Shown here: piece by piece, positions 1 through 64,000 of the stretch | How positions within the stretch are numbered: the stretch's first letter is position 1 | How the letters are laid out: the number at the start of each line of letters is the position of its first letter | Notes under the pieces: model-generated | What the model saw: the letters and a program-made list of their open reading frames with translations, nothing else | Databases searched by the model: none | Told to the model about the DNA's origin: nothing | Position numbers and translations under genes: made by a program | Assembly (NCBI GenBank): GCA_018702955.1 | Contig: JABJEK010000058.1 | Span: 47,150-111,149, forward strand | Length of the DNA: 64,000 bases | From: Rhodospirillaceae bacterium | GTDB taxonomy: Bacteria; Pseudomonadota; Alphaproteobacteria; UBA6615 | Direction of reading: 5' to 3'

Positions 1-2
1 CC

Positions 3-467
3 AATCTGTTCGCGGTTTTGACATTCGCACTGGTCGGGATTCTGCCGGCCGCCGGTTTCTGGGAGGGTCAGGCGGCCTACGACACGATCCTGGGTGCAAC
101 CCCGCGAATCCTCGCTGCTTCCTTCCTGGCCTATCTGGTCGGTGAGTTCGCCAATTCGTATATTCTGGCCCGGCTAAAGGTCATTACTGCGGGGCGCATG
201 CTATGGCTGCGCACCATCGGGTCGACCGTGGTGGGCCAGGGGCTCGATTCCATAGTCTTCGTCTTCGTCGCGTTCTGGGGTGTTCTGCCCACAAATGTGC
301 TGTTGGGCACGATCGCGTTGCAGGCCCTCGCAAAGATCGCTTACGAGGTCCTGGCCACACCCATCACCTATGCGGTGATCGGCTGGCTGAAACGGTCCGA
401 GGGCATCGATCACTACGACCGCAAGACCCGGTTTAACCCATTCGCCATCACCCGCCTGCAAGACTGA
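3..467 (+). CDS. Queuosine precursor transporter (YhhQ/VUT family), 5'-truncated by the window edge
   Basis: Hydrophobic ORF with family-like segments ASFLAYLVGEFANSYILARLK and LWLRTIGSTVVGQGLDS; the frame is open from position 3. Confidence 0.85.
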   Translation, partial: NLFAVLTFALVGILPAAGFWEGQAAYDTILGATPRILAASFLAYLVGEFANSYILARLKVITAGRMLWLRTIGSTVVGQGLDSIVFVFVAFWGVLPTNVLLGTIALQALAKIAYEVLATPITYAVIGWLKRSEGIDHYDRKTRFNPFAITRLQD

Positions 468-1471
468 TGCGCCGCGCGGCGGTATTCCTGGCCTGCTTCG
501 CCGGGCTCACCAGCATCGGTAGCGGTCACAGTGCCGCCAACCCCGACACCTATAGCGTCCAGTGGGAAAATGACCGGATCGCCAACACCGACCGCCATTA
601 CACGAACGGTTTCCGCCTTTCCTGGGTATCCGGTGCACGTGACAATGATCCCAAATGGGTCAAGGACGTTCTCGAGACGATCTACCCCTTCGCCAACCTG
701 CGCCAGGGCCGGGTCGGTGCCGCGTTCGGTCAGAGCATCTTCACGCCGGAGAACACCGCCACCTCGGCCCTCGTCACCGACGACCGGCCCTATGCCGGCT
801 GGTTGTACGGCGCCATCTCGGTGCATGCGGAGACCAATGGCAATCCGGTATCCGCCACCGATACGCTCGACACGGTCGAACTCAATCTCGGCATCGTCGG
901 GCCCTGGGCCCTGGGCCGCCAGGTGCAAAACGGCGTGCACGACCTGATCAACGTCGGCCGCTCGAACGGCTGGGGCCATCAACTCGACAACGAACCTGGC
1001 GTCATGCTGATCGGCGAGCGCCGCTGGCGCCCCGCCCCGTGGAAACTGTTCGGGCTGGAAGCCGGCGCGATCCCCCATATTGGAGGCAGCGTCGGTAACG
1101 TCATGACCTTCGCCAGCGCAGGGGCCATTCTCCGCATCGGGCAGAATCTCGACGTCGATTACGGCCCGCCCCTCATCCGCCCGTCCCTCAGCGGTCTCGC
1201 GGCCGTGGAAAAGCGCTCGGGCCTTGCCTGGTACGCGTTCGCTGGTGTCCAGGCGCGGGGGGTCGCCCACGACATCTTCCTCGACGGGAACACTTTCTCC
1301 AGTAGCCACAGCGTCGAGAAAAGACACCTGGTGGGCGATGCACAGTTTGGGCTCGCCTTTGTCTATGAAGGCGTGCGGCTCGCCATAACCCAGATCTTCC
1401 GGACCCGCGAGTTCAAAAGGCAGCGCCAGGCCGATCGGTTCGGTGCGATCAGCCTGTCGGCGAATTTCTAG
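467..1471 (+). CDS. Lipid A 3-O-deacylase LpxR family outer-membrane beta-barrel (DUF2219)
   Basis: Signal peptide; ENDR..DRHYTNG, GQSIFTP, DRPYAGWLY, GW.HQL and IFLDGNTF motifs; C-terminal Phe. Confidence 0.85.
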   Translation: MRRAAVFLACFAGLTSIGSGHSAANPDTYSVQWENDRIANTDRHYTNGFRLSWVSGARDNDPKWVKDVLETIYPFANLRQGRVGAAFGQSIFTPENTATSALVTDDRPYAGWLYGAISVHAETNGNPVSATDTLDTVELNLGIVGPWALGRQVQNGVHDLINVGRSNGWGHQLDNEPGVMLIGERRWRPAPWKLFGLEAGAIPHIGGSVGNVMTFASAGAILRIGQNLDVDYGPPLIRPSLSGLAAVEKRSGLAWYAFAGVQARGVAHDIFLDGNTFSSSHSVEKRHLVGDAQFGLAFVYEGVRLAITQIFRTREFKRQRQADRFGAISLSANF

Positions 1472-1575
1472 GCACGATCGTCACAGCCAAGCCGGTCTTT
1501 TCAGCCCATCTGCGCATGCTAAGCTTCGTGTCCTTGCACGATCCGGTTCACGGCAAAAATCATGGGGGAGGAATT

Positions 1576-2208
1576 ATGACGGCGCTCAACCTCAGCATCG
1601 ACGGCATCGCCGAAGGTCAACGGATACCCGAAGAGTTTGCGTTCGGCGTTCGCACCGACAGCGAGCCCTTTACATTCGGTGCGAATATCAGCCCGGCCAT
1701 CAGCTGGAGCGGCGGCCCAGACGACACCAAATCCTATGCCATCATCATGCTCGACCGCAGCGTCCCGACCGTGTTCGATGACGCCAACCAGGAAGGCCGG
1801 GTCATCCCTGCCGATCTGGCGCGGATGGACTTCATGCATTGGGTTTTGGTCGATATAGCGGCGACGACAACCAGCCTGCCGAAGGGTGCAGAGTCCGACG
1901 CGGTCGTGCCCAAAGGAAAGGCGACCGGGCCTGCGACGCATGGCGTGCGCGGTGCCAACGATTTCGGCATGTTCATGGCCTCGAACCCGGATATGGCGGG
2001 TGATTATGGCGGTTATGACGGACCCGCGCCGCCGTGGAACGACGAGATCATGCACGAGTATGTATTCACCGTTTATGCGCTCGACGTCGAGACGCTCGGC
2101 ATGAGCGGTGTGTTCAGCGGTGCCGACGCGCTGGCTGCGATGGAAGGTCATGTGCTAGCGAGCGGCCAAGTGGTGGGTGAATACACCCTAAACCCCGATC
2201 TCACGTAA
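1576..2208 (+). CDS. YbhB/YbcL (PEBP, Raf kinase inhibitor-like) protein
   Basis: NISPAISWS, FMHWVLVDI, GYDGPAPP and HEYVFTVYALD motifs; GGAG RBS before ATG 1576. Confidence 0.85.
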   Translation: MTALNLSIDGIAEGQRIPEEFAFGVRTDSEPFTFGANISPAISWSGGPDDTKSYAIIMLDRSVPTVFDDANQEGRVIPADLARMDFMHWVLVDIAATTTSLPKGAESDAVVPKGKATGPATHGVRGANDFGMFMASNPDMAGDYGGYDGPAPPWNDEIMHEYVFTVYALDVETLGMSGVFSGADALAAMEGHVLASGQVVGEYTLNPDLT

Positions 2209-2233
2209 TTTCTGGCTGATAGTGCCAAGTTCA

Positions 2234-2265
2234 GCGGCGGATCTGCGGGTCCGCCGCATTTTTTT
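2234..2265 (+). terminator. Rho-independent terminator
   Basis: GCGGCGGATC-TGCG-GGTCCGCCGC stem followed by ATTTTTTT. Confidence 0.8.
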
Positions 2266-2272
2266 GAGACCA

Positions 2273-2288
2273 TGTGACCGGCATCACT
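2273..2288. promoter_or_regulatory. CRP/FNR-family-like box upstream of the RTX gene
   Basis: TGTGA-N6-TCACT, one mismatch from TGTGA-N6-TCACA. Confidence 0.35.
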
Positions 2289-2346
2289 TCAGATCACGGT
2301 GGGCATATGTATCTGTTGGGCAACAACGCATCCAACGGAGAGTACG

Positions 2347-3531
2347 ATGTCCGATCACGCGAAAAACGACGACCGAAAGACGTTCGACCACAACTTCGTT
2401 TACGGCACCGTTGAAGGTGACGAGATCGACGGCACCTTCGAGCACGAGATCATCTTCGGCTACAACGGTGACGACGAGGTTCGCGCCGGCGGCGGTGACG
2501 ACTATGTCTGGGGCGGCAGCGGTAATGATCGCCTTTATGGCGAAGACGGAAACGACCACATCTTCGGGGGTCGGGACGATGACAGACTCTTCGGTGGCGA
2601 CGGCGATGACTGGCTCGACGGCGGCCCCGGGGATGACTGGCTGTACGGAGATCAGGCCGGTGACGTCGGCAACGACACACTCCTCGGCGGCCTTGGTGAC
2701 GACGAGTTGCACGGCGGTGACGGAAACGATCACCTCGAGGGCGGTCAGGGCAACGACGAACTTCATGGTGAGAACGGAGACGACTGGCTCCATGGCGGCC
2801 AGGGCGATGATCGGCTGCACGGCGGCAACGGCAACGACACGCTGTGGGGTCTCGACGGAGATGACCGACTGCTAGGCAGCGATGGTGATGATGAATTGCA
2901 TGGCGGCGACGGCGATGACCAACTCAACGGCGGAAACGATAATGACTGGCTCTTCGGAAACGCTGGCGACGATTCACTCTATGGCGAGAACGGCGACGAC
3001 CAGCTGTTCGGGTGGACCGGGACCGACCTACTCGAAGGCGGAAACGGGAACGACGAACTCCATGGCGGCGAAGACGGCGACACCCTGCGCGGCGAAGCTG
3101 GCAATGACGGGTTATGGGGAGACGTCGGCGATGATGATCTTGCGGGTGGCGCGGGCATCGATGTTCTGGAAGGCGGTGAAGGCAACGACACGCTCGATGG
3201 AGGCGAGGACCAGGATTTCCTTTTTGGAGAAGAAGGCACGGATACGCTCAACGGCGGCAACGGCGACAACGCGGAGGATCATCTCTGGGGCGGTGAAGGC
3301 GACGACCTGTTCCTGTTCTCCGTCAACGGCGGCGACGACTGGGTCGAGGATTTCACGTCCGGCGAAGACTCGCTTGATGTCTCGGCTTTGGGCTTCGTGG
3401 ATTTCGCTGATTTGCTGTCAGGCACGAGTGATGTCAGCGGCAACGCCACCATCGACTATGGCAACAACGACGCGATTACGCTGGTCGGCGTCGCAACAGC
3501 CGACCTGACGGCGGATGACTTCCTCTTCTGA
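2347..3531 (+). CDS. Calcium-binding RTX (hemolysin-type nonapeptide repeat) protein
   Basis: About 30 tandem L/FxGGxGxDx repeats followed by a T1SS-substrate-like C-terminus (DWVEDFTSGEDSLDVS ... DDFLF); GGAGAG RBS before ATG 2347. Confidence 0.9.
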   Translation: MSDHAKNDDRKTFDHNFVYGTVEGDEIDGTFEHEIIFGYNGDDEVRAGGGDDYVWGGSGNDRLYGEDGNDHIFGGRDDDRLFGGDGDDWLDGGPGDDWLYGDQAGDVGNDTLLGGLGDDELHGGDGNDHLEGGQGNDELHGENGDDWLHGGQGDDRLHGGNGNDTLWGLDGDDRLLGSDGDDELHGGDGDDQLNGGNDNDWLFGNAGDDSLYGENGDDQLFGWTGTDLLEGGNGNDELHGGEDGDTLRGEAGNDGLWGDVGDDDLAGGAGIDVLEGGEGNDTLDGGEDQDFLFGEEGTDTLNGGNGDNAEDHLWGGEGDDLFLFSVNGGDDWVEDFTSGEDSLDVSALGFVDFADLLSGTSDVSGNATIDYGNNDAITLVGVATADLTADDFLF

Positions 3532-3534
3532 GAT

Positions 3535-4866
3535 CTAGCCCGCAGCGTCAAAATGGTGCACGAGCTTGGTCTTGTAATCCGTGCGCGGCAGGCTCCCGAA
3601 CGGCACGACCTCGACCCTGGTCGTGACCACGAGTTTCGCGCGGATGGCCTTTTCGATGGCTTCACCGAGGCCGGCGCCAGGGCTGCTGCCCTCCGCCGCC
3701 TCGACGTGAACCGGCAGCGGCGGCAATTGCTGTACGCCCTGCCGGCTCGGGCGCACCAGCATGATCCCGCTGACATCCGGGCGAAACTGGTTCACCACCT
3801 CCCGGATCGCACTGGGGAAGATGTTGACCCCGCGCACGATGAGCATGTCGTCGGTCCGCCCGATGCAACGAATGCGCGGCCCCGTGCGGCCGCTCGCGAC
3901 CGGCCCCATGCTGACCGTGACATGGTCGCGCGAGCGAAAACGCAGCAGGGGCGCGGCTTCCTGCTGCAAATGGGTATAGACCGGCTCGCCCTGGACCCCG
4001 TCCTCGAACGGCAAGGTTTCCCCGGTCTCGGGATCAATCAGCTCCATGTGGATGTAGTCCCGGGCGAGGAAGTTCATGCCCGCCTGTTCCGGCCCCTCCC
4101 CGAACATGGAAATCGACATTTCACCGAGCCCCATCACCTCATGCACCTTGGCGTTGAACGCCGCCTCGATCTGCGCCCGAACTTCCGGTTCACCCCCGCC
4201 TGGCTCACCGCCGGCCACGAGCGTCTCCAGTCCGCACGCCGCCGGATCAATGCCGCGTGCACGCGCGGCTTCGGCGATATACAGGAAATAAGATGGCGTC
4301 CCGGGCATCGCCTGCACCTGAAAACGCTCCAGCGCCGTCAGGAGACGATCGGTGTTGCCGCTGCCCACCGGCACCATGCGCACGCCCAGCGCGATCATGG
4401 ATTCGTGCACCGCACCCGCCACGAAGGGGCCGGAATTATAGGTGGTGACGACCCGGTGATGGGGACGGATACCGGCGGCGAAATAGCTGCGGTTCGATGT
4501 CTGGACCCAGCGCTTGAGGTCACCCTGGGTAACGGGAATATAAAGCGGCGTACCCGACGTCCCGCTGGTTGAATAAATCCGCACCACATCGTCGAGCGGA
4601 GCCGCAAGCTGCTTACCCAGCGGCAGGTGCCCGGCCTGGCTGGCACGCAGTTCATCTTTGACCGTGAACGGCAGGTGCCGCAGATCATCCAGCCCGCCGA
4701 CGGATTCGGGCGTCTTGAAACCGGCCGCCTTGAACTTCTCGCGATAAAACTCGGACCGCGCGAACAGATACTCGATCTGTTTGCGGTAAACCGGCTCGTC
4801 CTTCTGTTTCTGGTCCGCGAGGTCCCGGGTCTCGGCCTCGGGATCAAAGAGATCGGCGGCCGACAT
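3535..4866 (-). CDS. Phenylacetate-CoA ligase (PaaK) family acyl-CoA ligase
   Basis: YSTSGTSGTP AMP-binding loop; GGEPGG, LLRFRSRD and GRTDDMLIVRGVNIFPS motifs. Confidence 0.85.
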   Translation of the reverse strand: MSAADLFDPEAETRDLADQKQKDEPVYRKQIEYLFARSEFYREKFKAAGFKTPESVGGLDDLRHLPFTVKDELRASQAGHLPLGKQLAAPLDDVVRIYSTSGTSGTPLYIPVTQGDLKRWVQTSNRSYFAAGIRPHHRVVTTYNSGPFVAGAVHESMIALGVRMVPVGSGNTDRLLTALERFQVQAMPGTPSYFLYIAEAARARGIDPAACGLETLVAGGEPGGGEPEVRAQIEAAFNAKVHEVMGLGEMSISMFGEGPEQAGMNFLARDYIHMELIDPETGETLPFEDGVQGEPVYTHLQQEAAPLLRFRSRDHVTVSMGPVASGRTGPRIRCIGRTDDMLIVRGVNIFPSAIREVVNQFRPDVSGIMLVRPSRQGVQQLPPLPVHVEAAEGSSPGAGLGEAIEKAIRAKLVVTTRVEVVPFGSLPRTDYKTKLVHHFDAAG

Positions 4867-4871
4867 ATATT

Positions 4872-5657
4872 CTAGTCCCCGTCATAGGTGATGGCTTCTT
4901 CCCCGTGGTGGGCCAGCAGGAAACCGATCGGACGTTCCATTTCCTCGTTTAAATGACCGATCAGGCCCACCGTGCGGGCGAGAATGGGAATCCCCCGGAT
5001 CGCCGCCTTGGGAAAATCCAGGTCGAGAAGCACTGCCGCCATCGGCCCTTGCAAATTCATCGGCAGCGGCTTGCCCCAGACCTCGGCAACAGCATCCGGG
5101 AAGGCCCGCAGCGCGCCAACATGGCGTGCAGACACGCCGCGCTCGTCCGCCAGATCGAGGATGCGTACCGCGCGGGGATCAACCGGGTGGTGGATGGGAT
5201 GGCCGAACCCGGGAATAAACTTGCCGGCGTCCTTGTATTCACGTGCGATGGCGAGCGCCGCCGCCTCGGGAGACTCTCCGCCCTCGATCCGCGTCGCCGC
5301 ATCATCGAGCATTTCGCCGCAAACATCCGCACTGCCCAGAATGACGGAGCCGACCCCGAGGAGGCCGGCCGCAACTGCGCCCTGCATGGCCTCCGGTGCT
5401 GCCGCCAGGGTCATGCGGGCCGCCTGCACACTCGGCGTCAGGCCATGTTCGGCCAGCGCCACCACCAGGACGTCCATGAAGAACGCCTGATCGGCGCTGG
5501 GCTCACGCCCTGTGAGATGAAGAAAGAAAAACTCGGCGATAGAGCTGTGCCCCATAACCTCATTGCATAGATCCTTCCCGCGTACCGTGATCGAGGTGGC
5601 ATCCGCCGTTTCGATGGCAGTTTTCGCCTCGCCCTTCTTACCAATCAGCATCGTCAT
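4872..5657 (-). CDS. Citryl-CoA lyase-like / citrate synthase-fold protein
   Basis: AEHGLTPS, IPGFGHPIH and ARTVGLIGH motifs; start placed at the ATG downstream of a GGGGAG RBS. Confidence 0.8.
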   Translation of the reverse strand: MTMLIGKKGEAKTAIETADATSITVRGKDLCNEVMGHSSIAEFFFLHLTGREPSADQAFFMDVLVVALAEHGLTPSVQAARMTLAAAPEAMQGAVAAGLLGVGSVILGSADVCGEMLDDAATRIEGGESPEAAALAIAREYKDAGKFIPGFGHPIHHPVDPRAVRILDLADERGVSARHVGALRAFPDAVAEVWGKPLPMNLQGPMAAVLLDLDFPKAAIRGIPILARTVGLIGHLNEEMERPIGFLLAHHGEEAITYDGD

Positions 5658-5841
5658 CTCCCCTAAGTGCTGCGCGACGATAGGGTCAAACACGCGCCTA
5701 AACAATATTTCACATATGAGAAGAATAATTCGTAGTGTGGAACGAGATTGACTCTTGCCAACACCCTTCGTCTAGAATGCATCAGGGCCCGATAAATCGC
5801 GGACGACAAGCCGCGAAGGCAGAGGCCAGGGAGATAACGCT

Positions 5842-6957
5842 ATGAAATACGGAATGTTCGCAATGCCGCTCCGTCCGCCCGGGGGGGACGTCACCAAGGA
5901 ATACCATCAGGATATCGAAACCTTCGTCATGGGCGACAAGCTCGGCTACACCGAAGGCTGGATGGGCGAGCATTACACCATTCCGTGGGAGCCGATCCCG
6001 GCCACAGACCTCTTCGCCGCATCCGTATTCGCGCGCACCGAGAACATCCGCATCGGCACCGGCATCGTGCTGTTGCCCATGCACGATCCACGTCAGGTGG
6101 CATTGCGTATCGCTTATCTCGACCATCTGTCGAAAGGCCGCCTGAATTTCGGGATCGGTGCCGGTGGCGCCCCGACCGACTTCCAGTTCTGGGATATCGA
6201 CTACAAGGAAGGCGAGCATCGCGCACGCATGCGTGAATCGATCGACGTGATCAAGCGCTTGTGGACCGAAGACGAGCCGTTCGAACACAATGGCAAATTC
6301 TGGCAGTTCAAGGTGCCGGAACCGATGCCGCAAGTGCCGTTGGGCCATCACATTCGGCCCTATCAGGACCCGCATCCGCCGATCGCTGTATCGGGATTGC
6401 ACAAGGCGTCGGAATCGCTGTTCACGGCGGGGGCCAACGGCTGGATACCGATGAGCATCAACTACCTGCCGGCGGTCAACCTCAACACCCACTGGGATGC
6501 CGTGTGCGAGGGTGCGAAATCCACCGGCCGTCCCGCGCCGCGTCGCAGCGAGTGGCGGATTGCACGTGAGGTGTTTGTCGGCAAGACGGACCAGGAAGCG
6601 CGCGACCATGTGCTGAACGGCCCGATCGGACGTGCGTATACCGACTACATGTACAACGTGCTGAAGTCGCTGGGCGCGACCGATCTCTACAAGGGAGATC
6701 CGGACATGCCCGACGAAGCGCTGACGGCGGAGTATGTTTGCGACAATATCTGGGTTGTCGGCAGCCCCGACACGGTCGCGGAAAAGCTGAGCAAGCTCTA
6801 TGACGACGTGGGCGGTTTCGGCACCGTGCTGCAGATCCAATACACCTACGAACCGCACCAGATTTGGTACGACAACATGGACCTGTTCGCCAACAAGGTG
6901 ATGCCGAGCCTCGCGCACCTCGTGCCCGAAGACGAACCGGCCGCCGCAGCGCAGTAA
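5842..6957 (+). CDS. LLM-class (luciferase-like) flavin-dependent monooxygenase
   Basis: WMGEHY, IRIGTGIVLLP, LDHLSKGRLNFGIGAG, PYQDPHPPI and VVGSPDTV motifs. Confidence 0.9.
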   Translation: MKYGMFAMPLRPPGGDVTKEYHQDIETFVMGDKLGYTEGWMGEHYTIPWEPIPATDLFAASVFARTENIRIGTGIVLLPMHDPRQVALRIAYLDHLSKGRLNFGIGAGGAPTDFQFWDIDYKEGEHRARMRESIDVIKRLWTEDEPFEHNGKFWQFKVPEPMPQVPLGHHIRPYQDPHPPIAVSGLHKASESLFTAGANGWIPMSINYLPAVNLNTHWDAVCEGAKSTGRPAPRRSEWRIAREVFVGKTDQEARDHVLNGPIGRAYTDYMYNVLKSLGATDLYKGDPDMPDEALTAEYVCDNIWVVGSPDTVAEKLSKLYDDVGGFGTVLQIQYTYEPHQIWYDNMDLFANKVMPSLAHLVPEDEPAAAAQ

Positions 6958-6981
6958 CAGGGCACCAAAATGTTCGGCCCA

Positions 6982-7007
6982 CCCCGCATCACGCGCGTGA
7001 TGCGGGG
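6982..7007. other. Perfect 26-bp palindrome (intercistronic hairpin)
   Basis: CCCCGCATCACGC/GCGTGATGCGGGG, no adjacent U-tract. Confidence 0.75.
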
Positions 7008-7037
7008 CTCGCCAACATAAGCATCACGGAGACCTAA

Positions 7038-8069
7038 ATGTCCGTTGCCTCTGAATCGAAATTCCAAGTATCCCCCGATATCGCGGCATGCATTGCTGAA
7101 GAGCGCATTCCGATCATCGATGTCGGCGACTTTCTGTCGGGCGACGCCGATGCGCTGGAGCAGTTCGCGACCGACTTGCGGGCGATCCAGGAAAGCCTCG
7201 GCTTCTACTGCATCGTCAATCATGGCATCGATCAGGGGCTGATCGATCGCAGTTTCGACCAGATTGCGGAACTGTTTGCGCTGCCCGATGAGACCAAGTT
7301 GAAATACCGGGTAGACTTCCACCATCAAGGCTTCATCCCCAACAAATCGCTGATCCTGCGCTGGTCGAAGATTGCGAAGAATGAGAAGAAGGACCTGAAC
7401 GAGGCTTGGGCGTTCATGCGTGAGCGAACCGCCGATGATCCCAAGGTCAAAGACAATATCCGTCACCGAAACCTCAACCAGTGGCCGGAAGAGCTGCCGG
7501 AATTTCGCAAAACGCTTGTCGAGTATCAGGAAACCATGGCCGTATTGGCGACGCGGATGCTACCCGCTTATGCCCGGGCGCTCGAAATGCCGGCGGACTA
7601 TTTCGACGAGAAGTTTTCGCACCCCGAATATTACAACCGTTGTGCCTGGTATCCGCCCGTCGATGCCGAGGAGGGACAATTCTCACTGTCGCCCCATTCC
7701 GACCACAGCTCCATGACCTATCTGCCACTCATGGATGTGGCGGGACTTGAGGTCATGGCACCGTCGGGGAAATGGATGCAGATCGAGCCCCTGCGCGGTG
7801 CGATCGTCGTGAACACCGGTGAGTTCTTCAACCGCTGGACCAACGGACGTTTCATCGCCACGCCGCACCGCGTCGTACCGCCGCTGAAGGACCGCTACGC
7901 GCTGACATTCTTCTACAACTGCAACGACGAAACCGTGGCCGACCCGATCCCGACCTGCATCAATCCCGGAGATAAGCCGGTCTATGTACCCATGTCGTTC
8001 CACGACTTCTTCATCACCTATATGGATGGCAACTACATCTACCGCACGGCGGAGATGGACGGGGACTAG
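7038..8069 (+). CDS. 2-oxoglutarate/Fe(II) oxygenase, isopenicillin N synthase-like family
   Basis: IPIIDV N-terminal DIOX region; HSD...H facial triad (PHSDHS, TPHRV); NTGE..RWTNG motif. Confidence 0.9.
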   Translation: MSVASESKFQVSPDIAACIAEERIPIIDVGDFLSGDADALEQFATDLRAIQESLGFYCIVNHGIDQGLIDRSFDQIAELFALPDETKLKYRVDFHHQGFIPNKSLILRWSKIAKNEKKDLNEAWAFMRERTADDPKVKDNIRHRNLNQWPEELPEFRKTLVEYQETMAVLATRMLPAYARALEMPADYFDEKFSHPEYYNRCAWYPPVDAEEGQFSLSPHSDHSSMTYLPLMDVAGLEVMAPSGKWMQIEPLRGAIVVNTGEFFNRWTNGRFIATPHRVVPPLKDRYALTFFYNCNDETVADPIPTCINPGDKPVYVPMSFHDFFITYMDGNYIYRTAEMDGD

Positions 8070-8117
8070 TGGTCCTGGCCACCCACCCCCAGTATGTCCC
8101 GTGACGAAAGCAGTCGT

Positions 8118-8894
8118 ATGAGCGCTGAGCATATCCTGACCGAAACGCGTGATCGCGTGCTGTATGTGACCATCAACCGGGTGGAGAAACACAACGCGCT
8201 CGCGATTTCGATTATCGACGAAATCGGCGAGACCTTCCGCGCGGCGGCAAAGGACGAGACACTTGTGGCGGGCGTGCTGCGTGGAGCGGGCGAAAAGACC
8301 TTCGCCGCCGGCGGCGACTTGCGTGAACTGGCCGGGCTGCGCACCCAGACGGAAGCCGAAAAAATGGCAATCGATGCCAAGGCAGCATTTAACGCCATCC
8401 GGGATTTCCCCGTCCCGGTTATCGCAGGGCTCAACGGCAACGCCTTCGGCGGCGGGGCCGAGCTCGCCGTATCGTGTGACTTCCGCGTCGCGGCGGCCCA
8501 CGCCAAAATCGGCTTCGTCCAAGGTCGGCTAGCCCTGGCCACGGCATGGGGCGGCGGCCCGGACCTGCTCGACCTGGTCGGCCGCGCGCGGGGCCTGCGG
8601 CTGATGAGCACCGGCGAAATGCTCGACCCGGCAACAGCACTGGAAATTGGCCTGTATGACGCGGTGGGTCAGGCCGCCGAGCCCTTCGACGAAACAATCG
8701 AGGGCTTCCTCGCACCGATCCGCAAGCAGAAGCCGCAATCCATGCGTGCGTTCAAGGCCGTCAGCGATTCACACCGGCGCGGAGATGCTCGCACCGCGAT
8801 GCAAGAGATAGAGACCTGCATGTTCGTGAAGACCTGGGTCCATGACGATCACTGGGAGGCGGCCGAAAAGGTGCTTCCCACGAAGAAGGGCTGA
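8118..8894 (+). CDS. Crotonase-family protein, ECHDC1 (alkylmalonyl-CoA decarboxylase)-like
   Basis: FAAGGDL, GGGAELAVSCDFR and FVQGRLALATAWGGG motifs; the second catalytic Glu position is Gln. Confidence 0.8.
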   Translation: MSAEHILTETRDRVLYVTINRVEKHNALAISIIDEIGETFRAAAKDETLVAGVLRGAGEKTFAAGGDLRELAGLRTQTEAEKMAIDAKAAFNAIRDFPVPVIAGLNGNAFGGGAELAVSCDFRVAAAHAKIGFVQGRLALATAWGGGPDLLDLVGRARGLRLMSTGEMLDPATALEIGLYDAVGQAAEPFDETIEGFLAPIRKQKPQSMRAFKAVSDSHRRGDARTAMQEIETCMFVKTWVHDDHWEAAEKVLPTKKG

Positions 8895-8898
8895 CCCG

Positions 8899-10542
8899 AT
8901 GACCGACAATTCCGCCCCCCGGAAAGACGACGCCGAGGCCGCGCGTCGCGAGCCACCAACCAAACCCTCCACCGCAACTCCCTCGGGCATCGAGGTGCCG
9001 CCGGTGGTGACGCCGGATATGGTGGCAGACCGCGAACCGGAGATGCCGGGCGAATATCCGTTCACCCGCGGCATCTTCCCCGATGGTTTTCGCGGCCGAT
9101 TGTGGACCATTCGCCAGTATTCGGGTTTCGGCACGGCCGAGGAATCGAATGAGCGCTACAGGTTTCTGCTCGATCAGGGACAAACCGGCCTGTCGGTCGC
9201 GCTCGACTTGCCCACCCAGTGCGGCTACGACCCGGTCGATCCGATTGCGAAATCCGAAGTCGGCAAGGTCGGTGTCTCCCTGTCGAGCCTGGCCGAGGCC
9301 GAAATATTGTTCGACGGCATCGATCTGGGCGGAATCTCCACCTCCTTCACGATCAACGGCACCGCGTCGATCATCTACGCCATGTATTGCGCCGTCGCCG
9401 ACAAAAAGGGCGTACCGCGCGAGAAGCTGACCGGCACGATCCAGAACGACATCCTCAAGGAGTATGTCGCGCGCGGCACCTGGATTTTCCCGGTGCGCCC
9501 ATCGATGCGCCTGATCGCCGATACGATCCTGTTCTCCTATGACCAGACACCCCGATTCAACGCGATCAGCATCGCCGGCGCCCATGTGCGCGACGCGGGC
9601 TGCACGGCGGTCGAGGAGATGGGCTACACGCTAGCCAACGGGCTCGCCTATATCGACGAACTGATCCGCCGGGGCGGCGATGTGGAGAAATTCGCACGCC
9701 GGCTCAGTTTCTTCTTCTATGTGCACATGGATTTCTTCGAGGAAGTCTGCAAATTCCGCGCGGGTCGGCGGCTCTGGGCAAAACTCCTCACCGAACGCTA
9801 CGGCGTGAAGGATCCCAAGGCCCTTATGTTTCGTTTCGGCGTTGTCTGCGGCGGCTCGTCCCTGGTCGGCGCCCAGCCTTACAACAACGTCGTCCGCGTC
9901 GGCATCGAGAACATGGCGGCCGTGATGGGCGGCGCCCAATCCATCTTCACCGCCGCATTCGACGAGGCCTACCAGATTCCGACCGAGCATTCTGCGGAGA
10001 TCGCCGTCCGCACCCAGCAAATCGTCGCCCATGAATCCGGCATCGCACGAACCGTCGACCCATTGGGTGGCAGCCACTATGTCGAGTGGCTGACCGACCG
10101 GATGGAGGACGAAGTCATGAAGGTAATCGACGAGATCGAGGCATATGGTGGCGTGACCAAGGCGGTGGAAGACGGCTGGCTGCAGATGAAAATCGCCCAG
10201 CGCGCATCCGAGCGAAAACATAAGATCGACAGCGGTGAAACAGTCGTTGTCGGCCAGAACCACTTCCGTCGCGACGACCAGAATGACGGTGTCGCCGAAT
10301 TATTCAAACTCGACCCGCAAGCATCAGCCCGCGTCATCGGCAAGTTCGAAAAAGTCCGTGACAGCCGTGACAACGACGCGGTCACGGCATCCCTGTCTGC
10401 CCTGGAGGCAGCTGCCGCCAAGGACGATGAGAACCTCATGCCCTATCTGATCGATTGCTGTCATGCCTATGCAACTGTCGGTGAGATGGTGGCGACACTG
10501 AAGTCGCAATGGGGCGAATTCGAAGAACCAGTGAGGCTTTAG
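8899..10542 (+). CDS. B12-dependent acyl-CoA mutase, large (substrate-binding) subunit
   Basis: PGEYPFTRG, WTIRQYSGFG, GTIQNDILKEY, QPYNNVVRV and DPLGGSHYVE motifs; no B12 domain fused. Confidence 0.95.
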   Translation: MTDNSAPRKDDAEAARREPPTKPSTATPSGIEVPPVVTPDMVADREPEMPGEYPFTRGIFPDGFRGRLWTIRQYSGFGTAEESNERYRFLLDQGQTGLSVALDLPTQCGYDPVDPIAKSEVGKVGVSLSSLAEAEILFDGIDLGGISTSFTINGTASIIYAMYCAVADKKGVPREKLTGTIQNDILKEYVARGTWIFPVRPSMRLIADTILFSYDQTPRFNAISIAGAHVRDAGCTAVEEMGYTLANGLAYIDELIRRGGDVEKFARRLSFFFYVHMDFFEEVCKFRAGRRLWAKLLTERYGVKDPKALMFRFGVVCGGSSLVGAQPYNNVVRVGIENMAAVMGGAQSIFTAAFDEAYQIPTEHSAEIAVRTQQIVAHESGIARTVDPLGGSHYVEWLTDRMEDEVMKVIDEIEAYGGVTKAVEDGWLQMKIAQRASERKHKIDSGETVVVGQNHFRRDDQNDGVAELFKLDPQASARVIGKFEKVRDSRDNDAVTASLSALEAAAAKDDENLMPYLIDCCHAYATVGEMVATLKSQWGEFEEPVRL

Positions 10543-10551
10543 GATCGCACC

Positions 10552-10950
10552 ATGAGCCTGAACGGAAAACGTATCCTGATCGCGAAACCGGGCCTCGACG
10601 GGCACGATGTCGGCGCAAAAATCATCGCCCTGGCGCTGCGCGACGCAGGCGCCGACGTGATCTATACCGGCCTCCGGCGCACGCCCGACTATATCGCGCG
10701 GGTCGCGGTCGACGAGGATGTCGACGCGGTCGGACTGTCGATCCTGTCGGGCAGCCACAAGGAGCTGGTCGAGGAGACGGTGCGTTGTCTCAACGAGTTG
10801 GATGCTGGTGATATCCGCCTGTTCGTCGGCGGCACCATTCCGGCGGAGGACCATGACGAACTGCGCGATGCGGGCGCCCGCGGCATTTTCACGGCAGAAA
10901 TGACGATCAATGATGTGGTGGCCGCGCTCGACGCGGAACTGAGCGCGTGA
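10552..10950 (+). CDS. Acyl-CoA mutase small subunit (cobalamin-binding domain)
   Basis: KPGLDGHDVGAKII (DxHxxG), VGLSILSGSH and FVGGTIP motifs. Confidence 0.95.
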   Translation: MSLNGKRILIAKPGLDGHDVGAKIIALALRDAGADVIYTGLRRTPDYIARVAVDEDVDAVGLSILSGSHKELVEETVRCLNELDAGDIRLFVGGTIPAEDHDELRDAGARGIFTAEMTINDVVAALDAELSA

Positions 10951-12089
10951 GTGGAGGCCCCCTTTCCGGCGTTCGGATCATTGAGGTCGCGCATGTTCTC
11001 GCCGGCCCGTTCTGCAGCATGATTCTGGGCGACCTGGGCGCCGACGTGATCAAGGTCGAGCCCCCGGGCGGCGACATGGCCCGCAACATCACCAAGCAGT
11101 TCACGGGGCCCTACAACGACTATTTCGCGAGCCTCAACCGCAACAAGCGCTCCATCGTCCTCGACCTGAATACGCCGGCCGGTCAGGCCCAACTCGGCGC
11201 GCTCGCGGCCGATGCCCAAGGCCTGGTTACCAACCTGCGACCCGCCACCATTCGGCGTTTCGGCCTGACCTATGACGACCTGAAGCCCCACAATCCAAAT
11301 CTGGTTTGCCTGGCGTTGACGGGGTTTGGGCTCGACGGACCCTATGCCGACAAGCCTGCTTACGACTACATCGTCCAGGCGCTCGCCGGTGTCATGACCC
11401 TGACCGGTGACCCGGGCACCGCGCCGACCAAGGCCGGTTACTCCGCCGTCGACAATTCAACCGGCATGATGGGTGCCATCGGCCTGCTGGCGAAGATCAT
11501 CGAGGGCAAGGGTGGCCAGGTCGATGTCTCCCTGTTCGACACCATGCTGGCCCAGCTCAACTATCTGGCCTCGGGCTACCTCAACCACGGCATCGTCCCG
11601 CAACGAACATCGCAAAGTGCGCACCCGTACATGGTCCCGGCCCAGGTCTTCGAGACCAGCGACGGATACCTGATGTTGTTCATCTCGACCGACAAGTTCT
11701 GGAAGAAATTCTGCGAGGTCGTCGGCTGGACCGAACAGGCACGTGACCCGAACCTCGCAACCATGAATGCGCGGACGGAAAACCGCGACGCCGTGATCGG
11801 CGCCGTCGGCGAACTCATGAAGTCACAAACCACCGCATACTGGGTCGAGACACTCGGCAACGAGGGCCTCGTGGTCTCGGGCGTCGAAACCCTCGACCAG
11901 GCACTCGATGGGGACATGGCCGCATCGCGTGAGATGATAGCGGTAATTCCCACACCCGACGGTGCGCTCCGCGTGGTCGGTAATCCGATCAAGATGACCG
12001 ATCATCCGCCCCGGTATGGCCTGCCGCCGCTGCTGGGCGAACATACTGACGAAATCCTGGGCACCTCGCCCGCCGCCGCAGCCAAATGA
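10947..12089 (+). CDS. Family III CoA-transferase (CaiB/BaiF)
   Basis: LAGPFCSMILGDLGADVIKVEPPGGD, NRNKRSI and YSAVDNSTG (catalytic Asp position) motifs. Confidence 0.93.
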   Translation: MSGGPLSGVRIIEVAHVLAGPFCSMILGDLGADVIKVEPPGGDMARNITKQFTGPYNDYFASLNRNKRSIVLDLNTPAGQAQLGALAADAQGLVTNLRPATIRRFGLTYDDLKPHNPNLVCLALTGFGLDGPYADKPAYDYIVQALAGVMTLTGDPGTAPTKAGYSAVDNSTGMMGAIGLLAKIIEGKGGQVDVSLFDTMLAQLNYLASGYLNHGIVPQRTSQSAHPYMVPAQVFETSDGYLMLFISTDKFWKKFCEVVGWTEQARDPNLATMNARTENRDAVIGAVGELMKSQTTAYWVETLGNEGLVVSGVETLDQALDGDMAASREMIAVIPTPDGALRVVGNPIKMTDHPPRYGLPPLLGEHTDEILGTSPAAAAK

Positions 12090-12985
12090 GCGGCACGTCA
12101 CGCAATCCGCGGCGAAACCTCAGCCGCGCGCTGTCGCGCATCGCCAACGCCGATGTCTACGAGACCCTGGCACAGCAGAGCGGACCATCCGCAGAAAACC
12201 TGCCGCGGATCGGCATCACGGGCGCACCGGGCGCGGGCAAAAGCTCCCTCATCGCCAGGCTCGCCAAGCTCCGCAAACGCAACGACCGAAAGATCGCGGT
12301 GCTGGCGGTCGACCCGTCGAGCCCGGTCTCCCAGGGTTCCATCCTCGGCGACCGGATTCGCATGGACGCCATCGCCGACGACCCGGACATCTTCATCCGC
12401 TCGATCCCCTCGCGCCGCGCCCATGACGGCCTGGCGGACAACACCGCCGATCTGCTCAACGCCATGGAAGGGCACGGGTTCGGCGAAATCATTCTTGAGA
12501 CAGTGGGCGTCGGACAGGCCGAGTACACCATCCGCACATTGGTCGACACGGTGGTGCTCATCCTGGTGCCCCATTCCGGCGATGCCATCCAGGCGATGAA
12601 GGCCGGCATTCTCGAAATGGCCGATATCTATGTTGTAAACAAGGCCGACCTGCCCGGCGCCGACCTGATGGCCACCGAAATCGAGCAAGTGGCCGACCAT
12701 CAAAGCGCCGACGGCTGGACCCCACCCGTCATCATGACGTCCCGCAACGATCCCGAGGGCTTTGCCGCGCTCGATGACGCCATCAATGCCCATATGGCCT
12801 GGCAGGTGAACCACGGCGATCCGGCCGCAGCGCGGCGCGCCCGCGCGCGCTACCAGGCCCAGGCGCTCATTTCCCGGCGCATCGACGAAGTGCTCGAGGC
12901 GGCCGGCGAAGATATCCTCGACCAGAATCCCGGCGAGCTGTTCGACGCGATCGTCGCCCGGCTCGGCCGCACAAACGAGGCATGA
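12086..12985 (+). CDS. meaB: MeaB/ArgK mutase-associated GTPase
   Basis: GITGAPGAGKSS, AVDPSSP, LGDRIRM, ETVGVGQ and VNKAD motifs; adjacent to the mutase genes. Confidence 0.92.
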   Translation: MSGTSRNPRRNLSRALSRIANADVYETLAQQSGPSAENLPRIGITGAPGAGKSSLIARLAKLRKRNDRKIAVLAVDPSSPVSQGSILGDRIRMDAIADDPDIFIRSIPSRRAHDGLADNTADLLNAMEGHGFGEIILETVGVGQAEYTIRTLVDTVVLILVPHSGDAIQAMKAGILEMADIYVVNKADLPGADLMATEIEQVADHQSADGWTPPVIMTSRNDPEGFAALDDAINAHMAWQVNHGDPAAARRARARYQAQALISRRIDEVLEAAGEDILDQNPGELFDAIVARLGRTNEA

Positions 12986-13905
12986 CACAAATGTTCGCAC
13001 CACCCCCTGTCATCGAAACCCGGGTCTTCGCCGATGTGAATGCGACCCACGGCATCAATGACCGGGAGTCCGAATGGGCGAAGCTCCTGTTCGGCCGCCC
13101 CAACACGCCGAGTTTCCTCGAGGGACCCTCGTTTGATCGCGCCGGCAATCTCTGGCTCGTCGATGTCGCCTGGGGCCGTCTGTTCCGTATATCGCCGGCC
13201 GGCGATATCGAGCTTGCCTGTACCTATGACGGCGAGCCCAATGGCTTGGCCTTCCACAAGGACGGACACGGCATCATCGCCGACCATTATCACGGGCTGA
13301 TGCGCCTCGATCCCGAGGCCGGCACGGTGGAACCTCACATGGTGCGCAACACCAATGAGCGGTTTCGCGGCACCAACGACCTGACCTTCGCCTCGAACGG
13401 CGACCTCTACTTCACCGACCAGGGCACGTCCGACCTGATTGATCGGTCGGGCCGGGTGTTTTGCCTGCATGCGGATGGCACCCTCGAACTCGTCTGCGCG
13501 GACCTGCCGAGCCCGAACGGGCTGGTCCTGAGTGGCGACGAGAAAATTCTGTATGTGGGCCTGACCCGCGACAACGCGGTCTGGCGCATGCGCCTGGCCG
13601 AACGCGGCCGCGCGGATCAGGTGGGGCGTTTCGCGCGCATGTCGGGCGGCACCGGCCCGGACGGCATGGCCGCGGACGCCGACGACAACCTTCTCGTCTG
13701 CCATGTCGGGTTCGGCGCGATCTGGGTGTTCGCAGCCAACGGAGAGCCGATCTACCGGATCAACTCCTGCGCCGGGCCGTTGATGACCAACTGTGCATTC
13801 GGGGGGCCCGACGGCAAGACCCTCTACATCACGGAATCGGCTACCGGTCAGGTGCTCACGGCCGAGATGCCGACGGCGGGCCGCATTCTATTTTCACACA
13901 TGTAG
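12982..13905 (+). CDS. SMP-30/gluconolactonase family beta-propeller
   Basis: FLEGPSFD, PNGLAF, TNDLTF.LYFTD, PNGLVLS and PDGMAAD motifs. Confidence 0.9.
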   Translation: MTQMFAPPPVIETRVFADVNATHGINDRESEWAKLLFGRPNTPSFLEGPSFDRAGNLWLVDVAWGRLFRISPAGDIELACTYDGEPNGLAFHKDGHGIIADHYHGLMRLDPEAGTVEPHMVRNTNERFRGTNDLTFASNGDLYFTDQGTSDLIDRSGRVFCLHADGTLELVCADLPSPNGLVLSGDEKILYVGLTRDNAVWRMRLAERGRADQVGRFARMSGGTGPDGMAADADDNLLVCHVGFGAIWVFAANGEPIYRINSCAGPLMTNCAFGGPDGKTLYITESATGQVLTAEMPTAGRILFSHM

Positions 13906-13907
13906 AC

Positions 13908-13979
13908 GGGCGGGTTACAAACCCGCCCCTACTGACCACACGCGCGGACCGGATGTAGGGGCAGGTTTCAAACCTGCCC
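13908..13979. repeat. Inverted doublet of GTAG-type REP-like elements
   Basis: GGGCGGGTTACAAACCCGCCCCTAC (13908-13932, reverse) and GTAGGGGCAGGTTTCAAACCTGCCC (13955-13979). Confidence 0.8.
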
Positions 13980-13983
13980 GCGC

Positions 13984-14868
13984 CTACTCCGCCGCCTTCG
14001 TGATTTCACCCTCGAGGATCTCGTAGACCACCGCACACTCATCCTCGAGGCGTCCGGCCTTTTCGATCTTCTTGTAATAGTCGTTGCAGATCCGCAGCAG
14101 CGGCGCCGACAGGCCCAGCGCGTCGGCCTGCTCCTCGACGATATCGAGGTCCTTCCACAACAGCTTGCTCGGGCCCGCGCAGGGCTGCCAGGCCCGGTCC
14201 TTGATGATGCCCGCGCGCATGCCGAAAACGGTCGACCCGGCGGCACTCGGACCCACGATATCGATCATCAACTCGGGGTCGAGGCCCATCTCCGCACCGA
14301 ACAACATGCCTTCTGCCAGGGCCACCGTGTTCGCCCCGACCATAAAGTTGATCATCAGCTTGAGCTTGATGCCGGTGCCGTATTCGCCGACATAGAACGT
14401 CTTCGGGCAGACCTTCTCAAGCATCGGCTTCACGGATTCACAAAGCGTCTCGTCGCCGCTCATCATGATGACGCCCTTGCCCGCCCGAATGATCGGCTGG
14501 GTGCCGCTCAGGGGGCAATCGATGATCTGTGCGGGTGTATCGCCGACCTGGTCGCGGACACGCTCCTTCTCGCCCACCGGGAAGGTGTTCATCTCGATGA
14601 TCGTCAGGCCTTCATGGGCACCGGCCAGCAGGCCGTCAGGACCCTCCAGCGCCGTGCGGGACGCCTGGGTGCTCGGCAGCGCCGAAATCACCACATCGGC
14701 CCATTCAGCAAGCTCACGCGCCGTCTCGAATAATTTGCCGCCGGTGTCCGGGAAGCTCTCGGTGCTCGGGCGACGAACCGCAGCGCATTCGTAACCCTCC
14801 GGCATCAGGATCTCGGCCGTAATACCGCCAATCAGCCCAAGACCCAGAATTCCTACCTTTTCAACCAT
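13984..14868 (-). CDS. NAD(P)-dependent beta-hydroxyacid dehydrogenase (3-hydroxyisobutyrate dehydrogenase family)
   Basis: GILGLGLIGG Rossmann motif, DCPLSG, and KLKLMIN with the catalytic Lys. Confidence 0.85.
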   Translation of the reverse strand: MVEKVGILGLGLIGGITAEILMPEGYECAAVRRPSTESFPDTGGKLFETARELAEWADVVISALPSTQASRTALEGPDGLLAGAHEGLTIIEMNTFPVGEKERVRDQVGDTPAQIIDCPLSGTQPIIRAGKGVIMMSGDETLCESVKPMLEKVCPKTFYVGEYGTGIKLKLMINFMVGANTVALAEGMLFGAEMGLDPELMIDIVGPSAAGSTVFGMRAGIIKDRAWQPCAGPSKLLWKDLDIVEEQADALGLSAPLLRICNDYYKKIEKAGRLEDECAVVYEILEGEITKAAE

Positions 14869-14907
14869 GATGTCCTCCCTCTAGAAGCAATCTCATATGT
14901 CCCGACC

Positions 14908-15498
14908 TCAGGGGCCGGCGCCCAATACCGCCTCGCGGAACCGGGAGCGCAAGTAGGCCCCGTCCCGCGCCGGTAGGACGCGCGGATGCTCACCCGCCTC
15001 GATCTTGATGTTGGCAAACAACGTCCCCTCGCAGCGCTGCATGCGTGTCGCGAGCGTGCCCAGCGCGTTCATGTCCCGGATATCCTCGAGCGCCTCGATC
15101 CCGCAACCCCGTGCCACATCCACCAGGCTGACCCCGCGCGCCGTCGCCGTCGGCTGGGCTCCGGTTTCGCCATAGACCTCGTTGTCGAGCACGATCACCG
15201 ACAGGTTGGCGGGTTGAGCGGCGGCGATCGTCGCCAGGCTGCCGAGACCCATCAGCATGTCCCCATCACCGGTGATGGCGGCGACCGGCCGGTCCGGTTG
15301 TGCCTGCGCCAGCCCGAGCGCCAGGGCGGCGGTGCCTCCCATGGCACCCCAGAGATAGAAATTACGCGGATCGTCGCCCGCGGCCGCGCAGTCATAGGTC
15401 GCCGAGCCGAGCCCGGAGACCACAAGCAGCTCGCCGCGATCCTGCAGCAGTCGCGCGACGGCCTCGCGGCGGTCCAGGCGCGGTTGGGGTCCGGTCAT
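14908..15498 (-). CDS. ThDP-dependent decarboxylase beta subunit (sulfopyruvate/phosphonopyruvate decarboxylase-like)
   Basis: GAMG and GDGDMLMGLGSL...LDNEVYGETG ThDP-binding motif. Confidence 0.85.
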   Translation of the reverse strand: MTGPQPRLDRREAVARLLQDRGELLVVSGLGSATYDCAAAGDDPRNFYLWGAMGGTAALALGLAQAQPDRPVAAITGDGDMLMGLGSLATIAAAQPANLSVIVLDNEVYGETGAQPTATARGVSLVDVARGCGIEALEDIRDMNALGTLATRMQRCEGTLFANIKIEAGEHPRVLPARDGAYLRSRFREAVLGAGP

Positions 15499-15499
15499 G

Positions 15500-16051
15500 T
15501 CAGCCCTCCTCCGTGAAGGCCTTGCGGCCGATCAGACGCTGGGAAAGCAGCACCGCCGAGGCGAGCATCCCGTCAAAGGATTGCCGGATCGCGGCATCGA
15601 GTGTCGGCGCGGCGTCATCGGGGTCGTCGACCCGATGCGCCTGCACGCCCATCCGCGTGAGTATGTCGGGTGTCGCCTGCCCCATCTGGGCCTGCCACGG
15701 GTTGAACTCGCCCCATTCGCCGCGCATCGTGATGAGCGTCACCAGCGGCAGCCGACAATTCTCGATCAGGGTGAACATGTTCACGCAATTGCCCACGCCG
15801 CTCGATTGCATCAGCAGGATCCCGCGATCACCGCCTAGCCAGGCACCAGCCAGCAACGCCACACCGTCCTCTTCCGTGGTCAGGACCGTCGCGGTCATGT
15901 CCGGGTTGTCTTCGCACCGCTCGATCAGCCGCGCATGCCCCGCATCCGGCACATAGGCGACCTGGCGAATATTCTGCTGCACCAGCACGTCGTAGAGCGC
16001 GTCGGCCCAATCCGGCGTCGCGGCATCGGGCCTTATAACCGTGTCGCTCAT
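15500..16051 (-). CDS. ThDP-dependent decarboxylase alpha subunit (ComD-like)
   Basis: AYVPDA, TTEEDGVAL, MQSSGVGN and RGEWGEFNPWQ motifs; paired with the beta subunit. Confidence 0.85.
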   Translation of the reverse strand: MSDTVIRPDAATPDWADALYDVLVQQNIRQVAYVPDAGHARLIERCEDNPDMTATVLTTEEDGVALLAGAWLGGDRGILLMQSSGVGNCVNMFTLIENCRLPLVTLITMRGEWGEFNPWQAQMGQATPDILTRMGVQAHRVDDPDDAAPTLDAAIRQSFDGMLASAVLLSQRLIGRKAFTEEG

Positions 16052-16803
16052 ATGCTCCCCCCGAGAGCCTCAAGCCGGTCCTTCGCGGCCAGCAGCTGTG
16101 CTGCAAGCTTGGTCTCGCCGGCCTCCATTCGCACGAGGGGGCCCGCAATCGCGATCCCCATGATCTCGCCATACACGTCCGCCGTGGTCGCCAGCCCCAT
16201 CACATCGACGACATTCTCGCCACGGGTCACAAAATATCCCTTGGCGATGCCGTCGGCGAGATCGGCCACCAGGCTCGCGCGCTCGGTGATCGTATTCGGG
16301 GTCTGCAGGTCGAGCGACAGGCGCGCCACCAGGGCCGCGCGCTCCCCGTCATTCAGGCGACCGAGAAACGCCTTTCCGATCGCGCTCGAATGCATGGGTT
16401 TGATGTCCCCCGCGCCGGCAGAATAACGCAACGTCTGACCTCCCTCGATCACATCGAGATAGAGGATCGTCTCGCCCTGGCGGCGGCCCAGCAGGATTGT
16501 CTCGTTGGTCTCGTCACGCAGCACCTCCAGCACCGGGACAATGCTTTCGAGAACCGGATCATGGGCGGCAATGGTGTTGGCGATTTCCAGCAGGCGTTTG
16601 GTCGGATAGATCGCCCGGTTTCGTTCGGAGGTGTAGAGATATCCCTTGGCGCTGAGCGTCCGGACCAGCCCGTGGCAGCTGCTGATCGGCGCCGACAGGG
16701 CCTCGGCAATCTGGGTCAGGGTCATGGGACCCTTGCGACGCGAGAACGCCTCAAACAGGTTTACGGTACGTACCGCTGTCTTCACACCATCATTCATATT
16801 CAT
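16048..16803 (-). CDS. IclR family transcriptional regulator
   Basis: N-terminal HTH (VKTAVRTVNLFE...SSCHGLVRTL); HSSAIGKA and IAIAGP effector-domain motifs. Confidence 0.9.
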   Translation of the reverse strand: MNMNDGVKTAVRTVNLFEAFSRRKGPMTLTQIAEALSAPISSCHGLVRTLSAKGYLYTSERNRAIYPTKRLLEIANTIAAHDPVLESIVPVLEVLRDETNETILLGRRQGETILYLDVIEGGQTLRYSAGAGDIKPMHSSAIGKAFLGRLNDGERAALVARLSLDLQTPNTITERASLVADLADGIAKGYFVTRGENVVDVMGLATTADVYGEIMGIAIAGPLVRMEAGETKLAAQLLAAKDRLEALGGSI

Positions 16804-16919
16804 GAAATTGAGTTTGACCGTGTGAAACACAGGGGTCAAGCGCCGCCCACTCTGCTTTTCCGAAGTCCGGCAATGGCGTAAAATCGAAGCAACCGAACAA
16901 CAAATCGCGGTGCGCCTGC

Positions 16920-18125
16920 ATGTCCCCCAACTCCATTGACCGGATCATCGTCGCCGGCGGCGGCCCGACCGGGTTGATCGCCGCGCTGTCGCTCGCCAAC
17001 CAGGATATCCCCGTCCTTCTGCTGGAACAGCAGGACGCGCCGCAGGATCATCGCCGCGCGACGACCTTCCACCCGCCGACCCTCGAATATCTCGACGCGC
17101 TCGGCATGGTCGATGCGGTACTCGATGACGGGCGGATAACGCCGGTCTGGCAGTTCCGCGACCGGCACACGGGCGTCGTCGCCGAGTTCGACCTGTCGGC
17201 GCTCAAGGACGAGACGAAGTATCCCTATCGCGTACAGTGCGAGCAGATGGAACTGAACCGGGCGCTCTACGCGAAGCTCGACAACCATCCCAACGTCGAA
17301 ATTCGTTTCTCCCATGAGGTACTGGGTGCAGAGCAGGATGGCGACAGCGTGACCGTGCGCGCGAAAACACCCAACGGCGAAGAGAGTTTCGCCGGCCGGT
17401 ATGTGTTCGGTGCCGACGGGTCCCGATCCAGCATCCGAAAATCCCTCGGCGTCGGCTTCGACGGCTTCACCTATGACGAGAAGGTGGTGCAATACGGCAC
17501 GACGTTCGACGTCAGCGAGGCGATGCCGGATATCGCCGGGGTGGCCTACATCTCCGATCCCGACGAATGGTGCGTGATCCTGCACCTGCCGGAATACTGG
17601 CGGGTGACGTTTTCGTCGCGCGACGGCGAGGCCGATGACGTGGCGGTGCGCGACGATGTGGCCGAGGCCCGGATGGCGGCCTTCTTCGGCAAATCCGGCG
17701 CCGTGGTCGAGCTGCATCGGAACATCTGGGCCATTCACCAGCGGGTCGCCGAGGATTTCCGCAAGGGACGCATCATCATCGGTGGCGATGCTTCCCACAT
17801 CAATTCGCCCATGGGCGGCATGGGCATGAACTCCGGCGTCCACGACGCGGTGAGCTTCGCCGACAAGATGGGGCAGATCTGGCGCGGCGAGGCCGACGAG
17901 AGCCTGCTCGACCGCTACACCCGCCAGCGCCGCCATGTGGCGCTGGAGGATGTGCGCCAGCAGACCATCCGCAACACCAAATTTATCGCCGAGAAGGACC
18001 CCGGCGAGCGCAAGAACGCCCATGACGCCATGCGCGCGATCGCCGAAGATCCGCAGAAAAGTTATGGTTTCATGATGGGGTCATCGATGATCGCGGGTCT
18101 TCGCGCGGCGAACGCACTCGATTAG
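16920..18125 (+). CDS. FAD-dependent monooxygenase (MhpA/UbiH-like group A)
   Basis: GGGPTG, GADGSRS and GDASHINSPMGGMGMNSG motifs. Confidence 0.9.
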   Translation: MSPNSIDRIIVAGGGPTGLIAALSLANQDIPVLLLEQQDAPQDHRRATTFHPPTLEYLDALGMVDAVLDDGRITPVWQFRDRHTGVVAEFDLSALKDETKYPYRVQCEQMELNRALYAKLDNHPNVEIRFSHEVLGAEQDGDSVTVRAKTPNGEESFAGRYVFGADGSRSSIRKSLGVGFDGFTYDEKVVQYGTTFDVSEAMPDIAGVAYISDPDEWCVILHLPEYWRVTFSSRDGEADDVAVRDDVAEARMAAFFGKSGAVVELHRNIWAIHQRVAEDFRKGRIIIGGDASHINSPMGGMGMNSGVHDAVSFADKMGQIWRGEADESLLDRYTRQRRHVALEDVRQQTIRNTKFIAEKDPGERKNAHDAMRAIAEDPQKSYGFMMGSSMIAGLRAANALD

Positions 18126-18150
18126 TATGTCGCCGTACCGGCGGCACGAC

Positions 18151-18164
18151 TTGATCAAGGTCAG
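18151..18164. promoter_or_regulatory. Putative FNR-type box upstream of the FNT gene
   Basis: TTGAT-N4-GTCAG centred 41.5 bp upstream of ATG 18199; TAGGAT at 18187-18192. Confidence 0.4.
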
Positions 18165-18198
18165 ATGACGTCCCACGCCGCCGCGCTAGGATTATGTC

Positions 18199-19020
18199 AT
18201 GACAAGCACACCGCCCGAGAGCCCGAACACCGGCCGCGACCCCTACGCGCCCGCCGAAATCGCGCACATGGTCGAGAATATCGGGGTCCGGAAGGCGAAC
18301 CTTCCGCTGTTACCGCTGGTCATACTCGGTATTCTCGCGGGTGCCTTCATCGCGTTCGGCGCCATGTTTTTTACCCTTTCGATCACCGGCAGCACGCTGG
18401 GCTTCGGGCCAACCCGCCTGATCGGCGGTCTCGTATTCTCGCTCGGACTGATCCTGGTGATCATCGCCGGGGCCGAGTTGTTTACCGGAAACAACCTGAT
18501 CGTCATGGCCTGGGCGGACCGGAAGGTCACGAGCCTGCAGCTTCTGCGAAACTGGGTGATCGTCTATATCGCCAACTTCATAGGCGCCGGGGCAACCGCG
18601 GTGATGATCTTCTGGTCTGGCTCACTCGGCCTCGGTGACGGGGCCGTCGCGGAGACCGCCGTCGCGATTGCGACAGGCAAGGTTTCAATGCCGTGGTTCG
18701 AGGCCTTCGTCCGCGCCATTCTGTGCAACGCGCTGGTCTGCCTCGCGGTCTGGTTGTCGATGAGCGCGCATCGGGTCACCGGCAAGATTCTGGCGATTGT
18801 TTTCCCGATCACAGCCTTCGTGGCGCTCGGTTTCGAGCATTCGGTCGCGAATATGTACCTCCTGCCGCTGGGGTGGCTGCTCGGTGCCGAGGGGGTCACA
18901 TTCGGCGCGACGATCGCCAATCTGGTGCCTGTCACCCTCGGCAATATCGTCGGCGGCAGCGTGTTCGTCGCCCTGGTGTACTGGCTGGTTTATCTGCGGC
19001 CCGAACACCAGTCAGAATAG
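18199..19020 (+). CDS. Formate/nitrite transporter (FNT) family channel
   Basis: GAELFTGNNL, ILCNALVCLAVW, FEHSVANM and LGNIVGG motifs. Confidence 0.93.
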   Translation: MTSTPPESPNTGRDPYAPAEIAHMVENIGVRKANLPLLPLVILGILAGAFIAFGAMFFTLSITGSTLGFGPTRLIGGLVFSLGLILVIIAGAELFTGNNLIVMAWADRKVTSLQLLRNWVIVYIANFIGAGATAVMIFWSGSLGLGDGAVAETAVAIATGKVSMPWFEAFVRAILCNALVCLAVWLSMSAHRVTGKILAIVFPITAFVALGFEHSVANMYLLPLGWLLGAEGVTFGATIANLVPVTLGNIVGGSVFVALVYWLVYLRPEHQSE

Positions 19021-19126
19021 GCACGGTCCCGGCGGGCTCTGCCGGCAACCAAGGTTTTCTTAACCTAACCCGGTGATTGTGGTCCCTTGCCCGGCGCGCG
19101 AGCGCCGTTTGACGCGGGGACCGCAC

Positions 19127-20575
19127 GTGCTTGACCAAACCACACCAGACATCACCGGTCAGTCCACGACCGGCGAGGGACATGATTTCGACCTGATCGT
19201 CATGGGCTCGGGGCCGGCCGGTCAACGCGCCGCCATCCAGGCGGCAAAACTCGGCAAACGCGCGGCCATCATCGAGCGGCGAACCGTCGTCGGCGGGGTA
19301 TGCATCAACACCGGCACCATCCCGTCCAAGACCTTGCGCGAGGCGGCCATGCACCTGTCGGGCTATCGCGAGCGCAATGTTTACGGCGCGTCTTATGTGG
19401 TGAAGCACGACATCGCCATGTCGGATTTGCTGTTCCGCGCCGATCATGTGATCCGCAACGAGATCGACGTCACCCATCACCAACTCCGGCGCAACGGCGT
19501 CATTGTAATCGAGGCGACGGCCACCTTCGCCAACGCCAACACGGTCCGCCTCGATTATTTCGACACGCGAGGCGGACGCACAGTGACGGCAGACAGGATC
19601 GTCATCGCCGTGGGCACCGAGACCACCAAATCCGCCGACATTCCCTTCGACGGCCAGTCCGTGTTCACCAGTGACGACATCCTCGAACTGGAAGAACTGC
19701 CGCGCACCCTGGTGGTGATCGGTGCCGGGGTGATCGGCCTCGAATATGCGACCATCTTCGCCACACTCGGTGTGCGCGTGACCCTGATCGACAAGCGCCC
19801 GCGCCTGCTCGACTTCGTCGATGGCGAGATCACCGACGCGCTCGCTTATCTGATGCGCCAGAACCGTGTGACGCTGCGTCTGGGTGAAGGCGTGGAATCG
19901 ATAGCGGTGGAAGAAGGCAAGCGCGGCCCCCATGTCCGCGTGGTGCTGGAAAGCGGCAAACAGATCGTCGCCTCCAAGGCGCTCTATAGTGTCGGCCGTA
20001 CCGGTGCGACCGGTGAGCTCAATCTCGACGCAGCCGGCCTTGAGGCCGATGAGCGCGGCCGCCTGACGGTAGACGCGAATTACCGGACCAATGTGCCCAA
20101 CATCTACGCGGCGGGAGACGTCATCGGCTTCCCGAGCCTCGCCTCGACCTCCATGGAACAGGGCCGCCTCGCCGCCTGCCACGCCTTCGACGCGTCGGTG
20201 TCGGGCGTCGCCCAGCTGTTTCCCTACGGCATCTACACGATCCCTGAAATTTCGGTGGTGGGTGCCAATGAAGAAGAACTGACCGCCGCCGGCACCCCCT
20301 ACGAGGTGGGCAAGGCGTTCTACAAGGAAATTTCCCGGGGTCAGATCATCGGTGATTCCACCGGCATGCTGAAAATCCTGTTCCACGTTGAGACCCGTGA
20401 AATCCTTGGGGTCAGCATCCTTGGCGAAGGCGCGTCCGAGCTCATCCATATCGGTCAGGCGGTCATGGCCCACAGCGGCACGCTCGATTATTTCGTGGAC
20501 ACGGTGTTCAACTATCCGACCCTGGCCGAATGCTACAAGACGGCCGCCTTCGACGGCCTCAACCGGCTGGAATAG
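19127..20575 (+). CDS. sthA: Soluble Si-specific NAD(P)+ transhydrogenase
   Basis: GGVCINTGTIPSKTLRE (single Cys), GDVIGFPSLASTSMEQGR, GIYTIPEIS and FNYPTLAECYK motifs; GTG start assumed. Confidence 0.93.
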   Translation: MLDQTTPDITGQSTTGEGHDFDLIVMGSGPAGQRAAIQAAKLGKRAAIIERRTVVGGVCINTGTIPSKTLREAAMHLSGYRERNVYGASYVVKHDIAMSDLLFRADHVIRNEIDVTHHQLRRNGVIVIEATATFANANTVRLDYFDTRGGRTVTADRIVIAVGTETTKSADIPFDGQSVFTSDDILELEELPRTLVVIGAGVIGLEYATIFATLGVRVTLIDKRPRLLDFVDGEITDALAYLMRQNRVTLRLGEGVESIAVEEGKRGPHVRVVLESGKQIVASKALYSVGRTGATGELNLDAAGLEADERGRLTVDANYRTNVPNIYAAGDVIGFPSLASTSMEQGRLAACHAFDASVSGVAQLFPYGIYTIPEISVVGANEEELTAAGTPYEVGKAFYKEISRGQIIGDSTGMLKILFHVETREILGVSILGEGASELIHIGQAVMAHSGTLDYFVDTVFNYPTLAECYKTAAFDGLNRLE

Positions 20576-20592
20576 GAACTACCGTCAAAAGC

Positions 20593-20663
20593 GGGCGGGT
20601 CACAGACCCACCCCTACAGAGGACACCGGGAAACGTTGGTAGGGGCGGGTTTCAAACCCGCCC
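20593..20663. repeat. Second inverted doublet of GTAG-type REP-like elements
   Basis: GGGCGGGTCACAGACCCACCCCTAC (20593-20617, reverse) and GTAGGGGCGGGTTTCAAACCCGCCC (20639-20663). Confidence 0.8.
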
Positions 20664-20677
20664 ATTTCACAAACATC

Positions 20678-20749
20678 GTCATGCGCGGACTTGATCCGCG
20701 CATCTCGTGCGCCGGTCGACAAGATATCCGGGTCAAGCCCGGGTATGAC
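20678..20749. repeat. 72-bp palindromic intergenic repeat (GTCAT...ATGAC type)
   Basis: GTCATGCGCGGACTTGATCCGCGCATC...TCCGGGTCAAGCCCGGGTATGAC; similar copy at 22194-22266. Confidence 0.85.
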
Positions 20750-20763
20750 AGGTGGAGGCTAAA

Positions 20764-21345
20764 TCACCCGATCCCGAGCACCGGCTCCGTGCGCTCAAGG
20801 ATCAGCGGCACAATAATATCTTCCTCGTCATCCAGGTGACGGCCCAACCCGGCACCCAGCGCCACAATCCCGTCACGCGCGGCTGGCGCTGCCGACGCGA
20901 TATCGGCGGGTGTTTCTCGGATCGCGGCATCCAGCGCCACGATCGTCCCGTGGGCCGCGTGCAATAAGTCATGCACCACCCGATGATCGCCCTCTAGCAG
21001 TTCGATCCCGCGGCGCATCTTCTCGTCGGCCTGCGCCAGGGCGGGGAAGTAGTGATATTCCTCGACCTTGTGATGGGTGTCGATCTCGCCGAGATAGAAA
21101 TTCACCCGGGGCACGAACCATTCGTGAAACGCCGGGGCCTCGATCTTGCCGTCGGCGAGTTGCTCGCACGCATCGGCCAGTGCGGCCGAATAATCCCGGA
21201 ACATCTGGTGGCGTTGCAGCCAGAACTGGCACCACTGGCCGTTGTTGGGGTGCCCCTCCCAGACCGCGCGCGGGTAATCCGCGAGCAGGAACGCATAGCC
21301 CTCGGGCAGTGCGGTACGGCTGTTGAGCGAGGAGGCATCAGTCAT
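20764..21345 (-). CDS. Hemerythrin domain-containing protein
   Basis: RHQMFR, HHKVEE..YFP, LEGDH and HLDDEE metal-ligand pattern. Confidence 0.8.
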   Translation of the reverse strand: MTDASSLNSRTALPEGYAFLLADYPRAVWEGHPNNGQWCQFWLQRHQMFRDYSAALADACEQLADGKIEAPAFHEWFVPRVNFYLGEIDTHHKVEEYHYFPALAQADEKMRRGIELLEGDHRVVHDLLHAAHGTIVALDAAIRETPADIASAAPAARDGIVALGAGLGRHLDDEEDIIVPLILERTEPVLGIG

Positions 21346-21403
21346 GGATGCGGGGAATACACGAAGGCCCGCACCGAGGCAAAGACGGGACACTATAAAT
21401 TAC

Positions 21404-21430
21404 GTCATGCCCGCACTTGATGCGGGCATC
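21404..21430. repeat. Half copy of the GTCAT palindromic repeat
   Basis: GTCATGCCCGCACTTGATGCGGGCATC with compensatory stem changes relative to the full copies. Confidence 0.8.
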
Positions 21431-21514
21431 CACGTCTCTCAATCAGTACAATGGGCAACAGGTAGATGGCCGGAACAAATCCGGCCATAACCATATGTGG
21501 AACGGAGACAGGCC

Positions 21515-22168
21515 ATGGATTACAGGGTTTTCAACACCGACGAGATCGACCACCAGCAATGCTACCGGCTGCTGATCGGCTCGATCGTGCCGCGCCCCAT
21601 CGCATGGGTCAGCTCCATCGACGAGGCCGGCGTGCCGAACCTGGCACCCTTCTCCTTCTTCTCCATCGTCTCTCACTACCCGCCGCTGGTCTCGATGGCC
21701 GTCAGCGAGAAGACCCACGCCCCGAAGCACACCTCGGCGAACATCCAGGCGACCAAGGGTTTCGTGGTCCACACGGTCACCGACGATTTCGCGGAAAAAA
21801 TGAACGCCAGTTCGGCCAACTACGAGGCCGATCAGGACGAGTTCGCGGAAATAGGCCTGGAGACCGTGCCGTCGGACCTGGTGGACGCCCCGCGTATCAA
21901 GGGTTGCCCCGTGGCCATGGAATGCACCTTCGAGCAGGTCCTGAAGTTCGGCGACGAGTGGGTCACCGACCTGGTCATCGGCCGGGTCCTGCGCTGGCAT
22001 GTGCGCGAGGACCTGATGCTGGAAGACAAGTACATCAACCCCCACACGCTCCAGCCCGTGGGACGCCTCGGCGGCCCGCGCTACTGCCGGACCCACGATA
22101 TTTATGAGATGCAGGCGCCGTATATCCAACCCGACGTGGCCCACCCGAACACGCCGGTGACGGGGTAA
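21515..22168 (+). CDS. Flavin reductase-like family protein
   Basis: IVPRPIAWVSS, NLAPFSFF, VDAPRIKGCPVAMEC and VGRLGGPRY motifs. Confidence 0.9.
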   Translation: MDYRVFNTDEIDHQQCYRLLIGSIVPRPIAWVSSIDEAGVPNLAPFSFFSIVSHYPPLVSMAVSEKTHAPKHTSANIQATKGFVVHTVTDDFAEKMNASSANYEADQDEFAEIGLETVPSDLVDAPRIKGCPVAMECTFEQVLKFGDEWVTDLVIGRVLRWHVREDLMLEDKYINPHTLQPVGRLGGPRYCRTHDIYEMQAPYIQPDVAHPNTPVTG

Positions 22169-22193
22169 ACGCGTCAACGCCTGACTACACCTC

Positions 22194-22266
22194 GTCATGC
22201 GCGGACTTGATCCGCGCATCTCAGGCACCGGTCAACAAGATGCCAGGGCCAAGGCCCGGGCATGAC
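22194..22266. repeat. 73-bp palindromic intergenic repeat (GTCAT...ATGAC type)
   Basis: GTCATGCGCGGACTTGATCCGCGCATC...CCAGGGCCAAGGCCCGGGCATGAC. Confidence 0.85.
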
Positions 22267-22279
22267 GACGTTGGTTCAC

Positions 22280-22980
22280 TTAGAAAACATAGATACCCGA
22301 AAATGCCTGCTTGAGATCATCTCCGAGAGTAATTCTTCCTGTGTCAGTCGAAATCGTGATCTCCTTGTTGAGCAACACCAAATCGACTGCGCCAAACGCG
22401 CCAGCCAAACTACGAACAAAACAGATTGCCTCATCGCTTTTGCTGAGACGGCTGTTCAGAAAAACTACCGTAGACAAAATGCGACCGTGTGAGCTCACGG
22501 CATTAAGGAAGAAGCAATCTTGTTCCGGCCCGATCAGTCTCCGTGCCTTTTCCTGATAGCCTTCTGCGCCGAAGAAGAATTGGTTCAGAACAGATCTCAC
22601 TAACGGATCGTCTGACTCGATAATCGAATCGAACCCCCGACCCCGTAAAACAATCATGTTGGGCGAGAGATTCGCTTCCTTAACTCTCACCCCACTCCAC
22701 TCCTGCATCCTTACGGCCGCCGCCCTTACGCCAAACTTCTTGTATTCCTCGAAGGCAAAAAAACTGAATGCCTTAGGCGCGAACGCAATGTGCAAATCAG
22801 CTGTTCGGAAATAGACAATTTCCGAGTCAGATTGTGCGATCTGATTTGACGCAGGCTGTAATGTCGCCTCCGCACCAACTGAGGCCGACCAGAGGCCCAT
22901 GACAATCGCGCTGAACACCATCACCACATTCAAGAATATGTTTCGGTTTTTCCGGTCGGGTCGAAGAAACAAGCTTGTAC

Positions 22981-22984
<4 letters not shown>
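22280..22984 (-). CDS. Hypothetical exported protein, AT-rich
   Basis: 234-codon ORF with a signal-peptide-like segment; hand-counted GC of 45-48% on three 60-mers versus ~68% in a flanking gene; ATGA overlap with the upstream stop. Confidence 0.55.
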
Positions 22985-24672
<1,688 letters not shown>

Positions 24673-24720
24673 GAATTCTCTCCCCGGGATCTCTCTGTGC
24701 CGATTCATACCATAGCGGCA

Positions 24721-24760
24721 AAACAAAACCCCACCCGCGGCAGATCGCGGATGGGGCTCT
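24721..24760 (-). terminator. Rho-independent terminator after the selenoprotein gene
   Basis: On the minus strand: CCCCATCCGCG-ATCTGC-CGCGGGTGGGG followed by TTTTGTTT. Confidence 0.7.
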
Positions 24761-24786
24761 GGATCACTCGGAAGCTGTCGGTTCGG

Positions 24787-25431
24787 CTAGAGCGCCTGAA
24801 CGTCCGCCAGCGTCTTCTCCGGCTCCGGCCGGGAGGTGTAGTTCGGGTCGATGTCGGTCGCGCGGACGATGCCGCTGCTGTCGACAACAATCCGGCCCGG
24901 CATCGGCAGCGTCCAGCTGTCGTCGCCGTTCGTACCCGGAATGTCGAGCCCGAAGCCCTGGTAGATCTTCTTGACCTCCGGCGGGATCTCGAACTTGAGA
25001 CCGAGTTCCGACAGATAGCCGTGACCTGGGTCGGAAAGCATATGGAAATTAAGGCCGTGCTTTTCGGTCATGGCCTTGTTGTGCTCAACGAGCTGAGGGG
25101 TGATGGCGACCAGTGTGGCGCCGGCTTCGTCGAGGGAACTTACAATATCGCGCATAGCATACAGCTCTGCATTGCAATACGGTCACCAGTGGCCGCGGAA
25201 CACCGTCAGGACGACAGCTCCCTTGGACAGCAGGTCGGCGGAGTTGATCATCGCTCCGTCGGCGTTCTCAAGACTGAAGGCTGGCAACGTATCGCCGACC
25301 TTGATGGTTCGATCCAGAATGCCGGATTCGCGCAATTCCTGGGTCGCTTTGCCCATGGTCGCGCGGACTTCCTCTGGCATTTTGGCCGCACCCGCAGCGC
25401 TAATCGCCGCAAGCTTCTCTCCTAAACTCAT
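24787..25431 (-). CDS. Peroxiredoxin-like (AhpC/TSA) selenoprotein, 214 aa with Sec at the in-frame TGA 25183-25185
   Basis: The two track ORFs are in frame and join as FRGHW-TGA-PYCNAEL, matching the family motif RGxWCPYCN. Confidence 0.88.
25151..25181 (-). promoter_or_regulatory. Putative bacterial SECIS hairpin
   Basis: Minus strand CGTATTGCAATGCA-GAGC-TGTATGCTATGCG folds into a stem with a G-first tetraloop 15 nt after the UGA. Confidence 0.65.
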
Positions 25432-25570
25432 GAATACCCCTCTTTCTGATCGTCAATCGACCGACCCGAACCCTACACGCCAATAGGGGGACCGGCCAAT
25501 GGTCCACCCGTGACCGGGGAATCAATGACTTGTGACGACCGAGGCATAGACCTCCCGACAAACGGGATTA

Positions 25571-26329
25571 TCACGTGATGGCGTATAGACCGAAGGCCAC
25601 GGCCAGCAGGTTCACGGCGAGCACCGTCAGCAACACTTTCAGGGCGGTCGCAAAGGTACTCGCGGACATGCGGCGCAACACATAGCTGCCGACCAGCGTA
25701 CCGGCCAGCGCGGCCAGCAGCATCAACACGATAAGTCCCAGCCAGTCGGCGAAGGCGAAGCCCAGGAACCCGAAGGCGACGATCTTGAGCGCATGTTGCG
25801 CGCCCATGCACGCCGAATGCGTCCCGATCAACTCCTGGGGTGTGTAACCACGCTGACTGAGAAGCGCCGCCGCGAAGGGTCCGGTCGCGCCGAAAAACAT
25901 GGTCAGCACGCTCGACACCATCCCGACAACCACGATGACCAGATTGCTCTCACCGAAGAATTTCAACTTCGGACCCCAGACGGTGTAGAGGAAGAACAGG
26001 CCCAACGCACCGCGCAGGATATCCGGCGGCAGGGCGACGACGACACTGCCACCCACGGCCACGCCGACAACGCTGCCCATGGCGAACCAGACGAAGGTCA
26101 TCCAGTCGATATGGGCGCGATGGATGGTGCCCCGGAAGATGTTGGCCCCGAACTGCACGATGCCATGGATGGGGATGATCGCCGCGGCAGGCATCAGACT
26201 GGCCATCACCGCCAGCAGGATGATGCCGCCGCCGATGCCCATGGCAGCCGAGAGCATGTTTCCGACGAACGTTGCGGCGATCAGCGCTGCGGCGGCCGTC
26301 GCGTCGATGTCGGCAGGCAGAAATTCCAA
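25571..26329 (-). CDS. TauE/SafE family sulfite exporter-like membrane protein
   Basis: SAAMGIGGGIILL, PIHGIVQ and GATGP motifs; multiple TM helices; TTG start. Confidence 0.85.
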   Translation of the reverse strand: MEFLPADIDATAAAALIAATFVGNMLSAAMGIGGGIILLAVMASLMPAAAIIPIHGIVQFGANIFRGTIHRAHIDWMTFVWFAMGSVVGVAVGGSVVVALPPDILRGALGLFFLYTVWGPKLKFFGESNLVIVVVGMVSSVLTMFFGATGPFAAALLSQRGYTPQELIGTHSACMGAQHALKIVAFGFLGFAFADWLGLIVLMLLAALAGTLVGSYVLRRMSASTFATALKVLLTVLAVNLLAVAFGLYAIT

Positions 26330-26342
26330 GGAAACAGACTCC
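26299..26342. repeat. Degenerate direct repeat, copy A (5' end of tauE)
   Basis: TCGCGTCGATGTCGGCAGG-CAGAAATTCCAAGGAAACAGACTCC; matches 27000-27059. Confidence 0.7.
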
Positions 26343-26460
26343 GGGAACGCGGATTTACGGGGTGGGAAGATGGTGGTTGGCGCAGTTTAACGCGAACCCG
26401 CCTTCAACTGCATGCCCTGCTAACAAGGCCTACAGGGACTAGCCAGGCAGCATGAGGATG

Positions 26461-26862
26461 TCAGCCTTTCATGGTCCGCAAAATGGTTCGTGCGGCAACG
26501 ATAGATATGAAAACCCAAACAACCGCACGCAGGATCATCGCGCCGACAGTGCGCATCTCGTAGGCACCGCCTTGCAGCACATGGGCCGCGAAGGCCAACA
26601 AGACCAGAACCGTGGCTGCCAGAATGACGAAGGACAGCCAGACCGCCCAGCGCTGTCTGCGGATCAGCCCGATCCCGGCCACGACATAGGCAAACCCGGC
26701 CATAAAGTTAAACCAAAGCACAAAAGGCACCGCATCGCCCATCGCCGCACGGGCCTCGGCAGCGCCGAACAGGGCTCGTCCACCCGAAAGCACAGTCAAC
26801 GCGCCAAATGCCAGCGCCACGATGGCTGCGATCAACAAGCCGGTTTTTCGATTCGTAGCCAT
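26461..26862 (-). CDS. Small hypothetical membrane protein (4 TM)
   Basis: 133 aa hydrophobic ORF with VPFVLWFNFMAGFAY; AGGA RBS. Confidence 0.75.
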   Translation of the reverse strand: MATNRKTGLLIAAIVALAFGALTVLSGGRALFGAAEARAAMGDAVPFVLWFNFMAGFAYVVAGIGLIRRQRWAVWLSFVILAATVLVLLAFAAHVLQGGAYEMRTVGAMILRAVVWVFISIVAARTILRTMKG

Positions 26863-26999
26863 GTCTTGTCCTTCGCTCCTGAGTCAGTTTCGGCGCTTTT
26901 CCTGCAACTGAAGGACATATGCGCTGCGAGCACCTGTCAAGACCGGATCGCTCGACGACGCGTCCACACCTCGTCGGAGACGAGCCCGGCAGGCGTATG

Positions 27000-27059
27000 T
27001 CGCGTCGAAGTCGGCAGGGAAAAACGTCGGAGACAGAAATTCCGGGGAAACAGAACTCC
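27000..27059. repeat. Degenerate direct repeat, copy B (just 3' of the tRNA)
   Basis: TCGCGTCGAAGTCGGCAGG[15-nt insert]CAGAAATTCCGGGGAAACAGAACTCC. Confidence 0.7.
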
Positions 27060-27083
27060 AAAACCGCAGAACTGCGGAGAAAT

Positions 27084-27160
27084 TGGTGGGCCCGGCAGGA
27101 CTCGAACCTGCGACATGACCGTTATGAGCGGTCCGTTCTAACCAGCTGAACTACGGGCCC
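27084..27160 (-). tRNA. tRNA-Ile2 (CAU anticodon, lysidine-type)
   Basis: GGGCCCGTAGTTCAGCTGGTTAGAACGGACCGCTCATAACGGTCATGTCGCAGGTTCGAGTCCTGCCGGGCCCACCA: 77-nt cloverleaf with encoded CCA. Paired G1 rules out the initiator; C4-G69/C5-G68 favour Ile2 over elongator Met. Confidence 0.9.
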
Positions 27161-27271
27161 ACATGCGCGTGATGCGGGACTCCTATAGCACAGGCCATCC
27201 GTCCTTGAAGAGTGGCGACGACGAGGCCCAACCAGGCCCCGCCGCCGTACCGAAACGCGTCGCCGAATACC

Positions 27272-28393
27272 CTAGGGACGGCACACGTAGTAACAATTCT
27301 GGACGTCGTGGGAGAGCTCGTTCACCTCGACCGACCCGAAGCCCGCCTCGTTGAATATTTCGATCGCCTTTTGGCGGCCCCACATGGCGCCGAGCCCCTC
27401 ACCGTCCTTCTGGGCGAGCGAAACGGTCATGCAGTGCATGCAGGAGATCGTGTAGAGCAGCGTCCCGATCGGGTGATCGGTATTTTCATGCACATGGCTC
27501 GAACCATTGATGTCCTGGGCCATGTAGACCCCGCCCTCGGCCAGCGTCCGGCGGATTCCCCGCACCATGGCTCGAGGGCTTCCCTGATCATGGACCGCAT
27601 CGAAGGTGGTCACGAAATCGAAGGCTGCCGGCTCGGCGTCCGCGTCGAAAGTGGCGAGATCGCGCATCTCGAACCGGACATTCCCGAGACCGCGTTCTTC
27701 GGCCTCCGCCGTCGCCCAGGCCAACGCCTCGGCCGACAGATCAAACCCGGTGAACCGGCTCGCCGGGTAACGCGCCGCCATATCCATCAGTGCGCGTCCG
27801 CGCCCGCAACCCAGATCGAGCACGCGGATTCCCGACGCGAGCTTTTCCTGGATGCCGGGGATCAACGGCAGGATATGTTCCTCGAGCGCCGGCAGCACCG
27901 ACTGGCCGCTATCCTCGGCCATGATCTCGTGGAACCGGCCAAACCGCTCATAAGGAACGCCGCCGCCATGTTCGAAACAATGGACGATGTCGCCCTCCAC
28001 ACTACCCAACTCGGCGATATACTGCGCGAACATGGCCAGGTTGTTCGGGGTCGCGGCCCGGGTCAGACAGGCCCCATGCTCTGACGGCAAACGATAGGTC
28101 GTGGTTTGGCCATCGCATTCGACGATGCCGCTCGTGACCATCGCGCCCAGCCATTCACGCACATAGCGCTCATCGAGCCCCGCGCGCGTCGCCAGGGCGT
28201 CACTCGACACCCACGCACCGTCCTCCAGCGCATCGAACAATCCCGTGCGGTGCCCGACAGACACCATGAGGCAGGCCGCCCCGCCGTTGAGCATATCGAC
28301 GAACCGTTCCTCGAACGCCTCTGCGCGTGACGGGGAAAAGATCTCGCCGATGGGGGAGCCCCCATCGACCTCATGAATTTCTGCAACCGACAT
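27272..28393 (-). CDS. Class I SAM-dependent methyltransferase with N-terminal winged helix (Rv2258c-like)
   Basis: ERYVREWL HTH, VLDLGCGRG SAM motif, FDAVHDQ and SCMHCMTVSL motifs. Confidence 0.88.
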   Translation of the reverse strand: MSVAEIHEVDGGSPIGEIFSPSRAEAFEERFVDMLNGGAACLMVSVGHRTGLFDALEDGAWVSSDALATRAGLDERYVREWLGAMVTSGIVECDGQTTTYRLPSEHGACLTRAATPNNLAMFAQYIAELGSVEGDIVHCFEHGGGVPYERFGRFHEIMAEDSGQSVLPALEEHILPLIPGIQEKLASGIRVLDLGCGRGRALMDMAARYPASRFTGFDLSAEALAWATAEAEERGLGNVRFEMRDLATFDADAEPAAFDFVTTFDAVHDQGSPRAMVRGIRRTLAEGGVYMAQDINGSSHVHENTDHPIGTLLYTISCMHCMTVSLAQKDGEGLGAMWGRQKAIEIFNEAGFGSVEVNELSHDVQNCYYVCRP

Positions 28394-28432
28394 TGTTCCA
28401 ACTCCGTTTGGGTGATCAGGTCAGTTTTTTCT

Positions 28433-28450
28433 ATACTAACCAGTTGGTAT
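28433..28450. promoter_or_regulatory. Putative TetR operator
   Basis: Imperfect palindrome ATACTAACCAGTTGGTAT (14/18) between the divergent MTase and tetR; a weaker copy near 28575-28589. Confidence 0.55.
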
Positions 28451-28625
28451 TTTTAAACGCAAATAGGACTAATGAGTCAACGTGAAAAGTGCCGACATCA
28501 TACGAAAGGCGTATATTTCATGAGATTTCCGCGCAAATCGCGGACGAACGACCAGAACGCGGGCTTGCCTGTAACAAACCGTATAGTATATATTAGATAC
28601 AGGTAATTCGAACCGGCAGGAACAG

Positions 28626-29240
28626 ATGCCCCGCGACGGCACGATCACACGCGACAAGATCCTCGACACCGCCGAGGCCCTGATCCTCGACCAGGGCTAT
28701 TCCGCTACCTCGATCGACAAGCTGATCAATGCGGTCGGCGTGACAAAGGGCGCGTTCTTCTATCATTTCGACAACAAGGCAGCCCTCGCCTACACCCTAG
28801 TCGAACGCTTCGCGAAAGCGGACCTGAGCCTGCGCGAAGAGTTTCGTGCCCGGGCCGCCAAGCTCTCGCGTGACCCATTGCAGCAGCTCCTGATTTTCAT
28901 CGGGCTCTATGAGGAGCTGATGGAGGGCTTCGACGAGCCCTACCCCGGCTGCCTGTTCGCGTCCTACCTCTACGAAGCCAACCTGTTCGACGACCGGACG
29001 ATGCAGGTCATCGACGATACCTATCGCGACTGGCGTGTCACGCTTGGCGGCATGATCGACACGGTCGCGGAAACCCACGCGCCAAAACTGCCCGTCGACA
29101 CCGCCGACCTCGCGGACATGTTCACGGGCACCATCGAGGGTGCCTTCATCATGTCGAAGACCCTCAAGGAGCCGAAACTGGTCGCCGCCCAGATCGGACT
29201 CTACCGGGATTTCATCGAGCTGCTGTTTTCAGGCGACTGA
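28626..29240 (+). CDS. TetR/AcrR family transcriptional regulator
   Basis: TRDKILDTAEAL..QGYSATSIDKL..VGVTKGAFFYHFDNK HTH. Confidence 0.93.
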   Translation: MPRDGTITRDKILDTAEALILDQGYSATSIDKLINAVGVTKGAFFYHFDNKAALAYTLVERFAKADLSLREEFRARAAKLSRDPLQQLLIFIGLYEELMEGFDEPYPGCLFASYLYEANLFDDRTMQVIDDTYRDWRVTLGGMIDTVAETHAPKLPVDTADLADMFTGTIEGAFIMSKTLKEPKLVAAQIGLYRDFIELLFSGD

Positions 29241-29259
29241 CCCCCGCATCCCCCAAACG

Positions 29260-29289
29260 AAAAAGGCCGGCGAAACCGCCGGCCTTTCT
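29260..29289. terminator. Bidirectional terminator between tetR and rpoD
   Basis: AAAAAGGCCGGCG-AAAC-CGCCGGCCTTTCT. Confidence 0.85.
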
Positions 29290-29311
29290 ATTCGTTCTGC
29301 ATGCAAACGAC

Positions 29312-31348
<2,037 letters not shown>

Positions 31349-31408
31349 ATTTTTCCCTCGCAGCGGCGGCGGACAATGCCGCGCTATCGCGCACTTGCCA
31401 AATTATTC

Positions 31409-33232
31409 CTAAAGACTGCCCGCACCGGATTCTTCGCGGACCAACTCGAGAAGTTTATTGCTGCTCGTCTCGTTGTTGTCGTCCTTAAGTTCGTTCGTTG
31501 CATCAACTCGATCAGGGGCCAAGCGTTCCCGCCGGTATCGATACTGCCCCAGAATTTCATCCAGCGCAGCACGCGCATCGGCGATCGTCGCATCCGGCGC
31601 CGCAAACGACGCCTGCCGGTACACTTGTGTATGCAATACCTGTCCCAGCGGTACTTCATAACCGCTACCGATCAAATGGCGTTGCAGGTCCCGAGTGTCA
31701 AGCGCTGGCTTCGTGACCGCGAGGTTTAAGATCACCCGGAGCAGGGTGTCAAGTTCCTTGCTTTGCAGGGAAATTTCATTCAGCGGCTCCAGGGAGTCGT
31801 GCAAAAGGTCAGGGTGATTGACCAATGTGGCGACCAGCATCCGTTCCTGCTGCAGCTTCATCGCCCCGATATCGCCGCGCGCGCCCAACCCCGGGGCCAA
31901 TTCCGGCCGTTTCGGGCCGTCTCTGCGGCCCCGGAACTGCTGATTTCCGCTCTTTGCGGGTCGGGCGACAAAAAACAGGTCGCGCAGGCGCTGCCGCAGG
32001 CTCTGCTGATAGTGATACTTGACCCCGGGATCCTCGATTTGTGCCAGCCGGGCGTTAATCCGCCGCTCGAGGTCCGCGCGGCGTTCCGGCGTGTCATGAC
32101 TGGCGGCAGACACTTCGGACTGCCACAGCACATCCACGAGTTGGTGGGCGCCCGCGAGAAGCTTGCGGAAGCCCTCCGCACCGCGCGCCTTGATCAGCGT
32201 ATCGGGATCATCGCCCGACGGCAGCGCCATGAAGCGCAGTGTCTTCCCGGGCTGCAACAGGGGCAAGGCGCGTTCGGCTGCGCGCAACGCGGCACGCTCT
32301 CCCGCGGTATCGCCATCGAAGCACAGCACCGGCTCATCCGCGACGCGCCAGACGAGACGCATCTGGTCTTCGGTCAGCGCCGTTCCCAGTGGTGCGACGG
32401 CGTTGGGCAGGCCCGCCTGGGCCAGCGCGATCACGTCGGTGTAGCCCTCTGCGACAATCACCGTGCCGGCATCGCGCGACGCCTCCCGGGCCATCGTGAA
32501 ATTGTACAGGCTGCGGCCCTTGTGAAAGAGCGGCGTCTCGGGGGAGTTGAGATACTTCGGCTGGCCGTCGCCGAGGATACGCCCGCCGAACGCGATCACC
32601 CGGCCGCGGCTGTCGTTGATCGGAAAGATGACCCGGTTGAAGAAATAGTCGCGGGGATTCCCGCCGCCTTCAGGCAGCTTGATCAGCCCGGCCTCGACCA
32701 GCTGGTCCTGGCGCACGCCGCGCGCTTCCATCGCCTGCAGCAGGCGGCCGCGCCCATCGGGCGCAAAGCCCAGGCGAAATCTGCCAATGGTCTCGTCGGT
32801 GAACCCGCGATCGCGCAGATAGTCATAGGCTGCGCGCCCACCCGGCTGGGAAAGCTGCTCCTCGTACCAGGCACAAACTTGTTCAACCACGTCATACAAC
32901 GTCGAGCGCACCTTCGCGCGTTCGCGCTCTTGCGGAGACGATTGCGGCACCTCGAGCCCGGCCTGCCCGGCGAGGCGTTCGATCGCCTCGGGAAAGCTCA
33001 GTCCGTCGGTTTCCATGGCAAAGGTGATGACGTCACCGTGTTGGCCACAGCCGAAGCAGTGATAGAAGGCCTTGTCGTCATTCACCGTGAACGACGGCGT
33101 CTTTTCGTTGTGGAACGGGCACAGGCCGGTGAACTCGCGGCCCTTGCGGGTCAGGCGCACTTTCTTGCCCACGACCTCCGACACCGGAAGCCGCGTGCGC
33201 AACTCATCGAGAAATTGCGGCGGAAAGGCCAT
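31409..33232 (-). CDS. dnaG: DNA primase
   Basis: CPFHNEKTPSF..CFGC zinc finger, KYLNSPET, EGYTD and FDGD TOPRIM motifs. Confidence 0.98.
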   Translation of the reverse strand: MAFPPQFLDELRTRLPVSEVVGKKVRLTRKGREFTGLCPFHNEKTPSFTVNDDKAFYHCFGCGQHGDVITFAMETDGLSFPEAIERLAGQAGLEVPQSSPQERERAKVRSTLYDVVEQVCAWYEEQLSQPGGRAAYDYLRDRGFTDETIGRFRLGFAPDGRGRLLQAMEARGVRQDQLVEAGLIKLPEGGGNPRDYFFNRVIFPINDSRGRVIAFGGRILGDGQPKYLNSPETPLFHKGRSLYNFTMAREASRDAGTVIVAEGYTDVIALAQAGLPNAVAPLGTALTEDQMRLVWRVADEPVLCFDGDTAGERAALRAAERALPLLQPGKTLRFMALPSGDDPDTLIKARGAEGFRKLLAGAHQLVDVLWQSEVSAASHDTPERRADLERRINARLAQIEDPGVKYHYQQSLRQRLRDLFFVARPAKSGNQQFRGRRDGPKRPELAPGLGARGDIGAMKLQQERMLVATLVNHPDLLHDSLEPLNEISLQSKELDTLLRVILNLAVTKPALDTRDLQRHLIGSGYEVPLGQVLHTQVYRQASFAAPDATIADARAALDEILGQYRYRRERLAPDRVDATNELKDDNNETSSNKLLELVREESGAGSL

Positions 33233-33344
33233 GAGCTATCTGTTCCAGGACTGTAACGGCCCTGAGATTACCCGCTCGGCGAGTCGGCGGATACGCCAAC
33301 ACACGCGTGCGGACCAAACAGTGGGTGAATAGCGGGGATAGAAC

Positions 33345-33803
33345 TCAGGCGCCGAGGCGCGTCTTGACGATCGCGCTGGCCTTGCCGAAATCCATCTGGC
33401 CGGCATAGCCCTCACGCAAGGCGCCCATGACGGCACCCATATCCTTGAGCCCGCCCGCACCGACATCGGCGATCACCGTGTCGACGGCGGCCTCGATCGC
33501 ATCATCGTCCAGCTGCGCCGGCAGATAGCGCTCGATGATGGCGATCTCTTCGGCTTCCTGCTGCGCCAGTTCCAGGCGCCCGCCCTTCTCGTACATGGAG
33601 ATGGAGTCACGACGCTGCTTGACCATGGTCTGGAGCATCTGGAGGATCTCGTCTTCGTCGATCCCCTCGTCATTCCCCTTGCCGCGGGCCGCAATGTCAC
33701 GGTCCTTCAGCGCAGCCATGATGAGCCGAAGCGTCGACACCGCACGCTGGTCTTTTTCTTTCAACGCCGTGCGCAGCGCGTCGGGAAGTTGATCGCGAAA
33801 CAT
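33345..33803 (-). CDS. GatB/YqeY domain protein
   Basis: LRLIMAALKD, KQRRDSI..YEKGGR.ELA..E and KDMGAVM motifs. Confidence 0.93.
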   Translation of the reverse strand: MFRDQLPDALRTALKEKDQRAVSTLRLIMAALKDRDIAARGKGNDEGIDEDEILQMLQTMVKQRRDSISMYEKGGRLELAQQEAEEIAIIERYLPAQLDDDAIEAAVDTVIADVGAGGLKDMGAVMGALREGYAGQMDFGKASAIVKTRLGA

Positions 33804-33921
33804 GATTATTTGGGCCTTTTCCAGAAGCGGCAGACGGTAAAGGATTTGAGTTGTGAACGCAATCGGATCGGCGACCCCGTAAGTTACTGTTTTTTATACA
33901 TTTTTTCTTTCTCGCCCGTGC

Positions 33922-33950
33922 TTGACGACTCCCGCACGGTGCCGTAAACA
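33922..33950 (+). promoter_or_regulatory. Putative sigma70 promoter for carAB
   Basis: TTGACG-N17-TAAACA. Confidence 0.45.
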
Positions 33951-34065
33951 ACGCGGCAATTTGCGCCCCCGACAGGTGCTTCCGGCCCCACAACGGTCGG
34001 CCCAGGAACAAATTTGCCCCGGCGGCCCCGCGATTGCGGCCCCGCCACCCCGAGGATCGGAAGAC

Positions 34066-35238
34066 ATGGCCGTTGCCGCGCCACAAGACCGGAGCCAGCC
34101 TGAATGGGCGACCGGCGCATTGGTCCTGCCTGACGGGTCCGTATTCTGGGGCCGCGGGATCGGCGCCACGGGTGTCGCCGTCGCCGAGGTGTGCTTCAAC
34201 ACCTCGCTGACCGGGTATCAGGAAATTCTGACCGACCCGTCCTATGCCGGCCAGATCATCACCTTCACCTTCCCCCATATCGGCAATGTCGGCGCGAATC
34301 CGGAAGACATCGAGACGACAACACCCGCGGCACGCGGCTGCGTCCTGCGCGCCAATATCACCGACCCGTCCAATTGGCGCGCCGTCGAGCATCTGGATGC
34401 CTGGCTCAAATCGAACGACATGGTCGGCATTGCGGGCGTCGACACACGCCGCCTGACCCGACATATCCGCGACGCGGGCGCGCCCAACGGCGCCATCGCC
34501 CACCAGCCCGACACCCCCATCAACGCGGCCACCTTGCGCGCCGCGGCCAGCGACTGGCCCGGCCTCGAAGGGGCTGACCTCGCCAAGGACGTGTCCTGCA
34601 CGCAGACATATGAGTGGACGGAGACCCCCTGGGCGCTCGGCACCGGCCATGGCGAGATGACCAAACCGGCCCGCCATGTGGTGGCGGTCGACTTCGGCGC
34701 CAAGCGCAACATCCTGCGCTCACTCGCCGGCCTGGGTTGCAAGGTGACCGTCGTCCCCGCCTCAGCCAGTGCCGACGATATCCTGCGCCACAAGCCCGAC
34801 GGGGTGTTCCTGTCGAACGGCCCGGGTGATCCGGCGGCGACCGGCAAATATGCCGTGCCGACAATCAAGGCGATCGTCGACGCCGGTGTGCCGACCTTCG
34901 GGATATGTCTGGGCCACCAGATGCTTTGCCTCGCACTGGGTGCGAAGACCGAAAAAATGCATCACGGCCATCGCGGTGCGAACCACCCGGTCAAGGATCT
35001 GGCGACCGGCAAGGTGGAGATCACCAGCCAGAACCACGGCTTCGTGGTGCTCGAGAAATCCCTGCCCGCGAATGTGGAGATGAGCCACCAGTCCCTGTTC
35101 GACGGCTCACTCGAGGGCATCCGGGTGAAAGACGCGCCGGTCTTCTCGGTCCAGTACCACCCCGAGGCCTCCCCCGGCCCCCATGACAGCCACTACCTGT
35201 TCGAACGGTTCGTGGAAATGATCGACGGACAAGGCTGA
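34066..35238 (+). CDS. carA: Carbamoyl-phosphate synthase small subunit
   Basis: [35 protein letters not shown] and [12 protein letters not shown] motifs. Confidence 0.98.
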
Positions 35239-35240
35239 CC

Positions 35241-38200
35241 ATGCCCAAACGCACAGACATCAAATCCATCATGATCGTCGGCGCCGGGCCGATCATCATC
35301 GGCCAGGCCTGCGAGTTCGACTATTCGGGCACCCAGGCCGTGAAGGCGCTGAAGGACGAGGGCTACCGGGTCATCCTGGTGAACTCGAACCCGGCGACGA
35401 TCATGACCGATCCGGAATTCGCCGACGCCACCTATATCGAGCCGATCACGCCGGAGATGGTGACCAAGATCCTCGAGGCCGAGCGGCCCGACGCGATCCT
35501 GCCGACCATGGGCGGCCAGACCGCGCTCAACACCTGTCTGACCCTGGCGCGCGACGGCACCTTCGACCGGCTCGGCATCGAGATGATCGGCGCGCGCGCC
35601 GACGTCATCGACAAGGCCGAAGACCGGCTGCAGTTCCGCGAGGCGATGGACAAGATCGGGCTGGAATCACCGCGCTCCATGCAGGTGAACAATCGCGTGG
35701 ACGCCGAGACCGCACTCGACATGGTGCGCCTGCCCGCGATCATCCGGCCGAGCTTCACCCTGGGCGGCCAGGGCGGCGGCATCGCCTACAACCGCGACGA
35801 ATTCTTCGAGATCGTCATGGGCGGGATCGACGCGTCGCCGGTCAGCGAAGTGCTGGTCGAGGAATCGGTCCTCGGCTGGAAGGAGTATGAGATGGAGGTC
35901 GTCCGCGACAAGGCGGACAACTGCATCATCATCTGCGCCATCGAGAACATCGACCCGATGGGCGTGCATACGGGCGATTCCATCACGGTCGCGCCAGCGC
36001 TGACCCTGACGGACAAGGAATACCAGATCATGCGCGACGCCTCGATCGCGTGTCTGCGCGAGATCGGGGTCGAGACCGGCGGGTCGAATGTTCAGTTCGC
36101 CATCAACCCGAAAAATGGCCGCATGGTTGTGATCGAGATGAACCCCCGGGTCAGCCGTTCCTCCGCACTGGCCTCCAAAGCCACCGGGTTCCCGATCGCC
36201 AAGATCGCGGCGAAACTCGCGGTCGGCTATACCCTCGACGAGCTGACCAACGAGATCACCGGCACCACCCCGGCCAGCTTCGAGCCGACCATCGACTATG
36301 TCGTCACCAAGATGCCGCGCTTCACGTTTGAGAAGTTCCCGGGCACCGAGGCGACCCTGACCACGTCGATGAAGTCCGTCGGCGAAGTCATGTCGATCGG
36401 CCGCACCTTCGCCGAGAGCCTGCAGAAGGCCTATCGCTCGATGGAAACCGGGCTGACCGGCCTCAACGAGGTCACGATCCCCGGCGCGCACACCGGCAAG
36501 GGCGTCGACGAGGACGCGGTGTTCGCCGCACTCGGACAGCCCACACCCGAACGTCTTCTCAATATCGCCCAGGCCTTCCGGCTCGGTATTTCCGCCGACG
36601 ACATCCAGCGTGTCACCCATTTCGACCCGTGGTTCCTGGGCCAGATTTCGGCGATCGTGCAGGCCGAAACCCATGTGCGCGAGACAGGGCTCCCCGACAA
36701 TTTCGACAGCCTGATGCGCTTGAAGCGGATGGGCTTTTCCGACGAACGGCTGGCCGAGCTGTCGGACAAGACCGAGGCCGACGTGGCAGCCCTGCGCGAC
36801 AAGCTCGACCTGCACCCGGTGTTCAAGCGGATCGACACCTGCGCGGCTGAGTTCCCGAGCCTGACGCCGTATATGTATTCCGCCTATGAGGGAGATTCCT
36901 CCCAGCCGGGCGAATGCGAGGCCGAGCCAAGCGACCGCGAGAAGATCATGATCCTTGGCGGCGGGCCGAACCGCATCGGCCAGGGGATCGAGTTCGACTA
37001 TTGCTGCGTCCACGCCGTCTTCGCACTTGAGGAAGCCGGCTATGAAACGATCATGGTCAACTGCAACCCGGAAACCGTCTCGACCGATTACGACACGTCC
37101 GACCGGCTCTATTTCGAGCCGCTGACCGCCGAAGACGTGATCGAGATTTGTCGGCTCGAGCAGACAAACGGCACCCTCAAGGGCGTCATCGTGCAGTTCG
37201 GCGGCCAGACGCCGCTCAAATTGGCACACGCGCTGGAAGCGGCCGGCATCCCGATCCTCGGCACCTCGCCCGACGCGATCGATCTGGCCGAAGATCGCAA
37301 ACGGTTCCAGAAACTGCTTCAGGATTTGGAACTGCGCCAGCCCGAGAACGCGATCGCGACCAGTGCGGAAGAAGCGCTGGCCGCGGCCGAGGAACTCGGC
37401 TTCCCGATCCTGATCCGGCCCTCCTATGTGCTGGGCGGCCGGGCCATGGAACTGGTCCATGAAATGGACGCGCTGACCCGCTACATCAACGAGGCCGTGC
37501 GCGTGTCGGGCACCAGCCCGGTGTTGCTCGACCGGTATCTGCAGGACGCCATCGAAGTCGATGTGGATGCGCTCTGCGACAGCGCGGGCAACGTCCACGT
37601 GGCGGGCATCATGGAGCATATCGAGGAAGCCGGTATTCATTCCGGCGACAGCGCATGTTCCCTGCCCCCCTATTCGCTCAGCGCGCCCGTGCTGGTCGAG
37701 ATCCGACGCCAGACCGAAGTGCTGGCGCAGGCGCTGAATGTTCTGGGCCTGATGAATGTCCAGTATGCGGTGAAGGATGAAGAGGTCTACCTGATCGAGG
37801 TCAACCCGCGCGCCAGCCGCACCGTCCCCTTCGTGGCCAAGGCAACCGGGGTGGCGATCGCCAAGGTCGCGGCGCGTCTGATGGCGGGCGAGATGATCGC
37901 CGACTTCGATCTGCCGGATACGTCCAAGCCCAGCGGCCATGTTGCGGTCAAGGAAGCGGTCTTCCCCTTCGCGCGGTTCCCGGGGGTCGACACGCTCCTG
38001 GGCCCGGAGATGAAATCCACCGGTGAGGTCATGGGGCTCGACCGCGATTTCGGTCACGCCTTCGCGAAATCCCAGATCGGCAGCGGCACCGTGGTGCCCG
38101 TCAGCGGCCGGGTGTTTATCTCGGTGCGCGAGCGTGACAAGGAGGCCATGGTCGAAATGTCACGCGGGCTCGTCGATATGGGTTTCGAGATTGTCGCGAC

Positions 38201-38507
38201 GAGCGGCACCGCACGTCACCTCGCCGACAACGGCATTCCCGTCGACACCATCAACAAGGTGCTCGAGGGACGCCCGCACATCGTCGATGCGATGCAGAAC
38301 GGCGAAATCCAGCTGGTCTTCAACACCACAGAGGGTGCACGCTCGATTGCCGATAGCTACAGCCTGCGCCGCACAGCCCTGAATCAGCGCATCCCCTACT
38401 ACACCACAGTCGCGGGCGCGCGGGCCGCGGTGGCATCAATTAACGCGATGCGCAGCGGCGCACTTGAAGTCGCGCCACTTCAGTCGTATTTTAGTATCGA
38501 CTTTTGA
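35241..38507 (+). CDS. carB: Carbamoyl-phosphate synthase large subunit
   Basis: [25 protein letters not shown]-terminus; duplicated ATP-grasp domains. Confidence 0.99.
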
Positions 38508-38631
38508 ACGGCTTAGGCCCGCTGGATGTCCGCGTCATGCCAAAATGGCTGGTGCGGCCCGAGGCGGGTGTTTTAGTCTGTCGTTCGTAACAATTTATCG
38601 TTCGTAAAAACGATCGAACAGCGGTCGGACC

Positions 38632-39105
38632 ATGGATAAAATCCCAATGACTCCGGAGGGCCACGAAGCCCTCCAAGAAGAACTGAAAAACCTCAAGACC
38701 GTCGAACGCCCGGCGATCGTGAAGGCCATCGCGGCAGCGCGCGAGCACGGTGATCTCTCCGAGAACGCCGAGTATCATGCTGCACGTGAGCGCCAGAGCT
38801 TTGTTGAGGGCCGGATCGGCGAGCTTGAGGACACCACCAAGCGCGCCGAGATCATCGACACGACGAAGCTCAAGGGCAAGACCGTGCGCTTCGGCGCCAA
38901 GGTGAAGCTCGCCGACGAAGAAACCGACGAGGAAGCCACCTATCAGCTGGTCGGCGAATTCGAGGCCGATATCGAGAAGCGCAAGATTTCGATCATGTCG
39001 CCCCTCGGCAAGGCCCTGATTGGCCGTGAGATGGGCGACAGTGTCGAGGTCACCACGCCCAACGGCGTGCGCTATTTCGAAGTCGTGTCGGTCCGCTTCC
39101 GCTAG
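38632..39105 (+). CDS. greA: Transcription elongation factor GreA
   Basis: [15 protein letters not shown] and [13 protein letters not shown] motifs. Confidence 0.98.
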
Positions 39106-39115
39106 ACCAGGACCG

Positions 39116-39143
39116 AAAAAAGGGCCGTTAAACGGCCCGTTTT
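39116..39143. terminator. Bidirectional terminator between greA and lrp
   Basis: AAAAAAGGGCCGTTAAACGGCCCGTTTT. Confidence 0.8.
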
Positions 39144-39156
39144 CTATCCCTTGCTG

Positions 39157-39672
39157 CTATCCCTCGGGGTCGTCCACCGGGACGCCGGAGGCATATTTCG
39201 AACTCCGGATCACCTGGAACGTCTGCACCGTCGAGACATGTGCGACGGCCGTCAGGCGCGTTGTGAGTTCATTCTCGTGGGCGGTGTTGCGTGCCACGAA
39301 ACGCAGCATGAAGTCGCCACCACCGCGGATCATGTCGCAGCGGCGCACTTCAGGCCAACCTTCAACCACCCGCTCGAATTCCGACAATACGGCATCCGAC
39401 TGGCTGTCGAGCCCGACCAGAGCATGAAACGCGACCTCGTAGCCAAGCTGCTCGGCCTCGAGTTCGGCGTGATAGCCCGTTATGTATCCCGCCGATTCCA
39501 GGGCGCGGACTCGGCGCAGACATGGCGGTGCAGAAATACCCGCACGCCGCGCAAGTTCGACATTGGTGATACGGCCCTCATCGCGGAGATTGCGGAGAAT
39601 GCGCCGGTCTATCGCATCAAGTTTCACTTTGCGGTTCAGGGCGCCTTCGCCCCCCCGATCACTGTCCGGCAT
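39157..39672 (-). CDS. Lrp/AsnC family transcriptional regulator
   Basis: LDAIDRRIL..GRITNVELARRAGISAPPCLRRVRALE HTH. Confidence 0.93.
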   Translation of the reverse strand: MPDSDRGGEGALNRKVKLDAIDRRILRNLRDEGRITNVELARRAGISAPPCLRRVRALESAGYITGYHAELEAEQLGYEVAFHALVGLDSQSDAVLSEFERVVEGWPEVRRCDMIRGGGDFMLRFVARNTAHENELTTRLTAVAHVSTVQTFQVIRSSKYASGVPVDDPEG

Positions 39673-39850
39673 TCTGTGTACGCTCCAGGATGGCTCGGCT
39701 TCTGATTTCGCAGGACCCGCAATGGGAATCACCCATTGCCCCGCCTATAGTCACCGTTAAAGCCGAACCGGATGCTAGCAGATTGAAATTATATTTCAAA
39801 CGCAAGCTTGCTCAAATTGCGCCGAATTCCCGGCGATATAACCATTGTCG

Positions 39851-40828
39851 ATGACCTTGCCACCCAACTCACATTCCTGCTGGATTCTCACCGATGGTAA
39901 AATCGGCATGGTGAACCAGTGCCTCGGCCTCGCCCGTGCCCTGGGCCATGACCCGGACATCAAGACCATCGATCTGCGCCGGCCCTGGGCATGGCTGCCA
40001 CCGACATTGATCCCGGCAAAAACCGGTGTGATCACCGCCGGTTCCACACCGCTCGTGCCGCCATGGCCCGACTTGTTGATTGCGTCGGGCCGAAAATCGG
40101 TGGCGCCGGCACAGGCGATCCGCCGCGCGAGCGGCAGAAAGACCTTTTGTGTTCAGATCCAGGACCCGGGCATCGCGACCAATTCGTTTGATCTCGTTGT
40201 CGCGCCCGCCCATGACCGCCTGCGCGGCGACAATGTGGTCACAACGATAGGGGCCATGCAGGGCGTCGATCCCGCGGCACTTGAGGCTGCGCGTATGGCG
40301 TTCGCCAATCGGGTGGGAGGTCTGCCCCGACCGCTCGCGGGTGTCCTCCTGGGGGGCGACAACGCGGTCTACCGGATGACGCCGGCGCTGGGTGAAACCC
40401 TAGCGGCACAGTTACGCACACTGGCGGCCGATCAGGGCTGGGGCCTTGCCATCACGCCGTCCCGGCGCACGCCCGAATTCGTGCTCGACGCGATCCGGGC
40501 GGCGCTCACCGGGCTGGATGCCGACATCTGGGATGAAACCGGCCCGAACCCCTATCTGGGTTTTCTGGCCCACGCGGACTCGATTATCGTGACAGGGGAT
40601 TCGGTGAACATGGTCAGCGAGGCAGCGGCCACGGGCAAGCCGGTGCATGTGGTCCACCTCGAGGGCGGGTCGAAAAAATTCACCCGCTTCCACGAAGCGA
40701 TGGTCGCGCGCGGCATCACGCGGCCATTTGCCGGCACACTGGAGCAGTGGAGCTACGAACCGCCGGACGACATGGCGGCGGTCGTGGGTGAGATTCAGCG
40801 TCGTATGGCCGCATCTGATCGGGCCTAG
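39851..40828 (+). CDS. ELM1-like (DUF1022) protein
   Basis: CWILTDGKIGMVNQCLGLA, PPWPDLLIASGR, VAPAHD, TPSRRTP and VTGDSVNMVSEA motifs. Confidence 0.88.
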   Translation: MTLPPNSHSCWILTDGKIGMVNQCLGLARALGHDPDIKTIDLRRPWAWLPPTLIPAKTGVITAGSTPLVPPWPDLLIASGRKSVAPAQAIRRASGRKTFCVQIQDPGIATNSFDLVVAPAHDRLRGDNVVTTIGAMQGVDPAALEAARMAFANRVGGLPRPLAGVLLGGDNAVYRMTPALGETLAAQLRTLAADQGWGLAITPSRRTPEFVLDAIRAALTGLDADIWDETGPNPYLGFLAHADSIIVTGDSVNMVSEAAATGKPVHVVHLEGGSKKFTRFHEAMVARGITRPFAGTLEQWSYEPPDDMAAVVGEIQRRMAASDRA

Positions 40829-40869
40829 CATCGTTTGCATTCGCGCGAGTCGCGATCTAAGAAATATGT

Positions 40870-41508
40870 ATGTCAGTCATCGACTTCGCCGCCTTGGGGT
40901 CAGCCCCCGTTGGACATGACCCGTTCGATCATGTCCTCGTTCCGGGCCTGATTTCGCAGGACGCCTTGCGCGCGGCCAATGAAGATTTTCCCTCCATTGA
41001 ACGTCCGGGCAGCTTTCCCACGGCCCAACTCAGCTATGGACCCGGGTTCGCGGCCCTGTTGAAGGCGCTCGAGGGCCCCGAGATGGCTGCCGCCCTGGGC
41101 GATAAACTGGGTATCGATCTGACCAACAAACCCACCATGGTCACGGTGCGCGGGCGCGCGCGGCCGACGGATGGGAAGATCCACATCGATTCGTCGGGCA
41201 AACTGGTCACGGTGCTGCTCTACATGAACCCATCCTGGGAAGATTCCGGCGGGCAACTCCGGCTGCTACGCAGCCCCGACGATCTCGAGGATTACGCCGT
41301 CGAGGTTCCGCCTGATGAGGGGACCCTGCTGGCGTTCCCCTGCATCCCCAATGCCTGGCACGGCCATCAACCTTTTGACGGTGAACGCCGGACGATCCAG
41401 CTGAACTGGGTAACCAGCCGCCGCTACAAATTGCGCGAGCAGGTACGGCACACGATTTCCGCGTTCTTCAAGAAACTGGCGGGCAAGCAGGCGCATCATG
41501 ACGCTTAA
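40870..41508 (+). CDS. 2OG-Fe(II) oxygenase (prolyl-hydroxylase-like)
   Basis: IHIDS..VTVLLYMN, AWHGH and RRTIQLNW motifs (HxD...H...R). Confidence 0.85.
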   Translation: MSVIDFAALGSAPVGHDPFDHVLVPGLISQDALRAANEDFPSIERPGSFPTAQLSYGPGFAALLKALEGPEMAAALGDKLGIDLTNKPTMVTVRGRARPTDGKIHIDSSGKLVTVLLYMNPSWEDSGGQLRLLRSPDDLEDYAVEVPPDEGTLLAFPCIPNAWHGHQPFDGERRTIQLNWVTSRRYKLREQVRHTISAFFKKLAGKQAHHDA

Positions 41509-43483
41509 CATCGACACCTTCTCGAACATCAAGGGCGGTTTCCCGTTCTTCAAGGCCGCCGGCCACCCGGCAGCCGCCCCGCTGGCAAAGGACATGATCT
41601 CGCGCCTTGCCGCCGCCCGCGCCATCGCGATCTATGATCCTTCGGGGTTCGCGCCGGCGCTCGCGGAGCTGTTTCCGCTCGCCACGCTCCCGGTCCAGGA
41701 AGTCCTGGTCCAGGATTTATCCGCACTCGGCCAGCCGGTGTTGGGCAAAACAGCCCAGCCCGTGACCGATCTGGCATCATCCACTGCATCGCACCTTCTG
41801 GTCGTTGCCTTCGACGCGGACAAAGTGCTGCGCGACATCTCGCAGCTCGTACCGGATGGCATGGAAATCATCACACTCGATGAACTTCGGTTGCCAAAGG
41901 ACCGGCAGACCAACAAGCAGCGCTACCTCGATCCGCAGAACTTCGCGACCAACTACGCCTTCTTCCGCGACGTCCCCGACGGGCGCGGCGGGCGCCTGCA
42001 CACCCGGGTGGCAACCGCCAACTACTGGCACCGCTATGGCGGTGCGAATGTCACGCTGTGGCTGACCCTCATCGACGAACAGGGCGAGACCTGCGCCCAG
42101 TGGGATCTGGCATTGCCCGACGCGCCGGGCGGCGTGACCATCGACAGCGCGGAAGTCTGCACGCGGTTCGGGCTCGAGGACTTCACCGGCCAATTGTTTA
42201 TCCACGCGATCGGCGCGACCGGGCACGACATCGTCAAATACGCACTCGACACCTATGGCGACGACCCGCGTGACCTGTCATGCACCCATGACGCCAATGC
42301 CTGGCCTGCGGATTATTTTGCCGGTCTTCCCGCGCCAAAGCCCGACGAACGGGTGGTCCTGTGGATTCAGAACAGCCACCCCTGCCCCATCCCGTCGGGG
42401 ACCGTCGGCCTCAACCTCATGGGCGACGACCAGACCGTCTGGCTCGACCGCGAGATCGAACCCTTCGGGACCTATGCGCTCGACGCCGCGGACCTGCTAC
42501 CGGATGCGCAATGGCCCGCGCAGATCGAGGTCAATGCCGGCAAGCATTTCGTGCGCCCGCGCTATGAGATCGAATCCCTGTCCAACGGGACCGGCGACCA
42601 GGTCGAACGTCGACGCACCGCTCATATGAACGTCGAGCGCACGGACCTCGAGCCCGACCCCCGGATCGCCGAGATCGGCAATCTGATGGGCAAGGGCTTC
42701 ATCTTGCCCGCGCCGATCCTACCACGTGACAGCTTCCGGTCCATCGCGCTACCGACGCCCATGTCGACAACCCAGGAAACCCTGCCGCTGCGCGCGCTGA
42801 TCTACGATGCCGCCGGGCAGGAGGTCGGCCAGCATGCCTTCGGCGAGCTCGCACGCGCGGACAGTGTCGCACTCGACGTGGACGATGTTCTCAACGGCTC
42901 GGATGCGCTCCGCGACACCGCCGGCCATATGGAACTGATCTATGATTTCGGGGTCGCCACCCGCGGGGTCGACGGCTGGCTGCACGGGCTGTTCCGCTAT
43001 GAGGCCCGCGGATCGGGACACGCGGCGGAGACCAGCTTCGGCGCGCATATCTTCAACACCGTCCTGACCTGGAACAACGAGCCGCAATCCTACTCCGGCG
43101 CGCCGCCGGGGCTGTCGACGCGGCTGTATCTGCGCACCGACCCTGCGATGGCGGTCGCCGAAGACGACCATGACACCTTCTGCCAACTGATCTATCCCGC
43201 CTCGACGCCGTGGCACGCGACCTCGGAGACCCAGCTGCTGCTGCACGACGGCGCCGGCCATGTTGTGGCCGAGGAGAGCCTGCAGATCGCCTGCGGCGGG
43301 TCGGTCCATTTCCGGCTCAGTGAGACCTTCGATGCCAAGGCACGCGCGGCGGCGGCCGAACCCGGTGCCGCCGGCGGCGGCTACGTGCTGATCCGTGACA
43401 CGACTTGCCGCCTTTTCGGGTATCATGGCCTGATCGCGCGCGATGGCAATGCCTTCTCGCTCGATCATATGTTCGGGTTCTAG
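41498..43483 (+). CDS. Large hypothetical protein (661 aa) with repeated beta-rich modules
   Basis: Long ORF with genome-typical GC3; overlaps the oxygenase stop by 11 nt; no family recognised. Confidence 0.8.
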   Translation: MTLNIDTFSNIKGGFPFFKAAGHPAAAPLAKDMISRLAAARAIAIYDPSGFAPALAELFPLATLPVQEVLVQDLSALGQPVLGKTAQPVTDLASSTASHLLVVAFDADKVLRDISQLVPDGMEIITLDELRLPKDRQTNKQRYLDPQNFATNYAFFRDVPDGRGGRLHTRVATANYWHRYGGANVTLWLTLIDEQGETCAQWDLALPDAPGGVTIDSAEVCTRFGLEDFTGQLFIHAIGATGHDIVKYALDTYGDDPRDLSCTHDANAWPADYFAGLPAPKPDERVVLWIQNSHPCPIPSGTVGLNLMGDDQTVWLDREIEPFGTYALDAADLLPDAQWPAQIEVNAGKHFVRPRYEIESLSNGTGDQVERRRTAHMNVERTDLEPDPRIAEIGNLMGKGFILPAPILPRDSFRSIALPTPMSTTQETLPLRALIYDAAGQEVGQHAFGELARADSVALDVDDVLNGSDALRDTAGHMELIYDFGVATRGVDGWLHGLFRYEARGSGHAAETSFGAHIFNTVLTWNNEPQSYSGAPPGLSTRLYLRTDPAMAVAEDDHDTFCQLIYPASTPWHATSETQLLLHDGAGHVVAEESLQIACGGSVHFRLSETFDAKARAAAAEPGAAGGGYVLIRDTTCRLFGYHGLIARDGNAFSLDHMFGF

Positions 43484-43570
43484 CCGCCTCTCACGAAGGC
43501 AACTCGCCACACCCCAGACCCGGTGCTAACCTCTGTCCGAGGGACAAAGCATTTCTTTCTGGGGGATCAC

Positions 43571-44422
43571 ATGAAAATCCGATTTATTGCACCGGCGTTC
43601 GCGCTGGCGCTGCTGGGCACTCTCGGTCTCGGCTCGACCGTCGCCACTGCCGAAACGCTGCTGGAACGCGGCACTTATCTGATGCAGTCGATCGTCGCCT
43701 GCGGCAACTGCCATACGCCGAAGGGGCCCAATGGAGACATTCCGGGCATGGAACTGGCCGGCATGGCGCCGTTCGAAAAGACACCGGCCTTTGACGCCAA
43801 TGCGCCAAACATCACCCAGGACAAGGAAACCGGGATCGGCAACTGGACCGACGCACAGATCATCGCATCTATCCGCGAGGGCAAACGCCCGGACGGCTCG
43901 ATCATCGGTCCGCCGATGCCGATCGGTCTGTACCGCGGCTTGTCCGACTGGGACGTGCAGGCGATTGTTGCCTATCTGCGCACAGTAAAACCAATCAAAA
44001 ACGAGATTCCCAAGTCGGTCTACCGAATCCCGCTGCCGCCGGCCTATGGCCCACCGGTTGGGTCAGTGCCGTCCATCTCGCCCGACGACCGGGTTGCCTA
44101 TGGCGCCTATCTCGCCGGTCCGGCCGGACATTGTGTCGAATGCCATTCGCCGCTCGGCGACAAGGGTCCCGACTGGGTCAACAATCTGGGTGCGGGCGGG
44201 TTCGAGTTTCACGGCCCCTGGGGCGTGAGCATCTCGTCGAACATCACCCCGAAGGGTTTGGGGGACCGCAGCTACGCGGAGATTCGCCAGATGATCACAA
44301 CCGGCACGCGACCCGACGGCTCGCGGATGCTGCCGCCGATGGCATATGCGTACTACGCCAACATCAAGGAGGAAGATCTGCTCGCCATCGTCGCCTATCT
44401 GCGAACGCTGCCCGTGAAATAG
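43571..44422 (+). CDS. Periplasmic di-haem cytochrome c
   Basis: Signal peptide; CGNCH and CVECH motifs in an internal duplication. Confidence 0.9.
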   Translation: MKIRFIAPAFALALLGTLGLGSTVATAETLLERGTYLMQSIVACGNCHTPKGPNGDIPGMELAGMAPFEKTPAFDANAPNITQDKETGIGNWTDAQIIASIREGKRPDGSIIGPPMPIGLYRGLSDWDVQAIVAYLRTVKPIKNEIPKSVYRIPLPPAYGPPVGSVPSISPDDRVAYGAYLAGPAGHCVECHSPLGDKGPDWVNNLGAGGFEFHGPWGVSISSNITPKGLGDRSYAEIRQMITTGTRPDGSRMLPPMAYAYYANIKEEDLLAIVAYLRTLPVK

Positions 44423-44433
44423 GAAAACCAGTC

Positions 44434-45177
44434 ATGGCCGAGAAAGAGTTCGACATCACGACCCCCGACGGGACCATGTCCACCTTCGCGGCGTGGCCCG
44501 ACCCGGGTGAGCATGGCGAAGGCCCCTACCCGGTGATCGTCATGTATATGGACGCGCCGGGCATCCGCGAGGAACTGCGGGACTTCGCACGGCGCATCGC
44601 GGGTCAGGGTTACTACGCGGTGCTGCCGGACCTCTACTACCGGCTCGGGTTGCTGCGTTTCAATCTGGCGGAGCGCACCGAGAAGATGGGCGAGATGATC
44701 TTTGCCGCCTGGCACAGCCTGACGAATGCGGGCGTCGCCAGCGACACGGGCGCGATCCTGTCGGCACTCGGCGACGAAGCGGCGGCCTCGGACGGCCCGA
44801 TGGGCTGCGTCGGCTATTGCATGAGCGGCGCCTTCATCACCACGGTCGCGGGCCGATTTCCCGACCGCTTTGCCGCCAGTGTCTCGCTCTACGGGGTCTG
44901 GATCGTCACAGAGCATGAGGATTCCCCCCACCTGCTGGTACCGCAAATCGAGGGTGAGCTGTACTACGCGTTTGCCGAGCATGATCAGTGGGTGCCGGAC
45001 AATGTGATCCCCGACCTTAAGGCGACACTCGACGCAAACGGGGTACCCCATGAGATCGAAACGTTCCCCGGCACCGAGCACGGCTTCGCGTTTCCACAGC
45101 GCCCGATCTATCACGAGCCGTCGGCCGAGATCGTCTGGGGCAAGATGTTCGAGCTCTACGCGCGGGTGTTGGGTTAG
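44434..45177 (+). CDS. Dienelactone hydrolase family protein
   Basis: GYCMSG nucleophile elbow, LPDLYYR and HGFAFP motifs. Confidence 0.9.
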   Translation: MAEKEFDITTPDGTMSTFAAWPDPGEHGEGPYPVIVMYMDAPGIREELRDFARRIAGQGYYAVLPDLYYRLGLLRFNLAERTEKMGEMIFAAWHSLTNAGVASDTGAILSALGDEAAASDGPMGCVGYCMSGAFITTVAGRFPDRFAASVSLYGVWIVTEHEDSPHLLVPQIEGELYYAFAEHDQWVPDNVIPDLKATLDANGVPHEIETFPGTEHGFAFPQRPIYHEPSAEIVWGKMFELYARVLG

Positions 45178-45279
45178 CCCCAAAACCGTACCTCATAGCC
45201 GTGTTGCCGGATCAGGTCGCGCAAGGCAAACGGCAGAAAGAACTGTCGGTTCCAGAACAGGCATATTCGGGAGAACATC

Positions 45280-46089
45280 ATGGAATACTCACTTTCGGTA
45301 AACCACTACATCTGCGACGAGAAAACGCCGTTTCCCAGATTTGCCGAGATGGTTCAAAAAGCCGGTATTGGCTCGGTCGGCGTTACCCGTGCGGCGTTGT
45401 TTGAAATGGGTGTACCCGCGCTTGGCCAATGCCTGAAAGACAACGGCCTGGGCGTATCGTCGCTCTGCAGCGCGGGATACTTCACCGGCACGCAACCGGA
45501 GACAAAGGCAAAATTCGACGATGGCGAAATGATCGACATCGCCGCGGAACTCGGCGCTGCGACCCTGACAGTCATCAGCGACGGCGCCGGCGATCCGGCC
45601 CAGCCCTTTGCCGATGCCTACGCTCTCGTCGAAACCGGCCTGGCGAAGATGGCAGCACAGGCTGAGGCAAAAGGGGTGATCCTGGGCGTTGAGCCAATTC
45701 ATCCCAATCACATCCTGGCGAGGGGCTGTATCAACACGATCGCCCATGCGCTGAAGATCGTGGAACCTCATGCCAGCGCCAGGTTATTGCTCGACTTCAA
45801 TCATTCCTGGTGGGACCCCGACTTTCCGGATTTGCTGACCCGGGCACCGGAAACGGTCGCGCTGATCCAGATGTGCAATCTGAAATTCAAAGATGGTTAT
45901 GCCGTCGGACGTGAAACATTGTCCGGTGGCGATCTGGATATGGGACAGATGATACGTGAACTGACGGCCGGTGGATTCCAAGGCCCTTTCGAGTTCGAGC
46001 TTTTCCCGGGCGATCTGCGCGGCCGGGATATCCAGACGCTGATTTCCGATTATGCAAAGGAATTCGCAGAGAGCGTTGCTGCGGTGTAA
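45280..46089 (+). CDS. Sugar phosphate isomerase/epimerase (xylose isomerase-like TIM barrel)
   Basis: LGVEPIHP, CINT, LDFNHSWWD and FEFELF motifs. Confidence 0.8.
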   Translation: MEYSLSVNHYICDEKTPFPRFAEMVQKAGIGSVGVTRAALFEMGVPALGQCLKDNGLGVSSLCSAGYFTGTQPETKAKFDDGEMIDIAAELGAATLTVISDGAGDPAQPFADAYALVETGLAKMAAQAEAKGVILGVEPIHPNHILARGCINTIAHALKIVEPHASARLLLDFNHSWWDPDFPDLLTRAPETVALIQMCNLKFKDGYAVGRETLSGGDLDMGQMIRELTAGGFQGPFEFELFPGDLRGRDIQTLISDYAKEFAESVAAV

Positions 46090-46218
46090 CGCCGTGCCGG
46101 AAGCGCGTGGGTTCGCACCACGGCGTCCAGACACCCTCACCGTCAGGCTTGCACTCCCCCGCCCGCCTTGGGAAACTCGGCGGCAACGAAAACATCCGTG
46201 TCCCCGGGAGAAAACACC

Positions 46219-47328
<1,110 letters not shown>

Positions 47329-47387
47329 CTTGACTGCCTGACGTGGCATTCTGAACCTGACTTCACGGGTGAGTTTCCCCCAGACGG

Positions 47388-47416
47388 CTTGCCACCCGCC
47401 GGTGTGCCAACTATCT
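47388..47416 (+). promoter_or_regulatory. Possible RpoH-type promoter for trxB
   Basis: CTTGCC-N16-ACTATCT resembles the alphaproteobacterial RpoH consensus as recalled (CTTGAA-N16-CCTATAT). Confidence 0.35.
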
Positions 47417-47490
47417 AACTATCAGCAACAGGGCAGGCCCGCGCCGCAGCGCACACCGCCGCAACAAACAACCCAGAGGACGCTCGCACC

Positions 47491-48462
47491 ATGTCCGAGA
47501 CCCATCACACCAAGGTTCTGATCCTTGGTTCCGGCGCCGCCGGCTGCACCGCGGCCATCTACGCCGCCCGCGCCAACCTGAAACCCATGATGGTGCACGG
47601 CATGCAGCCGGGTGGTCAGCTGACGATCACGACGGAAGTCGAGAACTATCCCGGCTTTGCCGACGTAATCCAGGGCCCCTGGCTCATGGAACAGATGGTC
47701 GAACAGGCCGAGAAAGTCGGTACGGAGATCTTCGACGATCTGATCGTTGATGTGGATTTCAGCACCCGGCCCTTCACCTGCACCGGAGATTCCGGCGATA
47801 TTTACACCGGCGACACGGTCATCGTGGCAACGGGCGCATCGGCCAAGTGGCTGGGCCTCGAAAGCGAACAGAAGTTCTCGGGCTTCGGCGTGTCGGCTTG
47901 TGCGACCTGCGACGGGTTTTTCTACCGCGACAAACCGGTCGCCGTGATCGGCGGCGGCAACACGGCCGTCGAGGAAGCGCTGTTCCTCACCAATTTCGCC
48001 TCCAAGGTGACCCTGATCCATCGGCGCGACGAACTTCGTGCCGAAAAGATCATGCAGGATCGCCTGATGCGTCACGAGAAGATCGACGTTGCCTGGGATA
48101 CGGTCCTGGAAGAGGTCGTGGGCACCGAAGACCCGCCGGGCGTGACCGGGGCCAAGCTCAAGAACATCAAAAGCGGCGACAGCCAGGATCTGGAAGTGGA
48201 CGGCGTCTTCATCGCCATCGGGCATGACCCGAACACCAAGATATTCCAGGGCAAACTGGACATGGACGACGAAGGCTACCTCATCACCGCGCCCGACAGC
48301 ACCGAGACCAACATTCCCGGTGTGTTCGCCGCAGGCGACGTCAAAGACAAGATTTATCGTCAGGCCGTGACCGCAGCCGGGATGGGCTGCATGGCCGCAC
48401 TCGAAGCCGCGAAGTATGTTGCGGAGCATGAAGACGCGGCCACGCAGAACGCGGCCGAATAA
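47491..48462 (+). CDS. trxB: Thioredoxin-disulfide reductase
   Basis: [28 protein letters not shown] and GVFAAGDV motifs. Confidence 0.98.
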
Positions 48463-48514
48463 ACCAGCGCACACGCAATATCGCATCGCGCACCTCCCCG
48501 GGGGGAACGGCCTT

Positions 48515-49414
48515 ATGGCCATGGATTGGGACAAACTGCGGATTTTTCATGCCGTCGCAGACGCCGGCAGCTTCACCCATGCGGGCGAAGCCCTGCATCT
48601 GAGCCAGTCGGCGGTCAGCCGGCAAATCAGCTCCCTCGAGGACAGCCTTGGTTCGCGGCTGTTCCACCGCCATGCGCGCGGCCTGATCCTGACCGAACAG
48701 GGCGAGCTGTTGTACCGCACCGTGCACGATGTTTTCGCCAAACTGACGATGGTCGAGGCCCGGCTGACGGATTCCCAGGAACGCCCCCAGGGGCCGCTGA
48801 AGATCGCCACGACCGTCGGTCTGGGATCACTTTGGCTGACGCCGAGAATCAACGAGTTCATCGACCTGTACCCGGATATCGAGGTGAACCTGATCACCAC
48901 CGACGAAGAGCTCGATGTCTCCATGCGAGAGGCCGATTGTGCGATCCGGCTAACCCCGCCGACCCAGGGCGACCTGATCCAGCGCCGCCTCACCCGGGTC
49001 CACACCCATGTCTTCGCGTCACCGGAATACCTGCAAAGCCGGGGCATGCCCGAGAAAGTCAGGGATCTGGCGAACCACGACCTGATCGTCTACGGCGAGG
49101 ATGTCGCAATGCCCGCGCCAAATATCAACTGGCTGCTGAACGCCGTGCGTGACGCGACCAACGAGGAACCCCGCAAGGTCCTGACCCTGAATAACCTGTA
49201 CGGCATGTTCCGCGCGGTTGAGGCGGGGATCGGGGTGGCCGGATTACCGGACTTTCTTGCCCGGGAAGCGAAGAATCTGGTGCGAATCCTGCCTGAACTC
49301 GAGGGGCCGGGAAACGATGCGTATTTCGTATATCCGGAAGAAATGCGGAGTTCCAAGCGAATTGCGGTTTTCCGCGATTTTCTGCTCGGAAAAGTCGCCG
49401 AAACCCGCTTCTAA
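48515..49414 (+). CDS. LysR family regulator, probable LsrB/VtlR orthologue
   Basis: MDWDKLRIFHAVADAGSFTHAG HTH; lies directly downstream of trxB, as lsrB does in rhizobia. Confidence 0.9.
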   Translation: MAMDWDKLRIFHAVADAGSFTHAGEALHLSQSAVSRQISSLEDSLGSRLFHRHARGLILTEQGELLYRTVHDVFAKLTMVEARLTDSQERPQGPLKIATTVGLGSLWLTPRINEFIDLYPDIEVNLITTDEELDVSMREADCAIRLTPPTQGDLIQRRLTRVHTHVFASPEYLQSRGMPEKVRDLANHDLIVYGEDVAMPAPNINWLLNAVRDATNEEPRKVLTLNNLYGMFRAVEAGIGVAGLPDFLAREAKNLVRILPELEGPGNDAYFVYPEEMRSSKRIAVFRDFLLGKVAETRF

Positions 49415-49458
49415 AATACGGGCTTCTCCCAAGCCGCTGAAATCAAACAATTTTAAGG

Positions 49459-49475
49459 TATGCAATACGCGCATA
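49459..49475. promoter_or_regulatory. LysR-type binding box
   Basis: Perfect TATGC-N7-GCATA (T-N11-A core), about 66 bp upstream of the inferred sRNA start. Confidence 0.65.
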
Positions 49476-49532
49476 TCTGGTTAACGGTTTAGCGGCCGCC
49501 TCCTCAGGGCGTTGGCGCACTATCATTGGGTA

Positions 49533-49681
49533 CACACGGTGCGACACGCACCACGCCGCTGGTTTGTCCCTCCCAGTAAACCAGTGGCTTCGAGGCCCCT
49601 GAACACGGCCTCGGCGTCTCCCAAAGACGTAACGCCTCCCTGTTCACCTGCCGGGCCCTTCGGGGCCCGGCTTTATTTTTT
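49533..49681 (+). ncRNA. Putative AbcR-like anti-Shine-Dalgarno sRNA (~150 nt)
   Basis: -10 TATCAT at 49521-49526; successive hairpins with CUCCCA in or next to two loops (49570-49575, 49618-49623); terminator at 49650-49681. Confidence 0.65.
49650..49681 (+). terminator. Rho-independent terminator of the putative sRNA
   Basis: GCCGGGCC-TTCGG-GGCCCGGC followed by TTTATTTTTTT. Confidence 0.85.
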
Positions 49682-49750
49682 GGATTTCGGGTTTGCGCAA
49701 GCACGCGCCTGAACACGCAGTCGGGCGTAGCCGCGACGCCGTGTCGGCGC

Positions 49751-50734
49751 CTAGCGGAAGTAGGAGTCGCCCGCGTCGGATGGATACATGCCGGCGACAA
49801 ACTCGGCATAACCATTGTAGAGCCTGGTCGGCACCCGGTCGTTCTGGCGACCGCCCAACAGCCACTCGGACGCCTGGCTCCAGCGCGGATGATCGATCTC
49901 CGGATTGACGTTGGCCCAGAAGCCGTACTCCTTGTCCTGCAGCGATTCCCAGAAGGTCGTGGGCTGCTTGTCCGTGAACGAGAAGCGGATGATCGACTTG
50001 ATGGATTTGAAACCATACTTCCACGGCACCGCCAGGCGGATCGGCGCGCCGTTTTGCGGCCGCACGGGCTTGCCGTACATGCCGGTGACCATGAAGGCGA
50101 GATCATTGGTCGCCTCTTCCATCGTCAGGCCTTCCTGATAAGGCCACGGATACCAGAACTGCCGCAGACCCGGCATCTCTGCCTTGCTCTCGGCGATTGT
50201 CTGCATCATCACATACTTCGCACCCGACGTCGGCTTGGCCAGATCGACCAGCTGCTTCATCGGAAATCCGGACCAGGGCACCGTCATTGCCCAGGCTTCG
50301 ACGCAGCGATGGCGATAGACCCGCTCCTCGAGCGAGACCTGTTTCAGCAGATCATCGATCCCGATCTCGAACTCCTTGTCGACCATGCCGTCGATGATGA
50401 TGTTCCAGGGGCGGGTCTCGAGGCGCTGTGCGGCGCGCGAAATCTGTTTGTGGGAGCCAAACTCATAGAAATTATTGTAGGTCGTCGCCTCTTTCTCTTC
50501 CGTCAGCGCGCGATCGACCGTGTATTTCTCGTTGCGCGGCACGGGATAGAGGCCAGCGGACGGATCGGGATCGGTCGCGGCCATCGCCATACCGGCGGGC
50601 AGCATGCTCGCGGTCGCCGCGATGGCGGGTGCGACACCCAGCGCTTTCACGATCTGACGGCGATTAAGATAGATATCCTCGGGCGTCACCGCGCTCTCCG
50701 GCAGCTCCCAGCCCCGCTTCACCTTCACAAGCAT
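49751..50734 (-). CDS. msrP: Protein-methionine-sulfoxide reductase catalytic subunit
   Basis: Tat signal NRRQIVK; TTYNNFYEFG, RHRCVEAW, NGAPIRLAVPWKYGFKSIK and PRWSQASE motifs. Confidence 0.95.
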   Translation of the reverse strand: MLVKVKRGWELPESAVTPEDIYLNRRQIVKALGVAPAIAATASMLPAGMAMAATDPDPSAGLYPVPRNEKYTVDRALTEEKEATTYNNFYEFGSHKQISRAAQRLETRPWNIIIDGMVDKEFEIGIDDLLKQVSLEERVYRHRCVEAWAMTVPWSGFPMKQLVDLAKPTSGAKYVMMQTIAESKAEMPGLRQFWYPWPYQEGLTMEEATNDLAFMVTGMYGKPVRPQNGAPIRLAVPWKYGFKSIKSIIRFSFTDKQPTTFWESLQDKEYGFWANVNPEIDHPRWSQASEWLLGGRQNDRVPTRLYNGYAEFVAGMYPSDAGDSYFR

Positions 50735-50868
50735 GTCAGTCTCCGTTTATTCGTGCGTGACCATACGATGGGGGTGCGCACGCCCGAAAACAAGTCACGG
50801 CTGCTTGAATTAAGCCAAACGGAATAAACTAGTGGTTCCGGTGTTATCCACCGGAAATCCAGGTGAAA

Positions 50869-52080
50869 TCAGGCAGATTGCGGGGACGAAAGCCGGGCGA
50901 CCGGCTCGTCACGTATCGGCCAGTGGAGTGCCGCCGCCAGCAGGCCGAGCAGGATCGAGGTGTACCAGACCGCGTTGTAGTTGCCGGTCACATCGAAGTT
51001 CAGGCCGCCAAGCCAGGACCCCAGGAATGCACCAATCTGGTGGCTGAGGAAGACCAGACCGAACAGCAACCCGAGATGGCGTGCGCCAAACATCTTGGCA
51101 ACCACACCGCTGGTCAGCGGCACGGTCGAGAGCCAGAGAAGACCGAATACACCCGAGAAGACCAATATCGTCGTCGCGGTCTTGGGCATCAGCATCATCC
51201 ACGCGATCAACAAAGCGCGCGCCAGATAGATCAGGGAGAGCAGATTCTTCTGCTTGAACCGGTTGCTGAGCACACCCGCTGCATAGGTGCCGAGTATGTT
51301 GCCGCCGCCAATGGCGAACAGCGCCCAACCCCCAACCGTCGCCGCGAGCCCGCACCAGGCGACGAAACCGGGCAGATGGGTGCCGATAAATGTGACGTGG
51401 AAACCGCACACAAAGAAGCCTGCGACCAGGAGCAGATAGCCGCGATTCTTGCGCGCCTCGCCGAGTGCCAGGGTCCAGCTCTGAGCTGCCACACCGGCCT
51501 CTTCGGAAGCCTTACCGCGGATCATCGCGCCAAGAGGGATCATCAACGCCACGATCACTGCGGTCGCCACGAGCGAAATTTCCCAGCCGAAGCCGCCAAT
51601 CACGATCTGGGTAAACGGGGGTATCAGGAACGGCCCGAGCGCCCCGATGGTACTGACAATCGCCATGGCGTAGGTGCGCCGCTCGGGTGCCACCATACGA
51701 GCGATCGCCCCGTAGACGACCGACATACCGACACCGCTCATCCCGAGCCCGATGAGAACGCCGCCAGTGATCAAAAGTTCCGTCGGCGTGACCGCACTCG
51801 CCATCCCGAGCACACCGAGCGCATAGAGGATCGCGCCCCCGACGATGACGCGGCCGGAGCCGTAACGGTCGGCGAGCCCGCCGGAAAATGGCTGTGCCAG
51901 CCCCCAAAGAAGATTTTGGATGGCCATCGCCAGGCCAAACAACCCGCGACTCCATTCAAGGTCGATCGTCATCGGCACCAGATACAGGCCAAACGCCTGG
52001 CGCACGCCGAGCACGACCGCGAGAAGGCCCGCACCCGCACCCATCACCATTATCTGTTGCCGGTTGAGTGCGAGGGACAT
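50869..52080 (-). CDS. MFS transporter
   Basis: GLADRYGSGRV motif A, AGFFVCGFHV and WLSTVPLTSG motifs; about 12 TM helices. Confidence 0.92.
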   Translation of the reverse strand: MSLALNRQQIMVMGAGAGLLAVVLGVRQAFGLYLVPMTIDLEWSRGLFGLAMAIQNLLWGLAQPFSGGLADRYGSGRVIVGGAILYALGVLGMASAVTPTELLITGGVLIGLGMSGVGMSVVYGAIARMVAPERRTYAMAIVSTIGALGPFLIPPFTQIVIGGFGWEISLVATAVIVALMIPLGAMIRGKASEEAGVAAQSWTLALGEARKNRGYLLLVAGFFVCGFHVTFIGTHLPGFVAWCGLAATVGGWALFAIGGGNILGTYAAGVLSNRFKQKNLLSLIYLARALLIAWMMLMPKTATTILVFSGVFGLLWLSTVPLTSGVVAKMFGARHLGLLFGLVFLSHQIGAFLGSWLGGLNFDVTGNYNAVWYTSILLGLLAAALHWPIRDEPVARLSSPQSA

Positions 52081-52218
52081 GACGACCTTCCGGTGTTTGG
52101 AACTACAAGCATGCACCGAGTATCGCTGCACTGAGCACAAAATTATGTGATTTCGAGAACATCGGACGCGCGACACCAAAAGTCGAGCCCGAACGCTGCA
52201 AGACAGCCGGACTTGTGC

Positions 52219-52773
52219 TTACAGTTCCTGTCCGCGCACCCGCTGTTTCAGGTCACGTATGAGGGCGTGCATGCCCGCCAGCCGCGGGTGAACCTTCACC
52301 GCGCCCTCGAACGCCTTTAGCGCCGCATCGCCGTTGCCACGCAGCATCTCGATCTGTCCCAGACCGCTGAGGGCACCGAAATGCCGGGGCTCCAGCGCCA
52401 GCGTCTGTTCCACATCCGCCGTCGACAGGGCGAGCTTGCCCAAAATGAAATAGACGGTGGCGCGCTTGTTCCAGGCCTCCGCGTAGTCGGGCGCCTGGTC
52501 GATCAGCGCGGTATAAACCTCGACGGCGTCGTCGAAGCGCCGATCCGCCATAGCCTTGATGCCGATATGCATCAGGCGGGTGTTGGCGCTGTTCTCGTGC
52601 GCGATCCACGTCGTCCAGATCAGGTTTTCAGCCGCCCGGACCTCGAGTTGCTCGTCGCTCGACTGCAGTATCGAAAAGAGGTTGTCGAGGCGTGGGTCTG
52701 TCTGATCCGCGCGCACGGGTTGCGACCCGGAGACGGCGAACACGATCAGGACGGCGAGGCACAGAATGCGCAT
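52219..52773 (-). CDS. TPR-repeat exported protein
   Basis: Signal peptide; PDYAEAWNKRATVYF and EPRHFGALSGLG motifs. Confidence 0.85.
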   Translation of the reverse strand: MRILCLAVLIVFAVSGSQPVRADQTDPRLDNLFSILQSSDEQLEVRAAENLIWTTWIAHENSANTRLMHIGIKAMADRRFDDAVEVYTALIDQAPDYAEAWNKRATVYFILGKLALSTADVEQTLALEPRHFGALSGLGQIEMLRGNGDAALKAFEGAVKVHPRLAGMHALIRDLKQRVRGQEL

Positions 52774-52841
52774 GGGTGAATTATGCGACGACACGCGTCA
52801 GCGGCTCAAGGGGGCACATTCGGGGCTACAAAGAAGTGATT

Positions 52842-53945
52842 CTATTGTGGTGCCAGCGCATAAACGAAGCCGGTGTGGCTGCCGAAATAGATACGCCCGC
52901 CCACCACGCTCGGCGACGTCCAGACGCGGTCACCTGCCTCAAAACGCCAGGCGATGGTGCCGTCATTGCGGCGCAACGCGTACAAATGCCCGTCACTTGA
53001 GCCGATATAGATATGCTCATCGGTCACCGCGGGAGACGAGAAGACCGGCCCGTTGATCTGGGTCTTCCAGCGTTCCGTGCCGCTTGCCGCATCGAGGGCA
53101 TACACAAAGCCGGTATGCGCGCCGATATAGACCGTCCCGTCGATGATCGAGGGTGACGAAAATACCTCGCGCCGCGTGGGGAAGGTCCAGCGTTTCTCGC
53201 CCGTCAGCGCATCGCGCGCATAGATGTTGCCATCGTCCGATCCAACCACGACCATCCCGTCGGCCACGGCGGGCGAAGAGAATATCCCGCCGCGCGCGCG
53301 CATCTGCCAGATGCGTGTGCCGGTCTTGGTATCGATCGCGTAGAGAATGCCGCCGATCGAACTGATGTAGACGATCCCGTCCACGACTGCCGGGGACGCC
53401 AGCACCCCGCCGCCGCTGCGAAACTTCCAGCGGACCGTGCCGGTACCGGCATTCAGCGCATAAAAGAATTGGTCGAAGGCGCCGAAATACACCACGTCAT
53501 CGATAACGGCGGGCGAGGATTGCTCACCGCCCGGGCCCAGATCGAAGGACCATTTCGTCGCCCCTGTCGCCGCATCCACCGCATAGAACCGGTTATCGTC
53601 GGCGCCGAAGTACACTGCCCCGTCGGCCACCGCCGGCGACGCGCGCAACAGGCCGCCGACAGGGAATTTCCAGATTTCCTCGCCTGTCGCCCCATCAATC
53701 GCAAAAAGCACCTGCGCGAAGCTGCCCGCATAGACGACCCCGTCGACGACGGCGGGCGATGATTCCACGACAGCACCGGTATCGAACTGCCACAGGAGCT
53801 TTGGCGGGGAGGCGATATCCCCCTGCCCGTCCCACGCGCTGTGGGCGGGGTCGAGCCGGAACGCGGGCCAGTCGTCGGCCAGCGCCGGAACCGCACCAAA
53901 CGAAAACAGGGAAATGAATATTGAGGCCAGGAACGTGCGTACCAT
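52842..53945 (-). CDS. PQQ-like (BamB-type) beta-propeller repeat protein
   Basis: Signal peptide; about 8 repeats of W.F...G.V.SSPAV.DG.VY.G..D...YA.DA.TG. Confidence 0.88.
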   Translation of the reverse strand: MVRTFLASIFISLFSFGAVPALADDWPAFRLDPAHSAWDGQGDIASPPKLLWQFDTGAVVESSPAVVDGVVYAGSFAQVLFAIDGATGEEIWKFPVGGLLRASPAVADGAVYFGADDNRFYAVDAATGATKWSFDLGPGGEQSSPAVIDDVVYFGAFDQFFYALNAGTGTVRWKFRSGGGVLASPAVVDGIVYISSIGGILYAIDTKTGTRIWQMRARGGIFSSPAVADGMVVVGSDDGNIYARDALTGEKRWTFPTRREVFSSPSIIDGTVYIGAHTGFVYALDAASGTERWKTQINGPVFSSPAVTDEHIYIGSSDGHLYALRRNDGTIAWRFEAGDRVWTSPSVVGGRIYFGSHTGFVYALAPQ

Positions 53946-54053
53946 GGTCCGGAGTGTTCCCGAGCGCCGCGCACCCGGCCAGTCACAGCTTCGTGCACCG
54001 CCGGCTTGGCTTATAATGGCGGTTGGATCATTTCTGCTCAGGACACACAGCTC

Positions 54054-54485
54054 ATGCCTCTCAAACCCGAAGACATCATCGGTGCCTGGAACCTCGTCGA
54101 CACGTTCCGGGAGAACCCGGACGGCACCCGGACCCAGCATCAGGGCGCCGACCCCATGGGCATCATCATGTACACCGCCGACGGCCATATGAGCGCGATC
54201 ACCCGCGCACGCAGCCGCCCGTTCCCCGCCGACGCCACCGATGCCGACAAGGCCCGCATGTTCGACAGCTATCTGAGTTACGCCGGACGCTGGTCCCTCG
54301 ACGGCGACACCGTCACGCACCATGTCGAACATGCCTTGAACGAAAATCTCGTCGGCAAGGATCGCAAGCGGGTGATCGACCATCAGGGCGATCGCATGGT
54401 GCTGCAGGGTGAAGGGGGTGCCGGTGGCGAAGGTTCGTCGATCGCCACGATTATCTGGGAGCGTCCGAAACCGACCGGCGGCTGA
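54054..54485 (+). CDS. Lipocalin-like domain protein
   Basis: IGAWNLV, GIIMYTADGHMS and YLSYAGRW motifs. Confidence 0.8.
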   Translation: MPLKPEDIIGAWNLVDTFRENPDGTRTQHQGADPMGIIMYTADGHMSAITRARSRPFPADATDADKARMFDSYLSYAGRWSLDGDTVTHHVEHALNENLVGKDRKRVIDHQGDRMVLQGEGGAGGEGSSIATIIWERPKPTGG

Positions 54486-54488
54486 GCC

Positions 54489-55781
54489 CTATCCAAGCTT
54501 TTTCGGCTTCGGACCGCCTGTCGCCCAGTCGAGCAACTCGACCGTGTGGACCACAGGCGCATCCAGCGCGCCGGCGAGCTGCGTGATGCAGCCGATGTTT
54601 CCGGTCGCAACCACCTCGGGCGTGGTGCGGGCGATGTTCGCCGCCTTGCGGTCACGCAGACGCCCCGCGATCTCCGGCTGCAGGATATTGTAGGTCCCCG
54701 CAGAGCCGCAGCACAGATGCCCCTCGCCCGGCTCGCTCACCGTGAAACCGGCCGATGTGAGCAATGTCTTCGGCGGCGTGCGGATCTGCTGGCCATGCTG
54801 CATCGAGCAGGCCGAATGATAGGTCACGCGTAGTTCTGGAATATTTTCGACAGGCTTCAGTTCCGGCTCGAGCTCGGCCAGATACTCGCTGACGTCCCGC
54901 GTTAGGTCGGAGATGCGCGCGGCCTTGTCGGCATAGGCTGCATCCTCGCGGAACATGAACCCGTAATCCTTGACCTGGGTCCCGCAGCCGCTGGTGTTGA
55001 TGATGATGGCGTCGAGGCCCTCACCGTCCGCCTCGGCGATCCAGGCGTCGATGTTTGCGGCTGCCTGGGCATGGGACGCATCGGTCTTGCCCATATGGTG
55101 GACGAGTGAACCGCAACAGCCCGCGCCGTCGGCAACCACGACCTCGACACCGAGCCGGGTCAGCAACCGTACGGTCGCCTCGTTAATCTGCGGCGCGATC
55201 ACGGTCTGCGCGCAACCATTCAACAGCGCGACCCGGCCCTTTCGTGTGCCTTCGGCCGGAATGACCTGAGGTACATCCACCGGGGACGGCGGCCCGAGAT
55301 CGGTCGGGGCGAGCTCCAGCATGGCGCGCGTGCGGCCACGGAACAGCCCGCGCAGGGGTCGGGCCAGCGACGCGGCGGCCAGCAAGGTGCGGAACCGTAG
55401 CGGATAGGGGATCGACCAGGCCAGCGTCCAGCGGATCATCCGCTCGAACATGGGCCGGGTATAGGTCTCTTCGATATGCTTGCGGCCGTGATCGACCAGA
55501 TGCTGGTAGTGCACCCCCGACGGGCATGTGGTCATGCAAGACAGGCAGGACAGGCAGCGATCGACATGGCGGACGGTTTTTTCGTCGGCCGGCGCGTCCG
55601 CTTCGAGCATCTGCTTCATCAGGTAGATACGCCCGCGTGGGCTGTCGAGCTCGTCACCCAGCAACGCATAGGTCGGACAGGTCGCGGTGCAGAAGCCGCA
55701 ATGAACGCAGGCGCGCAGAATGTCGTTGGCGACAGCGATATCAGGATCGGCGAGCTGGGCCAGTGAGAAGTGGGTTTGCAT
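54489..55781 (-). CDS. glcF: Glycolate oxidase iron-sulfur subunit
   Basis: CVHCGFCTATCPT and CLSCLSCMTTCP clusters; CCG domains. Confidence 0.96.
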   Translation of the reverse strand: MQTHFSLAQLADPDIAVANDILRACVHCGFCTATCPTYALLGDELDSPRGRIYLMKQMLEADAPADEKTVRHVDRCLSCLSCMTTCPSGVHYQHLVDHGRKHIEETYTRPMFERMIRWTLAWSIPYPLRFRTLLAAASLARPLRGLFRGRTRAMLELAPTDLGPPSPVDVPQVIPAEGTRKGRVALLNGCAQTVIAPQINEATVRLLTRLGVEVVVADGAGCCGSLVHHMGKTDASHAQAAANIDAWIAEADGEGLDAIIINTSGCGTQVKDYGFMFREDAAYADKAARISDLTRDVSEYLAELEPELKPVENIPELRVTYHSACSMQHGQQIRTPPKTLLTSAGFTVSEPGEGHLCCGSAGTYNILQPEIAGRLRDRKAANIARTTPEVVATGNIGCITQLAGALDAPVVHTVELLDWATGGPKPKKLG

Positions 55782-55784
55782 CGG

Positions 55785-56993
55785 CTAGACCCCGCTATAC
55801 ATGCGGCCGGGGTTAAGAATGTGGCGCGGATCGAAGCTCTCCTTGACCCGGCTCGACAGGGCCGCGAGCGGTGCGGGCTGAGGCTCGAATACATCGACCG
55901 TACGGCGAATATTATTCGACGCACGCACCAGGGTGGCATGGCCACCGCCGTTTGCGGCAAGTGCGCCTCGGATGGCCCCATGTCCGGCGCCCTCGACATC
56001 ACTGTCGACGCAGAACCAGATCAACCCGCCGCCCCAATCATAGAGCGCCTTCCCCGGGATACTGGCCGAGATTTCAGCCACGATAATGCCCGCCCTGTCA
56101 GGTGTGACCGAGAGACGCCAGAGCGGCGTACCACCATCACCCACACCCTCGACATCGCGCACCGATGCCCAGAATGCCTGAGAGGCCTCGCGGTCGAGCG
56201 TCGTGACATGCCCGCGTGCACCCACCAGTTCGCGTAACGCATCGGCACGTGCCGCGACCGAGGGAACAAAGCCCTCCACCCGGAACGCCGTGACCGGCCC
56301 CGGTATAGATGCCAGCCCAACAGGCAAATGCGCCGCGCCGGAGGCCTCGTTGCTGGAGTTAAGCGCCGCCGACATGATCTCGACCGCAACCGCGTCATCT
56401 ACACCAGCGACCAGAATTGTTTCCTCGGTCTCCGCCGCCGGCAGAACCTTGATCGTGATCTGGGTCAGGGCCGCCAGGGTGCCGAACGACCCGGTCAACA
56501 GTTTCGACAGGTCATAACCGGTGACGTTCTTGACCACCCGGCCGCCGCTCTTCACCAGATCGCCGCGCCCGGTGACTGCCTCGATCCCCAATATATGATC
56601 GCGCGCCGCACCCGCCTTGACCCGCCGCGGGCCGGCCAGGTTGCAGGCGATCATGCCGCCCAGCGTGCCGCCCTCGTTTCCGTACAAGCGCGCGAAACGC
56701 GGCGGTTCGAAGGCCAGCATCTGGCCTTTCGCCGCGACGGCGGCCTCGATCTCGGCCAGCGGCGTGCCCGCCCACGCGGACAGGACAAGCTCTTCTGGCT
56801 CGTACAGGGTAATGCCGGTCAGGCCGGACAGGTCGACGGCGTGGGCGATGGTCCGGTTGCCGTCGCCCATGGGCCGGCCGAAGCCGCGCTTGGTGCCGGT
56901 GCCGACGATCTCGAGAGGGGTCTCCTCGCCGGTCGCCCAGGCGATCGCCTCGACGACCTGCTCGGTGGTTTCGGGTTTGAGGGTTTCAACCAT
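55785..56993 (-). CDS. glcE: Glycolate oxidase FAD-binding subunit
   Basis: YEPEELV, GAARDHILG and GGRVVKNVTGYDLSKL motifs. Confidence 0.93.
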   Translation of the reverse strand: MVETLKPETTEQVVEAIAWATGEETPLEIVGTGTKRGFGRPMGDGNRTIAHAVDLSGLTGITLYEPEELVLSAWAGTPLAEIEAAVAAKGQMLAFEPPRFARLYGNEGGTLGGMIACNLAGPRRVKAGAARDHILGIEAVTGRGDLVKSGGRVVKNVTGYDLSKLLTGSFGTLAALTQITIKVLPAAETEETILVAGVDDAVAVEIMSAALNSSNEASGAAHLPVGLASIPGPVTAFRVEGFVPSVAARADALRELVGARGHVTTLDREASQAFWASVRDVEGVGDGGTPLWRLSVTPDRAGIIVAEISASIPGKALYDWGGGLIWFCVDSDVEGAGHGAIRGALAANGGGHATLVRASNNIRRTVDVFEPQPAPLAALSSRVKESFDPRHILNPGRMYSGV

Positions 56994-57001
56994 CGTCGGG
57001 C

Positions 57002-58489
57002 TCAGAACCGCGGCAAATCGGGGAACGGCATCTTGCCGCGATGAATATGCATGCGGCCGAGCTCGGCGCAGCGGTGCAGGGTCGGGAAGACCTTGCCCGG
57101 ATTGAGCAGCTGGTTCGGGTCGAACGCGCATTTGACCCGCTGCTGCTGGTTCAGATCATCCTCGGTAAAGACCTCCGACATCAGGTCGCGCTTCTCGACG
57201 CCCACGCCGTGTTCGCCGGTCAGGACGCCCCCCACCTCGACGCACAGGCGCAGGATGTCGGAGCCAAAATTCTCCGCCCGATCCAGCTCACCCGGCTTGT
57301 TGGCGTCATACATGATCAGCGGATGCAGGTTGCCGTCACCGGCATGGAACACGTTGGCCACGCCAAGACCGTATTTATCCGACAGAACCGACATGCGCTC
57401 GAGCACCTCGGGCAGGCGGTGGCGCGGAATGGTGCCGTCCATGCAGTAATAATCGGGTGTGAGCCGGCCAATCGCCGGGAACGCGGCCTTGCGGCCGGCC
57501 CAGAACTGATTGCGTTCGTCCTCGCTCTCGGAGACCCGGATCGAGACCGCGCCCAGCCCCTCGGCGATCTCGCGCACCCGGCCGATCAGGTAATCGACCT
57601 CGACCGGCGGACCGTCGAGTTCGACCAGCAGCAGCGCCTCGACATCGAGGGGATAGCCGACCTGCACGAAGGCCTCGGCGGCCTTGATCGCGGGCCGGTC
57701 CATCATCTCCATGCCGCCGGGGATGATGCCCGCGCCGATAATATCGGCGACGCACTGGCCGCCGGCGGTGCTGGATTCAAAGCCGATCATCAGCGCGCGC
57801 GCCGTGGCCGGTTTCGGCAATATGCGCACCGTCACTTCGGTGATCACGCCGAGCAGGCCTTCCGAGCCGGTCATCAGGCCCAGCAGGTCATAGCCTTCGG
57901 AATCCATATGCTTGCCGCCGAGACGCAAGATCTCGCCGTCCGGCAACACCATCTCGATGCCCAGGATATTGTTCGTGGTCAGGCCATACTTCAGGCAATG
58001 CACGCCACCGGAATTCTCGGCGACGTTACCGCCGATCGTGCAGGCGATCTGGCTCGACGGGTCGGGGGCGTAATAGAAGCCGTCGGCCTCGACCGCATGG
58101 GTGATCCCCAGATTGGTGACGCCCGGCTGGACCACGGCGCAGCGATTGTCATAGTCGATCTCAAGCACCCGGTTGAACTTGCCCAGGCCGAGCGTGATCG
58201 CGTCGGCTGCGGGTAACGCGCCGCCCGAGAGGGACGTGCCGGCGCCGCGCGGGACGATCTTCACGGCATTCTCGTTGCAGTAGCGCATGATCGCCGAGAC
58301 CTGGCCGACCGTCTCGGGCAGGACAACGATCATCGGCAGTTGCCGGTAGGCGGTCAGCCCGTCGGATTCATAGACCGCCATGCCTGTCTCGTCGGCGATC
58401 ACCCCCTCGCCCGGCACGAACGCGCGCATGGCCGCGACGATCTCGTCGCGCCGCGCGAGGGTCTGGGCATCGGGATCAGGCATCTTCAT
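57002..58489 (-). CDS. glcD: Glycolate oxidase subunit
   Basis: YAPDPSSQIACTIGGNVAENSGG, HAGDGNLHP and GEHGVGVEK motifs. Confidence 0.95.
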   Translation of the reverse strand: MKMPDPDAQTLARRDEIVAAMRAFVPGEGVIADETGMAVYESDGLTAYRQLPMIVVLPETVGQVSAIMRYCNENAVKIVPRGAGTSLSGGALPAADAITLGLGKFNRVLEIDYDNRCAVVQPGVTNLGITHAVEADGFYYAPDPSSQIACTIGGNVAENSGGVHCLKYGLTTNNILGIEMVLPDGEILRLGGKHMDSEGYDLLGLMTGSEGLLGVITEVTVRILPKPATARALMIGFESSTAGGQCVADIIGAGIIPGGMEMMDRPAIKAAEAFVQVGYPLDVEALLLVELDGPPVEVDYLIGRVREIAEGLGAVSIRVSESEDERNQFWAGRKAAFPAIGRLTPDYYCMDGTIPRHRLPEVLERMSVLSDKYGLGVANVFHAGDGNLHPLIMYDANKPGELDRAENFGSDILRLCVEVGGVLTGEHGVGVEKRDLMSEVFTEDDLNQQQRVKCAFDPNQLLNPGKVFPTLHRCAELGRMHIHRGKMPFPDLPRF

Positions 58490-58536
58490 GGGGCATCTCC
58501 ATAACGCTGCCCGGAGTATAGCGGGCGGCGGGCAAC

Positions 58537-58565
58537 AAAAAACCGCGCATAACGCGCGGCTTTTT
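58537..58565 (-). terminator. Terminator after rpmJ
   Basis: On the minus strand: CCGCGC-GTTAT-GCGCGG followed by TTTTTT. Confidence 0.75.
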
Positions 58566-58589
58566 CATCACTTCGTTACGTGCGTAGGC

Positions 58590-58715
58590 TCAGCCCTGGC
58601 GCGCCTTGAAGCGGGGGTTGCGCTTGTTGATCACGTAGATGCGTCCACGCCGGCGTACGACCTGGCAGCCACGACCGCGCTTCTTGAGTGTCTTCAGCGA
58701 ACTTGCGACCTTCAT
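58590..58715 (-). CDS. rpmJ: 50S ribosomal protein L36 (zinc-independent type), absent from the ORF track
   Basis: [41 protein letters not shown] (41 aa); GGGAG RBS. Confidence 0.97.
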
Positions 58716-58766
58716 AGGACCGCTCCCAAATATGAAAATCCCGCCCCAAATGGCGGAAACGCGCGG

Positions 58767-58795
58767 AAACTAGCCGCGCGGCACCACCATGTCAA
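58767..58795 (-). promoter_or_regulatory. Sigma70 promoter of rpmJ
   Basis: Minus strand TTGACA-N17-TAGTTT. Confidence 0.75.
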
Positions 58796-58811
58796 CGGTC
58801 CAAACCCCGAT

Positions 58812-59393
58812 TCAACGCGCCTTGGCGTGATATTCCGGGTTGGGCATCCGGTCCAGCGCCGTCGAGGCCCGGTTGGTCATGTTGAAGAAGGCCGCGACAC
58901 TGGCGATATCCATGATGTCGCGCTCGGCAAAACCCGCGTCACGCAGGGCCTGGCGGTCGGTTTCCTCAACTTCGGCCGGGGCGTTGGTCATCTTCACGGC
59001 GAAGTCCAGCATCGCGCGCTGGCGCGGCGAAAGCTCCGCCGCGCGGTAGTTGATCGCCATCAACTCCCCCAGTGCGGGGTCACCGGACAGCTCACGCACC
59101 GCCGAGCCATGCGCCACCACGCAATAGAAACACTTGTTCTCCGACGACACGGCGGTGGCGATCATCTCGCGCTCCAGGCGGCTCAACCCCATCTCGGACA
59201 GCATCAGTTCGTTGTACATGGCGATGAAGCCACGCAGGCGTTCGGGCACAACCGCGTAGCTCTGCAGCACATTCGGCACCATGCCAAGCTTGTCCTGGCA
59301 GACGGCGAAATACTTCCGCAGATCCTCGTCCAGCTCTTCGGCGCCGGGAATCCGTAGGTCCACGGCATGAATATGGTCGGGTTGGGCGGTCAT
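58812..59393 (-). CDS. AhpD-like peroxidase-related enzyme
   Basis: LGMVPNV, EREMIATAVS..NKCFYCVVAHG and FNMTNR motifs. Confidence 0.9.
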   Translation of the reverse strand: MTAQPDHIHAVDLRIPGAEELDEDLRKYFAVCQDKLGMVPNVLQSYAVVPERLRGFIAMYNELMLSEMGLSRLEREMIATAVSSENKCFYCVVAHGSAVRELSGDPALGELMAINYRAAELSPRQRAMLDFAVKMTNAPAEVEETDRQALRDAGFAERDIMDIASVAAFFNMTNRASTALDRMPNPEYHAKAR

Positions 59394-59617
59394 CTCGGGG
59401 GTTCCTCACAATTGTGGCCACGATCAATGGCCGGGCGGCCAATTATAGATCGCGTCGTGGAAAACTCCCGCGAAACAGACAATTCGCTCAAATTAAGGGC
59501 GACATTACGAATCGGTGCCCGACCCCCGATACTTGACGGCAGGGGTCGAAGGTCACTAACACCATCCACCTGCTCCTGCGCTATATTGCGCAAGCATCAG
59601 CAATCGGAGCGCAAGGC

Positions 59618-60595
59618 GTGAGTGAATCGCACCCTTGGAACCTGAACCTCGGACGACATCCGAAACCTGACGAAGTGTCATTCGATCTGGAGCGCACGCT
59701 CTCTTCGGTCGTGGCGCTGCAGTCGCGCGTGCCCGATGACGCCTTCACGGCCCCGATCCTCGGCACGGAGCGCGAGGGACAGGGCGTCGTCATCAGCGAC
59801 GACGGCATGGTCCTGACGATCGGGTATCTGGTCACCGAGGCCGAGGACGTCTGGTTGATCGACAACCATGGCGGTGCTCATGCCGCCCATGTCGTCGGCT
59901 ATGATCAGGAAACCGGTTTCGGGCTGGTGCAGGCGCTGGGCGTGCTGAACCTGCCGGCCATGCCGCTCGGCGAGTCGGCGGATATCTCCACCGGAGACTC
60001 ACTGATCGTCGCCGGACAGGGCGGGGGTGAGGCTGCCATCAACACCCAGGTCATTTCGGTCCGCGAGTTCGCCGGTTCATGGGAATATGTGCTCGACAGC
60101 GCCATTTTCACGGTGCCCGCGCATCCACGCTGGAGCGGTGCCGCCGTGATCAACCAGGCGGGCCATCTCGCCGGGATCGGCTCGCTCTATATTCAGCAGG
60201 CCGCCGGCGACGATGACGAGATCGACGGCAACATGATCGTGCCGATCGACCTGCTCAAACCCATTCTCCAGGAAATCATCGAGTTCGGCAGACGCCGCCG
60301 CGCGGCGCGACCCTGGCTCGGAATGACGACCGCGGAGGCCGAAAACCATCTGGTCGTCGCCGGCATCGCCGAGGGCGGGCCCGCCATGCGCGCCGGGGTC
60401 GAACCCGGCGATATGGTGCTGGGCGTCGACGGCGAGGAAATCTCGGGGCTCTCTACCCTGTTCCGCAAGATCTGGTCTCTGGGCGACGCCGGGGTGATGG
60501 TCCCGCTGACCCTGCACCGTGACAGCCAGGTCGTCTCGGTCAGTGTCGAAAGTGCGGCACGCGCGGACTACCTCAAGAAGCCTCGGGTCAACTGA
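59618..60595 (+). CDS. HtrA/S1C-fold protein with PDZ domain, degenerate catalytic triad
   Basis: GQGVVI, LTIGYLV, YDQETGFGLV and HPRWSGAAV; C-terminal PDZ (PWLGM..GPAMRAGVEPGD). Confidence 0.85.
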   Translation: MSESHPWNLNLGRHPKPDEVSFDLERTLSSVVALQSRVPDDAFTAPILGTEREGQGVVISDDGMVLTIGYLVTEAEDVWLIDNHGGAHAAHVVGYDQETGFGLVQALGVLNLPAMPLGESADISTGDSLIVAGQGGGEAAINTQVISVREFAGSWEYVLDSAIFTVPAHPRWSGAAVINQAGHLAGIGSLYIQQAAGDDDEIDGNMIVPIDLLKPILQEIIEFGRRRRAARPWLGMTTAEAENHLVVAGIAEGGPAMRAGVEPGDMVLGVDGEEISGLSTLFRKIWSLGDAGVMVPLTLHRDSQVVSVSVESAARADYLKKPRVN

Positions 60596-60620
60596 CCATC
60601 AACCGATCCAGAAGGCCGCG

Positions 60621-61601
60621 CTAGAAGGCCGCAACGTCGAATATCCTCGACGCATCCGGGTCAATTCGAATCTGGACCGCACGAATATCGAGCGCACCGG
60701 GCACTTCGACCCGCCACACATTGTCCAATGGATTGCCGACGACGTCCTGAAACGGGGTATCGACGGTGAATACATGCCCGTCGCCATGGATCACGAGCAC
60801 CGGCCCGCCAAAAGCGATCGCACCCTCCGTGATCGCAGCCAAGGTCGCGTGAAAGCCCCCGCCCAGCCCGTAAAGCAGGTAGGGATCGGCCTGGAAGGCC
60901 AGGACGACCGCGGTCGATCGGTCGGCCCGCGCGATCTCAAACAGTTCATTGATCCACTCGATGTTGGCCGCGTCACGCCGCTCAAACTCCGCGATCGCCG
61001 CCGTATCACCCGCCCTGCGCCCATTGTTCGAACCGACGACATGAGCCGTCGCGAACAACACGCCGCCGATACGCCAGCGGGCATTCTCGACCATCACCTG
61101 GTGGACCGGCGAGCGATCGGACTGGCGCTCGAGGGTGATCGGGTCACGGCCGAGGCTCTCCGGTGCGGCAAAGAACAGATCGCGCAAGACCGCCAGACGT
61201 TCACGCGGGTCATAGTCACCCCAGCCACGCCGGTGGCAGTCGGTCCACTCGTTGTCGCCGGGGGTATAGACCAGCGGCCCATCAACGCTGTTCATGTAGT
61301 CGCGTTGACGCAGGTAAATCGCCTCGTCGCACGGCCCGCCGCCCTTGATATCACCCACGTTGATGGTGACGTCCGGCGCTTCGGCGCTAATCATCCGAAG
61401 CAGCTGCTCATAGGCCGGAATATCGACCTTGCGGTAAGGCATATCGCCGAACGCGACAACCGTGACGGGGTTCGTCGCGTCCGGGTTGCGCGGCGTGGAT
61501 TTCTGGTGCGGTGACGCACAGGCGGCCAGTCCGAGGCAGAACACCAATGCGGCGACACGCCAACACCGCCGATCCCACGCAAATACTTGAAATCTCTCCA
61601 T
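60621..61601 (-). CDS. Calcineurin-like metallophosphoesterase lipoprotein
   Basis: Lipobox LAAC; FGDMPY, VGDIK, PGDNEW and HGDGH motifs. Confidence 0.8.
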   Translation of the reverse strand: MERFQVFAWDRRCWRVAALVFCLGLAACASPHQKSTPRNPDATNPVTVVAFGDMPYRKVDIPAYEQLLRMISAEAPDVTINVGDIKGGGPCDEAIYLRQRDYMNSVDGPLVYTPGDNEWTDCHRRGWGDYDPRERLAVLRDLFFAAPESLGRDPITLERQSDRSPVHQVMVENARWRIGGVLFATAHVVGSNNGRRAGDTAAIAEFERRDAANIEWINELFEIARADRSTAVVLAFQADPYLLYGLGGGFHATLAAITEGAIAFGGPVLVIHGDGHVFTVDTPFQDVVGNPLDNVWRVEVPGALDIRAVQIRIDPDASRIFDVAAF

Positions 61602-61757
61602 TCCCAGAGTCTGCCCCCGACGAGCCGCATCAATCAATTTTTTTGATAACCCGGTTGTCGGGGGCCGCCCGATGAAGGCAAGATCATCGCAATAAAACAA
61701 GAACGAACCGCCTAATGGGGGAAATCCAACAGCGGACACCAAACAGGGAGAATCGAG

Positions 61758-62789
61758 ATGAAAGCTAAACTACTGACAGGTGCCATTGCGGCCGCCGGCC
61801 TTATGGCAATCAGCGCCACGGCAAACACCGCACATGCGGGCACGCTGGACGACGTGCGCGCCGCGGGTGAATTGAAGTGTGGCATTAACACCGGCCTTCC
61901 CGGCTTTGCCTTCACCGACGACAAGGGCAACTGGACCGGCTTCGACGTCGCCTACTGCCGCGCACTTGCCGGCGCCGTGCTCGGCGACCCGGACAAGGTG
62001 AAATGGGTCAACCTGACCGGCAAGAACCGTTTCCCGGCACTGACCTCGGGCGAAATCGACGTCCTTTCACGTAACACGACGTGGACCTTCTCGCGCGATG
62101 TCGACCTCGGCTTCACATTTGTCGGCGTGAACTATTATGACGGCCAGGGCTTCATCGGCCGGACCGCGCTGGACGCCAAGAGCGCCCGGGAACTCGATGG
62201 CGCGTCCGTCTGCATCCAGACAGGCACAACCACCGAGTTGAACCTCGCCGACTTCTTCCGGATCAACAAAATCGATTATGAGCCGGTGCCGATCGAGACC
62301 AACGAAGAAGCCCGCAAGGCCTATGAGGCCGAGCGTTGCGACGTTTACACGACGGATGCCTCGGGCCTCGCGGCGACGCGCTCGACCTTCCCGGACGCGG
62401 ACGCGCACATGGTCTTTCCGGAGATCATCTCCAAGGAGCCACTCGGACCGCTGGTCCGCCATGGCGACGATCAGTGGGCGGATGTCGCGCGCTGGACCCT
62501 GAACGCTCTGATCAATGCCGAAGAGCTGGGCGTGACCCAGGAAAATGTCGCAGACCTCGCCAAGGGCAGCGACAATCCGGAGATCAACCGGATGCTCGGT
62601 TCCGAGGGTTCGCTGGCCGAGATGCTGGGCCTGTCCACGGATTGGGCGGTCAACGCGATCCGGGCTGAAGGCAACTACAGCGAGATTTTCGAGCGGTATC
62701 TCGGAACGAACACCTCGCTGGGCATTTCCCGCGGCCTGAACGCGCTGTGGAAAGATGGCGGCATCCTGTACGCGCCGCCGATGCGCTAA
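61758..62789 (+). CDS. aapJ: General L-amino acid ABC transporter substrate-binding protein
   Basis: GFDVAYCRALA, RNTTWTFSRD, VNYYDGQGF, GTTTELN and ISKEPLGP motifs. Confidence 0.95.
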   Translation: MKAKLLTGAIAAAGLMAISATANTAHAGTLDDVRAAGELKCGINTGLPGFAFTDDKGNWTGFDVAYCRALAGAVLGDPDKVKWVNLTGKNRFPALTSGEIDVLSRNTTWTFSRDVDLGFTFVGVNYYDGQGFIGRTALDAKSARELDGASVCIQTGTTTELNLADFFRINKIDYEPVPIETNEEARKAYEAERCDVYTTDASGLAATRSTFPDADAHMVFPEIISKEPLGPLVRHGDDQWADVARWTLNALINAEELGVTQENVADLAKGSDNPEINRMLGSEGSLAEMLGLSTDWAVNAIRAEGNYSEIFERYLGTNTSLGISRGLNALWKDGGILYAPPMR

Positions 62790-62798
62790 GAAAATGAT

Positions 62799-62830
62799 GA
62801 AGGCCCGCGAGCAACCGTTCGCGGGCCTTC
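62799..62830 (+). other. Intercistronic stem-loop between aapJ and aapQ
   Basis: GAAGGCCCGCGA-N8-TCGCGGGCCTTC. Confidence 0.75.
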
Positions 62831-62861
62831 GACGTTTCTTTGATGCAAAGAACATAATTCT

Positions 62862-64000
62862 TTGTCGACCCCGGCGCTGAACGACAAGGGCGAACAATTC
62901 GACGTTCGCCGATTGCTGACCGACGAACGCAGCCGCGGCATCGTCCTGCAGTTGGCTGTCCTTCTCGCCGTCGCACTCGTAATTGCATTCATTACCTCGA
63001 ATACGCTGGCGAACCTGCAACGCGCCGGGCTGGCTTCAGGGTTCGGCTTTCTCGACGACACCGCCTTCTTCGACATCAATCAGAAGCTGATCGACTACAC
63101 CTCCCAATCGACCTTCGGGAGGGCGCTGGTGGTCGGCTTCCTGAACACAATTCTGGTGTCTGCCCTGGGCATTATTGCGGCCACATTGATTGGCTTCAGC
63201 GCCGGGGTTCTGCGCCTATCACCGAATTGGCTGATCAGCCGCGTCGTGACCGCCTATGTGGAATTCACACGCAACGTGCCGGTGCTGCTGCAGATCATCT
63301 TCTGGTGGGCCACCCTGACCGCGCTGCCGAAGGTGCGAGATAGCCTGTCCCTCGGGGACGCGGCCTTCCTCAATAACCGGGGTATCCGCTTGCCGGCCCC
63401 GATTTTCGAACCCGGCATGGAATGGGTCATCGGCGCCGCCGTCGTCGGCATCGTCGCCGCAGTCATTCTGGGCCGCTGGGCGCGCAAGCGCCAGGATCAG
63501 ACGGGCCAGATATTCCCGTCCGGATGGGCCGGGCTCGGCCTGATCATCGGCCTGCCGCTGATTGTCTATTTCCTCCTCGGCCAGCCACTCGAATGGGACG
63601 TGCCGGTCCGCAAGCGCTTCAACTTCCAGGGCGGCTTCAACATCACCCCTGAGCTGATCGCGCTCTGGCTGGCGCTTGCGACCTACACCGGCGCCTTCAT
63701 CTCGGAAATCGTGCGGTCGGGTATCCTTTCGGTTAGTCGCGGCCAATCCGAGGCGGCGTTCGCGCTCGGTCTGCGCTCGAACCAGACCATGCGCATGATC
63801 GTCATCCCGCAGGCGCTGCGGGTGATCATCCCACCCCTGACAAGCCAGTATCTCAACCTGACCAAGAACTCGTCGCTGGCGGTTGCGATCGGCTATCAGG
63901 ATCTGGTCTCGATCGGTGGCACGATCCTGTTCCAGAGCGGTCAGACTCTCGAAGTCGTCGGCATCTGGATGGCGGTCTATCTGTCGCTCAGCCTGCTCAC
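62862..64000 (+). CDS. aapQ: General L-amino acid ABC transporter permease, 3'-truncated
   Basis: TTG start read by hand; SGFGFL, RALVVGFLNT, EFTRNVPVLLQI, SEIVRSGI and LTKNSSLAVAIGY motifs. Confidence 0.93.
   Translation, partial: MSTPALNDKGEQFDVRRLLTDERSRGIVLQLAVLLAVALVIAFITSNTLANLQRAGLASGFGFLDDTAFFDINQKLIDYTSQSTFGRALVVGFLNTILVSALGIIAATLIGFSAGVLRLSPNWLISRVVTAYVEFTRNVPVLLQIIFWWATLTALPKVRDSLSLGDAAFLNNRGIRLPAPIFEPGMEWVIGAAVVGIVAAVILGRWARKRQDQTGQIFPSGWAGLGLIIGLPLIVYFLLGQPLEWDVPVRKRFNFQGGFNITPELIALWLALATYTGAFISEIVRSGILSVSRGQSEAAFALGLRSNQTMRMIVIPQALRVIIPPLTSQYLNLTKNSSLAVAIGYQDLVSIGGTILFQSGQTLEVVGIWMAVYLSLSLL

Follow-up and report, generated by a model that had tools for sequence, protein, structure and literature searches.

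A probable LsrB-activated small RNA gene at the abcR1 position in an alphaproteobacterium outside the Rhizobiales

The window, by which we mean the whole 64,000-nucleotide stretch of DNA that was analysed, carries a trxB gene that is followed after a gap of 52 nt by a gene for a LysR-type regulator. A predicted small RNA (sRNA) gene adjoins this pair downstream, on the same strand (Table 1). The true start of the regulator gene is at 48515, and its protein begins MAMDWDKLRIF. Because msrP lies on the opposite strand, the predicted RNA is not the leader of the gene downstream of it. The nearest relatives of the host are alphaproteobacterial MAGs and Rhodospirillales-like genera rather than Rhizobiales, in keeping with the original prediction of a non-Rhizobiales host.

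Table 1. Genes, promoter elements and predicted RNA features at the trxB-lsrB locus, and one candidate target gene (positions in the window).
Feature	Position	Strand	Basis or remark
trxB (thioredoxin-disulfide reductase)	47491-48462	+	NCBIfam TIGR01292, 409 bits, above cutoff
LsrB/VtlR-type LysR regulator gene	48515-49414	+	Pfam HTH_1 and LysR_substrate
Proposed LsrB recognition site	49459-49484		dyad TATGC-N7-GCATA (49459-49475) and right-arm extension
-10 element CTATCA	49520-49525	+	spacing to dyad conserved; preferred over TATCAT
Predicted sRNA, ~149 nt	49533-49681	+	AbcR-like promoter geometry, fold; 3' end in U tract
SL1, 5' hairpin GGUGCG-ACA-CGCACC	49538-49552	+	folds
SL2, 12-bp stem (49555-49566/49577-49588), loop UCCCUCCCAG	49555-49588	+	folds
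SL3, 7-bp GC-rich hairpin, seedless	49591-49613	+	folds; compensatory changes (five-sequence alignment)
SL4, conserved penultimate hairpin	49614-49630	+	family consensus ACGUC-UCCCA-GACGU
Single-stranded stretch with seed 3	49631-49649	+	left unpaired by both the MFE and the centroid fold
Intrinsic terminator: 9 G-C pairs, loop UUCG, then UUUAUUUUUU	49650-49681	+	terminator scan
msrP	49751-50734	opposite	downstream of predicted sRNA
Candidate target: family-3 ABC solute-binding protein gene	61740-62789 (start 61758)	+	Pfam SBP_bac_3

When the LysR-type protein was compared with solved structures, the best match was 9HH1, the LsrB of A. tumefaciens, with an E value of 8e-100, whereas the second-best LTTR structure gave 8e-35; the regulator is thus an ortholog of LsrB/VtlR. 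The original prediction had drawn a parallel with LsrB/VtlR, whose gene follows trxB in Sinorhizobium, and both the structure match and the trxB gene directly upstream bear this out. Identity to the window protein is 78-98% for relatives in alphaproteobacterial MAGs, 64-65% for LsrB of Kiloniella and Caenispirillum and 57-60% for LsrB of Hyphomicrobiales. In most of the related loci trxB again lies upstream, and LsrB orthologs with 55-65% identity precede the same RNA in other genomes. Conservation of trxB-vtlR across the class has been noted before (PMC7486931), and a 2025 paper stated that LsrB is unique to Rhizobiales. At the thiol-switch positions of LsrB, the window protein keeps the equivalent of C144 and has Val at the equivalent of C273. 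Among 80 LsrB orthologs, position 144 is Val in 52 and position 273 is Val or Thr in 69; many of these proteins have no Cys at all, and most of the group are without the cysteines proposed to form the redox switch. Given these cysteine-poor orthologs, a thiol switch cannot be the general mode of action of LsrB.

The predicted ~149-nt sRNA folds at -70.7 kcal/mol into five hairpins, with a 5' end that we place near 49533, probably to within a few nucleotides. A 153-nt stretch folded at -70.9 kcal/mol, compared with -47.1 ± 3.9 kcal/mol for its shuffles (z = -6.1), and none of 200 shuffles folded as well. The 5' hairpin of the original prediction was found (SL1); its ACA loop holds no seed. The long stem with loop UCCCUCCCAG is likewise present, with 12 bp instead of the 11 bp first assigned to it, and contains seed 1, CUCCCA, at 49570-49575. 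This hairpin, SL2, is restricted to the clade of the window (loci L001-L004), and the one-sided changes between the window and L001 leave its stem paired. The original list of elements does not include SL3. The expected hairpin with CUCCCA corresponds to SL4, which holds seed 2 (49618-49623) in its loop and at the top of its stem. Seed 3, CCUCCCUGUU, occupies 49635-49644 next to the terminator and was found single-stranded, as anticipated, in both the MFE and the centroid fold. The terminator, which had been called strong, was detected by the scan as a stem-loop at 49650-49671 followed by TTTATTTTTT. The RNA thus has the three anti-SD seeds claimed for it (CUCCCA twice and CCUCCCUGUU), and GUUCCC is absent from 49533-49681, again as claimed. 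Alignment of the window and four close relatives with MAFFT and RNAalifold recovered SL1, SL3, SL4 and the terminator, and misaligned SL2.

Upstream of this RNA, the dyad TATGC-N7-GCATA is present where it had been predicted, centred at about -66 from a start near 49533, with its core ATGC-N7-GCAT at 49460-49474. The right arm runs on as GCAT-ATC-TG-GTT-A, which nearly matches the EMSA-supported VtlR box GCAT-N3-TG-N3-T (PMC7486931), the last base being A instead of T. At the LsrB-anchored loci described below the consensus is GCAT-N3-NG-N3-TGC. Two such dyads were found in the window against 1.84 expected, which is not beyond chance within the window, so that the significance of the dyad comes from comparison with related loci and not from this count. 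The second ATGC-N7-GCAT, at 8374, was discarded as a chance match inside a coding region. With the start at 49533, ATGC falls at -73, GCAT at -62 and the -10 element at -13 to -8. The -10 sequence originally proposed, TATCAT, exists at 49521-49526, and we prefer the overlapping CTATCA. The -35 position (49497-49502) reads CGCCTC, a poor match, and the promoter scan gave no sigma-70 consensus promoter at the locus. Such a poor -35 fits an activator-dependent promoter.

We compared this arrangement with that of 80 loci encoding the closest LsrB relatives. In most of them the lsrB stop is followed by ATGC-N7-GCAT, a CTATNT-like -10, a 5' hairpin, variable hairpins and a 3' module, in this order. 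The exact dyad was counted 62 times downstream of the LsrB ortholog in these loci, and across the family the -10 stands at a fixed spacing, 56-62 nt after the dyad start. The usual 5' hairpin is GAUG(U/C)UGC-N3-GCA(G/A)CAUC; at the SL1 position a hairpin is kept across the family with compensatory changes, among sequences that were chosen for pairing. Between it and the 3' module stand one to four GC-rich hairpins of variable sequence. The 3' module itself is near-invariant, ACGUC-UCCCA-GACGU GAAGCCUCCCUGUUCAACUUG and then the terminator. Some lineages carry tandem copies, each with its own dyad box.

A first covariance model of the family (R1), built with the RNAalifold structure, kept only 4 pairs, and the structure of the 3'-module model used here (R2) was therefore set by hand. 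R2 found the module in 60 of the 80 LsrB-anchored loci, always downstream of LsrB and on its strand, and once in the window. Double changes occur in 12 of the 12 modelled pairs (5 in SL4, 7 in the terminator), and paired cells amount to 97.6%. Shuffles gave 80.6%, and sliding the partner gave no more than 42%; the alignment was fitted to R2 itself and so favours the structure. The CCUCC-UG of the unpaired seed is invariant in 77 diverse sequences and is the most conserved part of the RNA, as expected of a seed.

A second comparison was anchored on the RNA instead of the regulator. An exact 26-mer of the 3' module, searched in a collection with one genome per species, matched at least 120 contigs. 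Hosts among the matches listed include Azospirillum, Niveispirillum, Inquilinus, Roseomonas, Acidocella and Belnapia, as well as Reyranella, Defluviicoccus, Stellaceae, Dongiaceae, Kiloniella and Marivibrio. Enough upstream DNA was available for 98 of the listed matches; in 82 of these the 3' end of an LsrB homolog lies upstream on the same strand, 135-1098 nt from the RNA module (median 218), usually with trxB before it. Most copies that are not linked to lsrB keep a near-match to the dyad box. The linkage of RNA and LsrB therefore holds in both directions (60/80 and 82/98), and the layout that we had been led to look for in related genomes recurs in well over 100 species-level genomes. Since the same predicted gene is found in well over 100 non-rhizobial alphaproteobacterial species, the proposed circuit of regulator plus RNA is far wider than described.

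In Rhizobiales, AbcR1 or AbcR2 is under direct activation by LsrB/VtlR, which recognises this box; binding and activation of AbcR promoters have been demonstrated experimentally in Agrobacterium, Brucella and Sinorhizobium (PMC7486931, PMC8844928). For comparison with these RNAs (alpha-r15, RF02345), we fetched Rhizobiales AbcR loci with a pattern derived from two published S. meliloti seeds; ten loci, scoring 46-108 bits against the ar15 model, served as Rfam-confirmed positives. These genes lie downstream of trxB-lsrB, with LsrB proteins 49-60% identical to that of the window. Counted from the first ar15 model position, the eight of these ten loci that carry a full dyad have its start between -70 and -74 (ATGC-N7-GCAT at -72 to -74, a few having N6); GCAT stands at -60 in L241 and between -61 and -63 in the other nine, and the -10 is CATATC. 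The window values of -73 and -62 lie within these ranges, so that the dyad/VtlR box and the -10 stand at the same distances from the 5' end as in AbcR genes, and the likeness to an LTTR-activated AbcR promoter on which the original prediction was built holds. The likeness extends to trxB-lsrB (vtlR) directly upstream on the same strand, as in Agrobacterium, Sinorhizobium and Brucella, to a Rho-independent terminator, and to tandem copies in some lineages. It also includes the CUCCCA motif, which is the tested M1 seed of AbcR (PMC5461406) and is exposed in hairpin loops, together with a further single-stranded anti-SD seed.

The RNAs themselves differ. AbcR has three hairpins in ~114-121 nt, whereas the window RNA has five in ~149 nt and is thus longer, as had been stated. 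In AbcR, M1/aSD1 (CUCCCA within CUCCUCCC) lies in the loop of the first hairpin and M2/aSD2 (GUUCCC/UUCCCCUC) is single-stranded between hairpins 1 and 2; in the window RNA the first loop is ACA, CUCCCA lies in SL2 and SL4, the second motif is missing from 49533-49681, and the seeds are placed centrally and in the 3' half. The host, moreover, lies outside Rhizobiales. The ar15 model (threshold 40 bits) gave no match at E <= 10 in 49380-49760, though this model is narrow and fails to recover the AbcR-type RNAs of a number of other Hyphomicrobiales, such as that of L066 (14.4 bits). The CcsR/cuckoo model (RF02791), suggested as a check together with ar15, likewise gave no match at E <= 10 in the window. 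At gathering score, the whole window searched against Rfam 15 returned a tRNA alone and no sRNA family.

Below threshold but over the full length of the models, the 3' module of the window RNA matched suhB/MmgR (alpha-r8, RF00519) with 23.0 bits (E 0.012, model positions 1-77 of 77, threshold 41), SorX (RF02784) with 24.1 bits (threshold 46.6) and SorY (RF02651) with 18.2 bits (threshold 111). Relatives of the window reach 28-33 bits against the suhB model, with 28 for a typical family member, and the three tandem copies of a Sneathiella MAG score 28, 33 and 41.2, the gathering score being 41. One family member scores 44 bits against the SorX model. As in suhB, the 3' 70 nt of the window RNA consist of a short hairpin, a single-stranded CCUCCCU, ACU(U/C) and a terminator; of the suhB 10-mer UUUCCUCCCU, the core CCUCCCU is kept in 49614-49681, and the flanking UUU is CGC in the window. 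However, suhB is a stand-alone RNA of ~77-80 nt with its own promoter, whereas the window module forms the 3' half of a longer predicted RNA and has no promoter of its own, the dyad and -10 lying ~80 nt further upstream. The mmgR gene also differs in being controlled by NtrC/AniA through a dyad between -35 and -10, with no LTTR box at -66, and it does not adjoin lsrB. SorX and SorY share with the window RNA the arrangement ACCUCCCUGUU-(N)-ACCUG plus terminator, and they act on transporter mRNAs, SorY on takP and SorX on potA; both matches are below the Rfam threshold, however, and neither gene adjoins lsrB. SorY was rejected as a relative, with its RpoHI/HII promoter and no stated link to lsrB.

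By sequence and structure, then, the 3' half of the predicted RNA is closer to suhB/MmgR and SorX than to alpha-r15. Both suhB and ar15 belong to Rfam clan CL00108, and del Val et al. described the second hairpin and terminator of alpha-r15 as common to suhB and regarded such modules as "structural Legos" that accept different 5' domains (PMC3346310). R2 places the second hairpin and terminator of AbcR on SL4 and the family terminator, the seed being deleted in the alignment. Because it detects neither the AbcR-type RNAs nor the SuhB of Sphingopyxis, common descent of the whole RNAs is not shown at the sequence level. In regulator, promoter, seeds, Rfam results, host and conservation the original proposal is supported. 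A suhB-type 3' module joined to a new 5' domain, at the abcR1 locus and behind an abcR1-type promoter, is the description that fits the predicted RNA best.

We consider it probable that 49459-49681 is an independent sRNA gene at the abcR1 position, encoding an LsrB-activated, trans-acting anti-SD RNA. The LsrB/VtlR ortholog would bind the dyad near -66 and its extension towards -45, and the bound protein would bring in RNA polymerase at a promoter whose -10 is good but which lacks a usable -35. Transcription would start near 49533 and end at the intrinsic terminator, yielding the ~149-nt RNA. Its three C/U-rich seeds (CUCCCA in SL2, CUCCCA in SL4 and CCUCCCUGUU) could then pair with ribosome-binding sites of the GGGAG type. 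Judging from AbcR, SuhB and SorX, its targets would likely be mRNAs for periplasmic solute-binding proteins and for other transport or metabolic proteins. Pairing would block their translation and speed their decay, and Hfq on the U tail would probably assist. A comparable logic is known from OxyR-OxyS of enterobacteria, where a LysR-type regulator also activates an adjoining sRNA gene; that pair works alike and is unrelated, being divergently transcribed, of unrelated sequence and not a multi-seed anti-SD RNA.

One candidate target lies in the window itself. The SD region of the solute-binding protein gene, AACAGGGAG, is complementary to seed 3 over 9 nt, and the gene is followed by one for a permease. 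The predicted duplex has -17.2 kcal/mol and 166 of 2000 shuffles are as good; since 8% of shuffles match it, this gene is a weak candidate only. A scan of the window for seed-complement motifs gave hits at chance level, and the ranking of targets in the window placed mostly spurious ORFs at the top.

The same elements could be read in other ways. The RNA might belong to the trxB-lsrB mRNA as its structured 3' UTR and perhaps be released by processing, with the dyad serving another purpose such as lsrB autoregulation or termination control. The terminator scan found no intrinsic terminator between the lsrB stop (49414) and the RNA, and the first one after lsrB is the RNA's own, so that read-through or processing may be the origin of some or all of the RNA; SorX, the best of the weak Rfam matches, is also 3'-UTR-derived, being processed from its parent mRNA. 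We nevertheless hold this reading to be unlikely, because the family keeps a -10 at fixed spacing from the dyad and then a 5' hairpin, because this geometry equals that of AbcR promoters, and because a dyad-like box accompanies copies unlinked to lsrB and each tandem copy has a box of its own. These observations argue for an independent gene. A gene that is independent and makes an anti-SD sRNA could still have its dyad bound by a regulator other than the adjoining LsrB, or be transcribed from a constitutive promoter. Dependence on LsrB rests on adjacency and on likeness to boxes tested elsewhere; in Sphingopyxis, a LysR-type protein encoded away from suhB binds a dyad (TTGC-N7-GCAA) whose geometry is the same; and Budnick et al. 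saw no effect of LsrB on AbcR in S. meliloti (PMC7486931), a result contradicted later (PMC8844928). However, of the 98 independent loci among the matches listed, 82 have the RNA linked to LsrB, the right arm matches the EMSA-supported VtlR box (PMC7486931), and the poor -35 argues for an activator. Another regulator is the less economical assumption, and we judge it, like constitutive expression, quite improbable.

It is also conceivable that there is no RNA gene here, and that a terminator stands beside conserved protein-binding or repeat DNA, or that the region encodes a small protein. A 66-codon ORF (49512-49712) overlaps it, and VtlR activates small-protein genes in Brucella. Against a coding function, the window and L001, with 98% LsrB identity, differ by a 2-nt indel in SL4, and non-triplet indels are numerous among relatives. 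The paired positions covary, the module occurs as a single copy per window in fixed orientation, and conservation is higher in the unpaired seed than in the stems, all of which makes this last explanation very hard to sustain. We thus retain the reading of an independent, LsrB-activated sRNA gene.

What is known, on this reading, is the LTTR-activated anti-SD sRNA of the suhB/ar15 clan; what is new is the architecture, the taxonomic range and the combination of an alpha-r8-like body with an abcR1-like promoter. In Rfam 15 and the searchable literature we found no description of this RNA family or of an LsrB-sRNA pair outside Rhizobiales, in a search that did not extend to the work on alpha-r8 phylogeny, where some of these loci may already be placed under alpha-r8. 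An Azospirillum sRNA catalogue does not mention the RNA, and the family is absent from Rfam 15 at curated thresholds; a seed alignment was made for it here along with the model R2. LsrB/VtlR and AbcR have been studied as a speciality of Rhizobiales, tied to symbiosis and virulence. Regulator, box and multi-seed anti-SD sRNA are conserved in free-living and plant-associated lineages, namely Azospirillum, Roseomonas, Acidocella, Reyranella, Kiloniella, Sneathiella and many MAGs, and the RNA would be the first well-defined candidate for a global riboregulator of transport and metabolism in those groups. With this family, the "structural Lego" idea for alphaproteobacterial sRNAs can also be put to a natural test.

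More tentatively, the trxB-lsrB-sRNA unit may already have existed in the ancestor of much of the Alphaproteobacteria. AbcR of Rhizobiales, the family described here from Rhodospirillales-like lineages and perhaps the LysR-activated SuhB of Sphingomonadales would then derive from one LTTR-driven anti-SD sRNA with a suhB-type 3' module, whose 5' domains were swapped by lineage; we regard this as possible rather than likely. If the unit is ancestral, its original input would not have been thiol oxidation, since most LsrB proteins outside Rhizobiales are cysteine-free, and the redox switch of Agrobacterium would be a later addition.

The curated Rfam ar15 model is narrow. Clear AbcR-type RNAs, recognized by their CCUCCUCCC loop together with GUUCCCCUC, occur in the Hyphomicrobiales loci L066/L263, L214, L224, L225, L238, L246 and L289, where they stand after an ATGC-N7-GCAT-type box shared with the sRNA family of the window, and on these loci the model gave a sub-threshold score or no match. 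Two or three family members lie in tandem in further fetched loci (L013, L024, L039, L059, L137 and L192), an arrangement reminiscent of the abcR1-abcR2 tandem. Every copy in these arrays has its own ATGC-N7-GCAT box, and the third copy of L013 attains the gathering score of the Rfam suhB model.

A dyad of like layout is present at suhB in Sphingopyxis. In a 2025 preprint on Sphingopyxis granuli, a suhB promoter probe was shifted by a LysR protein, and TTGC-N7-GCAA is present within that probe. The same dyad occurs at the suhB locus of a Sphingopyxis MAG (L321), where the -10 element, CAATAT, comes 58 nt after the dyad start. This geometry equals that of ATGC-N7-GCAT in the sRNA family. No LsrB homolog was found within 8 kb of the L321 dyad. 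The window has a single further ATGC-N7-GCAT, which falls within a coding ORF and is taken as a chance match.

Features and their positions
Feature	Sequence	Positions	Strand
lsrB	window	48515-49414	+
msrP, methionine-sulfoxide reductase catalytic subunit	window	49751-50734	-
Hairpin GGCUU-CUCCC-AAGCC	window	49421-49435	
CCTCCTC of promoter spacer	window	49499-49505	
Further ATGC-N7-GCAT	window	8374-8388	
ORF containing it	window	8094-8894	
Tandem family members	L013	3936-4684	
suhB promoter region with TTGC-N7-GCAA dyad	L321	4874-4937	

The usual 5' hairpin of the family, GATG(T/C)TGC-N3-GCA(G/A)CATC, lies about 15-35 nt past the -10 (L006, L009, L014-L019 and many others) and contains a TGC-N3-GCA DNA dyad closely downstream of the start, which could have a second role as a protein-binding site. 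The clade of the window has GGTGCG-ACA-CGCACC in its place.

Most LsrB orthologs close to the window protein lack cysteine altogether. In the 80 loci that encode the closest LsrB relatives (L001-L080), Val occupies the position matching C144 in 52 proteins, and 69 have Val or Thr where Agrobacterium LsrB has C273; of these two cysteines, the window LsrB keeps only the counterpart of C144. For the cysteine-free orthologs, a thiol switch of the kind put forward for LsrB in Agrobacterium is therefore ruled out, although trxB still adjoins lsrB. In the window and many related loci, msrP is convergent with the sRNA terminator, which makes the trxB-lsrB-sRNA-msrP neighbourhood redox-flavoured; directly after the window msrP there is no space for msrQ.

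Additional C/U-rich stretches lie near the window sRNA. Directly 3' of the lsrB stop codon is a hairpin with another CUCCC as its loop, which is not kept in L001 when the two are compared. The promoter spacer carries CCTCCTC at about -34 to -28, kept in L001-L003 and not across the wider family; only given an upstream start would it be a fourth anti-SD stretch.
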